Origin: a virus | Taxonomy: Duplodnaviria > Heunggongvirae > Uroviricota > Caudoviricetes | IMG/VR virus record: IMGVR_UViG_2606217105_000011 | Length of the DNA stretch: 13,365 nt | Direction: 5' to 3' (one strand) | Shown here: one piece after another, positions 1 through 13,365 of the stretch | How positions within the stretch are numbered: position 1 is the first letter of the stretch | Layout: every line of letters starts with the position of its first letter | The notes under the pieces: generated by a model | Databases searched by the model: none | Told to the model about the DNA's origin: nothing | What the model saw: only the letters and a program-made list of their open reading frames with translations | Made by a program: the position numbers and the translations under genes

Positions 1-21
1 TCTCAGTCAGAGGTGACTCAC

Positions 22-321
22 ATGACAAAAACAGTATCAACCAGTAAAAAACCCCGTAAACAGCATTCGCCTGAATTTCGCAGTGAAGCCCTGAAGCTTG
101 CTGAACGCATCGGTGTTACTGCCGCAGCCCGTGAACTCAGCCTGTATGAATCACAGCTCTACAACTGGCGCAGTAAACAGCAAAATCAGCAGACGTCTTC
201 TGAACGTGAACTGGAGATGTCTACCGAGATTGCACGTCTCAAACGCCAGCTGGCAGAACGGGATGAAGAGCTGGCTATCCTCCAAAAGGCCGCGACATAC
301 TTCGCGAAGCGCCTGAAATGA
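22..321 (+). CDS. insE: IS3 transposase OrfA (HTH/leucine-zipper, InsE-like)
   Basis: ATG at 22 preceded by GAGGTG (10..15); the ORF-track start at 13 is a GTG-initiated extension. Sequence [32 protein letters not shown]... matches IS3 InsE from memory. Candidate -1 slippery site A-AAG inside CCAAAAGG at 282..289 near the 3' end. Confidence 0.92.
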
Positions 322-1184
322 AGTATGTCTTTATTGAAAAACATCAGGCTGAGTTCAGCATCAAAGCAATGTGCCGCGTGCTCCGGGTGGCCCGCAGCGG
401 CTGGTATACGTGGTGTCAGCGGCGGACAAGGATAAGCACGCGTCAGCAGTTCCGCCAACACTGCGACAGCGTTGTCCTCGCGGCTTTTACCCGGTCAAAA
501 CAGCGTTACGGTGCCCCACGCCTGACGGATGAACTGCGTGCTCAGGGTTACCCCTTTAACGTAAAAACCGTGGCGGCAAGCCTGCGCCGTCAGGGACTGA
601 GGGCAAAGGCCTCCCGGAAGTTCAGCCCGGTCAGCTACCGCGCACACGGCCTGCCTGTGTCAGAAAATCTGTTGGAGCAGGATTTTTACGCCAGTGGCCC
701 GAACCAGAAGTGGGCAGGAGACATCACGTACTTACGTACAGATGAAGGCTGGCTGTATCTGGCAGTGGTCATTGACCTGTGGTCACGTGCCGTTATTGGC
801 TGGTCAATGTCGCCACGCATGACGGCGCAACTGGCCTGCGATGCCCTGCAGATGGCGCTGTGGCGGCGTAAGAGGCCCCGGAACGTTATCGTTCACACGG
901 ACCGTGGAGGCCAGTACTGTTCAGCAGATTATCAGGCGCAACTGAAGCGGCATAATCTGCGTGGAAGTATGAGCGCAAAAGGTTGCTGCTACGATAATGC
1001 CTGCGTGGAAAGCTTCTTTCATTCGCTGAAAGTGGAATGTATCCATGGAGAACACTTTATCAGCCGGGAAATAATGCGGGCAACGGTGTTTAATTATATC
1101 GAATGTGATTACAATCGGTGGCGGCGGCACAGTTGGTGTGGCGGCCTCAGTCCGGAACAATTTGAAAACCAGAACCTCGCTTAG
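318..1184 (+). CDS. insF: IS3 transposase OrfB (DDE catalytic domain, InsF-like); expressed naturally as OrfAB fusion by -1 frameshift
   Basis: 288-aa ORF in the -1 frame relative to orfA, overlapping at ATGA (318..321). DDE-type motifs visible: [36 protein letters not shown]. Confidence 0.92.
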
Positions 1185-1197
1185 GCCTGTGTCCATA

Positions 1198-1761
1198 TTA
1201 CGTGGGTAGGATCAGAACTCCATCCAGTCGTTTGGGGTTGCTAATGACGTCCTGCATCCGCTTAATCTGGTCGGGCGTAGACATATAATCCCACAGGGTG
1301 AGCAGAACCTTTTTTGCGGCTACACTATTTCCCTGATCTGATACTAATGCCATATAGCCCCATAAACTATCCCTCAGCCAGACAGCATCATAGTGGGTTT
1401 CTGCCGCTGTTTTGTCATCTTCGAAAGTAGAAGCAAGAATAAATGTTCCCCAGGGTTTCTCCGTCAACGTTAACTTTCGTGTGTTTTCTGTTAATGTTAA
1501 CAACCCTTGAATTTCGTCTTTGGTATAGTGGCTCTTTATTTCATTTTTTAATTTGGCTGAGTGAATCAGAAGACGATAATTAGGGTACTTATCTGGATTT
1601 AACGATAAATAACTTTTATCTGTTGCTGCCCCCGTGGAATTAAGAATGTTAAATACAGATTCACTCGTCACTTCTGCCCCTGTCGCCTGGCATGTGCCGC
1701 ACGAAAATATACCAGCGAGCAGAAGAGTTAATGCAGATTTCCCTTTCATAAAATAATCCAT
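1198..1761 (-). pseudogene. IS3-truncated gene for a secreted glycoside hydrolase family 15-like (glucoamylase-family) protein; last 5 codons and stop come from the IS3 terminus
   Basis: Seen: the minus-strand ORF reads across the IS3 end (1214) and stops at 1198..1200 inside IS3. Probable start at ATG 1761 or 1749, giving a classic signal peptide MKGKSALTLLLAGIFSCGTCQA. The segment WGTFILASTFEDDKTAAETHYDAVWLRDSLWG resembles the conserved N-terminal GH15 motif (G-x-[IV]-[IV]-A-S-P-S ... Y-x-W-T-R-D-S). Only about 180 aa precede the junction, far short of a GH15 catalytic domain. Family call is from motif memory only. Confidence 0.45.
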
Positions 1762-2089
1762 CAATCGTTTGTTAAAAGCGTAGATAACCACTTATTCAAC
1801 AACTTGAAAATAAGGTATTTTACCTGGGTTGTTACAAAAGGATTGCATTGCGTAAACGCTTTTTATTTACAAAAAAATGGGGAAGTGTTACAGCGATTGC
1901 GAAAAGCCTGAAGCGGTTGAATTAAGATAATATAGAAAATCAGATACAGCAAAAATGGCAGATTGATCAGGTGAAGATAAATTGGAGCGGGCGAAGGGAA
2001 TCGAGGAAACCCATAATAACCTGCTGTAAAATAAAGATTTTGTGATCAATCATAGGTAACTGATTACGTGATAATAGAGGATCATTATC

Positions 2090-3310
2090 GTGTCGATCAA
2101 GAGCCAAGCATACTTATTTAAAAGAAAAGATGGGATCTGGATGTTTCAGATTTTTGTTCCTAAATACTTACGTCATCTTTACCCTTATAAGTTGTGGAGA
2201 AAAAGCACATCTACACGAGATCTGAATGAGGCGAGAAGATTCAGAAACCATCTATTATTAGAATGGGAGGAACTAAAGCGAAAACATAATCCTGATAACC
2301 CCGAAAGGAGGTTACAAAAAGCTATTGAATCCTTACATTCAGAGGCAAGGGCCAATAAAAACACGCAAAGAGCCGTAAAACGCGGTTATGCACCGCCTTC
2401 CCTGTGCCTAATACGTGACGAATACGCCGAATGCTACAGAGAGCGTCGTTCATACTCAACACTACAGAAATCAGCAAGGGCCGTTGAGCTATTTTTACAA
2501 AGCATTCAGAAAGATGATATTCATATTGAGAAAATAGGCAGACGGCTTGTAACAGTATTCTTAGATGACCAGAAGCAACGAGGAGCAGCCGATCAATCTC
2601 GTCAAAACTGGCTTACATGCTTAGGATCGCTCTATGAATTTGCTAAACGCCGTTATGACGGAATACCAGACAGTAACCCTTTTCACGGTCATAACCTCGA
2701 AGCACGTCGCACAATCGAGAGTTATCAACCGTTTACACCTGAACAAATGCAAAAGCTACTTGATGCAGCGGAGCCGGAGATCAGAAATATTATTTTAATG
2801 GGCTTGTTTTCAGGATGCAGATTAGACGAACTGGCAAGCCTGAAAAAGTCAGAGGTTGTAACTGTGGAAGGAATACGCTGTTTTTATATCAGCAAGAGTA
2901 AGACTAAAGCAGGGATCAGACACGTTCCGATACATTCGAGACTATCGATTATTGTCGATGAATATTTAAATCATAATTATGGTGAATATTTGTTCCCTCA
3001 CTCGAACAAAGTAAAAAGAATCGACGGCAAGAAAGGCCCGTTCTATTCTCAAGCATTCTCACGTTTACGTCGTAACGTCTTGCCAATCGCTACAGATAGA
3101 CAATGCTTTCACAGCTTGCGCGGGATGTTTATCACTTGTCTTGATCGTGCCGGAGTGCCTGAACAGCGGATCGGAGCCATTACCGGACATACAGAGCAGA
3201 GAGCTAAAACAGAAGCCTTTCGCACCTACTCACAAGGGGCAAGCATTCCAGAATTAGCTGAATATGTAGAATTAGTAAAATATGAATTAAATATTGATTT
3301 TAAGGCGTAA
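2090..3310 (+). CDS. int: Tyrosine-type site-specific recombinase (phage/island integrase), 406 aa, GTG start
   Basis: C-terminal catalytic signature readable in the translation: R in GCRLDELASL, K in the SKSKTKAG hairpin region, H-x-x-R in CFHSLRGMF, H in ITGHTEQ, and the nucleophile Y in FRTYSQG about 36 residues after HxxR. The N-terminal region looks like an arm-type DNA-binding domain. Upstream GAGGAT serves as an SD-like sequence. Confidence 0.85.
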   Translation: MSIKSQAYLFKRKDGIWMFQIFVPKYLRHLYPYKLWRKSTSTRDLNEARRFRNHLLLEWEELKRKHNPDNPERRLQKAIESLHSEARANKNTQRAVKRGYAPPSLCLIRDEYAECYRERRSYSTLQKSARAVELFLQSIQKDDIHIEKIGRRLVTVFLDDQKQRGAADQSRQNWLTCLGSLYEFAKRRYDGIPDSNPFHGHNLEARRTIESYQPFTPEQMQKLLDAAEPEIRNIILMGLFSGCRLDELASLKKSEVVTVEGIRCFYISKSKTKAGIRHVPIHSRLSIIVDEYLNHNYGEYLFPHSNKVKRIDGKKGPFYSQAFSRLRRNVLPIATDRQCFHSLRGMFITCLDRAGVPEQRIGAITGHTEQRAKTEAFRTYSQGASIPELAEYVELVKYELNIDFKA

Positions 3311-3335
3311 AACAACGCCATAAACGTAATAAAAA

Positions 3336-3368
3336 GGCTTCCTTGTAATGGGAGCCTCTTATATGCTT
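3336..3368. terminator. Putative bidirectional intrinsic terminator between convergent int and structural operon
   Basis: Hairpin GGCTTCC(3336..3342)-ttgtaat-GGGAGCC(3350..3356): 7 bp with one G-U wobble on the plus-strand RNA, followed by TCTTATATGCTT. On the minus-strand RNA the stem has one A-C mismatch but is followed by a UUUUUAUUAC tract. Sits in the 108-bp gap between convergent genes. Confidence 0.4.
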
Positions 3369-3417
3369 AATTCCTTACAAGAGTGTTTTAGATTGTGATT
3401 AAACATTCTCTTTATCA

Positions 3418-5259
3418 TTAACTTGGTGCTTGCCCAGACAGAGCCGCCAACGTGAAACTACGTTCAAAATCTTGTTGGATACTTCCCACTTTGTAATCGA
3501 GGTATGATCCAAGCTGACTACCATCAGGGGCGATATTCACATCCACCTTGCTTTCCGGCACGTTTACGACGATGTTCGGTGCATACGTCATAGATGGGGT
3601 AGTGTTCAGATCACGGCTAACGTTCTGTTTCAGGGATTGCACGTTATCAGATGGGCTTGCATAGTTCTGAATTGCAGTTCCGCCAGTCGTTGGCTTGTCT
3701 TCCGTGCCAGGAATAGGATCTAAGCCTAAAGCACTACGACCCCAATCAACCATACCACCTACAAACGAGTCCTTATAATACATACCGGACGAATCAAGGT
3801 TTTCATGCTTGTTCTCTGGGTTGATATTTTGGTATGCAGCAGTAAGCCACGATACAGCACCAGCAAAGGCGCTCATCATTTCAGCCGTTGAGCTTCCAAG
3901 TTCTTTAAACAGAGGATTCAAATCTTTCAACATTTGCGCCCACTCTTCACCAGCTTGAGCATCGAACTCTTCACCAAATCCAGTCATGATAGCTTTCTTA
4001 CTACCTTCCCATGCCATATTCATATTTGCCTGTACCGCTTGCAGACGTTCGGCAGCGTCCAGATCCGCTTGTGTATAGGTGGCATTGGCCTTTTGCATCT
4101 TAACGATGGTCTTGTTTAGCTCTTCACCATTACGACTAAAGGCACCACGGAAATATTGCAAATCATTGCCCAGGTCTTCAAGGATGTGCCCGATTTCTTG
4201 ATCTGATAATCCACGGCGTTCACCTTCTTTCACTACAGCGCCCAGGAAACCTAAAGGATCAGTCTGGAAACCTTTAACCTGTTCAGGTGACCAGCCATAT
4301 TTATTAAGGATGTTATCGACGGCACCATTACCGCCAGCCCAGCGACCTTTCTTAGCGTCCCATTTGGTATTCCCTACGGATTCACCTAAACGTTCCTGAA
4401 CGTCTTTAAGGTTGTCTTGACGTTGGTCTACGGAACTATCAACACCGTGTTCTAAGCCGTACTGGTTGAGAGCTAACAGGGCGTTAGTGTTTACGTTGAC
4501 AGCCTTTGCCTTGCGGTTAGTGTCTGTGATCTTGCTTGCCTGATCGGTTACGGTATTGAATATCGCAGCACCGCCGAAAGTAGCAGCAGTGAGAGCGGCA
4601 CCGCCTACCATTGCACCGACACCAGCGCCCATATGACCACCTTTAAGCTGTTTAGCCATATGTGGGTATTTACCGCCATCAGCCGCCACCTGGCGAGCTT
4701 TTACAGCAGCCGCACGGCGTTCTAACGTGATACGATCACGGATCAGGTGATTCATCTTAGCCTGGCTTATAGCGCCTTTCTCATACGCTGCCGTTTGTGC
4801 TTTGATGTATTGCAATGTTTTGTAGTACTGGGCGCTATCCATACCGTCGCCCATACGCCCTTTTTTGATGCCTTCAAGCTGTCTAAAAGCTTGCTGGCGT
4901 TTAATCTCTGCCTTCTCTGCTATTGTCGCTTTAGCGCGGATCTGTTTATCGGCAGCTATAGCGGCTTTAGCTTTCGCTTTAGCTTCTGCCTTTGCCACCT
5001 TATCAGCGTTCTTCTTGTCCGTTTGAGCTTGCTTGTCTGACGCTTTAGCATCAGCTTTAGCCTGTGTAGCTTTACGAGCCTTTACCAGATCATGAGCATC
5101 GTCTATAGCTTTTTTAGCCTTCTTCCCTTTCATCGTTGGATTGGTTAGGTTTTCCATTTCTTTTTGAAATTTCTTCCCTGCATCGCGTGCTTTCTGCAAT
5201 GATGCAAAATCAACTTTAAATACAACCTTGTTTGTTAAGGTTGAGATGTTTAAATCCAT
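3418..5259 (-). CDS. Phage structural protein, 613 aa: N-terminal Lys/Ala-rich coiled coil, central Gly-rich hydrophobic segment, large C-terminal domain (tape-measure-like, scaffold-like or internal/ejection protein; identity unresolved)
   Basis: ATG at 5259 with AAGGAAAA SD; stop 20 nt after the preceding gene. Composition features: KAKAKAAIAADKQIRAKATIAEKAEIKRQQ repeats, then GGHMGAGVGAMVGGAALTAATFGGAAIF. No motif I can assign to a named family by eye. Confidence 0.5.
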   Translation of the reverse strand: MDLNISTLTNKVVFKVDFASLQKARDAGKKFQKEMENLTNPTMKGKKAKKAIDDAHDLVKARKATQAKADAKASDKQAQTDKKNADKVAKAEAKAKAKAAIAADKQIRAKATIAEKAEIKRQQAFRQLEGIKKGRMGDGMDSAQYYKTLQYIKAQTAAYEKGAISQAKMNHLIRDRITLERRAAAVKARQVAADGGKYPHMAKQLKGGHMGAGVGAMVGGAALTAATFGGAAIFNTVTDQASKITDTNRKAKAVNVNTNALLALNQYGLEHGVDSSVDQRQDNLKDVQERLGESVGNTKWDAKKGRWAGGNGAVDNILNKYGWSPEQVKGFQTDPLGFLGAVVKEGERRGLSDQEIGHILEDLGNDLQYFRGAFSRNGEELNKTIVKMQKANATYTQADLDAAERLQAVQANMNMAWEGSKKAIMTGFGEEFDAQAGEEWAQMLKDLNPLFKELGSSTAEMMSAFAGAVSWLTAAYQNINPENKHENLDSSGMYYKDSFVGGMVDWGRSALGLDPIPGTEDKPTTGGTAIQNYASPSDNVQSLKQNVSRDLNTTPSMTYAPNIVVNVPESKVDVNIAPDGSQLGSYLDYKVGSIQQDFERSFTLAALSGQAPS

Positions 5260-5277
5260 AATATTTTCCTTTACCTT

Positions 5278-5493
5278 TTATTTATTCTGTTTTGATACGT
5301 AATATTGCACTGCTTCCATAGCGGAACAGCCTGTAGCAAAAATTCTTTGACGTACAGCGGTATTAGAGATCCCTAAAAACTTACATACTTGTGAGATATT
5401 TAGAATATCTTCCGGTAAGGTGGAAACAGCTTTCAGGATTTCAACGGGATTGTTATTTTGTGTGTTCATGGTTTTCTCACTTTTATTCGACAT
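5278..5493 (-). CDS. Small HTH DNA-binding protein (excisionase/AlpA-like or regulatory); probable true start at the internal ATG 5469 (MNTQ..., 63 aa)
   Basis: Helix-turn-helix-like segment DILNISQVCKFLGISNTAVRQRI. The internal ATG has a weak GAGAAA SD while the first ATG has none. Located between the capsid gene and the 613-aa gene in the same operon. Confidence 0.45.
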   Translation of the reverse strand: MSNKSEKTMNTQNNNPVEILKAVSTLPEDILNISQVCKFLGISNTAVRQRIFATGCSAMEAVQYYVSKQNK

Positions 5494-5613
5494 TAGAAAA
5501 CAAAAAGGGCAAAGAGATCCGTTACTGTATTTGTTTTACAGGTTAGTTAATCCCTTTTGCCCTTATTGCCTGTTTTATTTCCAGTCGCACAGGAAACGAC
5601 TATTAACGCTTTA

Positions 5614-6642
5614 TTACGCTACTGTGATCTGTACAGTGAAGCCTACGCCGTGGTTTACAACCATCTGGCTATTCTCGGTAACTACGTTTACAGCGTCGTT
5701 ACGTGCTGGGCTAAATGCATAGCTGTAATATTCAGCCGATCCAGAGTTCAGAAGGTCGAACGTTGAAGAAGGAGCGCCGAAAATGTTCTGATAGACGTTA
5801 GAGCCTTTAGCGAACTTCGGAACAGCCACCGCATCAGAAGTCATATGAGCCAGCAGCAGCGGATCGGTAACTTTGATCAGATCAATGTTAGTGCCTGGAA
5901 TAGTGAAGGTAGTCACACCTGGCAGCAGGGAGCGCACACTATAAACGATGTTTGCGTCATCGGTAGGGCTTGCATACTGGAACGCGTTAACCATGCCAGC
6001 ACTGTAACGGATAGCGTTAAATGCAGCAGGTTTACAGAATACAACGATACGCTCTACAGCAGCCGCCTGGCTTTGTGCTTTAGTAATAACGTCTGTATGC
6101 ATCTGATCGAATTGCTGGAACACCATAGAAGGCGTGGTGCTTGATGCGTCGATGGTTGCAGTCAGCGGAACAGCACTAAACAGATCGCCCCACTGAATCA
6201 GCACATCGTCAGTTTTAGGGGTGTAGGTGCGACCACTAAACAGGGAAGCAGCCAGTACGCTTTCTTTAGTACGCTGGAAAGCAATGTGGTGCTTAGCAAC
6301 ATATTCCGCGTAGATATCTGTCAGAGTCTCTTCAACGGTAGCGCCTGGTTTACGTTTGCCTTGAACGTCTTGCGGCTTAATCATATCTTCACGCAGGAAG
6401 TAGGGGATCTCTACTAAAAATTCTTTACCCTGTTCACGTTTAGTCACGTTATGTTCAGAAGAGAAACGAGAGGTTTCTTTGTTGAACAGAGATTCGTTAG
6501 TTTCCACCAGTTGGCTAACAGCCACTTTATGAGAACTCACACCTACCGGATCAGTGAAGTCCAGAGTAGTTAACAGGAAGTTGCGAGAGTCGTGCAGACT
6601 AAACAGCGGAGCCAGATCGACGGATTCATTACCAATAATCAT
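5614..6642 (-). CDS. Major capsid protein, lambda gpE-like family (342 aa)
   Basis: ATG at 6642 with AAAGGAATAAACATA upstream. Length matches lambda gpE (341 aa). By-eye colinear motif resemblance to lambda gpE: DLAPLFSL vs FDPLFLRLF near the N-terminus, IVVFCKPAAFNAI vs NIIVFDPKGWALF, DANIVYSVRS vs DVAIVVYSGQ, and C-terminal GFTVQITVA vs EFVSVQLA. Not search-verified. Confidence 0.6.
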   Translation of the reverse strand: MIIGNESVDLAPLFSLHDSRNFLLTTLDFTDPVGVSSHKVAVSQLVETNESLFNKETSRFSSEHNVTKREQGKEFLVEIPYFLREDMIKPQDVQGKRKPGATVEETLTDIYAEYVAKHHIAFQRTKESVLAASLFSGRTYTPKTDDVLIQWGDLFSAVPLTATIDASSTTPSMVFQQFDQMHTDVITKAQSQAAAVERIVVFCKPAAFNAIRYSAGMVNAFQYASPTDDANIVYSVRSLLPGVTTFTIPGTNIDLIKVTDPLLLAHMTSDAVAVPKFAKGSNVYQNIFGAPSSTFDLLNSGSAEYYSYAFSPARNDAVNVVTENSQMVVNHGVGFTVQITVA

Positions 6643-6660
6643 TATGTTTATTCCTTTATA

Positions 6661-7032
6661 TTAAGATGTGAATACAGTGTTAAAACCAGCCATCTGGAAG
6701 CCTTTAGCAGCCAGAGCAGCAATAGCGGCTTCTTTAATAGCGCCTTCAACATTCAGAGCATCAGACTTGATGCAAACCAGTCCGGCATTGCTACGCAGCA
6801 CGTTAACGGTTTTAGCGTCGCCAGCGGATACCGCATCAGACACAACCACAAGAACATCGCCGCCGCTTACATATTCAGCGCCGTTACTGGTAATCAGATC
6901 GCCGCATTCCACATCAACCGCCAGATCAACGGTAAAAGATTGCACACAACCGAACTCATCAGTTGCATAGCTCACGATATCGGTAAATGATTTGCGAACT
7001 GGAAACAGATCGCTCATATTAATAATAGCCAT
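6661..7032 (-). CDS. Small capsid-associated protein, candidate head decoration/cementing protein (123 aa)
   Basis: Positional only: encoded immediately upstream of the gpE-like capsid gene (as gpD is in lambda), has a decoration-protein size, is Gly/Ala/Val-rich, and has a strong SD (AAGGAAA). I could not see convincing sequence similarity to lambda gpD. Confidence 0.3.
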   Translation of the reverse strand: MAIINMSDLFPVRKSFTDIVSYATDEFGCVQSFTVDLAVDVECGDLITSNGAEYVSGGDVLVVVSDAVSAGDAKTVNVLRSNAGLVCIKSDALNVEGAIKEAAIAALAAKGFQMAGFNTVFTS

Positions 7033-7034
7033 AA

Positions 7035-7250
7035 TTAATAGTTTCCTTTTTTGGATTGTTTGATTTGTTCTGCTTTTGCTTTAATCAGATCCTGCATAGT
7101 AGGCTTCTGTTCATCAGCAGACTTAAAAAGCTTATCACAATGTTTTTTCAATTCTGTTGGAGTGATCCCCAACATATAAGCCGTAGCATTGAATGTTTCA
7201 TCAGTGATAATCAATTCTTCGTTACCATTCTTTAGAATGAGATTTTGCAT
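7035..7250 (-). CDS. Hypothetical small protein (71 aa), first gene of the capsid operon
   Basis: ATG at 7250 with AAAGGTAAAG upstream; its stop abuts the next gene's SD/start (7032). No recognisable motif. Confidence 0.4.
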   Translation of the reverse strand: MQNLILKNGNEELIITDETFNATAYMLGITPTELKKHCDKLFKSADEQKPTMQDLIKAKAEQIKQSKKGNY

Positions 7251-7290
7251 TGTTGCTTTACCTTTTTTCTAACGTTCTTGTTTAGTCCTG

Positions 7291-7322
7291 ATAAAATAAA
7301 ACCGGAAGGGGAAAGCTTCCGG
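7291..7322 (-). terminator. Intrinsic terminator (minus-strand orientation)
   Basis: Perfect 7-bp stem CCGGAAG(7302..7308)/CTTCCGG(7316..7322) with a 7-nt loop. On the minus-strand RNA it is followed directly by UUUUAUUUUAU (reverse complement of 7291..7301). On the plus strand the U-tract is poor. Confidence 0.6.
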
Positions 7323-7444
7323 CTTTATGGATACAAAACATATGAAGGATGCGATAGAAGTGTTACTAAATCGTATTTATATGCACTTAAAGAGGGTAGG
7401 ACATATAAGAATAAGATTGCTTATTGTTATATACCCTTGAGGGG

Positions 7445-7520
7445 TGAATAACAGGCTTACAGGGAGTAGGCGCTTAGGAGGTCGCCCCCTTTGGAGAGGA
7501 ATCTATAAACCTGTTATTCG
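7445..7520. repeat. 10-bp perfect inverted repeat (GAATAACAGG ... CCTGTTATTC) flanking a 54-bp GC-rich core; candidate RNA stem-loop or protein-binding/recombination site
   Basis: Seen: 7446..7455 is the exact reverse complement of 7510..7519. The enclosed sequence contains a GGCG...CGCC sub-hairpin and an AGGAGG motif. A 10-bp perfect inverted repeat this close together is unlikely by chance. Confidence 0.45.
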
Positions 7521-7786
7521 TGCGATGGCTAATCGCTGTCTTTCTCAATGTGGATGCATCGATCAGACTTTCAGGAATCACCTATTAACTTTCAAACCTT
7601 TTGGATTCTCATTTTAATAGGAGGCGGTGCCGAGATGATTTCGGGGATCATCCACGCATTTCGCGTTCTAAGATTGGCACCTTAATAAACACCAACAAAC
7701 AAAAAACTTATTTAGCTTTGGGCTTAATAGAAACTGTTGTCAAGAAACAGATATACACCGTTATTTGTTTATACGGGGTTTATAGA

Positions 7787-7807
7787 CACTGTAAACAGTG
7801 TTTTTAG
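7787..7807 (+). terminator. Putative intrinsic terminator (plus-strand orientation)
   Basis: ACACTG(7787..7792)-TAAA-CAGTGT(7797..7802) hairpin followed by TTTTT on the plus strand. Implies a plus-strand transcript ending here inside the ORF-poor region. Confidence 0.4.
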
Positions 7808-7825
7808 AAAGTGTTTCATGCTTCA

Positions 7826-7865
7826 CAGTTGGTTAAAAAGATGAGGGGCCAAGTCCTTAGCCCCT
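7826..7865 (-). terminator. Putative intrinsic terminator (minus-strand orientation) downstream of the small-gene operon
   Basis: Stem AGGGGC(7844..7849)/GCCCCT(7860..7865) with a 10-nt loop. On the minus-strand RNA it is followed by CUCAUCUUUUUAAC. About 265 nt downstream of the last gene of the operon (ends 8130). Confidence 0.35.
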
Positions 7866-8129
7866 GCATTCTTAAGACACAATATGATAAAGCAATAAGG
7901 AAAATAAAATGAAACTATTAACGAGGGAAACAATTTCTAAAAATCACTGTAAAGGGAAAGCGAGGCAGGTTAGATAGGGCGCGACCCCTTGAGGTCTACC
8001 CCGCTTTCGTGTAGGATTAGAATCGGTAGAAGGTTTAACGCCAGCTAACACCTGTTTTCTATTCTGCCCCCTATATTTCTTATTATATAACATTTCTGTT
8101 AGAAAGTCAATAGGTAAATCAAAGTTTTT

Positions 8130-8342
8130 TCAGTTCTTTTCGTTCGTTAACTGCCAATCACCAAATACACAATTACCATCTAAAACAATTGTTTGTTCGT
8201 TACCGTTATCATCGGTTACGTGCATCAGGCGGGTGTAATTGTCGAGATTGCCAGTGTAGATCTTGCCTACTGTGAAGCAATTACCCGCTTTGCCTTCTTC
8301 TGTGAGTGCCAGGAGGCGCACACGTTTAGTTTTTACTGTCAT
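8130..8342 (-). CDS. Hypothetical small protein (70 aa)
   Basis: Start at 8342 overlaps the stop of the upstream gene (translational coupling). Last gene of a minus-strand operon. Confidence 0.45.
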   Translation of the reverse strand: MTVKTKRVRLLALTEEGKAGNCFTVGKIYTGNLDNYTRLMHVTDDNGNEQTIVLDGNCVFGDWQLTNEKN

Positions 8343-8650
8343 TAGTTGTTAGCCTTATCGATTAGTTGTGCTATGAGTGGTTGCAAGTCTGCTACCGCTT
8401 GTTGCATGATTTCAGTGGTGTCATTGATCACGGTAATCAGGTTATTCAGATCATCAGCTTCAATCTGTGCACCTTCGGATTGTTTGCACGCTTCAATAAG
8501 CAATTGCAGTGCTTCCCGCGTCGATTCCAGATTAATAACCGCCTGTGTGATGGTCAGTTCGCTTGGAAAGGTCAGAGCCGCATTAACTGCTTTCTGTAAA
8601 GAAATAATAAGATCGTACATCTGAAGCGTTACGTTGTGTGTAGTGCTCAT
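8342..8650 (-). CDS. Hypothetical small acidic, predicted all-helical protein (102 aa)
   Basis: Start at 8650 overlaps the stop of the upstream gene. Strong excess of D/E over K/R in the translation. Confidence 0.5.
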   Translation of the reverse strand: MSTTHNVTLQMYDLIISLQKAVNAALTFPSELTITQAVINLESTREALQLLIEACKQSEGAQIEADDLNNLITVINDTTEIMQQAVADLQPLIAQLIDKANN

Positions 8651-8871
8651 TATGCCACTTCCTCTAATTGTTCTAATTGTTGTTGTGCTTCGCGTGCTTT
8701 CTTCATAGCGATAGTGAGCGGAATTTTATAAGTTGCAATGCTGTCTATAACGTCATCCAGAATTGCCAGATCGTTCTCTTCCTTTGCTCGTTCGATAATA
8801 TCTATGAAGCATTCTGAAAGAAGCTTGAGATCGTGAAAAGTGGTTGTCTCTAAAATTGCTTTGTTAATCAT
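8650..8871 (-). CDS. Hypothetical small acidic helical protein (73 aa)
   Basis: ATG at 8871 with AAAAGGAAAA SD; stop overlaps the next gene's start at 8650. Confidence 0.5.
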   Translation of the reverse strand: MINKAILETTTFHDLKLLSECFIDIIERAKEENDLAILDDVIDSIATYKIPLTIAMKKAREAQQQLEQLEEVA

Positions 8872-8912
8872 TTTATTTTCCTTTTGTTAAGGGTTATATT
8901 CATCTAATGCTG

Positions 8913-9293
8913 TTAATCGTCAATGTTTACTTTATCAAGTAGAAGTAAGTCTGTTTCTCGAACTCCTGCATATTGCAGGCTATTAAGCGCCATATACCCC
9001 CTAAAATGGGCCATGTCTGAAAATCCCAAACATTGCCATCTTTTAAGAAGACTACTATCAATGATTGTTGTTTTGCGTGGGCGTGGATTGAAGTAAACGC
9101 CAGGCATACTTTGAATGATTGATAATTCTGTGTCTGTTAATTCTGGGCTTGGTTCTTCAAGTATGAAGATCAATTCTTCGCCTGGTTCCGCATCATGCTC
9201 ATAGTTATATTTACGAGGATTGTTTAACGCATACTGATCACATGCTTCGCCAATAGTTGTTATTACGTTTTTCTTACCTTTTTTCTTGCTCAT
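8913..9293 (-). CDS. Hypothetical protein (126 aa), Lys-rich N-terminus
   Basis: ATG at 9293 with GAAGGGGAAG SD. No recognisable motif. Confidence 0.5.
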   Translation of the reverse strand: MSKKKGKKNVITTIGEACDQYALNNPRKYNYEHDAEPGEELIFILEEPSPELTDTELSIIQSMPGVYFNPRPRKTTIIDSSLLKRWQCLGFSDMAHFRGYMALNSLQYAGVRETDLLLLDKVNIDD

Positions 9294-9414
9294 TGCTTCC
9301 CCTTCGTTTTGTTTTTCTTGTTGCAGTGTTAAAAAAGGAAGCGATCATAAATACTAAGAAAAATATTAAGCTTTCCATTGTTTCACCCTTCAAGATGTTT
9401 GATAGTTGTTTGTT

Positions 9415-9633
9415 TTAAGCTACAGAGTCGATTCTGAATGCTTTCATATGAGTTTTGGTATACTGCAATAATCCTTGTTTACTTAGGCTATCGAGAAGAG
9501 CATATAAAAATTGCTCACCTACCACACCGGAAAACTCAGAATCAAACAGAATCATTCCCGTTCTTTCCCGTAAATATTGCAGAAAGGTTTCTTGTGAAAA
9601 TTCGCTATCGAATATGGTCACAGCGCCACCCAC
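9415..9633 (-). CDS. Hypothetical ORF (72 aa from a GTG start, no SD); may be the C-terminal part of a split or frameshifted gene
   Basis: Frame is open from 9651 with a GTG at 9633 and no convincing SD. It overlaps the end of the upstream ORF by 16 nt with a 34-nt two-frame-open window (9618..9651). Confidence 0.25.
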   Translation of the reverse strand: MGGAVTIFDSEFSQETFLQYLRERTGMILFDSEFSGVVGEQFLYALLDSLSKQGLLQYTKTHMKAFRIDSVA

Positions 9634-9875
9634 AATTCGAAAGGGCTTATCTCAAGCAAACGGAACGTCTGACTATTCACAGCCTCATACTTAATTACCC
9701 CAAAATGGCTCAGGTGATTTAACCAGTGCTGTGTGTGTTCTTTACTATGAGGTAACTCCTGCCAGCTGATAATCGCGGGTAGCTCATAATTGCTATCAGC
9801 AAGCTGTTTTGCCAGTGTGTAGCCGCTTTCTGTAATTTCGAATGTTCGTTTGTTTAATGTCAGGTTGTATTTCAT
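9618..9875 (-). CDS. Hypothetical protein (85 aa); possibly the N-terminal part of a frameshifted gene continued by 9415..9633
   Basis: ATG at 9875 with AAGGAGAA SD. Its frame ends at 9618 while the downstream ORF frame is already open from 9651. Confidence 0.45.
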   Translation of the reverse strand: MKYNLTLNKRTFEITESGYTLAKQLADSNYELPAIISWQELPHSKEHTQHWLNHLSHFGVIKYEAVNSQTFRLLEISPFELWVAL

Positions 9876-9887
9876 TTTTTATTCTCC

Positions 9888-10553
9888 TTAAAATGGTATT
9901 GAGTCATAGATTTCACTTTCTTTTCTCAGGGCTATCATCAGTGCATTAAAAGCATCATCTTCAAGAATTATCCTCTTCGAGGTCAGTGCACGTTTTATAA
10001 AATTTTCTGTTTCTTCTTGCATAGGCTTTTGGCTGTCTATGGAAATAAGCCATGTAAAAAGATCAGATTGTTCCGTGATTTCTGCCTGTGTTTCCTGCTC
10101 AATAGAGTGTGTCGCTTCTAACGGTTCCTGTGTTTCAGGTGCAGGCTGTTCTACGTTTACAGAGGTTTTTACGTCTTCCGGTGGTGTGATGTGTGCATCT
10201 GTAAAGGGTAATGCTTTATAGAGTGATGTTTGCCCGTCCCGTGCCTCTACAGAAAGAACACCCATATCAATAAACATATTTATAATATTACGCACCTGAC
10301 GATCACTAACCATTCCAATATTAGCTAATGTTTTTTGATTGGCGTAACATTCTTGCCCTTGTTCATTGAACCCAGCTACGTAACTGTAGATTTCAACGGC
10401 TGGAAGTGTCGCGGTGTATTCCTTACCTGACGGTGAGAACCACTTTTTAAACATCTTCAGCCATTGTTCAACTACTACATATGTTTGTTTACTATCTTTC
10501 TTATTGAGGCATTGCGCTTTTGCTTCGGCAATTGTTTTGGTGTTTTGGTTCAT
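9888..10553 (-). CDS. Winged-helix/HTH DNA-binding protein with acidic linker and C-terminal helical domain (221 aa); candidate replication initiator/replisome organiser or regulator
   Basis: ATG at 10553 with a perfect AAGGAGG SD 6 nt upstream. HTH-like segment NIGMVSDRQVRNIINMFIDMGVL; acidic E/Q/T-rich linker; C-terminal helical region. Functional call is an inference from architecture. Confidence 0.5.
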   Translation of the reverse strand: MNQNTKTIAEAKAQCLNKKDSKQTYVVVEQWLKMFKKWFSPSGKEYTATLPAVEIYSYVAGFNEQGQECYANQKTLANIGMVSDRQVRNIINMFIDMGVLSVEARDGQTSLYKALPFTDAHITPPEDVKTSVNVEQPAPETQEPLEATHSIEQETQAEITEQSDLFTWLISIDSQKPMQEETENFIKRALTSKRIILEDDAFNALMIALRKESEIYDSIPF

Positions 10554-10677
10554 TTAGTTCCTCCTTTGTAAGGACTGTAATTAGTAATTCATTAACAAGT
10601 TTTGGAATTGATTTCCCTTCTGCCTTTGCACGATTTAACAACGCGTTATAAGTTGCAGAATCAAAATTAATATTCAT
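10501..10677 (-). CDS. Ribbon-helix-helix (CopG/Arc/MetJ-like) small DNA-binding protein, 58 aa; not in the supplied ORF track
   Basis: Hand-translated from the minus strand: MNINFDSATYNALLNRAKAEGKSIPKLVNELLITVLTKEELNEPKHQNNCRSKSAMPQ. ATG at 10677 with AGGAGAAGGAG upstream. Beta-strand/helix/G-K-S turn/helix pattern typical of RHH proteins (compare CopG ...MAREMGLSKSAMISVAL...). Its 3' end overlaps the start of the 221-aa gene by 53 nt in another frame. Confidence 0.55.
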   Translation of the reverse strand: MNINFDSATYNALLNRAKAEGKSIPKLVNELLITVLTKEELNEPKHQNNCRSKSAMPQ

Positions 10678-10700
10678 TTGGTTTTCTCCTTCTCCTGTTA

Positions 10701-10883
10701 TTATTCTTTCTCTGCTTCTGCCTTACGCAGTTCATCAATAATTTTTAGTGCATCGTCAAAGCATTTTTCACGCTCTGGATAACCACAGCGCCGCGCTGTG
10801 TTCCTGTTCATCCTTACTTGATGTCGTGTTAGCTCACCTTTTTTAAATGCCTCTACGACGTGTTCCGGTGTATACCATTTCAT
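10701..10883 (-). CDS. Hypothetical small basic protein (60 aa, MKWYTPEHVV...), first gene of the small-gene operon
   Basis: ATG at 10883 with AAGGAG 7 nt upstream. The longer track ORF (to 10916) starts at a GTG with no SD. Confidence 0.45.
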   Translation of the reverse strand: MKWYTPEHVVEAFKKGELTRHQVRMNRNTARRCGYPEREKCFDDALKIIDELRKAEAEKE

Positions 10884-11867
10884 AAAAAACTCCTTATTTA
10901 GATAAAAGAAAAACACACCTTGCAGCCTGACGGCTCAAAGTGCAGTGTTCTGTGATTTGATTATTTAGATGGAGAGAGATGTTTCTCCCCTCCCTACTTA
11001 CAATACTACATAACGGCGGCTTTGTCAACCCTCTTTTATAAAAAATCTGATCATTTTCAATTTCTTATAATTTTTCTTAGCTTTTTGTGCTGCATACTCT
11101 GGTACAATTCTTCCCTGTTGTCTAAAACGCTCTCAATCGCACTCTGACGGGGTTTTGATAAAAACAATACATTCCCTTATGTAGAGGTTGTTTATCTCGT
11201 CGGAGGCTTATTTAAGGGGCTTATTTTTGATTTATCAGATGATGGAAAGATGGTGGATAGATAAACTCTGATTTCAGACATCTTATAAAATACCTGCAAA
11301 GTTCTCAGAAGCTCTGTAACGAGCTAATCTATTACCGCTAAGGTGTTTCCCTTACATTACCCTGTTTAGCTCGCCTACGGCTTGATTTAAGCGGTAGAAT
11401 CTTATTTAACCTTCAACTACAAAAACCATTCTTTCTTTTTTGTTGTTGGTTGTTTTGTCATGTTATGCGTTAGCATCCCCAAAGGGTAACGCGACACTAA
11501 CAACCATTCGCTTACGCTCAGGTTATTGCACAAGTAAATTTCAATCGTTAGATGGTAGTTAGTTAATTATCGTTCTGCGCACAGCGCAAGACTATTAGCC
11601 ATACGCAAGCCGTAGGCTATTTGCACATAGTAGATTACATATTCGTTGTGAGCGGAAAGCGAACATAGATCAGCTAACTACTAACAAAAAACAAAAAACA
11701 AAAACTATCTGTTATGACAAGCATCAGTCTAACTTGTGCAAGGTTCTGGCGAATGCCAATAGATTAAGGGATAGTCGAAGACTCCCTAACGGGTATCCCT
11801 ATAATTATTCTTTAAAAGATAAAAGAATTTATAAAAGATAGTTTAATTGTAGTTTAATTATAGTATT

Positions 11868-11919
11868 GTAGGAACTCATTTCCTGGGTAGGTAGGAACTC
11901 ATTTCCTGGGTAGGTAGGG
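11868..11919. repeat. Tandem direct repeat, 2 copies of a 23-bp unit GTAGGAACTCATTTCCTGGGTAG plus a partial third copy; each unit contains the palindrome AGGAA-N5-TTCCT
   Basis: Seen: 11868..11890 and 11891..11913 are identical, followed by GTAGGG. Internal inverted repeat AGGAA(11870..11874)/TTCCT(11880..11884). Lies in a 1.2-kb ORF-free region. Iteron/operator-like. Confidence 0.7.
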
Positions 11920-12181
11920 AAACCGCACTATACACTGGTAAGTGTCTTGCACAGAAAAAGGTATCAAAAATGTCTAAAGCCCCTTTAGATAAAAATGATA
12001 CCTTTATACATGCGCTAATAGCGCGCATAACAATAACCTACTAACAACTAACTAACTAAAAAGTAAGAAGATGTTGTTATGATTAGTGTATCGCTCAACG
12101 CTCACATCTATCTCTGATCTATAAATTGGTAACTGTCTAACAACAACAAACTGATCCTACCCACGTAATATGGACACAGGC

Positions 12182-13048
12182 CTAAGCGAGGTTCTGGTTT
12201 TCAAATTGTTCCGGACTGAGGCCGCCACACCAACTGTGCCGCCGCCACCGATTGTAATCACATTCGATATAATTAAACACCGTTGCCCGCATTATTTCCC
12301 GGCTGATAAAGTGTTCTCCATGGATACATTCCACTTTCAGCGAATGAAAGAAGCTTTCCACGCAGGCATTATCGTAGCAGCAACCTTTTGCGCTCATACT
12401 TCCACGCAGATTATGCCGCTTCAGTTGCGCCTGATAATCTGCTGAACAGTACTGGCCTCCACGGTCCGTGTGAACGATAACGTTCCGGGGCCTCTTACGC
12501 CGCCACAGCGCCATCTGCAGGGCATCGCAGGCCAGTTGCGCCGTCATGCGTGGCGACATTGACCAGCCAATAACGGCACGTGACCACAGGTCAATGACCA
12601 CTGCCAGATACAGCCAGCCTTCATCTGTACGTAAGTACGTGATGTCTCCTGCCCACTTCTGGTTCGGGCCACTGGCGTAAAAATCCTGCTCCAACAGATT
12701 TTCTGACACAGGCAGGCCGTGTGCGCGGTAGCTGACCGGGCTGAACTTCCGGGAGGCCTTTGCCCTCAGTCCCTGACGGCGCAGGCTTGCCGCCACGGTT
12801 TTTACGTTAAAGGGGTAACCCTGAGCACGCAGTTCATCCGTCAGGCGTGGGGCACCGTAACGCTGTTTTGACCGGGTAAAAGCCGCGAGGACAACGCTGT
12901 CGCAGTGTTGGCGGAACTGCTGACGCGTGCTTATCCTTGTCCGCCGCTGACACCACGTATACCAGCCGCTGCGGGCCACCCGGAGCACGCGGCACATTGC
13001 TTTGATGCTGAACTCAGCCTGATGTTTTTCAATAAAGACATACTTCAT
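12182..13048 (-). CDS. insF: IS3 transposase OrfB (InsF-like, DDE)
   Basis: Translation identical to the 318..1184 ORF. Confidence 0.92.
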
Positions 13049-13344
13049 TTCAGGCGCTTCGCGAAGTATGTCGCGGCCTTTTGGAGGATAGCCAGCTCTT
13101 CATCCCGTTCTGCCAGCTGGCGTTTGAGACGTGCAATCTCGGTAGACATCTCCAGTTCACGTTCAGAAGACGTCTGCTGATTTTGCTGTTTACTGCGCCA
13201 GTTGTAGAGCTGTGATTCATACAGGCTGAGTTCACGGGCTGCGGCAGTAACACCGATGCGTTCAGCAAGCTTCAGGGCTTCACTGCGAAATTCAGGCGAA
13301 TGCTGTTTACGGGGTTTTTTACTGGTTGATACTGTTTTTGTCAT
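13045..13344 (-). CDS. insE: IS3 transposase OrfA (InsE-like)
   Basis: Translation identical to copy A orfA; ATG start placed at the mirrored position of 22. Confidence 0.92.
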
Positions 13345-13365
13345 GTGAGTCACCTCTGACTGAGA

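Follow-up and report, generated by a model that had tools for sequence, protein, structure and literature searches.

The two inverted IS3 copies at the ends of the 13,365-nt stretch of DNA analysed here (the window) most probably represent two independent, unrelated and ordinary IS3 events, which lie 10.9 kb apart in opposite orientation by happenstance. The arrangement looks like ordinary IS traffic rather than a new mobile unit.

A repeat search of the window returned 1-1215 and 12151-13365 as the arms of an inverted repeat of 1215 nt with 100% complementarity, for which a chance origin cannot be entertained. Exact string comparison shows 1-1214 to be the reverse complement of 12152-13365 with zero mismatches. 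The IS3 share of each arm is 1214 nt: the IRR terminus ...GGGTAGGATCA closes the element at 1214 and at 12152, so that the 1215th base of the arms (G at 1215, C at 12151) belongs to the flanking DNA and is complementary by coincidence. The left copy (1-1214, plus strand) spans nt 45-1258 of the 1258-bp element with orfA at 22-321, orfB at 318-1184 and the IRR reading ...GGATCA at 1214, and is without its IRL tip because the window ends there. The right copy (12152-13365, minus strand) holds the same nt 45-1258 inverted, with orfB at 12182-13048, orfA at 13045-13344 and the IRR terminus at 12152. In both arms the orfA product matches Pfam HTH_Tnp_1 and the orfB product hits rve, rve_2 and HTH_21. 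Relative to orfA, orfB is read in the -1 frame, and an A-AAG slip site lies at 285-288 in the overlap of the left copy, giving the two-ORF, -1 frameshift organisation of IS3. Both arms are 100% identical to the REL606 copy, described in RefSeq as 'IS3-like element IS3 family transposase, programmed frameshift' and annotated as a single 1163-nt CDS with programmed frameshift. The left copy likewise shows 0 differences over 1214 nt from the same-locus IS3 at all seven loci compared in other genomes (REL606, AMSCJX02, L008-L010, L012 and L013). Over nt 45-1258 the arms are therefore the same as the named IS3 of Escherichia coli (IS3 family, IS3 group; 1258 bp, orfA/orfB -1 frameshift, 3-bp target duplication), with ORFs, Pfam domains, slip site and IRR terminus in common and no difference in the element itself. 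Of the terminal 5'-TG...CA-3' repeats the IRR terminus is read in both copies, while the IRL tips and the target duplications of both lie beyond the window. The initial annotation described sequence-identical copies with their orfB-proximal ends facing inward, and the repeat search, the string match and the inward-pointing IRR termini bear this out.

Equally accurate was its description of the window as cut exactly symmetrically inside both copies. Both arms stop at IS3 nt 45, 44 nt of the IRL end being absent per side relative to full copies, so the symmetry is real and it was the repeat that determined where the window ends; an arbitrary cut would end at the same nucleotide by chance about once in 1200 cases. 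The window is most likely an entire short-read contig, both ends of which run into a single collapsed IS3, in which case arm identity is built in. We put at even chances the reading that both ends are the same collapsed IS3 read in both directions, with real inner junctions and the 'two identical copies' made by the assembler or, in the extreme case, a mis-join at the right junction. Draft contigs of relatives also break inside IS3: one (L014) stops at IS3 nt 30, directly after nt 29, a site that varies between IS3 copies, and in two others the break lies 169 nt (L015) and 60 nt (L016) in from the IRR end. No polymorphism at nt 44 was seen in eleven full copies inspected. In the metagenome contig L008 a single IS3 is bordered by the yfgG-side flank of one copy and the ygeQ-side flank of a second, and in the complete genome AMSCJX02 these yfgG and ygeQ copies lie 351 kb apart in direct orientation. 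Assemblers, as L008 demonstrates, can pass through an IS3 and connect flanks that do not belong together. Its join is more likely a metagenome mis-join; L008 was rejected as proof of a natural IS3-mediated rearrangement at the ygeQ copy, as this would need a 351-kb deletion between direct copies that would probably be lethal. The IS3 of L008 mixes alleles of the two copies. For the window itself a mis-joined right junction is unlikely, given that the junction falls exactly at the IS3 terminus beside a plausible AAC target such as that seen in strain PSJ-16. Otherwise assembly from a collapsed IS3 is compatible with two ordinary IS3 events and removes only the weight of the word 'identical'.

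The left IS3 sits in chromosomal ygeQ, 790 bp outside the att site of the island, and appears from its sequence to be the copy at the yqeH'/'ygeQ junction of an ETT2 deletion. Among 5426 complete E. coli genomes, 191 have the 100-nt IS3/ygeQ junction at 100% identity. REL606 and BL21 (both E. coli B) and E. coli C are included, and they and their relatives share both the junction and the IS3 sequence of the left copy. Island-free genomes have it too, such as REL606, where glyU is without an island and the ygeQ-att flank differs at 16/790 sites, whereas in the window a phage-like island occupies glyU. The 5' part of ygeQ, a glycoside-hydrolase-15-like gene that is the last of the ETT2 region (1215-1749, minus strand), is truncated by the left IS3, and its reading frame continues into IS3 to a stop at 1198. 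The resulting 183-aa ygeQ'-IS3 fusion product has an exact match in 1835 blocks of public assemblies. An intact 536-aa ygeQ gene and an empty site, cccgg/GAActcc, are found in L005. Positions 1-2004 are 100% identical to L008, L009, L012 and L013, which hold a different glyU island; because the match extends up to the att core in backbones with a different glyU occupant, the left copy belongs to the backbone. ETT2 adjoins glyU, and widespread attrition and IS insertions are known there (PMC11068852).

The outer flank of the ygeQ copy is yqeH' wherever it is seen in relatives, and for the left copy of the window the predicted outer junction reads ...CCGTAGCATCTA + TGATCTTACCC (yqeH'). No target duplication accompanies the ygeQ copy in the six loci with both IS3 ends read (outer CTA versus inner GAA), and the older ETT2 deletion is the likely cause. 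This bears on the proposal in the initial annotation that independent insertions be told from composite mobilisation by a matching 3-bp repeat at each copy. That test would mislead here, as the left copy is without a match in every relative, island-free REL606 included. A missing target-site duplication at one IS copy can stem from an older deletion, and the test would here return a false positive for composite mobilisation. The same annotation took the identity of the copies to imply recent events, which does not follow: the ygeQ copy is the same base for base in seven loci from other genomes. Identity between IS copies is thus a poor clock and, in short-read contigs, possibly an assembler product.

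The att core (1983-2004, minus strand) repeats 22 nt from the 3' end of tRNA-Gly glyU (TCGATTCCCTTCGCCCGCTCCA) and marks the boundary between island and chromosome. Alignments to backbones with another glyU occupant run at 100% until exactly 2004 and then stop, and a tRNA scan of the window found no tRNA gene, only the 22-nt glyU half-site. Positions 2005-12151 hold the int-proximal ~10.1 kb of a ~13.7-kb glyU island, encoding a tyrosine integrase (2090-3310, plus strand), a 613-aa tape-measure-like protein (3418-5259, minus strand), a major capsid protein (5614-6642, minus strand), a 221-aa replication-initiator-like protein (9888-10553, minus strand) and small ORFs, and including a non-coding, repeat-bearing stretch at 10917-12151. 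In IS-free relatives the island continues for ~3.5 kb beyond the site of the right copy, up to glyU. The pair had been described as bracketing the element, but the whole phage-like cassette is not enclosed: the left copy lies outside the island and the right copy within it, so that ~790 bp of chromosome (ygeQ'/att) and the int-proximal ~74% of the island are enclosed, and attL/glyU with ~3.5 kb (26% of the island) are left outside. The interior aligns with IS-free genomes collinearly and in one piece, and is thus free of internal rearrangement. From the islands of L005-L007, which occupy different, ETT2-intact backbones, 2005-12151 is separated by 6-8 differences over 10.1 kb, while the ygeQ-att flank of the same genomes differs at 14-17/790 sites (1.8-2.2%). 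Since the island is near-identical in backbones whose flank differs, it was acquired separately. Every difference from L005-L007 is synonymous, non-coding or also present in one of these islands, so that none of the island proteins is peculiar to the window. The enclosed island may represent a satellite, not yet described, of phi92/phAPEC8-like phages; among the papers searched, none ties a satellite to Stephanstirmvirinae phages or reports a glyU capsid island. Classification as a PICI or capsid-forming PICI was rejected, as the ORFs tested gave no terminase, portal, protease or primase matches. A search of Rfam with the window and the full non-coding stretch of the L005 island gave nothing credible.

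The right IS3 has inserted cleanly into the non-coding stretch of the glyU island, at a point ~3.5 kb from glyU, and the right junction is crossed by no ORF. Its site is empty in L001, L005-L007 and all island-bearing complete genomes, and thus even in the islands of L005-L007 that are so few differences away; in L005 it reads ...caacaacaaac/aactattac. By BLAST the right junction has no match in 5426 complete E. coli genomes, and it has no exact match in viral, metagenome and species-representative genome collections. Look-ups with the exact 613-aa protein and with the ygeQ'-IS3 fusion product gave many relatives, the source not among them. As the junction is absent from these collections and the site is empty in near-identical islands, the right copy is strain-specific and hence recent. 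The suggestion of recent transposition therefore stands in part, for the right copy, and fails for the left, which is old and common to 191 complete genomes. The 3 bp abutting the right IS3, AAC (12149-12151, plus strand), would be the target-site duplication in a simple insertion, with its outer copy beyond the window. The right outer junction is then predicted to read IS3-IRL ...CTGGGTAAGATCA + AAC + AACTATTACATGC, an AAC duplication, and for the pair as a whole the predicted outer flanks are yqeH' with CTA, as in relatives, at the left end and AAC+AACTATTAC at the right end. The predicted outer junction, searched for with 0-6 nt allowed between IS end and flank, gave no match in the viral, metagenome and species-representative collections. 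The outer flanks lie beyond the window, and the AAC duplication, the yqeH' flank and an un-inverted state are accordingly offered as predictions.

Our data support a model of three steps. In the first and oldest, IS3 came to lie at yqeH'-IS3-'ygeQ, where most of the ETT2 type III secretion cluster has been lost, and this allele has passed by vertical descent through a large E. coli lineage; the junction itself is shared, and its origin was probably a deletion. Secondly, the ~13.7-kb phage-like island would have entered the 3' end of glyU by its own tyrosine integrase, next to the IS3-bearing backbone. What is seen of this entry is the att core and the abrupt loss of identity at 2004/2005, and the order of the two events is the more tentative element. 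Had the IS3/ETT2-deletion allele been imported by homologous recombination, the island could have preceded the IS3. IS3-family elements transpose by a copy-out/paste-in route through a circular intermediate, and in the third and recent step a further IS3 would have inserted at AAC in the non-coding stretch of the island, in opposite orientation, in the source strain. The precise right terminus and the empty sites in relatives are seen directly; an outer 3-bp AAC duplication is predicted. The outcome would be a 10.9-kb segment between inverted 1.26-kb repeats.

Such a pair, identical over the 1214 nt seen, raises the question of recombination between the copies, by which the 10.9-kb segment would be flipped in the source genome or in part of its population. 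Inverted repeats of such length and spacing are a good RecA substrate. In the flipped isomer yqeH' would be joined through IS3 to island position 12151, with ygeQ'/att/int facing glyU; attR and int would be turned relative to attL and excision would be blocked. The inner junctions are the same in both isomers and are thus uninformative on inversion within the window. We nevertheless regard an inversion as unlikely, as nothing points to one and the segment in the single comparable case available, E. coli PSJ-16 (NZ_AP027632.1), is un-inverted. Like the window, that genome carries two identical inverted IS3 copies at a glyU island of the same family. The PSJ-16 copies are two other insertions, ~5 kb apart, each with a 3-bp duplication (AAC and GTT), and differ from the pair described here in that both lie inside the island with IRL ends inward, one of them interrupting the 613-aa gene.

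The initial annotation also raised the possibility of a composite transposon that mobilises the cassette. Two copies of one IS around a segment are indeed compound-transposon geometry, and here the unit IS3 - ygeQ'/att/int...capsid... - IS3 would move by its outer IRL ends, independently of the integrase. Tn10/IS10 and Tn5/IS50 resemble the window in having two inverted copies of one IS around a segment; they occupy many sites, bring foreign cargo with them and have one duplication common to both outer ends. Unlike in these elements, the DNA enclosed in the window is the native locus, in ygeQ-att-island order and collinear with IS-free genomes, and includes 790 bp of backbone, which matches its lineage at 100% as far as the att core. 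Moreover, the left IS3/ygeQ junction is old and is also found in genomes with no island or with another island at glyU, attL and 26% of the island are left out by the pair, and no second location of the unit was found in any collection searched, with either the right inner junction or the predicted outer junction. IS3-family elements pair IRL with IRR into a circle junction, so that two IRL ends are an atypical substrate. We find no sign of such mobilisation and consider it exceedingly improbable. If it did occur, a capsid-encoding island and possible satellite would gain a second, integrase-independent route of mobility. Hardly less improbable is that the inverted pair is functional rather than incidental, whether as a switch that locks and unlocks excision through the 10.9-kb flip or as an IRL-IRL compound transposon.

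Two ordinary IS3 events also bear on how phage-like contigs are read. Inverted terminal repeats are used to recognise viral genomes as complete, as in CheckV-type completeness calls, and the window resembles an ITR-bearing viral genome in being a phage-like contig with a long perfect inverted repeat at both ends. In contrast to viral ITRs, which are the physical ends of the virus genome, its repeat is a bacterial IS cut 44 nt short of the tip, truncated at nt 45, and the contig holds an att half-site and chromosomal ygeQ'. Long and perfect inverted terminal repeats on phage-like contigs can thus be insertion sequences rather than viral ends, and should not be taken to indicate completeness. 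The inverted IS3 arrangement carries little biological weight: a typical E. coli genome holds ~4 IS3 copies, and IS elements build up in islands beside tRNA genes. Within the island, the new IS3 contributes 1.26 kb and interrupts a non-coding, repeat-bearing region, and may thereby impair replication or packaging.

The ends of the window form a perfect inverted repeat, 1-1215 against 12151-13365, which is 100% complementary in a repeat search, and string comparison identifies 1-1214 as the exact reverse complement of 12152-13365. Each arm encodes a 99-aa OrfA with an HTH_Tnp_1 domain and, in the -1 frame, a 288-aa OrfB with rve, rve_2 and HTH_21 domains; reading the sequence places an A-AAG slip site at 285-288 within the orfA/orfB overlap. 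Over their 1214 nt each, both arms equal RefSeq-annotated IS3 copies, such as those of REL606, without differences, the matching copies being labelled 'IS3-like element IS3 family transposase, programmed frameshift'. The IRR terminus (...GGGTAGGATCA), the IS3 end near orfB, has its last base at 1214 in the left copy and at 12152 in the right, so the orfB-proximal ends point inward, and base 1215 of the repeat is flanking DNA that matches by chance. At the IRL end, near orfA, full IS3 copies elsewhere are longer by 44 nt, and both window arms stop at nt 45. The initial annotation had described an inverted pair of identical IS3 copies, cut symmetrically and with their orfB-proximal ends inward, and this description is borne out. 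The element is IS3 itself, with known IS behaviour throughout; its left insertion is already present in E. coli B and C genomes, which leaves the right insertion site as the one new feature.

The pair does not bracket the phage-like element as had been proposed. The left copy lies 790 bp outside the island, in the chromosome, and the right copy lies within it. Adjoining the left copy is the 5' part of ygeQ (1215-1749, - strand), a glycoside-hydrolase-15-like gene and the last of the ETT2 region, truncated here by IS3. It is followed by a 22-nt copy of the 3' end of the tRNA-Gly gene glyU (1983-2004, - strand); this half-site is the only glyU sequence present, and a tRNA scan found no complete tRNA in the window. 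The island then encodes a tyrosine integrase (2090-3310, + strand), a 613-aa protein (3418-5259, - strand), a Phage_cap_E major capsid protein (5614-6642, - strand), a 123-aa ORF upstream of the capsid gene (6661-7032, - strand) and a replication-initiator-like protein of 221 aa (9888-10553, - strand), with many small ORFs beside the larger genes, all on the - strand, and, within the window, 1.2 kb without ORFs beyond 10916. IS-free E. coli chromosomes match the interior, 1215-12151, as one collinear block; identity reaches 98.3% in the best complete genome, at least 80% of the interior is covered in 52 complete genomes, and two draft or metagenome contigs, L005 and L007, reach 99.8% identity across it. 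In the complete genome PM4-5 the island runs ~3.5 kb past the position of the right IS3, through ~1.1 kb of non-coding DNA, a gene for a 192-aa tyrosine recombinase and three small genes, to a full glyU beside actS. This continuation gives an island of ~13.7 kb whose limits are glyU and the 22-nt half-site.

The left copy is an old insertion: in 191 of 5426 complete E. coli genomes, including REL606, BL21(DE3), C41, C43 and E. coli C, a 100-nt probe spanning the IS3/ygeQ junction matches at 100%, and exact matches to the 183-aa ygeQ'-IS3 fusion product are indexed in 1835 blocks of public assemblies. Six loci allow this copy to be read at both ends; none has a target duplication, the outer flank being a yqeH remnant ending CTA and the inner flank starting GAA. 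L008, a seventh locus, has an outer flank other than the yqeH remnant. The IS3 at ygeQ may mark an ETT2 deletion between yqeH and ygeQ, in which case a missing duplication is expected. ETT2 adjoins glyU and its widespread attrition is known (PMC11068852). L005 retains an intact 536-aa ygeQ gene with an empty IS3 site, cccgg|GAActcc. Window positions 1-2004 are 100% identical to L008, L009, L012 and L013, which have another glyU island, and the identity breaks off precisely where the att core ends. The island part shows 6-8 differences over 10.1 kb from the islands of L005-L007, and the chromosomal flank differs from those of L005 and L007 at 14-17 of 790 positions. Backbone identity up to the att core, together with near-identical islands in other backbones, indicates that the left IS3 is part of the backbone and that the island was acquired separately and has been mobile recently; its near-identity across different chromosomal backbones suggests recent transfer. 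A third, independent ETT2/glyU junction state beside the same island is seen in L006 (11950-14823; GCA_903980225.1), where the island integrase is followed by ~420 bp and then yqeG, with ygeQ and ETT2 all missing and no IS.

The right copy terminates precisely against island DNA (...CAACAACAAAC|TGATCCTACCC), in the middle of a ~2.3-kb non-coding stretch, at a point without ORFs that is unannotated in RefSeq relatives. This site is empty in L005 (...caacaacaaac|aactattac) and also uninterrupted in L001, L006, L007 and every island-bearing complete genome. A 100-nt probe across the junction retrieved no record covering at least 80% of it among the 5426 complete E. coli genomes, and no exact match was found in viral, species-representative or metagenome contig collections. 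Simple insertion of the right copy predicts AAC on both sides. The same island family carries two other IS3 copies in E. coli PSJ-16 (5400-6657 and 11634-12891 of locus L002), inverted, each with its own 3-bp duplication (AAC; GTT) and one truncating the 613-aa gene, and the DNA between them is un-inverted. Whereas both PSJ-16 copies lie inside the island with IRL ends inward, in the window the left copy is outside the island and the IRR ends face inward. With the PSJ-16 pair, IS3 insertion into this island family is seen to recur, and an inverted arrangement calls for no special explanation. All three IS3 targets are AAC or GTT and lie in runs rich in A/C or G/T, possibly a sign of target preference.

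The best-supported reading is a three-step order of IS3, island and IS3. An old IS3 would have been located at the ETT2 deletion junction, the island would then have integrated site-specifically at glyU, and a recent IS3 insertion into the island, in opposite orientation, would have followed by copy-out/paste-in, the transposition mechanism of the IS3 family. Composite transposition of the IS3-bounded segment, by which, as the initial annotation suggested, the whole cassette might be mobilisable, is very unlikely given that the enclosed DNA is the native locus, backbone sequence included, and that the IS3-bounded unit has no second location in any collection searched. The pair also leaves out attL and a quarter of the island, and the left junction occurs in genomes with no glyU island or another one, so the junction did not arise along with this island. 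Target repeats flanking each copy, offered in the initial annotation as the sign of independent insertions, would mislead here, because the absence of a matching repeat at the left copy has an older cause, unconnected with composite movement. We give almost no credence to the idea that the pair works on the capsid-bearing island as a functional switch or as an IRL-IRL compound transposon. RecA acting on the inverted repeats could invert the 10.9 kb between them. With the orientation of attR and int relative to attL at glyU thereby reversed, the integrase would invert DNA between the att sites rather than excise the island. Since recombination inside the IS copies leaves the inner junctions unchanged, the window would read the same for both isomers.

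The identity of the arms, from which recent transposition or IS-mediated rearrangement had been deduced, gives no date; recent insertion holds for the right copy through its empty sites and fails for the old left copy. No base of the ygeQ copy varies among seven loci of other genomes (REL606, AMSCJX02, L008-L010, L012 and L013), other IS3 copies differ at 2-4 positions, and two copies within AMSCJX02 differ at nt 29, 114 and 946; arm identity is compatible with a new copy descending from a ygeQ-type sequence. A cut unrelated to the repeat would stop at the same IS3 nucleotide at both window ends with a chance of ~1/1200. Most likely the window is a complete short-read contig with one collapsed IS3 sequence at both ends, which would build in the arm identity. 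IS3 copies of one genome can carry either G or A at nt 29 (L020 2896), a site of the IRL region that lies beyond the window. Directly after this polymorphic site, at nt 30, the draft contig L014 stops, showing that IS3 micro-heterogeneity sets contig ends; L015 and L016 also break off within IS3, 169 and 60 nt in from its IRR end. Nt 44 is invariant in all eleven full IS3 copies inspected, and no polymorphism among them matches the stop at nt 45. In the metagenome contig L008 (10536-11793; ENA ERZ27232876 k141_175343) a single IS3 links ygeQ' to yfgG/pdeF/ppx/ppk; this IS3 has the allele of the yfgG copy at nt 29 but those of the ygeQ copy at nt 114 and 946. The yfgG-side and ygeQ-side copies are separated by 351 kb in the complete genome AMSCJX02, as direct repeats, and either a metagenome mis-join or recombination would account for the L008 linkage.

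The non-coding stretch entered by the right copy has neither ORFs nor annotated genes over window 10917-12151 and its continuation in L005 2035-4375. It contains A/C-rich runs (AACAACAACAAAC, CTAACTAACTAA) and tandem repeats of a 23-mer (x2, window 11868-11913) and a 21-mer (x3.2, L005 2140-2205), and has no match in Rfam. Candidate functions for this stretch are an origin, a packaging region or an uncharacterised RNA.

The island fits none of the described E. coli satellite classes, and the ORFs tested gave no matches to terminase, portal, protease or primase. It is clearly tied to virulent Stephanstirmvirinae myoviruses of ~150 kb (Justusliebigvirus, Phapecoctavirus). Window 10198-10458 has 91% nucleotide identity to phages muut, inny and Mt1B1_P17, window 10525-10691 has 95-96% to PaulScherrer and VEcB, and part of muut gp094, encoded in an early-gene region, shares 75% identity with the 221-aa protein. 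Among structural proteins, the island capsid protein has 23-25% identity to the major head protein of these phages and residues 233-611 of the 613-aa protein 29-31% to their tape measure protein, and the 123-aa ORF occupies the same position relative to the capsid gene as the head-decoration gene of muut. Our literature search found no paper tying a satellite to Stephanstirmvirinae phages. Capsid relatives with 75-79% amino acid identity occur in 12 IMG/VR proviral contigs from isolate genomes (L021-L032); a wider family of capsid-bearing islands probably exists, possibly extending beyond E. coli. Judged by its sequence ties, the glyU island is possibly a satellite, as yet undescribed, of virulent myoviruses like phi92 and phAPEC8.

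Follow-up and report, generated by a model that had tools for sequence, protein, structure and literature searches.

Known satellites and the island compared

Several described phage satellites share part of their organisation with the island that carries the capsid genes analysed here, which lies in a stretch of 13,365 nt (the window). P4, whose helper is P2, is an enterobacterial satellite of ~11.6 kb with an integrase, its own replication functions, a small T=4 capsid, a myovirus helper and a defence-gene hotspot; it uses the capsid protein of its helper, with sizing by Sid and decoration by Psu, and has the alpha primase, delta and epsilon. The island is similar to P4 in size, integrase, own replication functions and defence hotspot, and no P4-type Sid, Psu, alpha primase, delta or epsilon was detected in it.

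The cf-PICIs of Enterobacterales, found in the same host genera, are likewise integrative islands of ~12–15 kb that combine an integrase gene and a module for replication. They also code for an HK97-fold capsid protein of their own, and thereby form satellite-specific small capsids and borrow their tails from helpers. Their head and packaging module is complete, with 11 core components in SatelliteFinder, including portal, protease, head-tail adaptor, connector, TerS, TerL and HNH, while tail genes are forbidden and cf-PICIs carry none (PMC10085698). In contrast, the island has only a major capsid protein (MCP), a cement-like protein and a small upstream protein, without portal or terminase but with tail-core genes, and its MCP is of the gpE family and related to those of virulent myoviruses. 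PLE of Vibrio cholerae, with the virulent myovirus ICP1 as helper, is a chromosomal island that redirects the heads of a large virulent myovirus to small capsids, as the island might also do, and the ICP1 coat protein (8g1r) is among the structural neighbours of the island MCP. However, PLE encodes no capsid protein of its own, the ICP1 coat being remodelled by the external scaffold TcaP (title of PDB 8g1r), its core genes have no sequence homology to those of the island, and PLE is restricted to Vibrio.

Acinetobacter Aci01-2-Phanie and the Streptomyces MiniFlayer/Mulch satellites are described as elements of ~12–18 kb that have their own capsid proteins and need a helper for further components of the virion or of replication (10.1101/2025.06.18.659913; PMC10690885). 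These differ from the island in being free phage-like genomes that bring their own machinery for packaging, and none is reported with MCP, cement protein and tape measure alone. Phanie is reportedly phi29-like and is said to take its whole contractile tail from the helper. The first-pass annotation had set the configuration apart from P4-like, PICI and cf-PICI elements, and this holds.

Boundaries and gene content of the island

The capsid block is part of a ~13.7-kb integrative element at the tRNA-Gly gene glyU. The attL core (TGGAGCGGGCGAAGGGAATCGA; 1983–2004, plus strand), which duplicates 22 nt of the tRNA-Gly (glyU) 3′ end, was found once in the window, where the chance expectation is 0 matches. 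The identical 22-mer was observed at 9734–9755 and within tRNA-Gly at 23417–23438 of locus L001, which carries an intact 13.7-kb copy of the island. The window ends in two inverted IS3 copies (1–1214 and 12152–13365), which had been overlooked on first reading. The left copy truncates ygeQ, while the right copy (minus strand), foreign to the element proper, splits the element; intact elements run ~3.5 kb further, up to the tRNA. Since the right IS3 copy is inside the element, it breaks up the copy in the window, the attR side of which falls outside the window, and owing to this insertion the copy may now be immobile. The junction at 12152 was absent from the 5,426 complete genomes searched. 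The tyrosine integrase (406 aa; 2090–3310, plus strand) contains DUF6538, SAM-like and catalytic domains, with matches to Pfam Phage_integrase (1.3e-12) and DUF6538 (2e-9) and to PHROG 1 integrase (2e-38), and has a dN/dS of 0.06–0.10.

The genes at 3418–7250, all on the minus strand, encode proteins of 71, 123, 342, 71 and 613 aa, and the gaps between them are 2, 18, 120 and 18 nt in that order, so that their earlier description as a tightly coupled operon is fair. The 342-aa protein (5614–6642) had been called a lambda gpE-like MCP, and the profile search agrees, with Pfam PF03864 (Phage_cap_E) matched at 1.7e-10 and 41 bits against a cutoff of 22.9. Its AF2 model has the HK97 fold (pTM 0.72) and matched the PhiTE, Bas63, Sf14, ICP1 and lambda capsids in Foldseek, with E-values down to 5e-16. 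The MCP family profile found Phi92_gp124 as its top match in the PDB (8.5e-18, full length), and the MCP aligns end to end with that of phage anhysbys at 24% identity. Its dN/dS is 0.10–0.125. The 123-aa protein (6661–7032, minus strand; dN/dS 0.16–0.27), noted before only as decoration-sized, is predicted from its AF2 model (pLDDT 82, pTM 0.72) to be a cement- or decoration-like protein with a gpD/SHP-like fold. The top Foldseek matches were the decoration proteins of Bas63 (9ncf_J), Sf14 (9c2d_K) and PhiTE (9cul_a), with probability 1.0 and TM 0.53–0.62, followed by phage 21 SHP and lambda gpD; E-values of the fold matches are marginal (~1e-3), and the profile check revealed no sequence-level family match and none to the phage's own cement protein.

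The 71-aa protein at 7035–7250 (minus strand) is in the slot of the scaffold gene in lambda-type head modules, with translational coupling between its gene and that of the cement-like protein. Its position and size (66–94 aa) are kept in all lineages with a dN/dS of 0.14–0.24, and it showed no family match and no similarity to phage gp265. The other 71-aa protein (5278–5493, minus strand; a 63-aa form in RefSeq) is encoded by a real ORF, located between the MCP and 613-aa genes in nearly all lineages, while the helix-turn-helix (HTH) assigned to it on first reading is weakly supported, all family matches being below threshold; a regulator, an excisionase or a DNA-binding factor are candidate roles. 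The non-coding leader of the operon (7251–8129, minus strand) harbors a near-consensus sigma-70 promoter (8110–8082), a strong terminator hairpin (7865–7844) and a second hairpin with a T-run (~7330–7296). Its sequence is mostly lineage-specific, with only ~7586–7515 and the promoter region common to other lineages.

The 613-aa protein (3418–5259, minus strand) has a Lys/Ala-rich coiled-coil N-terminus, a Gly/Ala hydrophobic segment at about residues 211–237 and a conserved C-terminal two thirds. By its sequence matches it is a full-length tail tape-measure protein (TMP) homolog: it matches PHROG 16051 'tail length tape measure' (2e-67), the TMP of phage anhysbys (BLASTP, 30% over 475 aa, 3e-61), whose gene occupies the canonical TMP position, and Phi92_gp134 in the PDB (8.9e-50, residues 78–611 on 118–655). 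Its dN/dS is 0.095 against L002. The earlier statement that the window contains no tail genes is thus wrong. By contrast, the statement that the window lacks terminase, portal, protease, connector and lysis genes was borne out by the ORF list, Pfam, PHROG and tblastn, and sheath and tube genes are absent from it as well. A terminase small subunit, a pac/cos site and DNA similarity to the candidate helper were searched for and none was found, and none of the genes was recognised as coding for a repressor or an inducer sensor.

The replication-initiator-like (Rep-like) protein (221 aa, ending in YDSIPF; 9888–10553, minus strand) matched Pfam HTH_36 below threshold (1e-4) and PHROG 270/391/186/345 (replication initiation/O-like/DnaD-like) at 7e-6 to 4e-4, and its C-terminal (I/L)PF tip is kept in six of eight divergent lineages. 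Two small family-conserved ORFs of 58 and 71 aa head its operon (10501–10916, minus strand). The adjoining interval 10917–12151 is part of a 2.3-kb non-coding region cut by IS3 at 12152, and it is probably the origin of replication and regulatory region, with promoter-like sites at 11028–11000 and 11136–11107 (minus strand), two perfect 23-nt iterons at 11868–11913 and a block conserved among the E. coli lineages. The iteron arrays are lineage-specific, with 6 × 22 nt in L014 and 5 × 23 nt in L015. A 70-aa protein (8130–8342, minus strand) is homologous to the early-region gp057 of phage anhysbys (44% identity over 64 aa, E 1.8e-13, local tblastn). The small ORFs at 8342–9875 (102, 73, 126, 72 and 85 aa, minus strand) had no Pfam, PHROG or PADLOC matches, and that of 126 aa (8913–9293) is conserved family-wide.

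Recurrence in enterobacteria and relation to phi92-type phages

The identical minimal layout was observed in 42 related loci (17 loci, 21 IMG/VR loci and four whole-element contigs, the IMG/VR contigs being provirus predictions and not derived from viral particles) from at least 10 enterobacterial genera and at three tRNA att sites. The hosts include Escherichia, Klebsiella, Enterobacter, Citrobacter, Kluyvera, Buttiauxella, Scandinavium and Pantoea. Among the complete E. coli genomes, 394 of 5,426 (~7%) carry the island, with up to three copies per genome. The element size is constant at 12–14 kb across genera and att sites, contig L049 ends exactly at both 23-nt att cores, and the minimal architecture persists at an MCP identity of 37% (L024). 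Terminase, portal, protease, sheath and tube genes were found in none of the 42 loci, nor was a colinear full head or tail module, and phage TerL, portal, gp265, sheath and tube gave no tblastn match in the related loci. Purifying selection acts on the structural genes (dN/dS 0.1–0.27). A fixed hotspot carries variable defence cargo, namely PD-T7-4, Kiwa, SieB and RM, and in the Pantoea lineage Kiwa sits in the precise slot that the TMP gene has elsewhere. The tube-initiator (Dit-like) gene is present in most sister lineages and missing from the whole lineage of the window copy; it is lacking in some others too, and the Pantoea lineage is without the tape measure as well. With its TMP, and with the tube initiator in most sister lineages, the element provides part of the tail core besides the head shell.

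Among phages, the MCP, TMP and Dit-like protein are most closely related to those of the Stephanstirmvirinae, virulent myoviruses of the phi92/phAPEC8 type, and the best matches among solved structures are phi92 gp124, gp134 and gp135, respectively, the roles of which follow PMC13450770. The island resembles phi92 in these three homologs (the tube initiator in sister lineages), in a cement-like protein of the gpD-type fold class of gp123, and in the gene orders cement–MCP and TMP–tube initiator. However, phi92 is virulent, with a 150-kb genome, a T=13 head and ~20 structural genes, and identity to the island is high only for the tube initiator (56–65% between sister lineages and Stephanstirmvirinae gp253/gp135), while that to the candidate-helper proteins is 22–25% for the MCP and 25–32% for the TMP. 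Among 50,697 phage records, the tube-initiator gene is essentially confined to Stephanstirmvirinae. The MCP also matches Pseudomonas Pakpunavirus-type phages, and in an MCP-profile search of 5.8 billion proteins no MCP from beyond the island family came closer. Two additional small genes are common to the island and phage anhysbys, and the host ranges of island and phi92-type phages overlap in E. coli, Klebsiella and Citrobacter.

The island family as proposed phage satellites

We favour, with moderate confidence, the reading that the locus is an IS3-interrupted copy of a tRNA-integrating element whose family are phage satellites of phi92/phAPEC8-like myoviruses (Stephanstirmvirinae or close relatives). 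The family keeps the integrase, the variable defence-gene hotspot and the Rep-like initiator together with an iteron array that matches it, and its sole virion parts are homologs of the shell (MCP, cement and scaffold-position proteins) and of the inner tail core (TMP and, in most lineages, the tube initiator); we infer helper dependence. Upon infection by a phi92-like phage, the element would excise and replicate from its iteron origin, and its own shell proteins would be expressed and form a small capsid that accommodates ~13 kb; with P4 and cf-PICI as models, T=4 would fit, against the T=13 head of the helper for ~150 kb. The helper would supply portal, protease, terminase, connector, tube, sheath and baseplate, and since the MCP is only 22–25% identical to that of the helper, its fit with the helper portal, protease and scaffold is uncertain. 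The TMP of the element, with the tube initiator, would take the place of the helper counterpart in the tail channel and exit the tail along with the DNA, and might serve as a satellite-matched DNA-delivery core or for escape from entry exclusion.

Two other readings were each judged unlikely. The island might be a never-packaged anti-phage defence island, in which the homologs of capsid, cement protein, TMP and tube initiator serve as decoys or as dominant-negative 'poison' subunits; these would co-assemble with or titrate parts of a phi92-like phage and abort its assembly, and the island would move by other means only. This fits with structural homologs that are diverged from the virion components of a single virulent phage group, with PD-T7-4, Kiwa and SieB in the cargo hotspot, with Kiwa in the TMP slot of the Pantoea lineage and with the fruitless search for a packaging function. 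However, the core proteins match no known defence model, co-assembly poisoning is unlikely at 22–25% MCP identity, and a complete, matched shell set (MCP, cement and small upstream protein), a Rep–iteron module and a constant 12–14 kb are what a packaged replicon needs and a decoy does not; nor does defence exclude the satellite reading, as satellites too interfere with their helpers. Alternatively, the family might be genuine satellites of another, unsequenced or unrecognised helper, such as a temperate or rarer myovirus, the structural genes having been acquired long ago from a phi92-like lineage, so that the Stephanstirmvirinae would be only relatives of the donor. The low MCP and TMP identities to known phages (22–32%), the Pakpunavirus-type matches and the lack of DNA-level mimicry of the candidate helper where it was sought would agree with such a history, but the essentially Stephanstirmvirinae-confined tube initiator at 56–65% identity, the two further small genes common with anhysbys, the absence of closer MCPs from the 5.8 billion proteins and the overlapping host ranges argue against it.

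An ordinary decayed prophage, which lost terminase, portal, tail and lysis genes from a once-complete phage, is suggested by the integrase beside a tRNA att site, the phage structural genes and the IS3 in the window copy. It is highly improbable and largely refuted: the same minimal set recurs in many genera, at three att sites and with MCPs down to 37% identity, every structural gene is under purifying selection, no closer full-phage MCP relatives were found, and independent decay would not be expected to converge on one layout. The drastically reduced prophage of the first-pass annotation likewise fails against the neighbourhoods of the 42 loci, none with a fuller module. A minimal producer of particles that is self-sufficient, either GTA-like or a virus of very small size, with packaging and portal functions hidden in some of the ~ten small ORFs (58–126 aa) that have no detectable family, is hardly credible, since every ORF in the window is too small for a portal or large terminase, tube, sheath, baseplate and lysis functions are missing too, and a tape measure has no use where there is no tube.

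The satellite of a phi92-like helper is the preferred reading, and of the two readings first proposed the capsid-encoding satellite is favoured, with the amendments that the TMP adds a tail part, that this copy is interrupted by IS3 and that dependence on a helper is an inference. Overall, the analysis suggests that the island is a new kind of phage satellite, of a widespread and apparently undescribed enterobacterial family, which, if true, could bear on phage therapy.

Borders of the element and state of the window copy

The window was found to be a segment of the E. coli chromosome lying between the ETT2/ygeQ locus and the glyU tRNA-Gly gene, with mutually inverted IS3 copies of exactly 1,214 nt at both ends (1-1214 and 12152-13365), and it is probably a draft-assembly contig ending inside the IS3 repeats. 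The left IS3 truncates ygeQ (GH15; 1215-1791, minus strand) and the right one lies inside the non-coding region of the element, 238 nt past the iterons; this exact right-hand junction was absent from all 5,426 complete E. coli genomes. The attL core is a 22-nt copy of the tRNA-Gly 3′ end at 1983-2004. In the intact relative from E. coli strain PM4-5 (locus L001), the same 22-mer occurs twice, just upstream of the integrase and inside glyU, flanking an element of 13.7 kb, and because these repeats bound the intact element, the start of the element in the window was placed at 1983. Comparison with this relative places about 3.5 kb of the element outside the window, with a small recombinase, a small secreted-looking protein, defence cargo and attR. 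Besides PM4-5 (NZ_CP096834), the E. coli strains 95NR1/95JB1, O111:H11 8D and ES1 carry intact copies. The window copy, interrupted by IS3 and lacking the tube-initiator gene, may be inactive even if the family is active.

The Logan contig L049 (13,653 nt), a related whole element, carries the same 23-nt tRNA-derived core at both ends; since it starts and ends at this core, the assembly broke at both att cores. Such a break fits a sample containing both occupied and empty or excised forms and shows a discrete, site-specific unit, from which neither a circular form nor packaging follows. Att repeats, an integrase and a Rep-like gene with iterons, together with a size of 12-14 kb in all lineages, are features that the element has in common with satellites.

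Head-shell and tail-core genes

The five closely spaced minus-strand ORFs that the first-pass annotation had described between 3418 and 7250 were all recovered. Its assignment of the 342-aa protein to the lambda gpE family of capsid proteins was borne out by Pfam PF03864 (41 bits against a cutoff of 22.9, E 1.7e-10), and the protein also matched PHROG 29, major head protein (7e-11). Over its entire length it aligns, at 24% identity, with the capsid protein of phage anhysbys (NC_052656), a virulent myovirus of the Stephanstirmvirinae type. The AF2 model, computed with 18 family members, adopts the HK97 fold across the full length (pTM 0.72, pLDDT 70), with low confidence in the N-arm and the E-loop. 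Foldseek comparison of this model gave a probability of 1.0 to many structures, with E down to 5e-16 and the capsids of PhiTE, Bas63, Sf14, ICP1, YSD1/Chi and lambda as best matches, while a capsid family profile searched against all PDB sequences best matched Phi92_gp124, over the full length (8.5e-18).

For the 123-aa protein, annotated in the first pass as decoration-sized, fold and gene position support the claim, but sequence does not. Nothing was matched in Pfam, PHROG, NCBIfam or PDB sequences, and hhalign against the anhysbys cement protein gave a probability of 2%; no link at the sequence level was found. The top 13 Foldseek matches of its model (pLDDT 82) are almost all capsid decoration proteins (Bas63, Sf14, PhiTE, phage 21 SHP, lambda gpD, YSD1), with TM scores of 0.44-0.62, probabilities of 0.72-1.0 and a marginal best E of about 1e-3. 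The gene lies directly upstream of the capsid gene, in the same order as in phage anhysbys, phi92 and lambda. From the consistent fold matches and this position, a gpD-type cement protein is a reasonable reading. A 71-aa protein is encoded upstream of the cement gene, in the position of lambda Nu3. The ORF of the small HTH protein is likewise present, with its HTH identity resting on sub-threshold matches; attempts to assign this protein and the 71-aa protein to families gave only sub-threshold matches or matches to families of unknown function.

The capsid operon is preceded by a leader of 880 nt. A near-consensus sigma-70 promoter (TTGACT-17-TATAAT; 8110-8082, minus strand) is followed about 220 nt further on by a strong intrinsic terminator (7865-7844, minus strand), with no ORF of note between them, and a second hairpin with a T-run occurs at about 7330-7296, just before the first gene of the operon. 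This promoter-terminator pair could produce a small RNA or serve as an attenuated leader for the control of the capsid operon, a layout that would suit regulation by read-through. A conserved structure in the leader was sought and set aside, as the sequence is too diverged between genera and mostly lineage-specific within E. coli, and an Rfam scan for known RNA families returned chance-level matches only.

The first-pass annotation had also stated that no tail genes are present, and this is contradicted by the 613-aa protein, whose ORF is real but whose description as a coiled-coil/Gly-rich protein missed its identity as a tail tape-measure homolog. It matches PHROG 16051 (2e-67) and anhysbys gp254 (30% identity over 475 residues, 3e-61), which is encoded in the canonical tape-measure position, between the tail chaperone and baseplate hub genes. 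It also matches Phi92_gp134 (8.9e-50), which was resolved as a trimer in the baseplate centre and reported to be ejected with the DNA (2026 phi92 structure, PMC13450770). Tape measures of the islands range from 609 to 633 aa, whereas those of the phages have 659-662 aa. In two IMG/VR copies (L036 and L039, both 11334-14496), the homolog is in two pieces about 1.3 kb apart, which suggests an insertion, possibly an IS, within the gene.

Most sister lineages (20 of the 21 IMG/VR loci, as well as the related loci L014, L015 and L020) encode in addition a Dit-like protein of 218-237 aa between the tape measure and the integrase. It matches Pfam PF21821 (3e-29), is 56-65% identical to the protein encoded directly after the tape measure in the phages, and matches Phi92_gp135 (1.5e-68), the hexameric tube initiator that starts tail-tube assembly (PMC13450770). 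The tube-initiator gene is missing in the lineage of the window, where only 108 bp separate the stops of the tape measure and the integrase, and in the Klebsiella and Enterobacter lineages; the Pantoea lineage is without the tape measure too. Between E. coli lineages, tape measures are 30-38% identical against 72-81% for the capsid proteins, and hence evolution or exchange proceeds much faster in the tail-core module than in the head module.

Recurrence, selection, replication and cargo

The capsid family comprises 74 clusters with 35-98% identity, exclusively from Enterobacterales, and nearly all members are full length (341-358 aa). A total of 38 related loci, 17 from genomes and 21 from IMG/VR, were mapped with the element proteins and with the phage terminase, portal, gp265, sheath and tube, and four further whole-element contigs were examined by gene calls. 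A shared order was revealed, running from small ORFs, a Rep-like gene and further small ORFs through a 66-94-aa protein, the cement-like protein, the capsid protein, the small HTH protein and the tape measure (absent in the Pantoea lineage), with or without the Dit-like protein, to the integrase and then host genes. This layout is kept at 37% capsid identity in Enterobacter ludwigii, where a 630-aa protein is the collinear tape-measure homolog and rluB-like, btuR, sohB and topA genes lie immediately beyond the element. At least three attachment sites are used, namely tRNA-Gly(ccc), tRNA-Thr(cgt) and tRNA-Leu(caa). Of the 5,426 complete E. coli genomes, 394 contain the cement-capsid cassette, and one genome can hold as many as three copies.

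Genes for terminase, portal, protease, connector, tube, sheath, baseplate and lysis are missing from the window, as first annotated, on the evidence of its ORFs, Pfam and PHROG matches and a phage-marker comparison. Portal, protease, adaptor/connector and terminase were likewise found neither among the ORFs and family matches of the intact element in L001 nor in the Pfam listings of called genes in related loci, and tblastn with the phage terminase, portal, sheath and tube markers gave zero matches in the 38 loci. Pairwise dN/dS values are 0.10-0.125 for the capsid gene, 0.16-0.27 for the cement-like gene, 0.14-0.24 for the 71-aa gene, 0.095 for the tape measure (one close pair) and 0.06-0.10 for the integrase, and such sequence comparisons show the structural genes of the element to be under selection. 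The first-pass annotation had offered a drastically reduced prophage as one of its two readings, on which the few virion genes would be what ordinary decay has left. The genome-neighbourhood comparison, which is decisive here, found no full colinear head and tail module; the same gene order recurs without it across related loci, and dN/dS is low. The recurrent layout, the three attachment sites and the low dN/dS rule out convergent decay and mark the element as a maintained genetic unit, so that ordinary prophage decay is now very improbable.

The 221-aa Rep-like protein (9888-10553) matches HTH_36 below threshold and PHROGs 270/391/186/345. Downstream of its gene lies a 2.3-kb non-coding stretch (10917-11880 and 11868-11913 in the window; 18650-20983 in L001) that contains two perfect 23-nt iterons at 11868-11913. 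An ORF-free stretch of 2.3-3 kb, which is unusually long, is present in every family member, and the iterons account for only about 50-130 nt of it. Sister lineages carry other arrays (six of 22 nt in L014, five of 23 nt in L015), in step with divergent Rep proteins, as would be expected of a Rep-specific origin. The first 370 nt or so of the stretch, whose promoter-like sites point towards the rep operon, are conserved in every E. coli lineage and about 600 nt more in some of them, with identities equal to or above that of the capsid gene. The stretch probably holds an origin and a promoter.

The Rep-like initiators (window 9888-10553; L015, 14696-15265; L014, 14132-14824; L008, 6924-7547; L007, 7257-7979; L024, 7029-7772) show a mutual identity of only 16-35%, and six of the eight end in (D/S/T/H)(I/L)PF, the window copy in EIYDSIPF. 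The (I/L)PF end resembles the C-terminal tip of bacterial SSB (DDDIPF), to which many replication and repair proteins are recruited, and it may be a mimic of the SSB tail that draws host factors to the origin.

Intact elements encode, at their tRNA-side end, a conserved protein of about 190-205 aa with only the catalytic domain of a tyrosine recombinase; it has the size of the FimB/FimE invertases and gave weak NCBIfam matches to tyrosine-type DNA invertases. Its gene is followed by that of a signal-peptide-like protein of 67-71 aa, a homolog of anhysbys gp209 (L001, 20983-21770; L004, 2768-3585; L008, 3955-4726; L024, 4165-4767). An invertible switch driven by this recombinase was considered and rejected, because the loci showed neither inversion polymorphism nor convincing inverted repeats. 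Cargo at the tRNA end of the L001 element (21776-22815) is PD-T7-4 (6e-90), and other islands carry an LlaJI-type restriction system, HNH, Dam, DUF2971, SieB or Kiwa (L046, 9566-11108; L049, 551-1039; L009, 15548-19653). PD-T7-4, SieB, HNH and Dam occupy the tRNA-side hotspot, the LlaJI-type RM system and an AAA_5 protein are encoded directly past the integrase in L009 and L010, and KwaA/KwaB (Kiwa) stand at the integrase side of the Pantoea-type variant L046, in place of the tape-measure gene. Satellites typically have such a fixed site loaded with defence genes, as known from P4 and PICI biology (also PMC10085698).

Candidate helper, competing readings and relation to known satellites

When 50,697 phage records were searched by tblastn, the tape measure matched only the virulent Stephanstirmvirinae myoviruses of about 150 kb (Phapecoctavirus, Justusliebigvirus, Dompiswa). 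The capsid protein matches these phages too, but more often Pseudomonas phages (138 of 244 records), which are probably of the Pakpunavirus type. A third gene common to the island and the anhysbys group is a 70-aa ORF (8130-8342, minus strand) that is 44% identical to anhysbys gp057, a small early-region protein (1.8e-13), and a 71-aa ORF of the intact element, outside the window, matches gp209 at 1e-4. By sequence similarity, the nearest phage relatives of the structural genes are shown to be the phi92/phAPEC8-type virulent myoviruses, exclusively so for the tail-core genes. In anhysbys itself, gp266 (L003, 8030-8509; NC_052656, 116029-116508), annotated as a DNA methyltransferase and encoded between the portal and head genes, matches Peptidase_S78_2, the XkdF-type prohead protease family (1.4e-11), and its present label is probably a misannotation.

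Searches for a packaging signal, a small terminase or DNA similarity to the candidate helper were negative, and among the element genes no repressor or inducer sensor was recognised. A blastn search of the 2.3-kb non-coding region and the capsid-operon leader against the 50,697 phage records, for pac/cos or other mimicry of helper DNA, returned nothing. An A/C-rich motif with a local match in a 1.6-kb non-coding gap of anhysbys (85% over 41 nt) was discarded, since the phage genome contains 31 such A/C runs and other island lineages do not conserve the motif. A helper-specific late promoter was also dismissed, as the late intergenic regions of the phage contain ordinary strong sigma-70-type promoters with nothing diagnostic to compare.

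Recurrence, selection and gene content favour the satellite reading of the first-pass annotation, with helper dependence as the inferred part. Essential virion and packaging genes are lacking in the window, in L001 and in the 38 loci, which implies dependence on a helper, and of the approximately 20 structural proteins in a phi92-type virion the element keeps counterparts of two head-shell and one or two inner tail-core proteins. On this computational evidence, a satellite with a helper of the Stephanstirmvirinae type is the reading we consider probable. That it serves some other helper appears unlikely; the capsid matches to Pseudomonas phages speak for this reading, and the tube initiator of sister lineages, 56-65% identical to its Stephanstirmvirinae counterpart, speaks against it. 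We give a similarly small share to a defence island that is not packaged and uses its structural proteins as poison subunits; the islands do carry defence cargo and no packaging signal was found, while the Rep-like gene with its iterons and the constant size of 12-14 kb are what a packaged replicon needs. The IMG/VR matches are silent on encapsidation, as they are predicted proviruses in isolate genomes or in metagenome contigs that extend beyond the element. A self-sufficient producer of particles would make its virions from its own genes; the element has a capsid gene and tail genes, but no portal or terminase, and this reading is scarcely credible.

For a satellite of Stephanstirmvirinae-type phages, a more specific mechanism is put forward tentatively, as possible and somewhat short of probable, in which the family parasitises phi92/phAPEC8-type myoviruses through chimeric virions that combine its own small head shell and tail inner core with helper parts. 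The shell would be made of the scaffold-like, cement and capsid proteins and the inner core of the tape measure and the tube initiator, assembled on the portal, terminase, tube, sheath and baseplate of the helper. At 13.7 kb, about 9% of the helper genome, the element would be lost in a T=13 head, and by analogy its own capsid and cement proteins, with the 71-aa upstream protein perhaps as scaffold, would form a small shell in the size range of P4 or cf-PICI, seated on the helper portal and filled by the helper terminase. The low capsid identity to the helper makes compatibility with its portal and protease uncertain. The tube polymerises on a core of tape measure and tube initiator, and both proteins exit the tail together with the DNA (PMC13450770); satellite-encoded versions would provide the particle with a DNA-delivery core of its own, with escape from entry exclusion and interference with the helper as possible gains.

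Functionally, the closest system would be the cf-PICI, as the element owns a capsid and would borrow a tail. By definition, cf-PICIs carry their own portal, prohead protease, head-tail adaptor/connector and TerS/TerL besides the major capsid protein (PMC10085698), and the element has none of these. SatelliteFinder, moreover, treats tail genes as a forbidden component for PICI and cf-PICI (PMC10085698), whereas the element has the tape measure and, in most lineages, the Dit-like protein; this rule would explain how the islands escaped satellite censuses. Classical Gram-negative PICIs contain int, alpA, pri-rep and genes for capsid morphogenesis or packaging redirection, without capsid, portal or tail genes, whereas the element has an integrase, a capsid gene and tail genes; AlpA and primase families were unmatched among its proteins, and its Rep is a 221-aa HTH_36/O-like protein. 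The P4-like markers sid, psu, delta, epsilon, alpha primase and alpA were also unmatched in Pfam, PHROGs and NCBIfam. With PLE the likeness is that the element would exploit a virulent myovirus and need a small capsid. The configuration is thus unusual against P4-like elements, PICI and cf-PICI, as first noted, since defining features of each are missing. Searches of the full-text literature, including by protein accession and with subscription-only papers outside their scope, returned no description of the family, and we classify it as a new family within phage satellites, pending experiments.

If the islands are satellites of Stephanstirmvirinae-type phages, they would represent a new hijacking strategy, with their own head shell and tail core and the rest from the helper, intermediate between PICI/P4, which have no capsid gene, and cf-PICI, which bring a whole head. 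No earlier satellite would be known to substitute parts of the tail core, and E. coli would gain its first case of a conflict with a virulent phage of the PLE-ICP1 kind, along with a tractable system for studying satellites that virulent phages induce; the island tape-measure gene gives a handle on what tape measures do during DNA entry. Satellite finders that forbid tail genes and require portal and terminase for cf-PICI would miss the family, which suggests a blind spot in the census. Phages of the phi92/phAPEC8 type are popular candidates for therapy and biocontrol. About 7% of complete E. coli genomes carry the island, as do many of Klebsiella, Enterobacter and Citrobacter; it may interfere with phages of this type and also ferries defence systems (PD-T7-4, Kiwa, SieB, RM). 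The family is thus common, unannotated, mechanistically odd and tied to phages in therapeutic use.

Follow-up and report, generated by a model that had tools for sequence, protein, structure and literature searches.

In the stretch of DNA analysed here (13,365 nucleotides in full, and referred to below as the window), an open reading frame for a protein of 613 aa lies within a small integrated element, or island, and it is accompanied by the following genes and features:

1983..2004, plus strand: att-type repeat of 22 bp that matches the 3' end of tRNA-Gly (glyU) exactly, with 0 such matches expected by chance
2090..3310, plus strand: tyrosine integrase, 406 aa (Phage_integrase, 1.3e-12; DUF6538, 2.1e-9; PHROG 1, 2e-38)
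3418..5259, minus strand: the 613-aa open reading frame, a homologue of tape measure protein (TMP) genes (PHROG 16051; ESCO5 gp244; Phi92_gp134)
5278..5493, minus strand: gene for a 71-aa HTH protein, directly upstream of the TMP gene in every island locus
5614..6642, minus strand: major capsid protein (MCP) gene, 342 aa (Phage_cap_E; PHROG 29)
6661..7032, minus strand: 123-aa gene, always upstream of the MCP gene, its sequence and location being conserved among the islands
7035..7250, minus strand: 71-aa gene, the first in the structural operon, with homologues in the same position in two relatives (L003 and L007; 48-61% identity)
8130..9875, minus strand: block of small genes (70, 102, 73, 126, 72 and 85 aa) with 77-92% aa identity to the circular relative L003
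9888..10553, minus strand: replication-initiator-like gene, 221 aa (HTH_36, 1.1e-4; PHROG 270/391/186)

The first-pass annotation had placed the 613-aa open reading frame immediately behind the genes for a capsid protein and a small HTH protein. This order was confirmed and the reading frame is real, with an ATG start and 613 codons, but all three genes are on the minus strand, and the plus strand of 3418-5259 contains many stops. The same annotation did not mention on which strand the gene lies, that IS3 copies flank it, the integrase and att context, or the satellite-like character of the locus. The TMP start is separated by 18 nt, with an AAGGA-type ribosome-binding site, from the 71-aa gene at 5278-5493, and the TMP gene lies between the HTH gene and the integrase gene, with which it is convergent. 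The open reading frame is not due to chance, because 64 of 5426 complete E. coli genomes carry it intact (all 64 copies being full length) and its dN/dS, in comparison with a second copy, is 0.09 (dS = 0.215). The TMP gene is under purifying selection, and the dN/dS of the MCP gene is 0.10. The MCP matches Phage_cap_E in Pfam (1.7e-10) and PHROG 29 (6.9e-11), and it aligns over its full length with the MCP of phage ESCO5 at 24% identity. The small gene is indeed HTH-like, as 6 of 9 family members match Sigma70_r4_2 (of the sigma70 region-4 type; best E 9e-4). The 123-aa protein, for which there was no match in Pfam or PHROGs, is a candidate for an accessory, cement or scaffold protein of the capsid; its assignment as a decoration protein was dropped because neither BLASTP nor hhalign shows similarity to the head-decoration protein of ESCO5. 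The small-gene block at 8130..9875, which gave no family matches, is probably regulatory, and the PHROGs matched by the 221-aa protein (270/391/186) are those of replication initiation or helicase loader proteins. Scans of the window with Rfam and for tRNAs gave no matches, and ahead of the structural operon the stretch from promoter to terminator yields an RNA fold with no significant stability (z -1.64).

Judged by its sequence, the 613-aa protein is a diverged, full-length homologue of the TMP of Stephanstirmvirinae myoviruses (phi92/phAPEC8 type), and this homology is solid. The earlier reading of the protein as tape-measure-like is borne out by its match to PHROG 16051 ("tail length tape measure protein"; 2e-67, aa 215-611), by the BLASTP alignment of aa 1-611 with ESCO5 gp244 (27% identity, E 4e-62), whose gene lies in the order sheath-tube-chaperone-TMP-baseplate, and by the match of the A1 profile, built from an alignment of island TMPs together with ESCO5 gp244, to the whole chain of Phi92_gp134 (PDB 21vq_V; E 1e-152). 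By cryo-EM, phi92 gp134 is a trimeric TMP with its C-terminus within the baseplate (PMC13450770). A further match was obtained to PHROG 2854 (9.5e-16, aa 211-471), and those fold matches in BFVD that carry names are TMPs. In Pfam nothing was found at E<=0.1 and a Foldseek search of the PDB gave nothing below E=1, the latter result being uninformative because the AlphaFold2 model is extended and of low confidence over half its length. Some homologues bear the names "SPFH domain-containing" or "cell envelope integrity protein"; these names, which are probable low-complexity artefacts, were rejected because the proteins align over their full length with TMPs and a search for such Pfam domains found none. 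A TMP homologue was found in 134 phage records only, the same count being obtained with three different island TMPs, and these records represent essentially all of the phi92/phAPEC8-type group of phages. More distant TMP-like proteins match mainly the central part of the profile (positions ~185-470).

The following regions of the protein are referred to below:

5155..5259, minus strand: aa 1-35, N-terminal motif conserved with phage TMPs
4555..4632, minus strand: aa 210-235, Gly/Ala-rich hydrophobic segment (Kyte-Doolittle; pLDDT <50)
4060..4524, minus strand: aa 246-400, conserved central helical domain (45-50% identity to phage TMP; pLDDT 84-94)
3421..3519, minus strand: aa 581-613, C-terminal segment with an F..L.L...SGQ motif (invariant residues in the A1 and A2 alignments)

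The phage TMPs (phi92 gp134, PDB 21vq chain V; ESCO5 gp244; PHROG 16051) are homologous to the island protein over its whole length, and in both the same regions occur in the same order, viz. the N-terminal motif, Ala/Lys/Arg-rich helices, the Gly-rich hydrophobic segment, the central domain and the SGQ motif. In the first 35 aa, in the central domain (aa 246-400) and in the motif at the C-terminus, the conservation between islands and phages equals that among islands, whereas the remainder has diverged; the identity between the island and ESCO5 TMPs is 43-51% in aa 1-35 and 16% in the following 125 residues. The protein had earlier been described as a Lys/Ala-rich coiled coil followed by a Gly-rich hydrophobic stretch and a large globular C-terminal region, and these descriptions hold in part. 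The composition is as stated (23% Ala and 16% Lys in aa 61-210), and the Gly-rich stretch GAGVGAMVGGAALTAATFGGAAIF is present at aa 211-234, where it forms the sole strongly hydrophobic segment of the protein (Kyte-Doolittle 19-residue maximum of 1.56 at aa 216), with a counterpart at the equivalent position in 11 of 11 aligned family members, inclusive of the phage TMP. However, only the helical nature of the preceding part is established and not a coiled coil, because AlphaFold2 predicts long helices at aa 18-193 whereas a crude heptad a/d test performs no better than shuffles. Likewise, the C-terminal region contains a confidently modelled helical domain (aa ~240-400, pLDDT 84-94), but the pLDDT of the last 200 residues is <50; the AlphaFold2 monomer as a whole is helical and of low confidence except at aa 78-193 and 240-400. 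In the C-terminal motif, residues F598, L604, S608, G609 and Q610 are invariant in the A2 alignment, and L604, S608, G609 and Q610 are invariant in A1, with F598 nearly so. This motif aligns with residues 631-656 of phi92 gp134, which are resolved inside the baseplate (PMC13450770), and a similar docking is thus predicted for the island protein. The island protein is 46-49 residues shorter than the phage TMPs (659-662 residues) and lacks a 40-residue helical insertion.

If the protein had a role outside the tail, serving the element's own particle as a capsid-size scaffold, an internal head protein or a membrane-active ejection protein, then the location of its gene inside the capsid operon, its single hydrophobic Gly-rich segment and the neighbouring 123-aa gene, a partner to which no function has been assigned, would all be readily accommodated. 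However, the hydrophobic segment is also present in the phage TMPs themselves, the alignment with genuine TMPs extends from residue 1 to the last residues with the baseplate-docking C-terminal motif kept, and in variants of the element the next gene is that for a tube initiator, as in the synteny of tail modules. We therefore regard such a role as very unlikely, and the suggestions of the first-pass annotation that the protein could be a scaffold, an internal or ejection protein or a repurposed structural protein are unsupported.

The element that carries the TMP gene is ~14 kb in length and has tRNA-Gly (glyU) as its integration site; the copy in the window is flanked and interrupted by IS3 and may be immobile. 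In an uninterrupted copy (L002), an identical 22-bp sequence is present at the integrase-side site and in glyU, 14.2 kb apart. The E. coli strains with an uninterrupted element include PM4-5, EC38 and SCU-102. Further, the relative L003 is a contig of 14,281 bp with a 30-bp terminal overlap, which implies a circle of 14,251 bp, approximately the att-to-att size, although this is a single relative and its circularity may have other causes; among the ~13-kb Klebsiella contigs that were considered as possible circles, one is chromosomal. Two characteristics by which satellites are recognised, viz. an own integrase with att sites, and an own replication function combined with an incomplete set of virion genes, are both found in this element. 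Its virion genes are limited to the MCP and the TMP, with a Dit-like gene in addition in variants. Searches of the window, of the rest of the element in L002 and of the complete circle L003 with Pfam, PHROGs and tblastn of ESCO5 proteins revealed no portal, scaffold, sheath, tube, chaperone, hub or spike, and no terminase was found in the element with Pfam and PHROGs.

The module consisting of the MCP, HTH and TMP genes, with or without a tube initiator, and the integrase was present in 25 of the 33 further loci examined, whereas the remaining 8 are phages of the ~150-kb type with complete tail modules. Across all sources, the homologues come from ten enterobacterial genera, including Escherichia, Klebsiella, Citrobacter, Enterobacter, Kluyvera and Scandinavium, and the TMP gene is found in ~1% of the complete E. 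coli genomes and, as a homologue, in many Klebsiella isolates. Homologues of the sheath, tube, chaperone and portal of ESCO5 are absent from 25 of 25 chromosomal or proviral island loci. Hence, although the family match is to a canonical TMP, tail genes are adjacent to it only in the phage genomes (8 loci); in these the TMP gene lies between the chaperone and the tube initiator of a 150-kb phage, whereas in the islands it is part of a 14-kb element and near a capsid gene. Neither in the window nor in the islands does the gene lie between chaperone and tube initiator or baseplate genes, the position by which a TMP is usually recognised, and the earlier remark that TMPs do not normally sit in such a place is borne out by the capsid-HTH-TMP-integrase order with no sheath, tube or chaperone. 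Some variants carry a Dit-like (tube-initiator) gene directly after the TMP gene. The replication initiator is replaced in other members by DUF6945 or DEAD-like helicase genes, giving three alternative replication genes, and there are two capsid lineages, between which homology is still seen (hhalign 96.9%); L003 has a capsid-like protein with no match in the phage collection, Pfam or PHROGs, and this protein is linked to the MCP of the window by profile-profile comparison only. The replication and capsid modules are swapped as units between members.

These observations bear on whether the TMP gene could be the leftover of a decaying prophage, now functionless and brought next to a capsid gene by deletions. 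Most virion genes are indeed missing from the element, the copy in the window is flanked and cut by IS3, and the label given to the gene by NCBI is "hypothetical protein", all of which would be expected of a remnant. However, a remnant should not show one compact gene order in 25 loci and ten genera with TMP identities between island lineages of 30-36%, a dN/dS of 0.09-0.10 at a dS of ~0.2 or full-length copies in 64 of 64 cases in complete E. coli genomes, nor should its replication and capsid modules be exchanged as units. The known phages with a homologous TMP are, moreover, of ~150 kb, and those stretches of them that were examined gave no integrase. Because the same capsid-HTH-TMP-integrase module is conserved in 25 loci, the TMP gene belongs to the conserved gene content of a small mobile element and is not a simple deletion remnant; the latter reading is already largely refuted, and we consider it to have hardly any chance of being correct.

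Based on the above, the 613-aa gene is probably the TMP gene of a small satellite-like element, which would build its own capsid and substitute its own TMP in tails made by a helper phage. As genes for the portal, terminase, sheath, tube, chaperone, baseplate and fibres are absent, these parts would therefore be borrowed from the helper. Upon infection by the helper, the element would excise and replicate, its MCP would form small heads, and the island TMP would take the place of the helper TMP in tails made by the helper, its entry being mediated by the conserved N-terminus, the central domain and the C-terminal baseplate-docking motif. The outcome would be chimeric tails, which would probably be slightly shorter (613 versus 659-662 residues); at roughly 1.5 Å per residue, the 46-49 residues would amount to about 5-7 nm, or one to two of the 24 tube rings of phi92. 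Among the observations that speak against this scheme are that the element has no recognisable packaging function and that it has no chaperone, which is present in PLEs, the Vibrio satellites discussed below. We infer the satellite lifestyle and the incorporation of the TMP into virions from the gene content and homology described above.

The most likely helper would be a myovirus of the Stephanstirmvirinae (phi92/phAPEC8 type) or a relative of it not yet known. We infer its identity, and consider that it may be unsequenced, because the TMP and MCP show no more than 24-40% identity to any sequenced phage protein and, in a neighbour-joining tree, the island TMPs form clades apart from the phage clade and are not nested inside it. 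If the same TMP mechanism served a different helper, viz. an unsequenced and possibly temperate group of phages with closer TMP and capsid proteins, then the low identity to known phages (27-40% for the TMP and about 25% for the MCP), the capsid lineage with no phage match and the position of the island TMPs outside the known phage clade would be accounted for. However, the Dit-like gene of the variants shares 62-64% identity with the gene located behind the TMP gene in Phapecoctavirus, which corresponds to the tube initiator gp135 of phi92, the PLE proteins are equally diverged from those of ICP1 (20-41%) and yet work with ICP1, and a scan of 1.84 billion representative proteins gave only 41 clusters at E<=1e-30 with no obviously closer group. 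A helper of this other kind is thus rather unlikely.

A satellite that substitutes its TMP must also be distinguished from an element for which interference is the only function, where the island TMP, and perhaps the MCP, would poison the assembly of phage tails or heads and protect the population with no transfer of its own. Blocking of tail assembly is known from mobile elements, viz. the Tai systems (PMC11364771) and Rta of PLE11 (PMC12987554); the regions shared with the phage TMP are those that a competitive subunit needs; and among the phage loci the TMPs are much more diverged from ESCO5 (42-71% identity) than the tube and MCP (85-93%), as expected of a target. However, a decoy needs neither full length nor a tightly maintained length (of the 120 homologues among the matches listed, 111 have 615-621 aa), and also no co-inherited capsid gene, integrase, replication module or att sites. 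While we regard interference alone as improbable, it is compatible with the satellite explanation preferred here, because interference and own use coexist in PLE.

The Vibrio PLEs were the first satellites for which an own TMP and chimeric tails were demonstrated, in 2026 (PMC12987554). The element described here would extend this independently to E. coli and Klebsiella, which are easy to work with genetically and for which the structure of a helper-type phage (phi92) has been solved. Our literature searches found no description of satellites of phi92, phAPEC8 or Stephanstirmvirinae phages and no relevant E. coli or Klebsiella satellite with a TMP. That the islands constitute a widespread and undescribed family of Enterobacteriaceae satellites, which live on virulent ~150-kb myoviruses of the phi92/phAPEC8 type and replace the capsid protein and TMP of the helper (and in some cases also the tube initiator), is a tentative proposal, to which we give slightly less than an even chance. 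If true, no satellite before them would have been known to replace proteins of the head shell and of the tail core together, and they would also be the first outside Vibrio to manipulate tails, in hosts that are genetically tractable and clinically relevant. The presence of an own capsid protein and TMP with no portal gene raises the questions of how a foreign shell is assembled on the portal of the helper and how the foreign TMP is chosen over that of the helper. Virulent phages of the presumed helper type are used in therapeutic collections and cocktails (for example, PMC10269720 and PMC13193621), so that an element interfering with such phages could be present in ~1% of complete E. coli genomes and in many Klebsiella isolates. 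The swapping of replication and virion modules should also be useful for studies of satellite-helper coevolution.

Among the known satellites, those of the P4 type are ~11-14 kb in length, integrate at tRNA genes, depend on a helper for their virion and form small capsids matched to their size; P4 itself lacks genes for a capsid protein and a TMP, and it remodels the capsid protein of its helper (P2) via Sid/Psu by means of an external scaffold. The element described here is similar in size and in its tRNA integration, and small capsids are expected for it also, but the P4 markers Sid/Psu/Delta and the alpha primase-helicase were not found with PHROGs or Pfam among the open reading frames scanned, and it is thus not a member of this type. 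The Acinetobacter "Phanie" system, which is said to employ a different mechanism, was set aside. For the capsid-forming PICIs (cf-PICIs), the head module in the SatelliteFinder criteria reportedly comprises the portal, protease, head-tail connectors and small terminase. No Pfam or PHROG match to the genes of this head module was seen among the open reading frames of the element, nor any homologue of the ESCO5 portal in the island loci, and with the portal, protease, connectors and small terminase missing the element does not belong to the cf-PICIs. It is nevertheless like them in being integrated and enterobacterial, in having its own capsid protein and in its expected reliance on helper tails, and putative tmp genes have been noted in some cf-PICIs (PMC12987554, Extended Data Fig. 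10). An MCP and a TMP are also part of the gene set of the mycobacterial EPIP satellites, whose TMP has been suggested to alter the hijacked tails (bioRxiv 2025, PMC12822802). However, unlike the enterobacterial element, the EPIPs have an actinobacterial host, a siphovirus helper and a serine integrase, they carry in addition genes for a small terminase, adaptor, stopper and scaffold, and as far as can be judged the two are unrelated in sequence.

The system most relevant to the proposed mechanism is the PLE of Vibrio cholerae, which encodes its own TMP, chaperone and hub (BhuB), with 20%, 20% and 41% identity, respectively, to those of ICP1 (PMC12987554), and whose parts together with those of ICP1 form chimeric tails that are 10 nm shorter, for a difference of 95 residues (Nature 2026, PMC12987554). 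The element described here differs in having its own MCP, whereas PLE remodels the ICP1 coat protein, in the absence of a chaperone gene, and in its hosts, which are Enterobacteriaceae and not Vibrio. The likeness between the two is one of organisation and proposed function only. Both are small integrated elements with a shorter TMP that is far diverged from the TMP of a large virulent myovirus, and in both an adjacent baseplate or tube-initiator gene shows a higher identity to its phage counterpart, viz. 62-64% in some members of the present family and 41% in PLE.

The 613-aa protein encoded next to the capsid gene is assigned by PHROGs to 'tail length tape measure protein' (family 16051, 2e-67), and among 50,697 phage records searched with tblastn 134 match, essentially all of them ~150-kb Stephanstirmvirinae myoviruses; the matches span the C-terminal two-thirds of the protein at ~30% identity. 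In ESCO5, a phage of this type with the gene order sheath, tube, tail assembly chaperone, tape-measure protein (TMP) and baseplate, the homologue is gp244 (662 aa), which in a pairwise alignment covers residues 1 to 611 of the window TMP (27% identity, E 4e-62). Further, the profile of the TMP family alignment, inclusive of gp244, matches Phi92_gp134 (PDB chain 21vq_V) over its full length (1e-152). By cryo-EM, gp134 of phage phi92 is a TMP trimer with its C-terminal part, residues 631-656, resolved within the baseplate, and the product of the next gene, gp135, is the hexameric tube initiator (PMC13450770). The tape-measure-like character proposed in the first-pass annotation is borne out by these matches, and the homology to TMPs may be regarded as settled. 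Conservation between the phage TMPs and that of the island (the ~14-kb element, integrated at the tRNA-Gly gene glyU, which carries the TMP gene) is patchy along the length, and the identities to the ESCO5 TMP are as follows.

aa 1-35 of the window TMP: 43-51%
aa 246-400: 45-50%
aa 581-613, SGQ motif included: 27-35%
rest of the protein: 16-30%

A non-tail role of this protein is unlikely, as its homology to TMPs runs from end to end and includes the baseplate-docking end. A 40-residue helical insertion in the phage TMP is absent from the island protein, and each of the 11 aligned members, the phage TMP among them, has a hydrophobic, Gly-rich stretch at the corresponding place. In the window TMP this stretch, already pointed out from the sequence alone, was confirmed at aa 211-234 as the sole hydrophobic peak (Kyte-Doolittle 1.56). 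The family is small (in a scan of 1.84 billion representative proteins 313 clusters reach E<=1e-3, and 41 of them E<=1e-30), and its remoter matches are 600-900-aa proteins aligned chiefly over the hydrophobic segment and the central domain. In an AlphaFold2 model built on an alignment of 33 sequences, aa 18-193 form long helices, the hydrophobic segment is disordered with low confidence, aa ~240-400 form a confident helical domain (pLDDT 84-94) and the final third is of low confidence. Ala (23%) and Lys (16%) are abundant in aa 61-210. Of the coiled coil claimed earlier only the helical part stands, because in a crude test heptad periodicity was no better than in shuffles. A structure search against the PDB gave no match to the fold, and the named BFVD matches (Foldseek) are TMPs.

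The TMP gene and the features surrounding it are listed below.

1983-2004: 22-bp copy of the tRNA-Gly 3' end, just upstream of the integrase gene
2090-3310, plus strand: tyrosine integrase gene, convergent with the 3' end of the TMP gene
3418-5259, minus strand: TMP gene, a 613-codon ORF with ATG start (ORF calling)
5278-5493, minus strand: 71-aa HTH gene between the capsid and TMP genes
5614-6642, minus strand: capsid (MCP) gene, 342 aa (Pfam Phage_cap_E, 1.7e-10)
6661-7032, minus strand: 123-aa gene, always just before the capsid gene (conserved position)
9888-10553: gene for a replication-initiator-like protein

The plus strand of 3418-5259 contains many stops, and the 18-nt spacer between the 71-aa HTH gene and the TMP gene carries an AAGGA-type ribosome-binding site. 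The operon order on the minus strand is 71 aa, 123 aa, MCP, HTH and TMP; for the 123-aa protein neither Pfam nor PHROGs gave a family match, and no similarity to a helper-type decoration/cement protein was detected. In the 880-bp gap upstream of this operon lie a near-consensus promoter (TTGACT-17-TATAAT, 8110-8082, minus strand) and, ~215 nt past it, a terminator-like hairpin (7865-7844). The stretch 7838-8110 (minus strand) is almost identical in a circularly assembled relative (L003), has no Rfam match and a fold z-score of only -1.64, and could be a small RNA or an antitermination-controlled leader.

The window does not represent a phage. Both its ends are exact 1215-bp IS3 copies in inverted orientation (1-1215 and 12151-13365), each encoding orfA (102 aa) and orfB (288 aa). 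A fragment of ygeQ, cut short by the left copy, lies with the island between the two copies; in other E. coli genomes the same island lies uninterrupted between ygeQ and glyU. In one of these (L002) the 22-bp repeat is present at the same place and in glyU, 14.2 kb apart, which defines the limits of the element. The right IS3 cuts the island at ~12151, in a non-coding region, and therefore the final ~4 kb, viz. a small 192-aa integrase-like gene and three genes of unknown function adjoining glyU, lie outside the window. The element also carries the integrase and a block of small genes; no further virion functions were found in the window, the rest of L002 or the complete relative. At the far end of complete elements (L002 18040-20480; L004 1563-3890; L009, L011) there is a second short tyrosine-recombinase-like gene (190-205 aa), joined in Klebsiella members by a Dam-type methyltransferase with HTH; the short recombinase and an HNH/endonuclease VII-like gene are all that the circular L003 has. 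Upstream of the early genes, a 1.2-kb stretch free of genes contains the 23-nt unit GTAGGAACTCATTTCCTGGGTAG as two exact tandem copies (11868-11913), with an AGGAA/TTCCT palindrome inside each, and a 23+23-nt near-palindrome nearby (11957-12005), which are candidate operator, origin or packaging sites.

Searching 5.8 billion proteins with the window TMP revealed one E. coli cluster of 449 sequences and many 615-621-aa proteins (30-36% identity) from Klebsiella, Citrobacter, Enterobacter and Pluralibacter, to which scans of GTDB genomes and IMG/VR add Scandinavium, Kosakonia, Buttiauxella, Kluyvera and Pseudenterobacter. When reference proteins were mapped onto 33 further loci, 25 showed the order variable replication gene, p126, p119/128, MCP, HTH, TMP, a Dit-like gene in some, and integrase, and none of these 25 has homologues of sheath, tube, chaperone, hub, spike, scaffold or portal. 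The other 8 are phage genomes with a complete tail module. The placement beside a capsid gene, considered odd in the first-pass annotation, is thus the rule in islands, and tail genes adjoin the TMP gene in the phages. The replication gene has three unrelated forms (HTH_36 type, DUF6945 and DEAD-like helicase), and the capsid gene two lineages of ~18% identity, which are still homologous (hhalign 96.9%, E 1.4e-10); one of them has no match among the 50,697 phage records. Between L003, assembled as a 14,251-bp circle (30-bp terminal overlap) equal to the att-to-att distance, and the window, the small regulatory genes are 77-92% identical and the TMP only 36%. The island family is modular and swaps replication and virion modules. 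The Dit-like gene of some variants (Pfam PF21821, 6.7e-28) follows the TMP gene, in the position of the phi92 gp135 tube initiator, and its product is 62-64% identical to the Phapecoctavirus protein whose gene comes immediately behind that of the phage TMP. Neighbour-joining places the phage TMPs in a single clade and those of the islands in two others, from which it follows that the gene is an old, stable part of the element and not a recent capture. On contig_39 of Citrobacter sp. NCU1, two islands, one per capsid lineage (L013 and L020), lie ~13 kb apart, which suggests tandem integration.

Between the window and L002 copies, the TMP has a dN/dS of 0.09 and the MCP one of 0.10, and the TMP gene is full length in all 64 complete E. 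coli genomes that carry it; this purifying selection supports a function. It was suggested earlier that a confident TMP match, with tail genes adjacent at all homologous loci, would indicate a simple deletion remnant. The match is confident, yet 25 of the 33 loci retain the island arrangement without tail genes, and a remnant is contradicted by the recurrent architecture, the purifying selection and the module exchange. The structural genes are far more diverged between E. coli copies (dS 0.215 for TMP, 0.176 for MCP) than the genes for integrase (0.035) and replication (0.007), indicating recombinational mosaicism inside the element; the window's TMP allele (>=99% identity) occurs in only 1 of the 64 genomes.

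The element is 14 kb in size, exchanges modules, and has an integrase with att sites, a replication module and a virion module that is minimal and incomplete; from this signature we infer a phage satellite. By analogy with the PLE satellites described below, upon infection by a helper, presumably of the ESCO5, phi92 and phAPEC8 type, small capsids would be built from the island MCP; the island TMP would enter tails made by the helper, being seeded on the helper baseplate via its conserved C-terminus and handled by the helper chaperone; and the resulting particles would carry the 14-kb genome. Tail length corresponds to ~1.5 Å per TMP residue. Scaled by this value and from the result for PLE of Vibrio cholerae, an island TMP shorter by 46-49 residues would give tails ~5-7 nm shorter. 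The weak points of this mechanism are that no chaperone gene or recognisable packaging function was found in the element, that identities to any sequenced phage are low and that IS3 interrupts the copy in the window; in place of a known Stephanstirmvirinae phage, the helper may be a relative not yet sequenced. In Stephanstirmvirinae-like phage contigs (L037-L044), identity to ESCO5 is 42-71% for TMP, 85-93% for tube, 88-90% for MCP and 81-93% for hub, a pattern that agrees with diversifying pressure on the TMP. A pure interference role, with the island TMP as a poison subunit, is possible, and the much higher divergence of the phage TMP than of tube or MCP fits a contested protein; use of the TMP by the satellite itself could coexist with it.

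The closest mechanistic precedent is PLE, the likeness being functional and organisational. PLEs have a TMP (20% identical to that of ICP1), a chaperone (20%) and a hub protein (41%) of their own, which are selectively built into chimeric tails 10 nm shorter, and PLE transduction is impaired without their own tmp (PMC12987554). However, PLE has a tail chaperone gene and the island lacks one. TMP and MCP genes are also reported for mycobacterial EPIP satellites (2025 preprint, PMC12822802). Neither the protein family nor the idea that a satellite can encode a TMP is new. We found no publication in which this island is described or phi92/phAPEC8-type phages are tied to a satellite, within a coverage that is incomplete, so that an earlier description is possible. 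The combination of an own capsid protein and an own TMP without a portal appears to be new, and by its gene content the island family is set apart from the P4-like, PICI and cf-PICI satellites.

Follow-up and report, generated by a model that had tools for sequence, protein, structure and literature searches.

What lies in a stretch without recognizable genes between two operons, and on which strand, was the question raised by positions 7251 to 8129 of a 13,365-nt viral sequence (IMG/VR record IMGVR_UViG_2606217105_000011; this whole stretch is referred to as the window). The gap separates two gene blocks of an enterobacterial island that resembles a phage satellite, and both blocks are located on the minus strand: an upstream, early block that ends with p70, and a late operon in which p71 is followed by the genes for a 123-aa protein, the capsid protein (5614-6642), a 71-aa protein, and a 613-aa tape-measure-like protein. 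The island has capsid and tape-measure-like genes of its own, and it lacks portal and terminase genes. As its capsid protein shares only 24 to 26% identity with that of any sequenced phage, the helper is not evidently lambdoid. No similar DNA was found in sequenced phages, and a search with the promoter alone returned only chance AT-rich matches. By eye, p71 contains an HTH-like stretch; iteron-like repeats are present in the island's other gap, not in 7251-8129.

The original prediction had seen no credible coding sequence in the gap and had proposed a candidate non-coding RNA locus between the operons, and both claims were borne out. There is no conserved open reading frame (ORF) on either strand of 7251-8129: 10 ORFs reach a length of 25 aa or more, and among 13 homologous copies from E. 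coli none of these ORFs stays intact in over 6; moreover, 54 of the 60 distinct indel runs in the gap are not multiples of three. Since ORF conservation is absent and the indels do not come in threes, the region is non-coding, and it is conserved to about the same degree as the flanking genes. The opposite case, a decayed coding sequence with unconserved hairpins, is contradicted by hairpin stems that are conserved and covary. The region is a non-coding RNA locus, not a decayed coding sequence.

The gap opens with a sigma-70 promoter matching 11 of 12 consensus positions, which is the sole promoter-like site on either strand in 6900-8500. An equivalent promoter with 8 to 11 matches out of 12 opens the gap in all 32 distinct gap sequences (first 35 loci, several genera), and a tool scan recovered it in three further types of island. 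The promoter spacer harbors an operator-like dyad, which types A, D, and L035 have in the identical position; in type B it is degenerate, and type C and the Klebsiella, Pantoea, and Dryocola islands lack it. Such a dyad would be a binding site for a dimeric regulator; its position suggests control at initiation and thus that a pure "constitutive promoter plus terminator" picture is incomplete. In most types the -10 box is followed by a TA(T)AGGG motif, which lacks the key T of the -10 hexamer and varies freely within type A; the first approximately 20 nt of the leader are the most variable part within this type.

Table 1. Features of the gap and its borders, listed from high to low coordinates
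Feature	Position	Strand	Description
p70, last gene of the upstream (early) block	8130..8342	-	Stop codon 20 nt before the -35 box
Sigma-70 promoter	8082..8110	-	-35 TTGACT (8110-8105), 17-nt spacer, -10 TATAAT (8087-8082); start predicted at ~8076-8074
Operator-like dyad TAAC-N6-GTTA	8088..8101		Inside the promoter spacer
5' hairpin	8026..8053	-	AGG-UG-UUAGC-UGGC-GUUAA-A-CCU, then CU-rich motif CCUUCUAC; RNAalifold
13-bp hairpin	7956..8008	-	GAAAGCGGGGUAG / CUGCCUCGCUUUC; RNAalifold
22-bp long-range helix	7795..7950	-	7950-7927 with 7817-7795; encloses T1; predicted only (RNAalifold)
T1, internal terminator-like hairpin	7834..7873	-	GC-rich, core 7865-7844, 9 pairs, tail CAUCUUUUUA; found by terminator scan
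Branched hairpin GGUGCC...GGCACC	7626..7681	-	Predicted; holds ACGC-GAAAU-GCGU (7666-7654) and GGAUGAU-CCCCGAA-AUCAUCU (7653-7633)
Core module (model R1)	7441..7581	-	GUGAUUCCU, then H1, H2, H3
H1	7568-7538	-	Loop CAUCCA
H2	7536-7522	-	Loop UUAGCC
H3, 17-bp stem	7519-7446	-	Inner hairpin GGCG/CGCC, 10-nt loop A-CCUCCUAAG (motif 7481-7473)
17-bp AU-rich hairpin	7398..7437	-	Then CU-rich motif CCUACCCUCUUUAAG; RNAalifold
T2, intrinsic terminator	7286..7328	-	AAAGCCGGAAG-CUUUCCC-CUUCCGGUUUU + AUUUUAU; 36 nt between the end of the U-tract and the p71 start codon
p71, 71 aa, first gene of the late (capsid/tail) operon	7035..7250	-	No promoter-like site between T2 and p71

Two terminator-like hairpins follow on the same strand; the region 6900-8500 contains five terminator-like sites compared with 1.1 ± 1.3 in shuffles. 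The hairpin of T2 (7291-7322), which had been recognized in the original prediction as a minus-strand terminator, consists of GCCGGAAG-CUUUCCC-CUUCCGGU followed by UUUAUUUUAU; its ΔG is -11.1 kcal/mol, and no position of its stem varies among 14 copies. In 11 of 14 representative islands, a script flagged a terminal hairpin and U-tract located 23 to 93 nt before the first late gene, and in the remaining three such a hairpin can be seen by eye; a tool scan confirmed the terminal terminator in three types. T1 corresponds to the minus-strand hairpin proposed at 7826-7865, which was likewise recovered. It has a ΔG of -15.6 kcal/mol and an invariant core stem, with variation only in the loop. Its termination efficiency is uncertain because the U-tract begins 3 nt past the stem; being terminator-like, T1 would be the end of a short RNA of approximately 240 nt. 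No alternative terminator/antiterminator pairing was found.

The evidence for an RNA fold, and for the minus strand as its carrier, comes from folding energies and from the pattern of substitutions. The MFE z-score is -7.35 for the minus-strand RNA versus -3.5 for the plus strand, and the consensus fold reaches -182.5 kcal/mol on the minus strand versus -158.8 kcal/mol on the plus strand. One-sided substitutions in the supported stems are G-U compatible on the minus strand, where G-U is tolerated and hardly any A-C occurs. Over the whole RNA, 8 compensatory pairs were counted among 14 close E. coli copies versus 0 to 3 in slid controls. The signal is dense in the core module of 141 nt: 96.7% of the cells are paired in alignment A4, with compensatory changes in 12 of 35 pairs (0 to 4 in slid controls), and in alignment A7, comprising 18 distinct sequences, 17 of 35 pairs are compensatory (1 to 4 in slid controls). 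The alignment of homologues that had been proposed as a check on the hairpins thus revealed compensatory changes in the stems. The fold and its strand are well supported, as is the conservation of the promoter, the terminator, and the layout. A covariance model of the core found matches in E. coli-type islands A and B only and none in other genera, so that the leaders of other genera count as analogous in layout rather than demonstrably homologous in structure. The leaders of other genera, too, have the better fold on the gene strand (-108.8 versus -74.5 kcal/mol), with many double-sided changes. For the short leader of type C (207 nt), the z-score is -4.97.

The predicted minus-strand RNA of approximately 790 nt forms about a dozen hairpins (Table 1). 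The stem of the 5' hairpin is kept in type B by changes of UUAGC to UUAGU or UUGAC, and a YUUCUUC/CCUUCU motif near the 5' end was seen by eye in all types. Read on the minus strand, the 13-bp hairpin has three variable pairs (100-142, 102-140, and 103-139), each of which differs only by G-U versus G-C or A-U. The long-range helix around T1 has no compensatory changes, with 11 pairs invariant and 9 occasionally broken. The GATGAT-N7-ATCATC hairpin pointed out earlier is present as the predicted helix 7653-7633; the small GAAA hairpin next to it contains two compensatory pairs (467-480 and 469-478), reading GCAC/GUGC in L042. The 10-bp inverted repeat 7446-7455/7510-7519 proved to be the base of the H3 stem, which carries compensatory changes and exists in four fully compensated versions with constant loops. 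At the place of the AU-rich hairpin, type B has a hairpin of like design and different sequence.

Our best reading, in which we place about even confidence, is that the gap constitutes a single minus-strand transcription unit, whose product is a long structured leader RNA gating transcription of the late genes; the terminated leader RNA may act in trans as well. RNA polymerase would start at the near-consensus promoter, possibly under control exerted through the dyad in its spacer, transcribe approximately 790 nt that fold into the hairpins described, and stop at T1 (position ~7835) or T2 (~7286). Early transcription would also enter the leader, since there is no space for a terminator between the p70 stop codon and the -35 box. 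Because T2 lies 36 nt before p71 with no intervening promoter and the early genes run into the leader, the capsid/tail genes would be transcribed by read-through only. The leader would serve as a transcriptional gate that insulates the late operon until some factor suppresses termination, and this factor might be encoded by the island, encoded by the helper phage, or be the RNA itself through an effect on the polymerase. While the gate is closed, RNAs terminated at approximately 240 and 790 nt would accumulate, and their conserved, exposed anti-Shine-Dalgarno-like loops (CCUCCUAAG, CAUCCA, and GAUUCCU) may additionally regulate translation. We infer transcription, termination, and gating, and the transcript ends are predicted. 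Among the island's small proteins, none matches Q, N, or similar antiterminator families (Pfam, PHROG, and PDB sequences); a conserved family of 126-aa proteins has no relatives in Pfam or among PDB sequences, and a protein search returned close homologues only.

Gating alone needs only approximately 200 nt, as in type C, and does not account for the further 600 nt that are conserved in structure in types A and B. This surplus agrees with a possible, though not favored, explanation in which the main product is one or several trans-acting regulatory RNAs, perhaps processed, whose anti-Shine-Dalgarno-like loops pair with ribosome-binding sites of the island, the helper phage, or the host in the manner of S. 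aureus RNAIII or Stx-phage StxS, the position before the capsid operon being secondary; this explanation is compatible with the gate, and the two may coexist. Such an RNA would be well served by the strong promoter and by the long U-tail of the Rho-independent terminator, as well as by loops that are conserved over covarying stems: the anti-Shine-Dalgarno-like inner loop of H3, CCUCCUAAG, CAUCCA, UUAGCC, and GAUUCC, which occurs twice. Across island types, anti-Shine-Dalgarno-like 5-mers are 1.9-fold enriched in leaders from 13 representative loci (123 versus 66 ± 9 in shuffles), whereas Shine-Dalgarno-like partners within the same RNAs are not enriched. However, the search for a target within the island was negative: CTTAGGAGG, the exact complement of the H3 loop, occurs in none of the island's mRNAs, the window's minus strand contains neither it nor any of its 7-nt substrings, and no consistent mRNA target emerged among the island's translation start regions, of which the best-pairing ones differ between island types. 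The complementarity is also unspecific, in that any Shine-Dalgarno sequence pairs with such motifs. The idea that the G-rich 5' end (UAGGGG) pairs with the CCUCCUA loop looked attractive in a comparison of types and was rejected, as within type A the 5' end is free to vary and the loop is invariant.

The original prediction had pointed to phage and satellite immunity regions. An immunity RNA of the P4 CI or P1/P7 c4 type would be a processed small RNA that pairs with repeats on the same transcript and thereby causes termination or a translation block downstream. The locus resembles this arrangement in being a leader RNA upstream of same-strand genes in a satellite-like element, with the stable H3 stem and its conserved loop followed by ACCC(C), a feature of RNase P substrates. 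We nevertheless consider it improbable: the Rfam C4 model (RF01695) matched neither the window, at the gathering threshold or at E values up to 10, nor the gaps of L009, L023, and L027, although the same scan detected a genuine C4 RNA outside the island in L009 (12073-12160, 81 bits); the loop complement is absent from the transcript both upstream and downstream; and the genes behind the leader are structural rather than encoding replication or antirepressor functions. The wider covariance-model scan proposed with the original prediction also left the gap without a family, as Rfam 15, run with the gathering threshold and with permissive E values on the window and seven related loci, gave only chance snoRNA matches in the gaps, with E above 1. 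Slightly less probable still is that the inverted repeats act as DNA, for instance as a cos/pac site for packaging, as an origin, or as palindromes bound by a protein, placed upstream of the small HTH protein p71 as cosB is placed before lambda Nu1. An island without its own terminase must carry a packaging signal somewhere, p71 has its HTH-like stretch, and type A contains, approximately 225 bp before the first late gene, the string GGGGGCGACCTC (7487-7476), which resembles lambda cosN, GGGCGGCGACCT, and which is a lead only. Yet this string is missing in types B1 to B3, which form the same hairpin from another stem with the same loop; the tolerance of G-U with hardly any A-C fits an RNA and not a DNA palindrome; one strand has the clearly better fold; and iteron-like repeats are in the island's other gap rather than here. 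We regard as very improbable the two possibilities suggested earlier, convergent or overlapping non-coding transcripts of the two strands and a type I toxin-antitoxin pair. The plus-strand terminator-like hairpin with a T-run at 7787-7807 does exist in the sequence, T2 is flanked by A- and T-runs and could terminate both ways, and a plus-strand AGGAGG-N9-ATG (7620-7637) opens a 16-codon ORF. No promoter-like site was found on the plus strand, however, and the minus-strand 22-bp helix takes in or adjoins the bases of the plus-strand hairpin. In 12 of 14 copies a 1-nt deletion leaves only 11 codons of the ORF, which starts at 7635; in L042 compensatory stem changes rewrite it, and no ORF of at least 25 aa is conserved. 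Gene blocks, promoter, good terminators, better fold, and G-U pattern are all on the minus strand.

With regard to known systems, a gated leader before the capsid operon is most readily compared with the late leaders of lambdoid phages (lambda PR'-6S RNA-tR' and Stx-phage PR'/StxS). In lambda and Stx-phage PR' (PMC7547250), an always-active late promoter is terminated just downstream, yielding a short RNA that is itself regulatory; terminated RNA would similarly accumulate here in the closed state and could be a regulator. In both cases a strong sigma-70 promoter directly follows the last early gene, Q ending approximately 45 bp before the -35 TTGACT in lambda and p70 ending 20 bp before the -35 TTGACT here, and intrinsic terminators, with no promoter in between, separate this promoter from the late genes. 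In contrast to the phages, the island shows no Q-like gene in Pfam, PHROG, and PDB-sequence searches and no consistent -10-like pause element, has a dyad operator in the promoter spacer, is satellite-like with a capsid protein not lambda-like in sequence, and in types A and B has a leader of 790 to 1,000 nt with about a dozen hairpins rather than roughly 70 to 200 nt. For lambda-type pause and Q-binding signals no clear counterpart emerged, and the likeness to lambda is one of layout. Look-alikes of RfaH ops, lambda boxA/boxB, and cosN, noticed by eye in type A, are not conserved in type B and were dropped.

The put RNA of HK022, approximately 70 nt long and composed of two hairpins, acts in cis to make the polymerase that transcribes it resistant to terminators. 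It is alike in being a structured RNA between a promoter and downstream terminators, and since no antiterminator protein is evident in the island, RNA-autonomous, put-like antitermination is conceivable. A constitutively active put-like element would render the terminators pointless unless the promoter were repressed. The P4 CI and P1/P7 c4 RNAs are leader-encoded RNAs of satellites and prophages that act on their own transcript via loops, one of which covers a ribosome-binding site; the RNA studied here differs from them in matching no C4 model, in lacking complementary target repeats, and in the kind of genes downstream. RNAIII of S. aureus, whose loops bind ribosome-binding sites, is likewise long and built of many hairpins, several conserved loops being C/U-rich and complementary to Shine-Dalgarno sequences, but is unrelated in sequence and host. 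The GOLLD and ROOL RNAs are similar in size (0.6 to 1 kb), in their prophage or mobile-element context, and in their covariation-supported folds, whereas their Rfam models found no match and the RNA of the island is fixed as a capsid-operon leader with promoter and terminators.

It is conceivable, although we hold it rather unlikely, that these leaders represent a new class of large (0.2 to 1 kb) structured RNA specific to an undescribed family of capsid-encoding satellite-like islands, in which loops mimicking anti-Shine-Dalgarno sequences do something new among phage leaders: they might sequester ribosome-binding sites of the helper phage or the island, or sense an infection-specific RNA or protein and thereby open the terminator before the capsid operon. 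If our best reading, the gating leader, holds, the leaders would form a new covariation-supported RNA family absent from Rfam and would mark the regulatory switch of an uncharacterized satellite-like element. The combination of promoter and operator, long folded leader, and terminators would then offer a testable entry to how such elements sense their helper, and also to the purpose of several anti-Shine-Dalgarno-like loops on one RNA.

The diversity of the locus was drawn from IMG/VR and exact-protein-match look-ups, a capsid-pattern scan of the genome collection having yielded two loci only. The synteny of early genes, gap, and capsid operon is conserved, and the succession of promoter, structured leader, terminator, and capsid operon was found in every island relative examined, from E. 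coli to Pantoea. Analogous leaders are present in Klebsiella, Enterobacter, Citrobacter, Cronobacter, Dryocola, and Pantoea. Within 5,426 complete E. coli genomes, the type A leader occurs in 63 to 68 and the short type C leader in 307.

Judged from its sequence, the gap between the early and late gene blocks is not protein-coding. Of the 10 open reading frames of at least 25 aa on its two strands, each is intact in at most 6 of 13 homologues, which bears out the original prediction of an ORF-poor region, and 54 of the 60 distinct runs of indels have lengths not divisible by three. The type A gap, i.e., the version found in the window, is carried by 63 to 68 complete E. coli genomes and is unannotated in nearly all of them. 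Its conservation approximates that of the flanking genes, and this, together with substitutions that preserve structure, argues against a decayed coding sequence, an outcome that the earlier reading had allowed for. Terminator-like sites number 5, versus 1.1 ± 1.3 in shuffled sequences, and all hairpins named previously are present (T1, T2, GGAUGAU/AUCAUCU, and the 10-bp inverted repeat).

Features of the window and of its leader RNA, with the H3 stem as it occurs in four lineages
Feature	Position	Strand	Details
IS3-family element, two copies	1-1215; 12151-13365		orfA, 102 aa; orfB, 288 aa
Island segment	1215-12151		10.9 kb
Integrase	2090-3310	plus	
Late block	7250 to 3418	minus	71-aa, 123-aa, gpE-family major capsid, 71-aa, 613-aa tape-measure-like proteins
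Gap	7251-8129		879 bp; separates the two minus-strand gene blocks
Early block	~10916 to 8130	minus	includes O/DnaD-like replication initiator
Second gap	10917-12150		
Leader promoter	8110-8082	minus	TTGACT-17-TATAAT
Dyad in leader-promoter spacer	8088-8101		TAACAGAAATGTTA; TAAC-N6-GTTA
T1, internal terminator-like hairpin	7873-7834	minus	
GGAUGAU/AUCAUCU hairpin	7653-7633	minus	
Core module	7441-7581		141 nt
Hairpin H1	7568-7538	minus	loop CAUCCA
Hairpin H2	7536-7522	minus	loop UUAGCC
H3, 17-bp stem	7519-7446	minus	10-bp inverted repeat is its base
H3 stem, lineage 1			5' arm GAAUAACAGGUUUAUAG; 3' arm CUGUAAGCCUGUUAUUC
H3 stem, lineage 2			5' arm GAAUAGCAGGAUCGUAG; 3' arm CUGCGGUCCUGUUAUUC
H3 stem, lineage 3			5' arm GAAUAGAUAUUCCUGA; 3' arm UCAGGAAUAUCUGUUC
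H3 stem, lineage 4			5' arm GAAUAUCAGAUCUUAG; 3' arm CUAAGAUCUGAUAUUC
T2, terminal intrinsic terminator	7328-7286	minus	

The evidence favors the minus strand, an assignment that is well supported. The sole promoter-like site within positions 6900 to 8500 lies on this strand, matches 11 of 12 positions, and begins 20 nt past the stop codon of the last early gene; no plus-strand promoter was found in the same interval. Both good terminators, T1 and T2, are likewise on the minus strand. The folding z-score is -7.35 for the minus-strand RNA (8076 to 7285) and -3.5 for the plus strand, and the consensus fold of 14 copies reaches -182.5 versus -158.8 kcal/mol. Imperfect and one-sided positions in covariation-supported stems are G-U when read on the minus strand; read on the plus strand, or as part of a DNA palindrome, they would become A-C. 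The "terminator" assigned to the plus strand at 7787 to 7807 lies within or beside a predicted long-range helix (7950-7927/7817-7795), which itself shows no covariation support. Consequently, the earlier proposal of a noncoding RNA locus in a satellite-like element stands, whereas the convergent or antisense arrangement does not, since promoter, good terminators, and better fold are all on the minus strand. The dyad in the promoter spacer, which recurs at the same position in many island types (E. coli, Enterobacter, Citrobacter, and an unassigned metagenomic contig), is a likely operator for a dimeric regulator.

RNAalifold applied to 14 close E. coli copies (87 to 99% identical) yielded 207 pairs in 27 helices, with 98.4% of the cells paired and double-sided changes at 8 pairs, versus 0 to 3 with partners slid; none of 500 shuffles attained the observed values. 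Island types at other integration sites share with the window only the 5' end and the core module, in which stem sequences have been rewritten across lineages and loops kept fixed. Specifically, the inner hairpin stems of H3 vary (GGCG/CGCC, UUGGC/GCCAA, GCAUGUU/AGCAUGU, and GGC/GCC), while the loop that they enclose stays (C)UCCUAAG, and the loops of H1 and H2 are retained above covarying stems. In a hand-annotated MAFFT alignment of the core, 96.7% of the cells are paired, with compensatory changes at 12 of 35 pairs, versus 0 to 4 in slid controls. When IMG/VR variants found by DNA pattern were added and realigned to the model, giving 18 distinct sequences, the compensatory changes that the original prediction had proposed looking for reached 17 of 35 pairs, versus 1 to 4 in controls; the structure guided this alignment, however, and the changes trace to about four lineages, not to 18 independent events. 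Overall, the fold is well supported.

The island segment shares 98.3% identity with a tRNA-Gly-adjoining island in the E. coli EC38 chromosome. An IS3-family element flanks it on either side, the two copies being inverted and 100% identical; with EC38 as the reference, they truncate the right-hand noncoding gap and the left-hand glycoside-hydrolase gene. This layout could reflect a composite arrangement or be an artifact of assembly. In the window segment and 35 related loci (L001 to L035), the island also encodes a second recombinase of ~190 aa and sometimes a Dit-like protein, and no portal, protease, or terminase was found. Its capsid protein is only 24 to 26% identical to any sequenced phage protein. 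The islands are integrated at tRNA-Gly, at tRNA-Thr, and elsewhere, with Pantoea among the hosts alongside several genera of enterobacteria; they appear to constitute a satellite-like element not described before. A further unannotated gap, larger than the first (1.1 to 2.5 kb), opens the early block in all relatives (e.g., 12633-14974 in L001 and 13542-15844 in L002). Rfam returned nothing for it. In L001 it includes direct repeats that resemble iterons, one with a 23-nt unit repeated in tandem at 13618-13663 and another whose 15-nt unit appears three times. This second gap may represent an origin together with a region of early control, or else a further RNA locus.

Related loci, fetched via capsid-protein relatives (38 to 98% identity), came from E. 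coli, Klebsiella, Enterobacter, Citrobacter, Dryocola, and Pantoea. They keep the order small recombinase, 1- to 2.5-kb gap, early genes, 330- to 1,000-nt gap, and genes for 66- to 93-aa, ~120-aa, capsid, ~62-aa, and ~615-aa proteins, followed in some islands by a Dit-like protein and then by the integrase. A promoter scoring 8 to 11 of 12 opens all 32 distinct gap sequences among the 35 loci, and the gap ends in a hairpin and U-tract 23 to 93 nt upstream of the first late gene; a script flagged this terminal element in 11 of 14 representatives, it was seen by eye in the remaining three, and a scan tool confirmed three types. Type C, present in 307 of 5,426 complete E. coli genomes, has a promoter-to-terminator unit of ~210 nt (z = -4.97). 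For the Enterobacter/Citrobacter type, the gene-strand fold is the better one, at -108.8 versus -74.5 kcal/mol for the opposite strand, with many double-sided changes in only five sequences. A CCUUCU/UUCUUCU motif near the leader 5' end and a (C)CUCCU(U)AAG motif farther along recur across types. The core model gave no matches to leaders outside the E. coli-type islands A and B; these other leaders share layout and motifs with the window, not demonstrable structural homology. One genome, E. coli H19 (NZ_AP027165.1; hits H53 and H135), carries type A and type C islands at separate sites, so that a single cell harbors more than one variant of the leader. An island near-identical to that of E. 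coli type B lies on a contig labeled "MAG: Bacillota bacterium" (L005, JAEWTL010000083.1), probably through metagenomic-bin contamination.

The leader represents an undescribed structured RNA family with a layout of a known kind, a late-operon leader with terminators; the family is unusual in its length, strength of covariation, and array of anti-Shine-Dalgarno (anti-SD)-like loops. Between the end of T2 and the first late gene lie 36 nt and no promoter, and the early block lacks its own terminator ahead of the leader promoter; the capsid and tail genes would therefore be reachable only by polymerases reading through the leader terminators. The simplest model, a terminated leader gating the late operon, for which we infer transcription, termination, and function alike, is in our estimate about evenly balanced between right and wrong. 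The closest analogue is the lambdoid PR'-tR' arrangement. No lambda-like pause signal in the leader is convincing, and no Q-, N-, or other antiterminator-like protein was recognized among the island proteins. For Stx phages, the terminated product of PR' has itself been described as a regulatory small RNA (PMC7547250). The conserved structure in types A and B exceeds by ~600 nt what type C needs, and this extra structure and the conserved anti-SD-like loops led us to consider a second, trans-acting or sensing role, which is likely but unproven; that the leader is primarily a trans-acting RNA appears doubtful.

Other readings fare far worse than a late-operon leader. An immunity RNA of the P4 CI or P1 c4 type, which would fit the original comparison with immunity regions, is very improbable: no repeat complementary to the loop occurs on the transcript, and the Rfam C4 model has no match in the gap, yet the same scan found a true C4 antisense RNA (81 bits) and isrK (69 bits) beside locus L009, at 11920-12160 outside the island, in a neighboring P4-like element, which provided a positive control. 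We likewise give little credence to the proposed type I toxin-antitoxin locus or antisense pair, for which a conserved ORF and a plus-strand promoter are both absent from the gap. A DNA-level site (cos/pac or origin) would accord with a type A string that we take to resemble lambda cosN; the string is not conserved in other lineages, though the hairpin persists there, the G-U pattern and folding strand asymmetry favor RNA, and the iteron-like repeats sit in the other gap, making this reading highly unlikely.

In leaders of 13 representative loci, anti-SD-like 5-mers are 1.9-fold enriched (123, versus a shuffle mean of 66, standard deviation of 9.3, and maximum of 97), and SD-like 5-mers are not (37 versus 42). 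The conserved GAUUCCU motifs are complementary to AGGAAU ahead of the capsid gene, a match too short for significance alone. Ribosome-binding sites of the late genes (3418-7250) are all of the AAGGA(A) type, without a GGAGG core; AAGGAG or AGGAGG is found at several early genes.

Follow-up and report, generated by a model that had tools for sequence, protein, structure and literature searches.

Lambdoid late operons begin with a leader of the form pR'-6S RNA-tR', which is read through by Q-modified RNA polymerase. The put RNAs of HK022 are cis-acting, factor-independent antiterminator RNAs, and P4 CI RNA and P1/P7 c4 RNA are antisense RNAs encoded in leaders. Here we describe a leader ahead of a capsid operon in a 13,365-nt stretch of viral DNA (IMG/VR record IMGVR_UViG_2606217105_000011; the whole stretch analysed is called the window). 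It contains a perfect inverted repeat at 7446–7519, singled out by a first-pass annotation, which lies within a conserved, structured domain of about 150 nt that we call R1.

As in the lambdoid pR'-6S RNA-tR' region, the leader has a constitutive-looking sigma-70 promoter-like site, with the same -35 hexamer, TTGACT, as the pR' promoters of lambda and HK022. Its architecture, read from sequence, is also that of the lambdoid late leaders, untranslated and with intrinsic terminator-like hairpins directly before promoter-less structural genes. Unlike a lambdoid late leader, it is 4–5 times longer (0.8–1.0 kb versus ~0.2 kb) and has two terminator-like hairpins, T1 and T2, in addition to the R1 domain; unlike the lambdoid phages, with which it shares no sequence similarity, the island that carries it is without lysis, portal and terminase genes. 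No Q-like family was found among the island proteins, and no Q-binding element was identified. The 70-aa gene beside the promoter was considered as a Q-like factor and rejected: it has only close homologues, its structural model is of low confidence (pLDDT 61), and it is absent from the sister islands. A lambda-type nut site, with boxA (CGCUCUUA or GCUCUUUAACAA) followed by boxB, was likewise not found in the leader. The string CCCUCUUUAAG at 7396–7386 matches the boxA core (CUCUUUAA, 7394–7387) in the window type, no boxB follows it, and the candidate was set aside as unconserved, the sister leaders having CCUCCUCAA or CCUCUUAUAG instead. Motifs resembling ops in the leader were dropped on the same grounds, as they are not conserved in the sister leaders.

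R1 resembles the HK022 put RNAs in consisting of conserved stem-loops in the sense-strand leader RNA, with pairing kept and unpaired bases conserved, and in that it would reach terminators lying some distance downstream. It differs from them in having five helices rather than two and in sitting past T1, against which it cannot protect, and a search of the complete HK022 genome with R1 gave no match at E ≤ 10. With P4 CI and P1/P7 c4 RNA, the locus shares residence in an E. coli element, a long untranslated leader with structured RNA, and exposed anti-Shine-Dalgarno-like loops; by analogy, control might likewise be exerted by premature termination or a translation block. In contrast to those systems, sister-type leaders lack repeated target sites complementary to the loops (seqA/seqC, a'/b') and no such sites are conserved, the island has no alpha, sid, psu or delta genes, and there is no Rfam match.

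The island and the architecture of its leader

The leader occupies an 881-nt, ORF-free gap (7251–8129, minus strand; ~0.9 kb) between an early/replication block and a late (capsid) block, and all flanking genes read in the minus sense. Small genes make up the upstream block, along with an HTH replication initiator of the O-like/DnaD-like kind; neither a relaxase nor a rolling-circle Rep occurs among the island genes. The first late gene (7035–7250, minus strand) encodes a 71-aa protein with no assigned function, and it is followed on the same strand by genes for a 123-aa protein, the major capsid protein (5614–6642), a second 71-aa protein and a 613-aa tape-measure-like protein. The major capsid gene belongs to PF03864 (capsid protein E) and is of the lambda-E type, the 613-aa protein has a tape-measure-like C-terminus (PHROG tape-measure family), and a convergent tyrosine integrase lies beyond the late block. 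Recognisable portal, terminase and lysis genes are missing from the island, and its capsid has only ~25% identity to any GenBank phage capsid; these two features give the island the appearance of an undescribed type of phage satellite or reduced phage-like element. Literature searches found no description of the island or of the leader.

The window ends in 1215-nt perfect inverted IS3 copies. The island is integrative, is ~10–12 kb in size and lies in the E. coli chromosome, adjoining tRNA-Gly (glyU) and the ETT2 secretion locus; another copy is found at tRNA-Thr beside proA. Of 5426 complete E. coli genomes, 63 carry the 881-nt gap, as one copy each, and 60 carry the 116 nt around the repeat, again as one copy each, always on the chromosome and always within the island. 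R1-type domains are more widespread, being present in at least 320 of these genomes (~6%) at 1–3 copies per genome, with the O26, O111 and O104:H4 outbreak lineages among the carriers, and R1 was unannotated in every genome record inspected. Two sister islands (L031 and L032) have the same gene order, but their leaders have diverged so far that only ~150 nt around the repeat can still be aligned; further sister variants were obtained from IMG/VR. A related family (L011–L023), again with the same gene order and with a capsid 75–79% identical, has a leader of ~340 nt with its own promoter and terminator, a CUCCUCCUUAAG tract and no R1 domain; since this short leader lacks R1, the domain is dispensable in that lineage.

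Frame-breaking indels in relatives mark the gap as non-coding. It holds no minus-strand ORF reaching 50 aa, PGAP annotates nothing in it, and it is as conserved as the flanking genes. Plus-strand ORFs at 7444–7617 and 7601–7807, together with a 16-codon ORF behind the AGGAGG motif, were rejected as coding candidates, being unannotated and broken by indels in relatives.

The leader measures 0.8–1.0 kb and has a fixed order of promoter-like site, 5' hairpin region, T1, R1 domain, second long hairpin and T2, the promoter and both terminators having been called by consensus or visual match, from sequence only. The promoter-like site (8110–8082, minus strand) has the sigma-70 form TTGACT-17-TATAAT (11/12 matches) and is the only such site in the 1.6 kb scanned (6900–8500); it is presumed to be the start of the leader transcript. 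Its hexamers are conserved in alignment A2. Variation within the leader is greatest in the promoter-proximal region. T1 (7873–7838, minus strand) is an internal terminator-like hairpin, GGGGCU..GGCCCC, followed by a U-run, and its stem (helix 9, 14 pairs) is 100% paired; equivalents with other sequence, each a hairpin with a U-run, are found in L031/L032 and in L035. T2 (7328–7296, minus strand; helix 26) is a strong intrinsic-terminator-like hairpin, AAAGCCGGAAG/CUUCCGGUUUU, followed by UUUUAUUUU, and 45 nt separate its end from the ATG of the first late gene. Equivalents of T2 with other sequences occur in L008, L031, L032, L035 and the short-leader island L013; T2 of the window escaped the terminator scan, which returned none in L031 or L013 either. 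R1 is placed downstream of T1 and 120 nt upstream of T2.

Several further structures are predicted along the leader, all on the minus strand, and the local helices over the gap contain 9 pairs changed on both sides, compared with 1.8±1.0 after shuffling. The HB hairpin (8008–7956; helix 3), a 13-bp stem enclosing CCUCAAGGGG, shows G-C to G·U changes in the minus sense and has an alifold energy of -21.7 on the minus strand versus -11.9 on the plus strand. Within HB lies a motif that the first-pass annotation had likened to the repeat some 500 bp away. The motif is indeed there, as GCGACCCCTTGAGG at 7981–7994, one base from the position first reported, and it is a weak resemblance inside a separate hairpin, with no second copy of the repeat unit; its exact 9-mer CCCTTGAGG recurs at 7434–7442, just outside the repeat and not in the repeat core. 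A three-way junction (7681–7626; helices 13–15), in which GGUGCC..GGCACC closes two hairpins, has two compensatory pairs in L003 and a GAAA to UUUC loop swap in L024/L029; it is specific to the window-type leader and is not conserved in L031/L032. Directly 3' of R1 is an A/U-rich hairpin (7437–7398; helix 23) of 17 pairs with one unpaired position in each arm, 99.5% paired and almost invariant.

The inverted repeat and the R1 domain

The inverted repeat is seen directly in the sequence as it had been annotated: GAATAACAGG at 7446–7455 and CCTGTTATTC at 7510–7519 match perfectly over 10 bp across a 54-nt spacer, and the core contains GGCG (7469–7472), CGCC (7483–7486) and AGGAGG (7476–7481). 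The accompanying claim that such a repeat is statistically unexpected did not hold. Counting perfect 10-mer inverted repeats with spacers of 3–100 nt, we found 4 in the window against a mean of 1.6 in dinucleotide-preserving shuffles, 69% of which contained at least one. We judge the repeat to be real because it is conserved with compensatory substitutions in homologous loci, not because it is improbable here, and it appears functional for reasons that differ from those originally given. The AGGAGG letters are present, but the RNA comes from the minus strand, so that the motif becomes a CCUCCU-containing loop, of which UCCUAAG is conserved. Nor is the repeat an intrinsic terminator: no U-run follows, the minus sense continuing as ACCCCUCAAGGG and the plus sense as GUGCGAUGGC, and it was absent from the terminator scan.

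On the minus strand the repeat extends into a 17-bp helix, P4, that includes 2 G·U pairs and is formed by a 5' arm at 7519–7503 (GAAUAACAGGUUUAUAG) and a 3' arm at 7462–7446 (CUGUAAGCCUGUUAUUC). P4 encloses an asymmetric internal loop and an apical hairpin, P5 (7487–7483/7472–7468), whose loop carries the conserved UCCUAAG at 7479–7473. Relative to shuffled sequence, the minus-strand fold of the repeat region, with its stem reaching 17 bp, has a z-score of -4.3, versus -0.84 for the plus-strand fold, which is not better than shuffled sequence. We built a covariance model of R1, to which 16 distinct copies were aligned (alignment A7). Model and alignment define a domain of ~150 nt with five helices (7583–7434, minus strand), and the model has a single, minus-strand match in the window. 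The other helices are P1 (7568–7565/7541–7538), P2 (7561–7557/7550–7546), with the invariant loop CAUCCA inside the invariant UGCAUCCACA, and P3 (7536–7532/7526–7522), with the loop UUAGCC; all are in the minus sense. Conserved single-stranded stretches, GUGAUUCCUNAA and UAUUCACCC, mark the 5' and 3' ends of the domain.

Compensatory change in P4 is already visible among the close copies, where L008 carries a double substitution (GAAUAcCAGG / CCUGgUAUUC) that turns A-U into C-G. In the sister islands, the arms of P4 have changed in sequence and remain fully paired, as GAAUAGCAGGAUCGUAG/CUGCGGUCCUGUUAUUC, GAAUAGAUAUUCCUG/CAGGAGUAUCUAUUC and GAAUAUCAGAUCUUAG/CUAAGAUCUGAUAUUC; the arms were also read directly, apart from A7. 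Within A7, both partners differ in 10 of the 17 pairs of P4. The cells of this helix, from 10 distinct arm pairs, are 99.2% paired: 236 are Watson-Crick, 23 are G·U and 1 is A·C. For the whole domain of 36 pairs the paired share is 97.9%, and both values are somewhat inflated because A7 was fitted to the model structure; its sequences are also related to one another. Both-side changes affect 18 of the 36 pairs, compared with 11.3±1.5 in shuffled alignments, none of 500 shuffles reaching 18, and with 0–5 when the partners are slid. The domain thus has compensatory pairs beyond the controls, the generic mark of a conserved structured RNA. Of the options raised for the repeat by the first-pass annotation, a structured RNA element is the one borne out, pairing being retained through compensatory changes in diverged homologous loci and the repeat forming part of a larger multi-hairpin domain. 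That annotation had named single-copy occurrence without conserved pairing as what would speak against an element here; the copy is indeed single, and pairing is conserved in the homologous loci.

The same alignment bears on which strand is folded. In the minus sense there are 50 G·U cells at 11 pairs, compared with 4 A·C cells at 3 pairs, and the same helices are 97.9% paired in the minus sense versus 89.7% in the plus sense. Because G·U far outnumbers A·C, we take the minus strand to be the folded one. Close E. coli copies alone vary too little for the G·U and A·C counts to decide the strand, which was settled only after the diverged sister islands had been added; alifold energies over the whole gap show a mild preference for the minus strand. 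Taken as an RNA fold in the minus sense, the structure is highly probable. The strand counts (50 G·U versus 4 A·C cells; 97.9% versus 89.7% paired) also led us to reject a CsrB-like sponge with GGA loops, which would have to fold from the plus strand.

Conservation in the gap is highest around the repeat. The surrounding 116 nt are 99–100% identical in most of the 60 copies, versus ~93% for the whole gap, and R1 is the only part of the gap that BLAST still aligns to the sister islands (72.7% identity). The segments UCCUAAG, CAUCCA, AUUCC and GAUUCCU are invariant and unpaired. In the RNA sense, all six leader types show a 3–5-fold enrichment of CCUC and contain no GAGG. Searching the whole window against Rfam 15 gave 0 matches at the gathering threshold, C4 antisense RNA, 6S, riboswitches and ROOL/GOLLD included; at E ≤ 10, positions 7000–8400 returned four chance matches to snoRNAs, far below threshold. 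No tRNA or tmRNA genes were found. At the DNA level, neither gap, domain nor promoter region had a significant match in GenBank phages or plasmids, where no more than generic Gram-positive promoter look-alikes came up. R1 therefore appears to belong to no known family, and it is well supported as a candidate new RNA family. The inverted repeat is, on this evidence, the closing stem of a folded leader RNA domain and not a mobile insertion.

Possible roles of the leader domain

There is no room for a separate promoter after T2, which argues that the late genes need read-through; the late operon would then be reachable only by RNA polymerase that passes both T1 and T2. On this reasoning the leader would be a post-initiation control region. 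We favor the view that R1 is a cis-acting leader RNA domain governing read-through or processing into the capsid operon, with a probability of about 0.5; that it has a cis-regulatory role in late-operon expression we hold tentatively, at slightly worse than even odds. P4 would serve as a rigid scaffold that shows the invariant, pyrimidine-rich, anti-Shine-Dalgarno-like loops (UCCUAAG, CAUCCA and AUUCC) to a partner acting in trans. Candidates for this partner are a protein and the machinery of transcription or processing, supplied by a helper phage, the host or the island; the partner would determine whether transcripts go on, or survive, into the capsid genes. The loops look exposed for such a partner because their complements in the leader are missing or unconserved: the leaders of L031, L032, L035, L036 and L047 have no complement of UCCUAAG, CAUCCA or UUAGCC, and window-type leaders hold one loop complement, a single GUGGAUG against the P2 loop, which is not conserved. 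Against a cis role count the position of R1, past T1 and adjacent to neither terminator, and its absence from the leaders of the short-leader family. Since no alternative pairing was found between R1 and T1 or T2, R1 is no attenuator or riboswitch of the classical kind. Among the island genes, none was recognised as coding for an antiterminator.

The same loops could instead act on other RNAs. As a trans-acting or processed regulatory RNA, R1 would use its CCUCC/UCC loops to mimic the anti-Shine-Dalgarno tail of 16S rRNA and block translation at GGA/GGAGG sites, whether these belong to GGA-rich RNAs or to ribosome-binding sites on mRNAs of the helper phage, the host or the island, much as the leader-encoded antisense RNAs P1 c4 and P4 CI and the C-rich loops of S. 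aureus RNAIII do. The invariance of UCCUAAG, CAUCCA, AUUCC and GAUUCCU as single-stranded segments suits this role, as do the lack of conserved cis partners for the loops and the enrichment of CCUC by 3–5 times with GAGG absent in each leader type, which would keep the motifs unpaired; CUCCUCCUUAAG also occurs in the short-leader family, and T2 would supply a defined, Hfq-type 3' end. However, R1 has no promoter of its own and would be made only after read-through of T1, complementarity to the island's own ribosome-binding sites is neither extended nor co-varying, Shine-Dalgarno matches of 5–6 nt are non-specific, and Rfam gave no C4 or other match. We consider a trans-acting RNA of this kind unlikely. 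Slightly more unlikely is its extension to the whole leader, by which the 0.8–1.0 kb would form a large structured non-coding RNA of undescribed capsid-encoding E. coli satellites, with R1 acting in trans. Its anti-Shine-Dalgarno-like loops might then target ribosome-binding sites of a helper phage or the host, as decoy or antisense RNA, or the RNA might be an assembly or packaging co-factor with a role comparable to that of phi29 pRNA; in either case the satellite would possess an RNA weapon or tool for its conflict with the helper. Phage RNase III sites have a layout of lower stem, internal loop and upper stem, which P4 and its surroundings resemble. P4 and the 17-bp hairpin at 7437–7398 could accordingly be dsRNA processing sites, at which an RNase III-type cut would split leader and late mRNA and determine how stable the latter is or how well it is translated, on the model of the lambda N leader and sib or the T7 R sites. 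Two successive, unusually long helices (15–18 bp) are maintained by covariation across families, and helix length is conserved where sequence is not. Yet 15–17 bp falls short of the ~20–22 bp usually required, and a signal of helix length leaves the strongly conserved loop sequences unexplained, which makes RNase III processing improbable.

Readings at the level of DNA fare less well. cos and pac sites often lie between replication and head modules, and the element could in principle be a strand-specific single-stranded DNA signal (for priming/ssi, packaging or replication) or a pair of protein half-sites (an operator or recombination site, as the first-pass annotation had also suggested). The region is highly conserved as DNA, hairpins in single-stranded DNA tolerate G·T wobble, and covariation alone cannot separate RNA from single-stranded DNA. 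Half-sites 54 bp apart with compensatory, wobble-tolerant changes nevertheless fit a duplex operator poorly, and the excess of G·U over A·C likewise favors a single-stranded fold over a duplex protein site. The folded strand also corresponds to the transcribed sense, with a promoter-like site and terminators marking its limits; the replication protein is of the theta type (an O-like/DnaD-like HTH initiator), with no relaxase or rolling-circle Rep; and no similarity to any phage cos/pac region was found at E ≤ 10. A DNA-level element is, on balance, quite improbable. To the proposal that the repeat forms the ends of a miniature mobile insertion, or that it is a functionless chance inverted repeat, we give almost no credence. 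Like a MITE, it is a short unit with perfect terminal inverted repeats, here of 10 bp, and such repeats commonly arise by chance. Unlike a MITE, it is present as a single copy at a fixed location, its arms co-vary as an RNA helix, and there is no target-site duplication or empty site. The dispersed 76-bp copies that an insertion would predict were not seen: each of the 60 E. coli genomes has the unit in one place, always at the same position in the island. None of the homologous leaders aligned was without the element either, the sister islands having a diverged version rather than an empty site, and no target-site duplication lies beside the repeat (flanks ...GGGGT / GTGCG...). Pairing, moreover, survives 10 compensatory positions in the diverged islands.

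If the leader is indeed a cis-acting control region, the capsid module of these islands would be governed by a leader of unusual length and extensive structure. It would then offer an entry to how an uncharacterised class of capsid-carrying, satellite-like elements senses induction or a helper phage, to the binding partner of an RNA domain with conserved anti-Shine-Dalgarno-like loops, and to the reach of RNA-based late-gene control outside the cases of lambda Q, HK022 put and P4 CI.

Pairings of the R1 loops within the island were also considered. Pairing of the P5 loop with UAGGGG near the transcript start, which fits the window and L031, was rejected: the 5' region varies in window-type copies and the loop is invariant. 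Pairing of the anti-Shine-Dalgarno-like loops with the island's own ribosome-binding sites was rejected as well, giving generic AGGAA matches only and no covariation. Separately, the loops of P3 (UUAG) and P5 (CUAA) could form a kissing interaction of 4 bp only, and two variants retain the match by wobble.

Motif bias and predicted pairing in the leader RNA

Across every leader type examined (window 7251-8080 in minus sense, the diverged sister islands L031 and L032, the homologous loci L035 and L036, and the short leader of L013), CCUC is 3-5 times over-represented in the RNA sense, with 5-9 copies per leader among the five long ones and 3 in that of L013, and its complement GAGG has 0 occurrences in the RNA sense in any of them. 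UCC likewise outnumbers GGA in the RNA sense, by 14-19 to 4-8 in the five long leaders and by 8 to 2 in L013. Judged by this composition, the leaders are strongly and strand-specifically biased to anti-Shine-Dalgarno-like motifs.

On the minus strand at 7626-7681, the window's leader contains a predicted three-way junction (GGUGCC ... ACGC-GAAA-GCGU, GAUGAU-CCCCGAA-AUCAUC ... GGCACC), with compensatory changes in L003 and the GAAA tetraloop swapped to UUUC in L024/L029. In window-type leaders only, the 5' arm of the junction, GUGGAUG, complements the invariant loop (CAUCCAC) of P2, a helix of the conserved five-helix R1 domain, and a long-range pairing between the two is possible.

Variability along the leader is highest in the promoter-proximal, initially transcribed segment, window 8060-8135 (columns 1-100 of the leader alignment A2, column identity 0.74-0.79), within which the -35 and -10 hexamers are conserved. 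If a helper-encoded factor loads at this segment, its variability could mirror differing helper specificities.

A related island family with short leaders

In the related island family L011-L023, the capsid is 75-79% identical and gene order is unchanged, and the leader is far shorter, at ~340 nt (e.g., L013 5061-5405). These short leaders lack the R1 domain and carry their own promoter-like site (TTGACA-17-TAATAT), a pyrimidine tract (CUUCUCCUCCUCCUUAAG) and a putative terminator.

Island type and surroundings

The island capsid protein (window 5614-6642) shares no more than ~25% identity with any phage capsid in GenBank, and the C-terminal 400 aa of a 613-aa protein (window 3418-5259) match a tape-measure PHROG. 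Sister islands (L031/L032/L048) have an extra gene annotated as "phage baseplate protein". No gene was recognised as encoding a portal, a terminase or a lysis function. Integration sites adjoin tRNA-Gly (glyU) or tRNA-Thr (proA side), and the islands may represent an undescribed satellite type.

Upstream of the early genes, gene annotation is lacking over a second long stretch (window 10917-12150; L001 12634-14975). It holds a perfect 23-nt tandem repeat (GTAGGAACTCATTTCCTGGGTAG, 2.2 copies, 11868-11918), a perfect 10-bp inverted repeat (11957-11966/11996-12005), an (AACAAAA)x3 run and a minus-strand promoter-like site (TTGACA-17-TAGTAT) close to 11030, with UAGGGAGGGG after it. This stretch could house the origin, att/arm sites or another RNA.

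Two inverted, 100% identical 1215-nt copies of an IS3-family element (a 102-aa orfA and a 288-aa orfB that has rve domains) lie on either side of the island, at window 1-1215 and 12151-13365. The same island occurs without IS flanks in other E. coli genomes; therefore, either the window's copy is IS-bracketed, in the manner of a composite transposon, or the window represents one unit of an assembly, with repeats at its ends. In IS3-family transposases, the orfA/orfB junction is the expected place of a programmed -1 frameshift signal; both copies carry a perfect 10-bp inverted repeat (GACATACTTC) there (window 294-329 and 13037-13072).

Follow-up and report, generated by a model that had tools for sequence, protein, structure and literature searches.

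What do four consecutive small genes, found between the replication genes and the capsid genes of a short stretch of viral DNA, do for the element that carries them? The stretch, hereafter the window, is the whole 13,365-nt record IMGVR_UViG_2606217105_000011, and the genes in question lie on its minus strand. An earlier note had read them, from the letters alone, as a cassette of acidic helical proteins and candidates for anti-defence or host takeover. We examine here what the genes are, in which element and transcription unit they lie, how they vary among related islands, and which of several roles would suit them best.

Four small genes under purifying selection

In the direction of transcription the genes are o126 (8913..9293, 126 aa), o73 (8650..8871, 73 aa), o102 (8342..8650, 102 aa) and o70 (8130..8342, 70 aa); each is encoded on the minus strand and begins with ATG in the ORF list. 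The identical four CDSs are called by PGAP in RefSeq genomes, so that the gene lengths and the single strand given in the earlier note are exact; its coupled, overlapping junctions at 8650 and 8342 are equally accurate, each being a one-base TAATG stop/start overlap (GCATAATGAGC between o73 and o102, AACTAATGACA between o102 and o70). A purine-rich, Shine-Dalgarno-like stretch is found 5-10 nt 5' of all four starts. Length and frame are preserved among homologues, and in pairwise comparisons of 7-9 islands dN/dS averages 0.12 for o126, 0.16 for o73, 0.18 for o102 and 0.15 for o70, which shows that the four ORFs are real proteins under purifying selection rather than chance ORFs. Conservation, on which the earlier reading depended, is clear. 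The cassette is heterogeneous in its make-up: among the E. coli relatives compared, o73 and o102 are found together in 22 of 22, o126 in 21 and o70 in 10.

Genetic context

The DNA around the genes is not a phage; it is a satellite-like element of ~10 kb between two IS3 copies, of a kind that measures 10-14.6 kb, a context that the earlier note had missed. On the plus strand it encodes a tyrosine integrase (2090..3310; Pfam Phage_integrase 1.3e-12, phrog_1 2e-38), and on the minus strand a structural operon (3418..7250) composed of o71a (7035-7250), o123 in the position of a decoration protein (6661-7032), a major capsid protein (MCP, 5614-6642; Pfam Phage_cap_E 1.7e-10), the HTH protein o71c (5278-5493) and a tape-measure-like protein (TMP, 3418-5259; phrog_16051 TMP, 2e-67). 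Pfam and PHROG scans of window proteins detected no terminase, portal, protease, sheath or baseplate protein. The element thus has its own integrase, a Rep-like HTH protein, an MCP and a TMP within an incomplete virion gene set, as a satellite would, and it is a satellite lifestyle that we infer. Circular forms were seen in relatives, not for the copy in the window: island L032 forms a circle of 13,636 bp, its ends overlapping by 30 nt and its junction being covered by a further contig (L031), L006 is circularly permuted, and stand-alone contigs of 13.2-14.6 kb hold many of the homologues. The family occurs both integrated and as 13.6 kb circles; the circular form had no match in PLSDB. No description of the element or of the four genes was found in the literature, and the family is apparently undescribed.

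The phage relatives of the element fall in a single lineage. The best phage matches of the MCP (~25% identity, full length), of the TMP (~31% over the C-terminal 380 aa, ~1e-45) and of the Dit-like, distal-tail gene that the relatives carry are all Stephanstirmvirinae, and o221 and o58, two genes upstream of the cassette, contain two stretches that are 90-95% nucleotide-identical to Justusliebigvirus early genes. With o70, o58 and part of o221 included, the Stephanstirmvirinae provide the best or only phage matches throughout. These sequence comparisons show a specific relationship between the element and the Stephanstirmvirinae (phAPEC8/phi92-like phages of ~150 kb), to be read as relatedness and not as dependence.

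Transcriptional organisation

Upstream of the cassette, in the same predicted operon and on the same strand, lie o72 (9415-9633), o85 (9618-9875), the replication-initiator-like HTH gene o221 (9888-10553; HTH_36 1.1e-4, phrog_270 'replication initiation' 6.8e-6), the RHH-like o58 (10501-10677) and o71b (10701-10916), the PGAP start of which is an internal ATG. The product of o72 gives a weak BrxA-like match (6.8e-4), the only PADLOC match of the region. A predicted sigma-70-like promoter for this early operon, TTGACA-17-TATTGT, is located at 11000..11028 on the minus strand (10/12 in a consensus scan). The only promoter-like sites found on that strand by the scan are at 11136..11107, 11028..11000 and 8110..8082, its sole minus-strand terminator-like site (7865..7844) is downstream of the four genes, and none was found between 11000 and 8130. 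The four genes would accordingly come last in the early (replication) operon and are predicted to be co-transcribed with the replication genes.

Directly 3' of the o70 stop there is a strong, near-consensus sigma-70-like promoter, TTGACT-17-TATAAT (8110..8082, minus strand), followed by a leader and by the terminator-like hairpin at 7865..7844; this region from 8110 to 7844 is predicted to be the 3' boundary of the early operon. A second terminator-like hairpin with a U-run (7296..7328, minus strand; MFE -18 kcal/mol, z = -4.5 against shuffles) precedes the capsid operon by 45 nt. An alignment of all island subfamilies shows conservation of the promoter and of the first bases of the leader, and at the position equivalent to 7296..7328 the other subfamilies have, by eye, a hairpin and T-run of different sequence; the leader and gap region had no Rfam match and its first 150 nt no consensus RNA structure. 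The gap of ~880 nt between the four genes and the capsid operon, with its promoter and two terminators, implies that they are separate transcription units. The motif that follows the promoter in phAPEC8, GTAGGGCGGCAATGGTGCCGC, bears a weak resemblance to that of the island, TAGGGGGCAGAAT.

This arrangement suggests one possible role, namely that the four products regulate the late operon or a lifecycle switch, as an activator, antiterminator, anti-repressor or RNA-polymerase-binding factor, with a basic o126 binding nucleic acid and the acidic proteins acting as modulators. The last early genes adjoin a near-consensus promoter, then two terminator-like hairpins, then the capsid genes, a layout that recalls Q-pR'-tR' of lambda, where the small genes of the nin region likewise come after the replication genes and precede a strong promoter, terminator(s) and the late structural genes. 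However, no Q-like or Nin-like homology was detected here, and antitermination would be an interpretation of the layout only.

The product of o126 itself has features that suit a nucleic-acid binder. Its N-terminus is Lys-rich (Lys/Arg-rich in the family alignment) and is followed by a conserved core, PGE..I.E..SP.L..E.E...GVYFKPRxRK...WQxLGF, whose motif is basic. E. coli homologues are 83-98% identical, and an exhaustive HMM search gathered a family of 22 clusters at E<1e-3, of 60-135 aa; the one size outlier is a weak match of 327 aa. Four of 17 members match phrog_5488, of unknown function, and the family has no Pfam match; a tblastn search of phage records for a distant relative matched nothing. 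Most alleles are basic (pI 7.9-9.6, within a full range of 5.2-9.6), and the allele in the window is acidic (pI 5.2). o126 is thus a frequently associated, mostly basic partner family. Even in distant islands a basic o126-family gene is kept, followed by an overlapping acidic ORF of ~112 aa, which aligns to the o102 family (hhalign E=0.004) and is possibly a remote o102 homologue. Against a regulatory role, no DNA-binding or Q-like domain was detected, the AlphaFold2 model of o126 (from a shallow alignment) reaches a pLDDT of only 38.7, islands L005 and L008 retain the promoter-terminator region and the acidic pair without o126, and the gap is merely ~330 nt in distant islands. On balance we consider such a role rather doubtful.

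Allele classes and capsid type

The cassette varies far more than the genes around it. In the same island pairs dS is 0.48-0.68 for the four genes, 0.09-0.20 for the capsid genes and ~0 for o221 and o71b, and the allele classes are only 26-30% identical to one another. For o73 there is a second class of 67 aa, ~28% identical and in the same slot (phmmer), and for o102 a third class, 26-29% identical. L006 and L032 share the o73/o102/o126 class of the window, yet their MCPs are no more than 18-19% identical to the one encoded there, and distances in the cassette correlate with those of the MCP at a rho of 0.13-0.28. The cassette segment is shown by these observations to be a hotspot of deep alleles that shuffle independently of capsid type. 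The classes of o73, o102 and o126 also combine freely with each other, which makes a tightly co-evolving complex less likely. Variation of this kind is specificity-like, which speaks for the hijack role proposed below; since dN/dS is not elevated, the deep alleles could nevertheless reflect plain mosaic ancestry, with no arms race.

These data bear on the idea that the acidic helical proteins serve morphogenesis, as scaffolding, size-determination factors or chaperones for the MCP or TMP of the element, in the manner of phi29 gp7, SaPI CpmB or tail assembly chaperones. Internal scaffolds are typically small, acidic and helical, the element has an MCP and no recognisable scaffold or protease, and the genes sit between the replication and capsid modules; moreover, o102 distances show a moderate correlation with those of TMP and o71c (rho 0.65-0.67). 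The capsid operon is nevertheless a separate transcription unit, and the allele classes ignore capsid type. A link between o102 class and TMP class was considered and is broken by L032, in which a cassette of the window class is paired with the other TMP class. On the grounds of transcription unit and co-variation we rejected a scaffold role for the four genes, and a part in morphogenesis in general appears unlikely; o71a, which co-varies with the MCP at a rho of 0.82, is the better scaffold candidate.

The acidic pair

The coupled acidic genes o73 and o102 are the constant core of the cassette in E. coli. Homologues in both slots are present in all E. coli relatives compared, and their overlap is always 1 or 4 nt; o102 is the most widely retained of the four genes, with 90 homologues of 62-100% identity, all of which, where a source is named, come from Escherichia, and the o73 homologues (77-99% identical) are from E. 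coli only. A collection of 5.8 billion proteins yielded no homologue of either outside Escherichia, and tblastn searches with each of them against 50,697 phage records gave none at E<0.01; o126 had no match there either. A scan of viral contigs with the o102 alignment, in which matches are confirmed by the window allele, itself too remote from the third class, likewise gave none. The two are not paralogues, a relationship that was tried and ruled out (hhalign E=0.53). The product of o73 has a pI of 4.49, a net charge of -7 and 20.5% Asp+Glu (about -0.10 charge per residue), that of o102 a pI of 4.08, a net charge of -9 and 12.7% Asp+Glu (-0.09 per residue), the acidity of the latter being due mainly to its few basic residues. 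Net charge stays between -6 and -9 in the o73 family and between -9 and -15 in the o102 family across divergent alleles, o102 alleles going down to -0.15 per residue. The earlier description of two strongly acidic proteins is therefore borne out in that all divergent alleles keep their acidity, and overstated in that o102 has so few acidic residues. Its prediction of helicity stands for o102, the AlphaFold2 model of which is a three-helix bundle (helices 3-27, 31-57 and 65-101; mean pLDDT 75) with the acidic residues distributed over all three helices; for o73, which is probably an acidic helical protein, crude propensity and amphipathicity are the sole guides.

It was chiefly from this composition that a DNA-mimic or other counter-defence function had been proposed, according to which o73 and/or o102 would shield the element, or else its helper, against host immunity such as restriction or CRISPR. 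Both are small, acidic in every allele and early-expressed by position; o102 is all-helical in its model, like T7 Ocr; and rapid allelic diversification would also suit an arms race with defences. Classical DNA mimics consist of Asp+Glu to roughly 20-30%, and their net charge per residue is about -0.15 to -0.25; in charge density o73 comes close to the lower limit of small mimics like Ugi. The density of o102 is, however, much lower and that of o73 borderline: both lie below Ocr and ArdA and overlap with the weakest small mimics only. None of the profile, PDB and Foldseek searches supported the proposal. At E<=1, none of the four proteins matched Ocr, ArdA, ArdB/KlcA, Acr or other anti-defence families in Pfam, NCBIfam, PADLOC or PHROG, and PDB sequence and profile searches with all four families, including combined divergent alleles, returned chance or low-complexity matches only. 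For o102, the one model checked for mimicry, the best Foldseek E-values were 0.2 against the PDB and 0.07 against BFVD; the top matches were generic helical bundles, and Ocr, ArdA and other known mimics were not among them. An assignment of the four genes to an ordinary structural or regulatory family, which would have spoken against the earlier reading from the other side, was also looked for and not obtained. Finally, known anti-restriction genes, and likewise those for Ugi and some anti-CRISPRs with which the pair shares its size, acidity and early position, are unlike these in distribution: anti-restriction genes are spread over many plasmids and phages, whereas o73 and o102 are restricted to one island family in Escherichia, in whose E. 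coli members they are core and not accessory. This confinement, together with their absence from phage records, agrees more readily with a role specific to the element than with one in general anti-defence, and we regard anti-defence as improbable; should it apply after all, the four genes would represent new families.

A toxin-antitoxin or abortive-infection system, in which a basic o126 toxin and acidic antitoxin(s) would stabilise the element or kill helper-infected cells, is very improbable: satellites often carry defence cargo, and the mostly basic o126 family and its acidic downstream gene(s) are complementary in charge and translationally coupled, but PADLOC, Pfam and NCBIfam detected no toxin or antitoxin domain, the o126 of the window is acidic, and the acidic pair persists without o126 in two islands.

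A gene in common with the putative helper

The fourth gene differs from the others. The product of o70 is near-neutral (pI 5.65) and, judged from its sequence, probably not helical. It matches phrog_27862 along its full length (residues 1-64 on profile positions 1-63 of 65; E=1.6e-14), and its identity to phAPEC8 gp032 is 44%, with tblastn matches in 71 phage records; the family has no known function. The view that none of the four belongs to a nameable family consequently holds for o126, o73 and o102, and has to be given up for o70. In Phapecoctavirus its counterpart is one of the small early genes ahead of the helicase, whereas in the islands o70 closes the early operon and is optional. By homology, o70 is an optional gene common to the element and to the early region of its putative helper.

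Proposed role and comparison with known satellites

We propose, as the reading that we prefer but hold with low confidence, that the four genes encode hijack factors, whose products would bind helper-phage or host proteins rather than act by DNA mimicry against restriction. According to this hypothesis, an element whose capsid, tape-measure and, in relatives, distal-tail genes would derive from Stephanstirmvirinae myoviruses produces these proteins while it hijacks its helper; they could redirect or inhibit a helper function, or could activate the late operon of the element itself, situated directly downstream behind the strong promoter and the two terminators. What the four proteins bind or do we infer; neither a binding partner nor a phenotype nor a structural analogy with known hijack proteins was found, and the three-helix bundle is uninformative in this respect. 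The looser notion of takeover in the earlier note is compatible with the hijack explanation. It can further be hypothesised, with more reserve, that the cassette is a helper-recognition and hijack module of undescribed E. coli satellites that parasitise virulent Stephanstirmvirinae of ~150 kb, in which o73/o102 and o126 would be new inhibitors or adaptors and the allele classes would track helper variants.

Small satellite proteins of known function mostly bind helper proteins, as exemplified by Ppi and PtiA of SaPIs, Rpp of PICIs, Epsilon and Sid of P4 and TcaP of PLE. The cassette resembles the genes for such proteins (SaPI Ppi/PtiA/CpmB, PICI Rpp, P4 Epsilon/Delta/Sid, PLE TcaP/CapR) in that an integrative element reliant on phage parts has, between its replication module and its packaging or capsid module, small genes that belong to no wider family and would likely encode protein-protein effectors; variants of the element also carry the same cassette in integrated and episomal form. 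In contrast, no sequence, profile or fold similarity of the four genes to these helper-manipulating proteins was detected, and the putative helper would be a virulent myovirus of ~150 kb, not a temperate phage. In the virulent type of helper, and in that one respect, the system recalls PLE with ICP1. With cf-PICIs the element shares its nature as a chromosomal island, a comparable size and a major capsid protein of its own; unlike them, it showed no portal, protease, head-tail connector or small terminase in the Pfam and PHROG scans of window proteins, it has a TMP and, in its relatives, a distal-tail protein, and its structural genes resemble a lytic myovirus lineage. It differs equally from P4-like satellites, since the same scans gave no match to Psu, Sid, Delta, the Alpha primase-helicase or Epsilon.

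Among 5,426 complete E. coli genomes, variants of the cassette were found in 71 and in 284. The four genes are the conserved part of the element to which no role has been assigned, and they are therefore the first place in which to seek helper sensing, redirection or inhibition. Phages of the phAPEC8 and phi92 type are lytic coliphages of broad host range and frequently come into consideration for therapy, and the element family carries relatives of their capsid and tail genes. If the element exploits or blocks such phages, it would be the E. coli counterpart of the PLE-ICP1 system of Vibrio and, if this is true, a hidden determinant of phage susceptibility.

A coupled cassette of four genuine genes

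The cassette consists of four minus-strand ORFs, o126 (126 aa, 9293..8913), o73 (73 aa, 8871..8650), o102 (102 aa, 8650..8342) and o70 (70 aa, 8342..8130). An earlier note had described this one-strand run with overlapping junctions at 8650 and 8342, and a one-base TAATG overlap is indeed found at both the o73/o102 and the o102/o70 junctions. A purine-rich stretch precedes each of the four starts, and the same four CDSs are called by the RefSeq pipeline in other genomes. Since length and frame are maintained in the homologues and pairwise dN/dS is 0.12-0.18 (7-9 island copies), the four ORFs are genuine genes under purifying selection. The acidity that had been noticed in two members is that of o73 (pI 4.49, net charge -7) and o102 (pI 4.08, net charge -9), while neither o126 (pI 5.2) nor o70 (pI 5.65) is notably acidic.

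Protein families and predicted structure

Pfam, NCBIfam and PADLOC gave no match at E<=1 for any of the four proteins, and sequence searches of the PDB gave none either. Among 5.8 billion proteins searched, o102 has 90 homologues (62-100% identity), and those with a source name are all from Escherichia; o73 has 22, all those with a source name being from E. coli. For o126, 29 close homologues were found, and an exhaustive search with its profile yielded 22 clusters at E<1e-3, which share a conserved core motif and, with few exceptions, measure about 60-135 aa; a few members of this family match phrog_5488, a profile with no assigned function, and none matches Pfam. The o70 protein is 44% identical to gp032 of phage phAPEC8, which sits upstream of the phage helicase among small early genes. 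The view that no member belongs to a nameable family therefore stands for o126, o73 and o102 and falls for o70, which matches phrog_27862 (1.6e-14).

The AlphaFold2 model of o102 is a three-helix bundle (pLDDT 75, pTM 0.56), in line with the helical character predicted for it. Its few charged residues lie on the outer helix faces, and Foldseek retrieved generic bundles only (designed coiled coils, MIT domains, HEPN helices), the best E-value being 0.2 against the PDB and 0.07 against BFVD. No usable AlphaFold2 model was obtained for o126. Some RefSeq names in related islands mislead, with 'ABC transporter ATPase' given to the 67-aa o73 allele (L007 9513-9716; L008 9200-9403) and 'ACP S-malonyltransferase' to a 66-aa protein (L008 7648-7848) that resembles o71a, a small gene of the structural operon.

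Transcription context

A consensus scan of the minus strand for promoters and terminators gave three promoter-like sites: 11136..11107 and 11028..11000, which both precede the early gene o71b, and 8110..8082, the last being a near-consensus sigma-70 promoter 20 nt past the o70 stop. The scan found no terminator-like site between the o71b promoters and 8110..8082; its sole minus-strand terminator is a hairpin past the end of the cassette (7865..7844). The capsid operon begins 45 nt after a second, stronger hairpin with a U-run (7328..7296; z = -4.5). Because the promoters lie upstream of o71b and the scan shows no terminator ahead of 7865..7844, the early replication operon is predicted to end with the four genes. 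The capsid operon would form a separate unit behind the near-consensus promoter and two terminators.

Between the cassette and the capsid genes lies an ORF-poor gap of ~880 nt (7251-8129, minus strand) with conserved sequence blocks, in which the promoter and the position of the terminator seem to be kept across island subfamilies. The gap has no Rfam match, and no consensus fold was found in the first 150 nt of the leader. The arrangement suggests that a short leader RNA is made and that antitermination controls the late genes. In phAPEC8, the motif GTAGGGCGGCAATGGTGCCGC comes after early promoters (556-575, 1787-1806, 3202-3221), and the island gap promoter is followed by TAGGGGGCAGAAT (window ~8074-8062), kept in all subfamilies; any likeness between the two would be weak.

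The host element

The window is E. coli chromosome, in which two identical, inverted IS3-family copies (13-1184 and 12182-13353; NF033516, 3e-101) flank an insert of ~10 kb (1800-12170), much as in a composite transposon. Directly next to the left copy, a glycoside hydrolase family 15 gene (1198-1791) is truncated, encoding 197 aa vs 381-536 aa elsewhere. A tyrosine integrase is the sole plus-strand gene of the element. The minus strand carries a tape-measure-like protein (TMP; phrog_16051, 2e-67), a small HTH protein within the capsid/tape-measure group, a major capsid protein (MCP; Pfam Phage_cap_E, 1.7e-10) and a 123-aa gene located where a decoration protein would be encoded, with o72, o85, a replication-initiator-like HTH protein, an RHH-like protein and o71b upstream of the four genes. 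Of those window proteins that were scanned, none was identified as a terminase, portal, protease, sheath or baseplate protein. The 72-aa product of o72 (9415-9633) weakly matches the C-terminal part of the BREX BrxA model (PADLOC, 6.8e-4, 45 residues). Upstream of the early promoter, 1.25 kb without credible ORFs (10917-12170) contain several inverted repeats and a 23-nt sequence repeated exactly in tandem (11868-11913, GTAGGAACTCATTTCCTGGGTAG twice), and may hold an operator, iterons or the origin; the counterpart in strain 95NR1 is ~2.3 kb long and unannotated.

The closest phage relatives of MCP and TMP are Stephanstirmvirinae, the phAPEC8-/phi92-like myoviruses of ~150 kb (~25% identity over the full length of MCP; ~31% over the C-terminal 380 aa of TMP, ~1e-45). 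The gene in the decoration-protein slot is counted with these two among the Stephanstirmvirinae-related genes of the insert. Related islands have an extra distal-tail (Dit)-like gene, 49% identical to the post-tape-measure gene of Phapecoctavirus anhysbys. At 10198-10458 and 10525-10691, the 90-95% DNA identity to Justusliebigvirus early-region genes (muut gp094; PaulScherrer bas60_0101) implies that the island and these lytic phages exchanged genes recently. From this gene content and relatedness, we infer a phage-satellite-like island tied to Stephanstirmvirinae.

In 53 complete E. coli genomes, 80% or more of the window island is covered, at the ETT2/tRNA-Gly region. Some relatives have a different integrase and a site next to rluB; others are integrase-less circles of 13.6 kb (e.g. 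L032), with a 30-nt terminal overlap and a junction crossed by a second contig. Some relatives (L006 7633-8385, 1920-2195; accessory regions of L031 and L032) carry, in a variable stretch close to the integrase end, a gene for a 250-aa protein with weak similarity to Pfam CapR, together with an Imm_superinfect-family gene. In PLE, CapR represses the capsid genes of the helper.

Comparative anatomy of the cassette

The 22 E. coli relatives compared differ in integrase and site (three types), capsid (two classes, 18-19% identical), tape measure (two classes) and replication module (several). Genes in the o73 and o102 slots are present in all 22, adjacent, with a 1- or 4-nt overlap; o126 is found in 21, in mostly basic classes ~46% identical, and o70 in only 10. 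The alleles of o73 fall into two classes (73-76 aa vs 67 aa, ~28% identity) and those of o102 into three (26-29% and ~62% identity), acidity being retained in every class of both. In distant islands (L033-L049; MCP 52-79% identical to that of the window), the o73/o102 pair is replaced by a single acidic helical ORF of ~112 aa that overlaps the end of the o126-family gene (e.g. L038 9386-9751); its alignment with the o102 family (hhalign E=0.004, 80 columns) is only suggestive of homology.

Among otherwise near-identical islands, dS is 0.48-0.68 for the four genes, far above that of the capsid genes (0.09-0.20) and the replication gene (~0), which marks the segment as a recombination or deep-allele hotspot. 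Cassette allele classes shuffle independently of capsid class (rho 0.13-0.28 with MCP, vs 0.82 for o71a with MCP). Of 5,426 complete E. coli genomes, 71 have the window-type cassette and 284 the other type.

Possible functions and significance

Any functional claim on the four genes is speculative. We tentatively propose, at somewhat less than an even chance, that their products would be element-specific proteins that act in the hijack by binding factors of the helper or the host, with control of the adjacent late operon possibly part of their role. This proposition draws on the confinement of the families to one island family, the acidic o73/o102 pair as core, the position in the early operon beside the control region of the late one, the borrowing of a neighbouring gene from the early region of the helper, and the maintained allele diversity. 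A narrower role, as regulators of the late operon specifically, is unlikely. It is doubtful that the four genes are morphogenetic helpers with a scaffold role, because they lie in a transcription unit separate from the capsid operon and the cassette does not co-vary with the capsid gene. The DNA-mimic or anti-restriction function proposed in the earlier note is improbable: it drew no support from any available test, whether by profile, PDB or Foldseek, given the lack of Pfam, NCBIfam or PADLOC matches and the generic bundles retrieved for o102. A toxin-antitoxin-like module is very improbable.

Regarding novelty, o126, o73, o102 and o70 are orphan families, but phage satellites are already known to carry genes of this kind, for small effectors. 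No paper describing the element was found in the literature. The interest of the four-gene finding stems mostly from the context of the element, which appears to be an undescribed variant joining the capsid and tape-measure genes of a lytic myovirus lineage.

Follow-up and report, generated by a model that had tools for sequence, protein, structure and literature searches.

The origin of phage lambda consists of four tandem repeats of about 20 bp with dyad symmetry, lying beside an A+T stretch and bound by the N-terminal domain of the O protein, and the lambdoid phages carry matched O-protein and repeat specificities. Matched specificity is likewise found in the SaPI/PICI satellites and in P4 (ori/crr), where satellite-encoded initiators have cognate short repeats flanking an A+T stretch; these initiators fuse a primase to a helicase (Pri-Rep, or alpha in P4), and the origins lie beside or inside the initiator gene. 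The P4 CI RNA and P1 c4 are untranslated leaders with internally complementary repeats. In the PLE satellites of Vibrio cholerae, a 2.7-kb non-coding region contains four repeat families, and semi-palindromic origin repeats are bound by PLE's own initiator (PMC7145576). The helper of PLE, an integrative satellite, is a virulent myovirus, and a short copy of the helper packaging site adjoins the PLE origin (PMC7145576; bioRxiv 10.1101/2024.04.22.590561).

The window studied here, the whole stretch of 13,365 nt that was analysed, belongs to a tRNA-integrated, phage-satellite-like E. coli island with genes for an integrase, a capsid protein, a tape-measure-like protein, baseplate proteins, and a lambda-O-like initiator; no partition ATPase or terminase gene was found in the island. 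Sequence related to its gene-free region was found in 747 of 5426 complete E. coli genomes (about 1 in 7). The family was found only in Escherichia: scanning species-representative genomes with the 60-aa protein encoded next to the region returned 4 loci, and because all 4 were Escherichia or mislabelled bins, there were no distant relatives for covariation analysis. Phages similar to phi92 and rV5 are the presumed helpers of the family, for which our literature search found no description, although an earlier one may exist. On comparison of sequences, positions 10884-12151 of the window are likely to be the IS3-cut left 1268 nt of the control region of this satellite-like island, including a promoter and a replication origin.

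The stretch from 10884 to 12151 is without any ORF of 60 codons, and the sole ORF of at least 50 aa within 10917-12151 (11876..12028, minus strand, 50 aa) is not kept by relatives, which bears out the original prediction that no frame stays open for 60 codons over more than 1.2 kb. The span first proposed, 10917-12151, is indeed gene-free, but its limits are not natural ones. On the left, non-coding DNA starts at 10884 because the neighbouring small gene has its annotated ATG start, with an AGGAG ribosome-binding site, at 10883; on the right, an inverted IS3 copy (12152..13365, minus strand, with IS3-type ORFs of 102 and 288 aa) adjoins 12151, cutting the non-coding region, and the window ends inside it. 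IS3 family annotation is present in relatives, and uninterrupted relatives read through the junction directly; in one of these, L001 (13968-16307), gene-free DNA extends about 1.1 kb further, and the gene-free region measures 1.7-2.9 kb in 10 annotated intact relatives. In the IS3-cut copy, the right half of the control region is missing within the window. ORF-free DNA is in itself unremarkable at 38% G+C; what is unusual is the amount of non-coding DNA for a compact mobile element. A DNA similarity search of the region against 50,697 phage records gave no match, and the only two matching plasmid records were both from E. coli with the same island. A tRNA/tmRNA scan of the window found none, and the second ORF-free gap, at 7251-8129, had no phage match and no notable repeats.

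From left to right, the control region would comprise a leftward promoter and leader together with a 31-bp box, a middle segment of about 600 nt, the origin, and a subfamily-specific right flank. The gene at its left edge (10701..10883, minus strand) encodes the conserved 60-aa protein, is annotated in all relatives with 73-90% identity among them, and is the first of a leftward operon that continues with a small gene, the initiator gene and others. Between it and the initiator gene, the ORF list has a small ORF (10501..10677, minus strand) that contains ATYNALLNRAKAEGKSIPKLVNELL and whose product looks like a ribbon-helix-helix protein. The 5' untranslated region of the operon and a sigma-70-like promoter with 10/12 matches in the promoter scan occupy 10884..11028 on the minus strand, the -35 hexamer (TTGACA, 11028-11023) being invariant in the aligned relatives and the -10 hexamer (TATTGT) lying at 11005-11000. 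The best conserved element of this left block is the 31-bp box TTTTGATAAAAACAATACATTCCCTTATGTA (11153..11183, plus strand), which is invariant in one alignment and nearly so in two others and is a candidate rightward promoter (TTGATA-17-TATGTA) or operator; because the box fails the strict -10 rule of the promoter scan, its rightward promoter function is something we infer.

The middle segment (11190..11800, plus strand) is of type I, mosaic, hairpin-rich and CTAAC-rich in an alignment of 17 variants. Within it lie a duplicated GTTTAGCTCGCC module (11190-11230 and 11363-11398), the universally conserved CTGCGCACAGCGCA (11574-11587), the conserved motif GTGAGCGGAA (11648-11657), and a hairpin with compensatory pairs at 11467-11492. 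Both hairpins noted originally, at 11467-11492 and 11575-11587, are present, and the recurrence of CTAAC that had been remarked upon holds: 9 copies occur on the plus strand versus 1.5 expected (0 of 1000 shuffles reached 9), with 3 on the minus strand. Tandem Repeats Finder also reported (AACAAAA)x3.1 at 11683-11704. A metagenome scan between two conserved motifs yielded no new middle-segment types, the recognised members being type I or type II plus one recombinant, and the remaining matches looked like chance. The C-terminus of the initiator tracks the type of the middle segment in 35/35 loci, reading YDS[IL]PF with type I (19/19) and DFD[IL]PF with type II (16/16).

To the right of the middle segment, Tandem Repeats Finder confirmed the predicted tandem 23-bp repeats (period 23, 2.2 copies, 100% match, 11868-11918), and the window contains AGGAACTCATTTCCT at just two positions, 11870 and 11893. 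These type 1 origin repeats, or iterons (11868..11927, plus strand), comprise two exact 23-bp copies of GTAGGAACTCATTTCCTGGGTAG, each containing the palindrome AGGAA-N5-TTCCT, and then a degenerate third copy; where the window has two intact copies, relatives sharing its initiator variant have 3 that match. For types 1-4, the repeats in relatives follow each other every 22-24 bp, or about every two helical turns. An A+T-rich stretch of 64 bp (11804..11867, about 85-88% A+T) adjoins the repeats on the left as a candidate DNA-unwinding element, and in 37/37 relatives the A+T content of the 60 nt to the left of the first repeat is 83-93%. No DnaA boxes or IHF sites with up to one mismatch to consensus were found in the region; such sites are usual in plasmid iteron origins and not in lambda. 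The repeats at 11868-11919 and the A+T stretch to their left are best read as a replication origin. Mimicry of a helper origin was considered and dropped, the repeat arrays of a further relative, L003, being without counterpart in phage records; searching IMG/VR for the exact repeat pattern returned only copies of the same island. Origin function leaves about 900 nt of the region, namely the middle segment and the right flank, unaccounted for.

The right flank begins with a 49-bp near-perfect palindrome (11957-12005) that folds 8.3 sd better than shuffles (z = -8.3), and a second palindrome, ATGCGC-N7-GCGCAT, lies at 12010-12028; the segment 11957..12028 is found in the closest relatives only and is missing from other subfamilies. 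Tandem Repeats Finder identified ACTA/TAACAAC runs at 12028-12059, and the last non-coding DNA before IS3 (12036..12151, plus strand) holds CTAAC runs and the motif TCGCT-N2-3-CGCTCA (12091-12104). Other copies of this motif lie at 11508-11520 (plus strand) and 11649-11662 (minus strand), with two more beyond the junction in L001. Further right, 24 of 45 island copies (duplicates counted) carry a 30-74-nt copy of the phi92 terminal-repeat boundary, which is probably a packaging signal; it is absent from the window and from the closest intact relative, L001, and the right part of the L001 non-coding region gave no meaningful match to phages.

The initiator gene (9888..10553, minus strand) encodes 221 aa, with an N-terminal winged-helix DNA-binding part (variant a) and the C-terminus IYDSIPF. 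The protein matches 7 PHROG families, all of them replication-initiation, O-like or DnaD-like and three of them named 'replication initiation O-like' (E = 6.8e-6 to 4e-3). An HTH_36-type winged helix was found in each initiator variant tested; against Pfam HTH_36 the window initiator scores 22.3 bits, below the cut-off of 25, and variant d alone is above it, at 32 bits. Homology to known initiators is weak, the best PDB sequence matches being generic winged-helix regulators and the partition protein TubR, and this small winged-helix protein has no RepA_N match and no helicase or primase domain. The C-terminus resembles the SSB tail; in E. coli SSB, such a C-terminal motif fits replisome recruitment. 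A near-match at 10603-10617, tried as an autoregulatory operator upstream of the initiator gene, sits in the small ORF and was rejected.

Protein and repeats vary together. Among 37 distinct, non-identical relatives there are five N-terminal initiator variants and five repeat types, and the first array adjoining the A+T stretch matches the N-terminal variant one to one in 37/37 (a-1, b-2, c-4, d-3, e-5), a permutation p of <= 1e-5 over the 37 loci that overstates independence because these loci are related to each other. The initiator gene and the repeats are separated by about 1.3 kb of recombining sequence. Both backbone types carry each of the variants a, b, c, and e, so the protein part and the repeats have moved jointly at least 4 times across reassorting DNA. 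The origin proposed originally is supported by this match and by the adjacent A+T stretch; the (ACAAAAA)x3 array on which the proposal had also drawn is rejected as an origin feature, as relatives do not conserve it.

Co-variation of protein variant and repeat type would point to cognate binding rather than replication, and the same pattern would be expected for a repressor or a centromere-binding protein. The repeats might then be an operator, centromere or packaging-protein array, with the variable HTH protein acting as a repressor, partition or packaging-specificity protein; the PDB matches to winged-helix regulators and TubR would agree with this, as would the stacking of several non-cognate arrays downstream in relatives, which is unusual for origins. 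We nevertheless consider such an array improbable: all PHROG matches are to replication initiators or helicase-loader-like families, the cognate array always adjoins a stretch of 83-93% A+T, the island lacks the partition ATPase or terminase gene that was looked for, the SSB-tail-like end of the protein fits replisome recruitment, and none of the variants has a variant-specific (cognate) palindrome upstream of the protein's own gene. Alternatively, the main product of the region may be a long structured non-coding RNA running rightward from about 11185, a reading compatible with an origin at 11804-11927. Such an RNA might serve regulation or immunity, in the manner of the P4 or P1 type with its internally complementary repeats, or might enter the origin as a pre-primer or activator. 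Folds beat those of shuffles (z = -3.75 on the plus versus -3.17 on the minus strand in the window, -5.15 versus -3.66 in L003), and both types of middle segment fold better than shuffles, slightly more on the plus strand. The stem at 11467-11492 is kept via two double changes (GCGTTA/TAACGC versus GTGCTA/TAGCAC), and CTGCGCACAGCG and GTGAGCGGAA, common to the two otherwise unrelated middle types, pair in the predicted folds of both, with G-U pairs that work on the plus strand only. Enrichment of CTAAC is confined to the plus strand, T/G-rich tracts at 11429-11455 and 11548-11567 are complementary to CTAAC/A-rich tracts, and no gene lies downstream for at least 1.5 kb in any relative. However, the covariance-model scan suggested with the original prediction found no Rfam 15 match in the window at gathering score and, in the intact region, no family other than tRNA even at E <= 1; the region yielded no terminator, and its candidate promoter falls short of the -10 rule. 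The consensus fold of the 17 type I variants has no strand preference, with similar energies and few compensatory pairs on both strands (9/199 on the plus versus 5/182 on the minus strand), substitutions in 22 type II variants show neither stem/loop bias nor depletion in stems (odds ratio 0.74, p = 0.77), and long-range pairings are lost in relatives missing one arm. Palindromes are, moreover, equally expected in protein-binding DNA. With one compensatory-change hairpin and one strand-biased motif as the sole positive signs for RNA, we think it unlikely that a long RNA is the main product, although the rest of the region may have some RNA role.

Two further readings concern what else the stretch could hold or have been. 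Lying at the far end of the sequenced island from the integrase, it had been suggested to contain the element's second attachment site, but the 22-bp att repeat TGGAGCGGGCGAAGGGAATCGA has a single exact match in the window, at 1983..2004 (plus strand), beside the integrase. In L001 two copies of these 22 bp, one next to the integrase and the other at the 3' end of tRNA-Gly, delimit a 13.7-kb element; this second copy, at L001 18742, lies 3.5 kb past the IS3 cut point, the region itself ending at L001 15235. In intact relatives the partner of the repeat is the 3' end of the tRNA gene, outside the region and separated from it by accessory genes, and an attachment site within the region is highly improbable. 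The gene-like length of the stretch and its one 50-aa ORF could instead point to a decayed protein-coding gene. However, the listed best-matching records of 366 and 747 E. coli genomes carry no annotated feature or pseudogene beneath the match, apart from a single 'hypothetical protein' lying outside the part that corresponds to the window and, in one plasmid match, an IS3 transposase/pseudoknot. The 17 variants differ by frequent indels of 1, 2, 4, 7, 16, 29, 51, 100, and 175 nt with no frame kept, and conservation falls into motifs and repeat cassettes. An intact coding gene in homologous elements, which would have made the region a pseudogene according to the original prediction, was seen in none of the relatives listed; the absence of any gene at this place in them excludes a decayed gene, the probability of which is negligible.

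For the replication origin that we favour, the following sequence of events is proposed. Dimers of the lambda-O-like initiator would bind the repeats via the N-terminal winged helix, binding would open the adjoining A+T-rich DNA, and the SSB-tail-like C-terminus would then recruit host or helper-phage replication proteins; this binding, unwinding, recruitment, and helper-phage dependence we infer. A bolder proposal, offered tentatively and in our view rather doubtful as a whole, is that the region is a 'two-key', re-programmable origin of an undescribed, common E. coli satellite family of virulent phi92/rV5-like phages. The first key would be a fixed-order library of five repeat arrays (2-1-3-4-2-5), in which deletion between repeated A+T-rich spacers could put the array cognate to the N-terminal part of the initiator beside the unwinding element. 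The second key would be the middle segment, acting as a cis RNA or loading site matched to the C-terminal domain of the initiator and its SSB-tail-like tip. Stacked non-cognate arrays might additionally give related satellites a means to cross-activate one another's initiators or to titrate them. The origin reading would account for conspicuous unannotated DNA in about one-seventh of complete E. coli genomes, in an island family that looks like the equivalent, in E. coli, of the PLE satellites of Vibrio. Should it be confirmed, satellites of virulent phages could be studied in a tractable E. coli model, five orthogonal initiator/origin pairs would be available as a natural set, and there would be a case of origin specificity being swapped in the form of two separate DNA patches.

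As in lambda, the proposed origin of the island consists of tandem dyad repeats adjoining an A+T stretch, and the initiator has O-like PHROG matches; in contrast, the lambda origin lies within the O gene, whereas that of the island would lie 1.3 kb off in non-coding DNA, with 2 intact repeats in the window versus 4 in lambda. No P-like helicase-loader gene is recognisable in the island, and the C-terminal part of its initiator, which has an SSB-tail-like motif at its end, bears no relation to O. Unlike the initiators of SaPI/PICI and P4, that of the island is a small winged-helix protein, and the origin would sit within a much longer non-coding region. The T/G-rich tracts of the window, complementary to three CTAAC/A-rich tracts, recall P4 CI and P1 c4, but the window has no Rfam match and no downstream genes to control, and relatives do not retain both complementary arms together.

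The closest analogue of the island's region is the non-coding region of PLE (Barth et al. 2019; Boyd and Seed 2024). The gene-free DNA of the island is 1.7-2.9 kb long with at least five repeat families, its relatives carrying five iteron-like repeat types plus further motif families; its origin repeats match its own initiator, and a 46-74-nt copy of the phi92 terminal-repeat boundary accompanies the region in many relatives, with none in the window. The two are nevertheless without sequence relationship, the island initiator being O-like/HTH_36 and that of PLE RepA_N, and they inhabit different hosts, Escherichia with presumed phi92/rV5-like helpers for the island and Vibrio with ICP1 for PLE. 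Because the island initiator has no RepA_N match and the family was found only in Escherichia, the island is an analogue of PLE and not a member. It differs from PLE further in encoding its own capsid, tape-measure-like, and baseplate proteins, and in possessing five interchangeable initiator/repeat specificities together with non-cognate arrays in a fixed order.

We read 11804-11927 as the putative replication origin suspected in the original prediction, because its array and a protein with initiator-type homology behave as a cognate pair and the array has an A+T-rich neighbor. Like every functional reading offered here, this one rests on comparing the sequences of loci that are related and not independent of one another. 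The 23-bp tandem repeats with AGGAA-N5-TTCCT palindromes were recovered by Tandem Repeats Finder as 2.2 exact copies (11868-11918), as was the A-tract array, as (AACAAAA)x3.1 at 11683-11704. The window has exactly two occurrences of the palindrome AGGAACTCATTTCCT. Its array consists of two exact repeats plus a third, degenerate one; three matching copies are present in the other loci that carry the same initiator variant (a). Across the family there are five repeat types, each an interrupted palindrome with a short tail: type 1, that of the window (AGGAA-N5-TTCCT), type 2 (TCACAGTGA…), type 3 (TATCA-N4-TGATA), type 4 (ACAG-N4-CTGT), and type 5 (GTAAC-N5-GTTAC), with a spacing of 22-24 bp in types 1-4.

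The 221-aa protein encoded at 9888-10553 (- strand) has family matches solely to replication initiators, O-like proteins, and the HTH_36 winged helix. It is a mosaic with five unrelated N-terminal parts (variants a-e), predicted to bind DNA; an HTH_36-type winged helix was present in all four variants scanned at full length (a-d). In each of the 37 non-identical loci whose repeats could be recognized, the array that comes first on the right-hand side of the A+T-rich spacer is the one that fits the initiator variant (a-1, b-2, c-4, d-3, e-5; permutation p <= 1e-5 over these related, non-independent loci), and A+T makes up 83-93% of the 60 nt on that array's left. Variants a, b, c, and e each occur on both middle-segment backbones; thus, on at least four occasions the N-terminal coding part and the array, ~1.3-1.9 kb apart, moved jointly and left the intervening DNA behind. 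Such joint exchange is a signature of a predicted cognate protein-site pair, and we consider the putative origin core, about one tenth of the region, now well explained.

Downstream of the cognate array, non-cognate ones follow each other in a constant order, 2-1-3-4-2-5 (locus L003 13200-13560 and other relatives), with the arrays preceding the cognate type in that order missing. Repeated A+T-rich spacers (tatagtataaagaatattatt) stand before several arrays and could mediate array deletions. The initiator ends in …IYDSIPF (window 9888-9908), or in …DFDIPF in other variants. This end resembles the C-terminal tip of E. coli SSB (…DDDIPF), a docking point for many replication and repair proteins, and may recruit host or helper replisome parts. 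Mimicry of a helper origin by the repeats was rejected, as none of the phage records searched had them.

The gene-free stretch is longer than the predicted 10917-12151 at its left end. The neighboring 60-aa gene starts at an ATG at 10883, behind an AGGAG site and with the same start annotated in relatives, so that non-coding DNA begins at 10884; its right end also needs correcting, being no natural limit but the point where an inverted IS3 copy (12152-13365) joins. L001, a relative without the interruption, has 2340 nt of gene-free DNA; the window copy was therefore cut by IS3 after nt 1268. The lack of open frames was borne out, the sole ORF of >=50 aa within 10917-12151 being one of 50 aa at 11876..12028 (- strand). 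Both window ends sit exactly 1214 bp within inverted IS3 copies (the left ends at 1214, the right starts at 12152), and we infer that the window looks like a whole short-read contig broken in repeats, which would be expected to end in this way. The exact pair of IS3 insertions was absent from the complete genomes in the collection, the best match having 98% coverage in seven pieces.

The window's region matched 366 of 5426 complete E. coli genomes (megablast) and the full L001 region 747 of 5426 (blastn), with no annotation under the match in the listed records save one "hypothetical protein" outside the window part. In a scan of one genome per species, the family was restricted to Escherichia. 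All 10 annotated relatives share the order initiator, 60-aa gene, gene-free 1.7-2.9 kb, variable cargo (resolvase, GmrSD, and others), and tRNA or other flank. A decayed gene would have been an alternative; however, relatives have no gene there, and variants differ by indels of every length with no frame kept. The region is therefore a conserved non-coding feature of the family.

Pairwise comparison defined four family-conserved blocks, counted from the start of the 60-aa gene: A (1-380; window 10884-11263), B (675-713; window 11558-11596), C (970-1041; window 11853-11924), common to only part of the family, and D (1621-1837), which lies beyond the IS3 junction and is not in the window. Block A contains a good match to a leftward sigma-70 promoter (TTGACA-17-TATTGT, 11028..11000). 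Its most conserved 31 bp, 11153-11183, could be a rightward promoter (TTGATA-17-TATGTA) but do not satisfy the -10 rule of the promoter scan. Between these divergent candidates lie CTAAAACGC direct repeats (window 11120-11150; L003 12235-12262; two copies in several relatives), a possible operator. The small ORF 10501-10677 (- strand), between the 60-aa gene and the initiator, has a ribbon-helix-helix-like sequence (…ATYNALLNRAKAEGKSIPKLVNELL…), and its product may regulate the stretch with the divergent promoter candidates. An autoregulatory operator at 10603-10617 was rejected, since the site is inside this ORF and not variant-specific. The left 150-300 nt are plausibly a promoter and leader. 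Block D includes a 23-codon ORF (MKSSFKVQFLLSSLLHYHQQSLM; L001 15640-15715), intact in L001 and in L002 (O104:H4 2011C-3493) and probably non-coding because it is frameshifted in L003; CCTGTGTAAT motifs recur in block D and the DNA after it.

Between block A and the repeats, the middle segment exists as two unrelated sequence types, I (window) and II, followed on the right by the A+T-rich spacer and short-tandem-repeat cassettes. This segment (11190-11800) possibly specifies a regulatory RNA, transcription toward the origin, or a loading site. It folds better than shuffled sequences, with z = -3.75 for the + strand and -3.17 for the - strand, both predicted hairpins (11467-11492 and 11575-11587) are present, and the stem of the former survives two double substitutions. 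CTGCGCACAGCGCA and GTGAGCGGAA, kept in both types, are predicted to pair with each other in the minimum-energy folds of both, through G-U pairs available on the + strand only. The recurrence of CTAAC also held up, with 9 copies on the + strand versus 1.5 expected (0 of 1000 shuffles reach 9) and 3 on the - strand, so that enrichment is confined to the + strand. Several results speak against an RNA: a covariance-model scan of the window and the intact region gave no Rfam match for the non-coding DNA, a promoter/terminator scan of the region detected neither a canonical promoter nor a terminator, the consensus fold lacks strand preference, substitutions are not depleted in stems, and the long-range pairings are lost where one arm is absent. 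Type I accompanies an initiator C terminus …YDS[IL]PF in 19 of 19 loci and type II …DFD[IL]PF in 16 of 16. A functional link between the two is suggestive but unproven, since both backbones are largely clonal with only a few recombinants, in the intervening 60-aa gene and block A.

Only the closest relatives share the right flank (11928-12151), which contains a 49-bp palindrome (z = -8.3) as well as CTAAC runs and a copy of TCGCT-N2-3-CGCTCA, a motif with three copies in all; Tandem Repeats Finder placed ACTA/TAACAAC runs at 12028-12059. An attachment site had also been proposed for the region. Comparison of the element ends in L001 refuted this: the 13.7-kb element extends from a 22-bp direct repeat beside the integrase to the tRNA-Gly 3' end, which places the att repeat at 1983-2004, next to the integrase (2090-3310), and its partner at the tRNA.

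The host element (window 1983-12151; L001 5064-18763) looks like a member of a common family of E. coli tRNA-integrated, satellite-like islands of 11-14 kb that encode an integrase, a 613-aa tape-measure-like protein, a capsid protein, and the O-like initiator, with a "phage baseplate protein" in some members and variable defense-type cargo (GmrSD, resolvase). The family has neither a portal nor a terminase, and the literature searched held no description of it. Between the IS3 copies, the window carries the tape-measure-like gene (phrog_16051, E = 2e-67), a Phage_cap_E-type capsid gene, and a run of small leftward genes. At one and the same position, otherwise related islands carry either of two capsid-gene types that are just 19% identical (window 5614-6642 versus L002 7043-8074), type B being found only with a type I middle segment. 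A second ORF-free gap (7251-8129, ~880 bp), likewise unannotated in relatives (350-990 bp there), had no phage match and no notable repeats.

The only phage proteins related to the capsid protein (~25% identity) are the capsids of virulent myoviruses (145-155 kb), those of the phi92, rV5, and Phapecoctavirus type along with their relatives in Pseudomonas and Klebsiella. Many island relatives carry, 1.7-3 kb into the region, a 46-74-nt sequence 91-96% identical to phage phi92 at ~290-363 (L003 14546-14591 and 23 other loci); it is absent from the window and was not found in L001. This copy, the region's sole significant phage similarity, spans phi92 position 343, where the right boundary of a direct terminal repeat of 343 bp is annotated. 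Other satellites mimic packaging sites, and by analogy the copy most likely serves as a signal for packaging or cutting. The capsid protein implicates the same group of phages, and together the two suggest phi92/rV5-like virulent myoviruses as likely helpers.

Mechanistically, the core is similar to the lambda origin with its O protein: the tandem repeats have dyad symmetry, an A+T-rich stretch is present, and the O-like winged-helix initiator has matched specificity. Unlike in lambda, the island origin lies outside the initiator gene, no P-like loader accompanies it, and the initiator's C-terminal part differs from that of O; the island core is not a strict member of the lambda-O family. The closest analogue in overall organization is the Vibrio cholerae satellite PLE. 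Four repeat families occur in the 2.7-kb non-coding region of PLE, whose own RepA binds the semi-palindromic origin repeats (PMC7145576), and a packaging-site mimic adjoins the PLE origin (bioRxiv 10.1101/2024.04.22.590561). The island and PLE share no sequence or family relationship, however: the island lacks a RepA_N domain and resides in another host. What sets the present system apart is its modular initiator and repeat specificities, the fixed-order stacks of non-cognate arrays, and an island family apparently undescribed so far.
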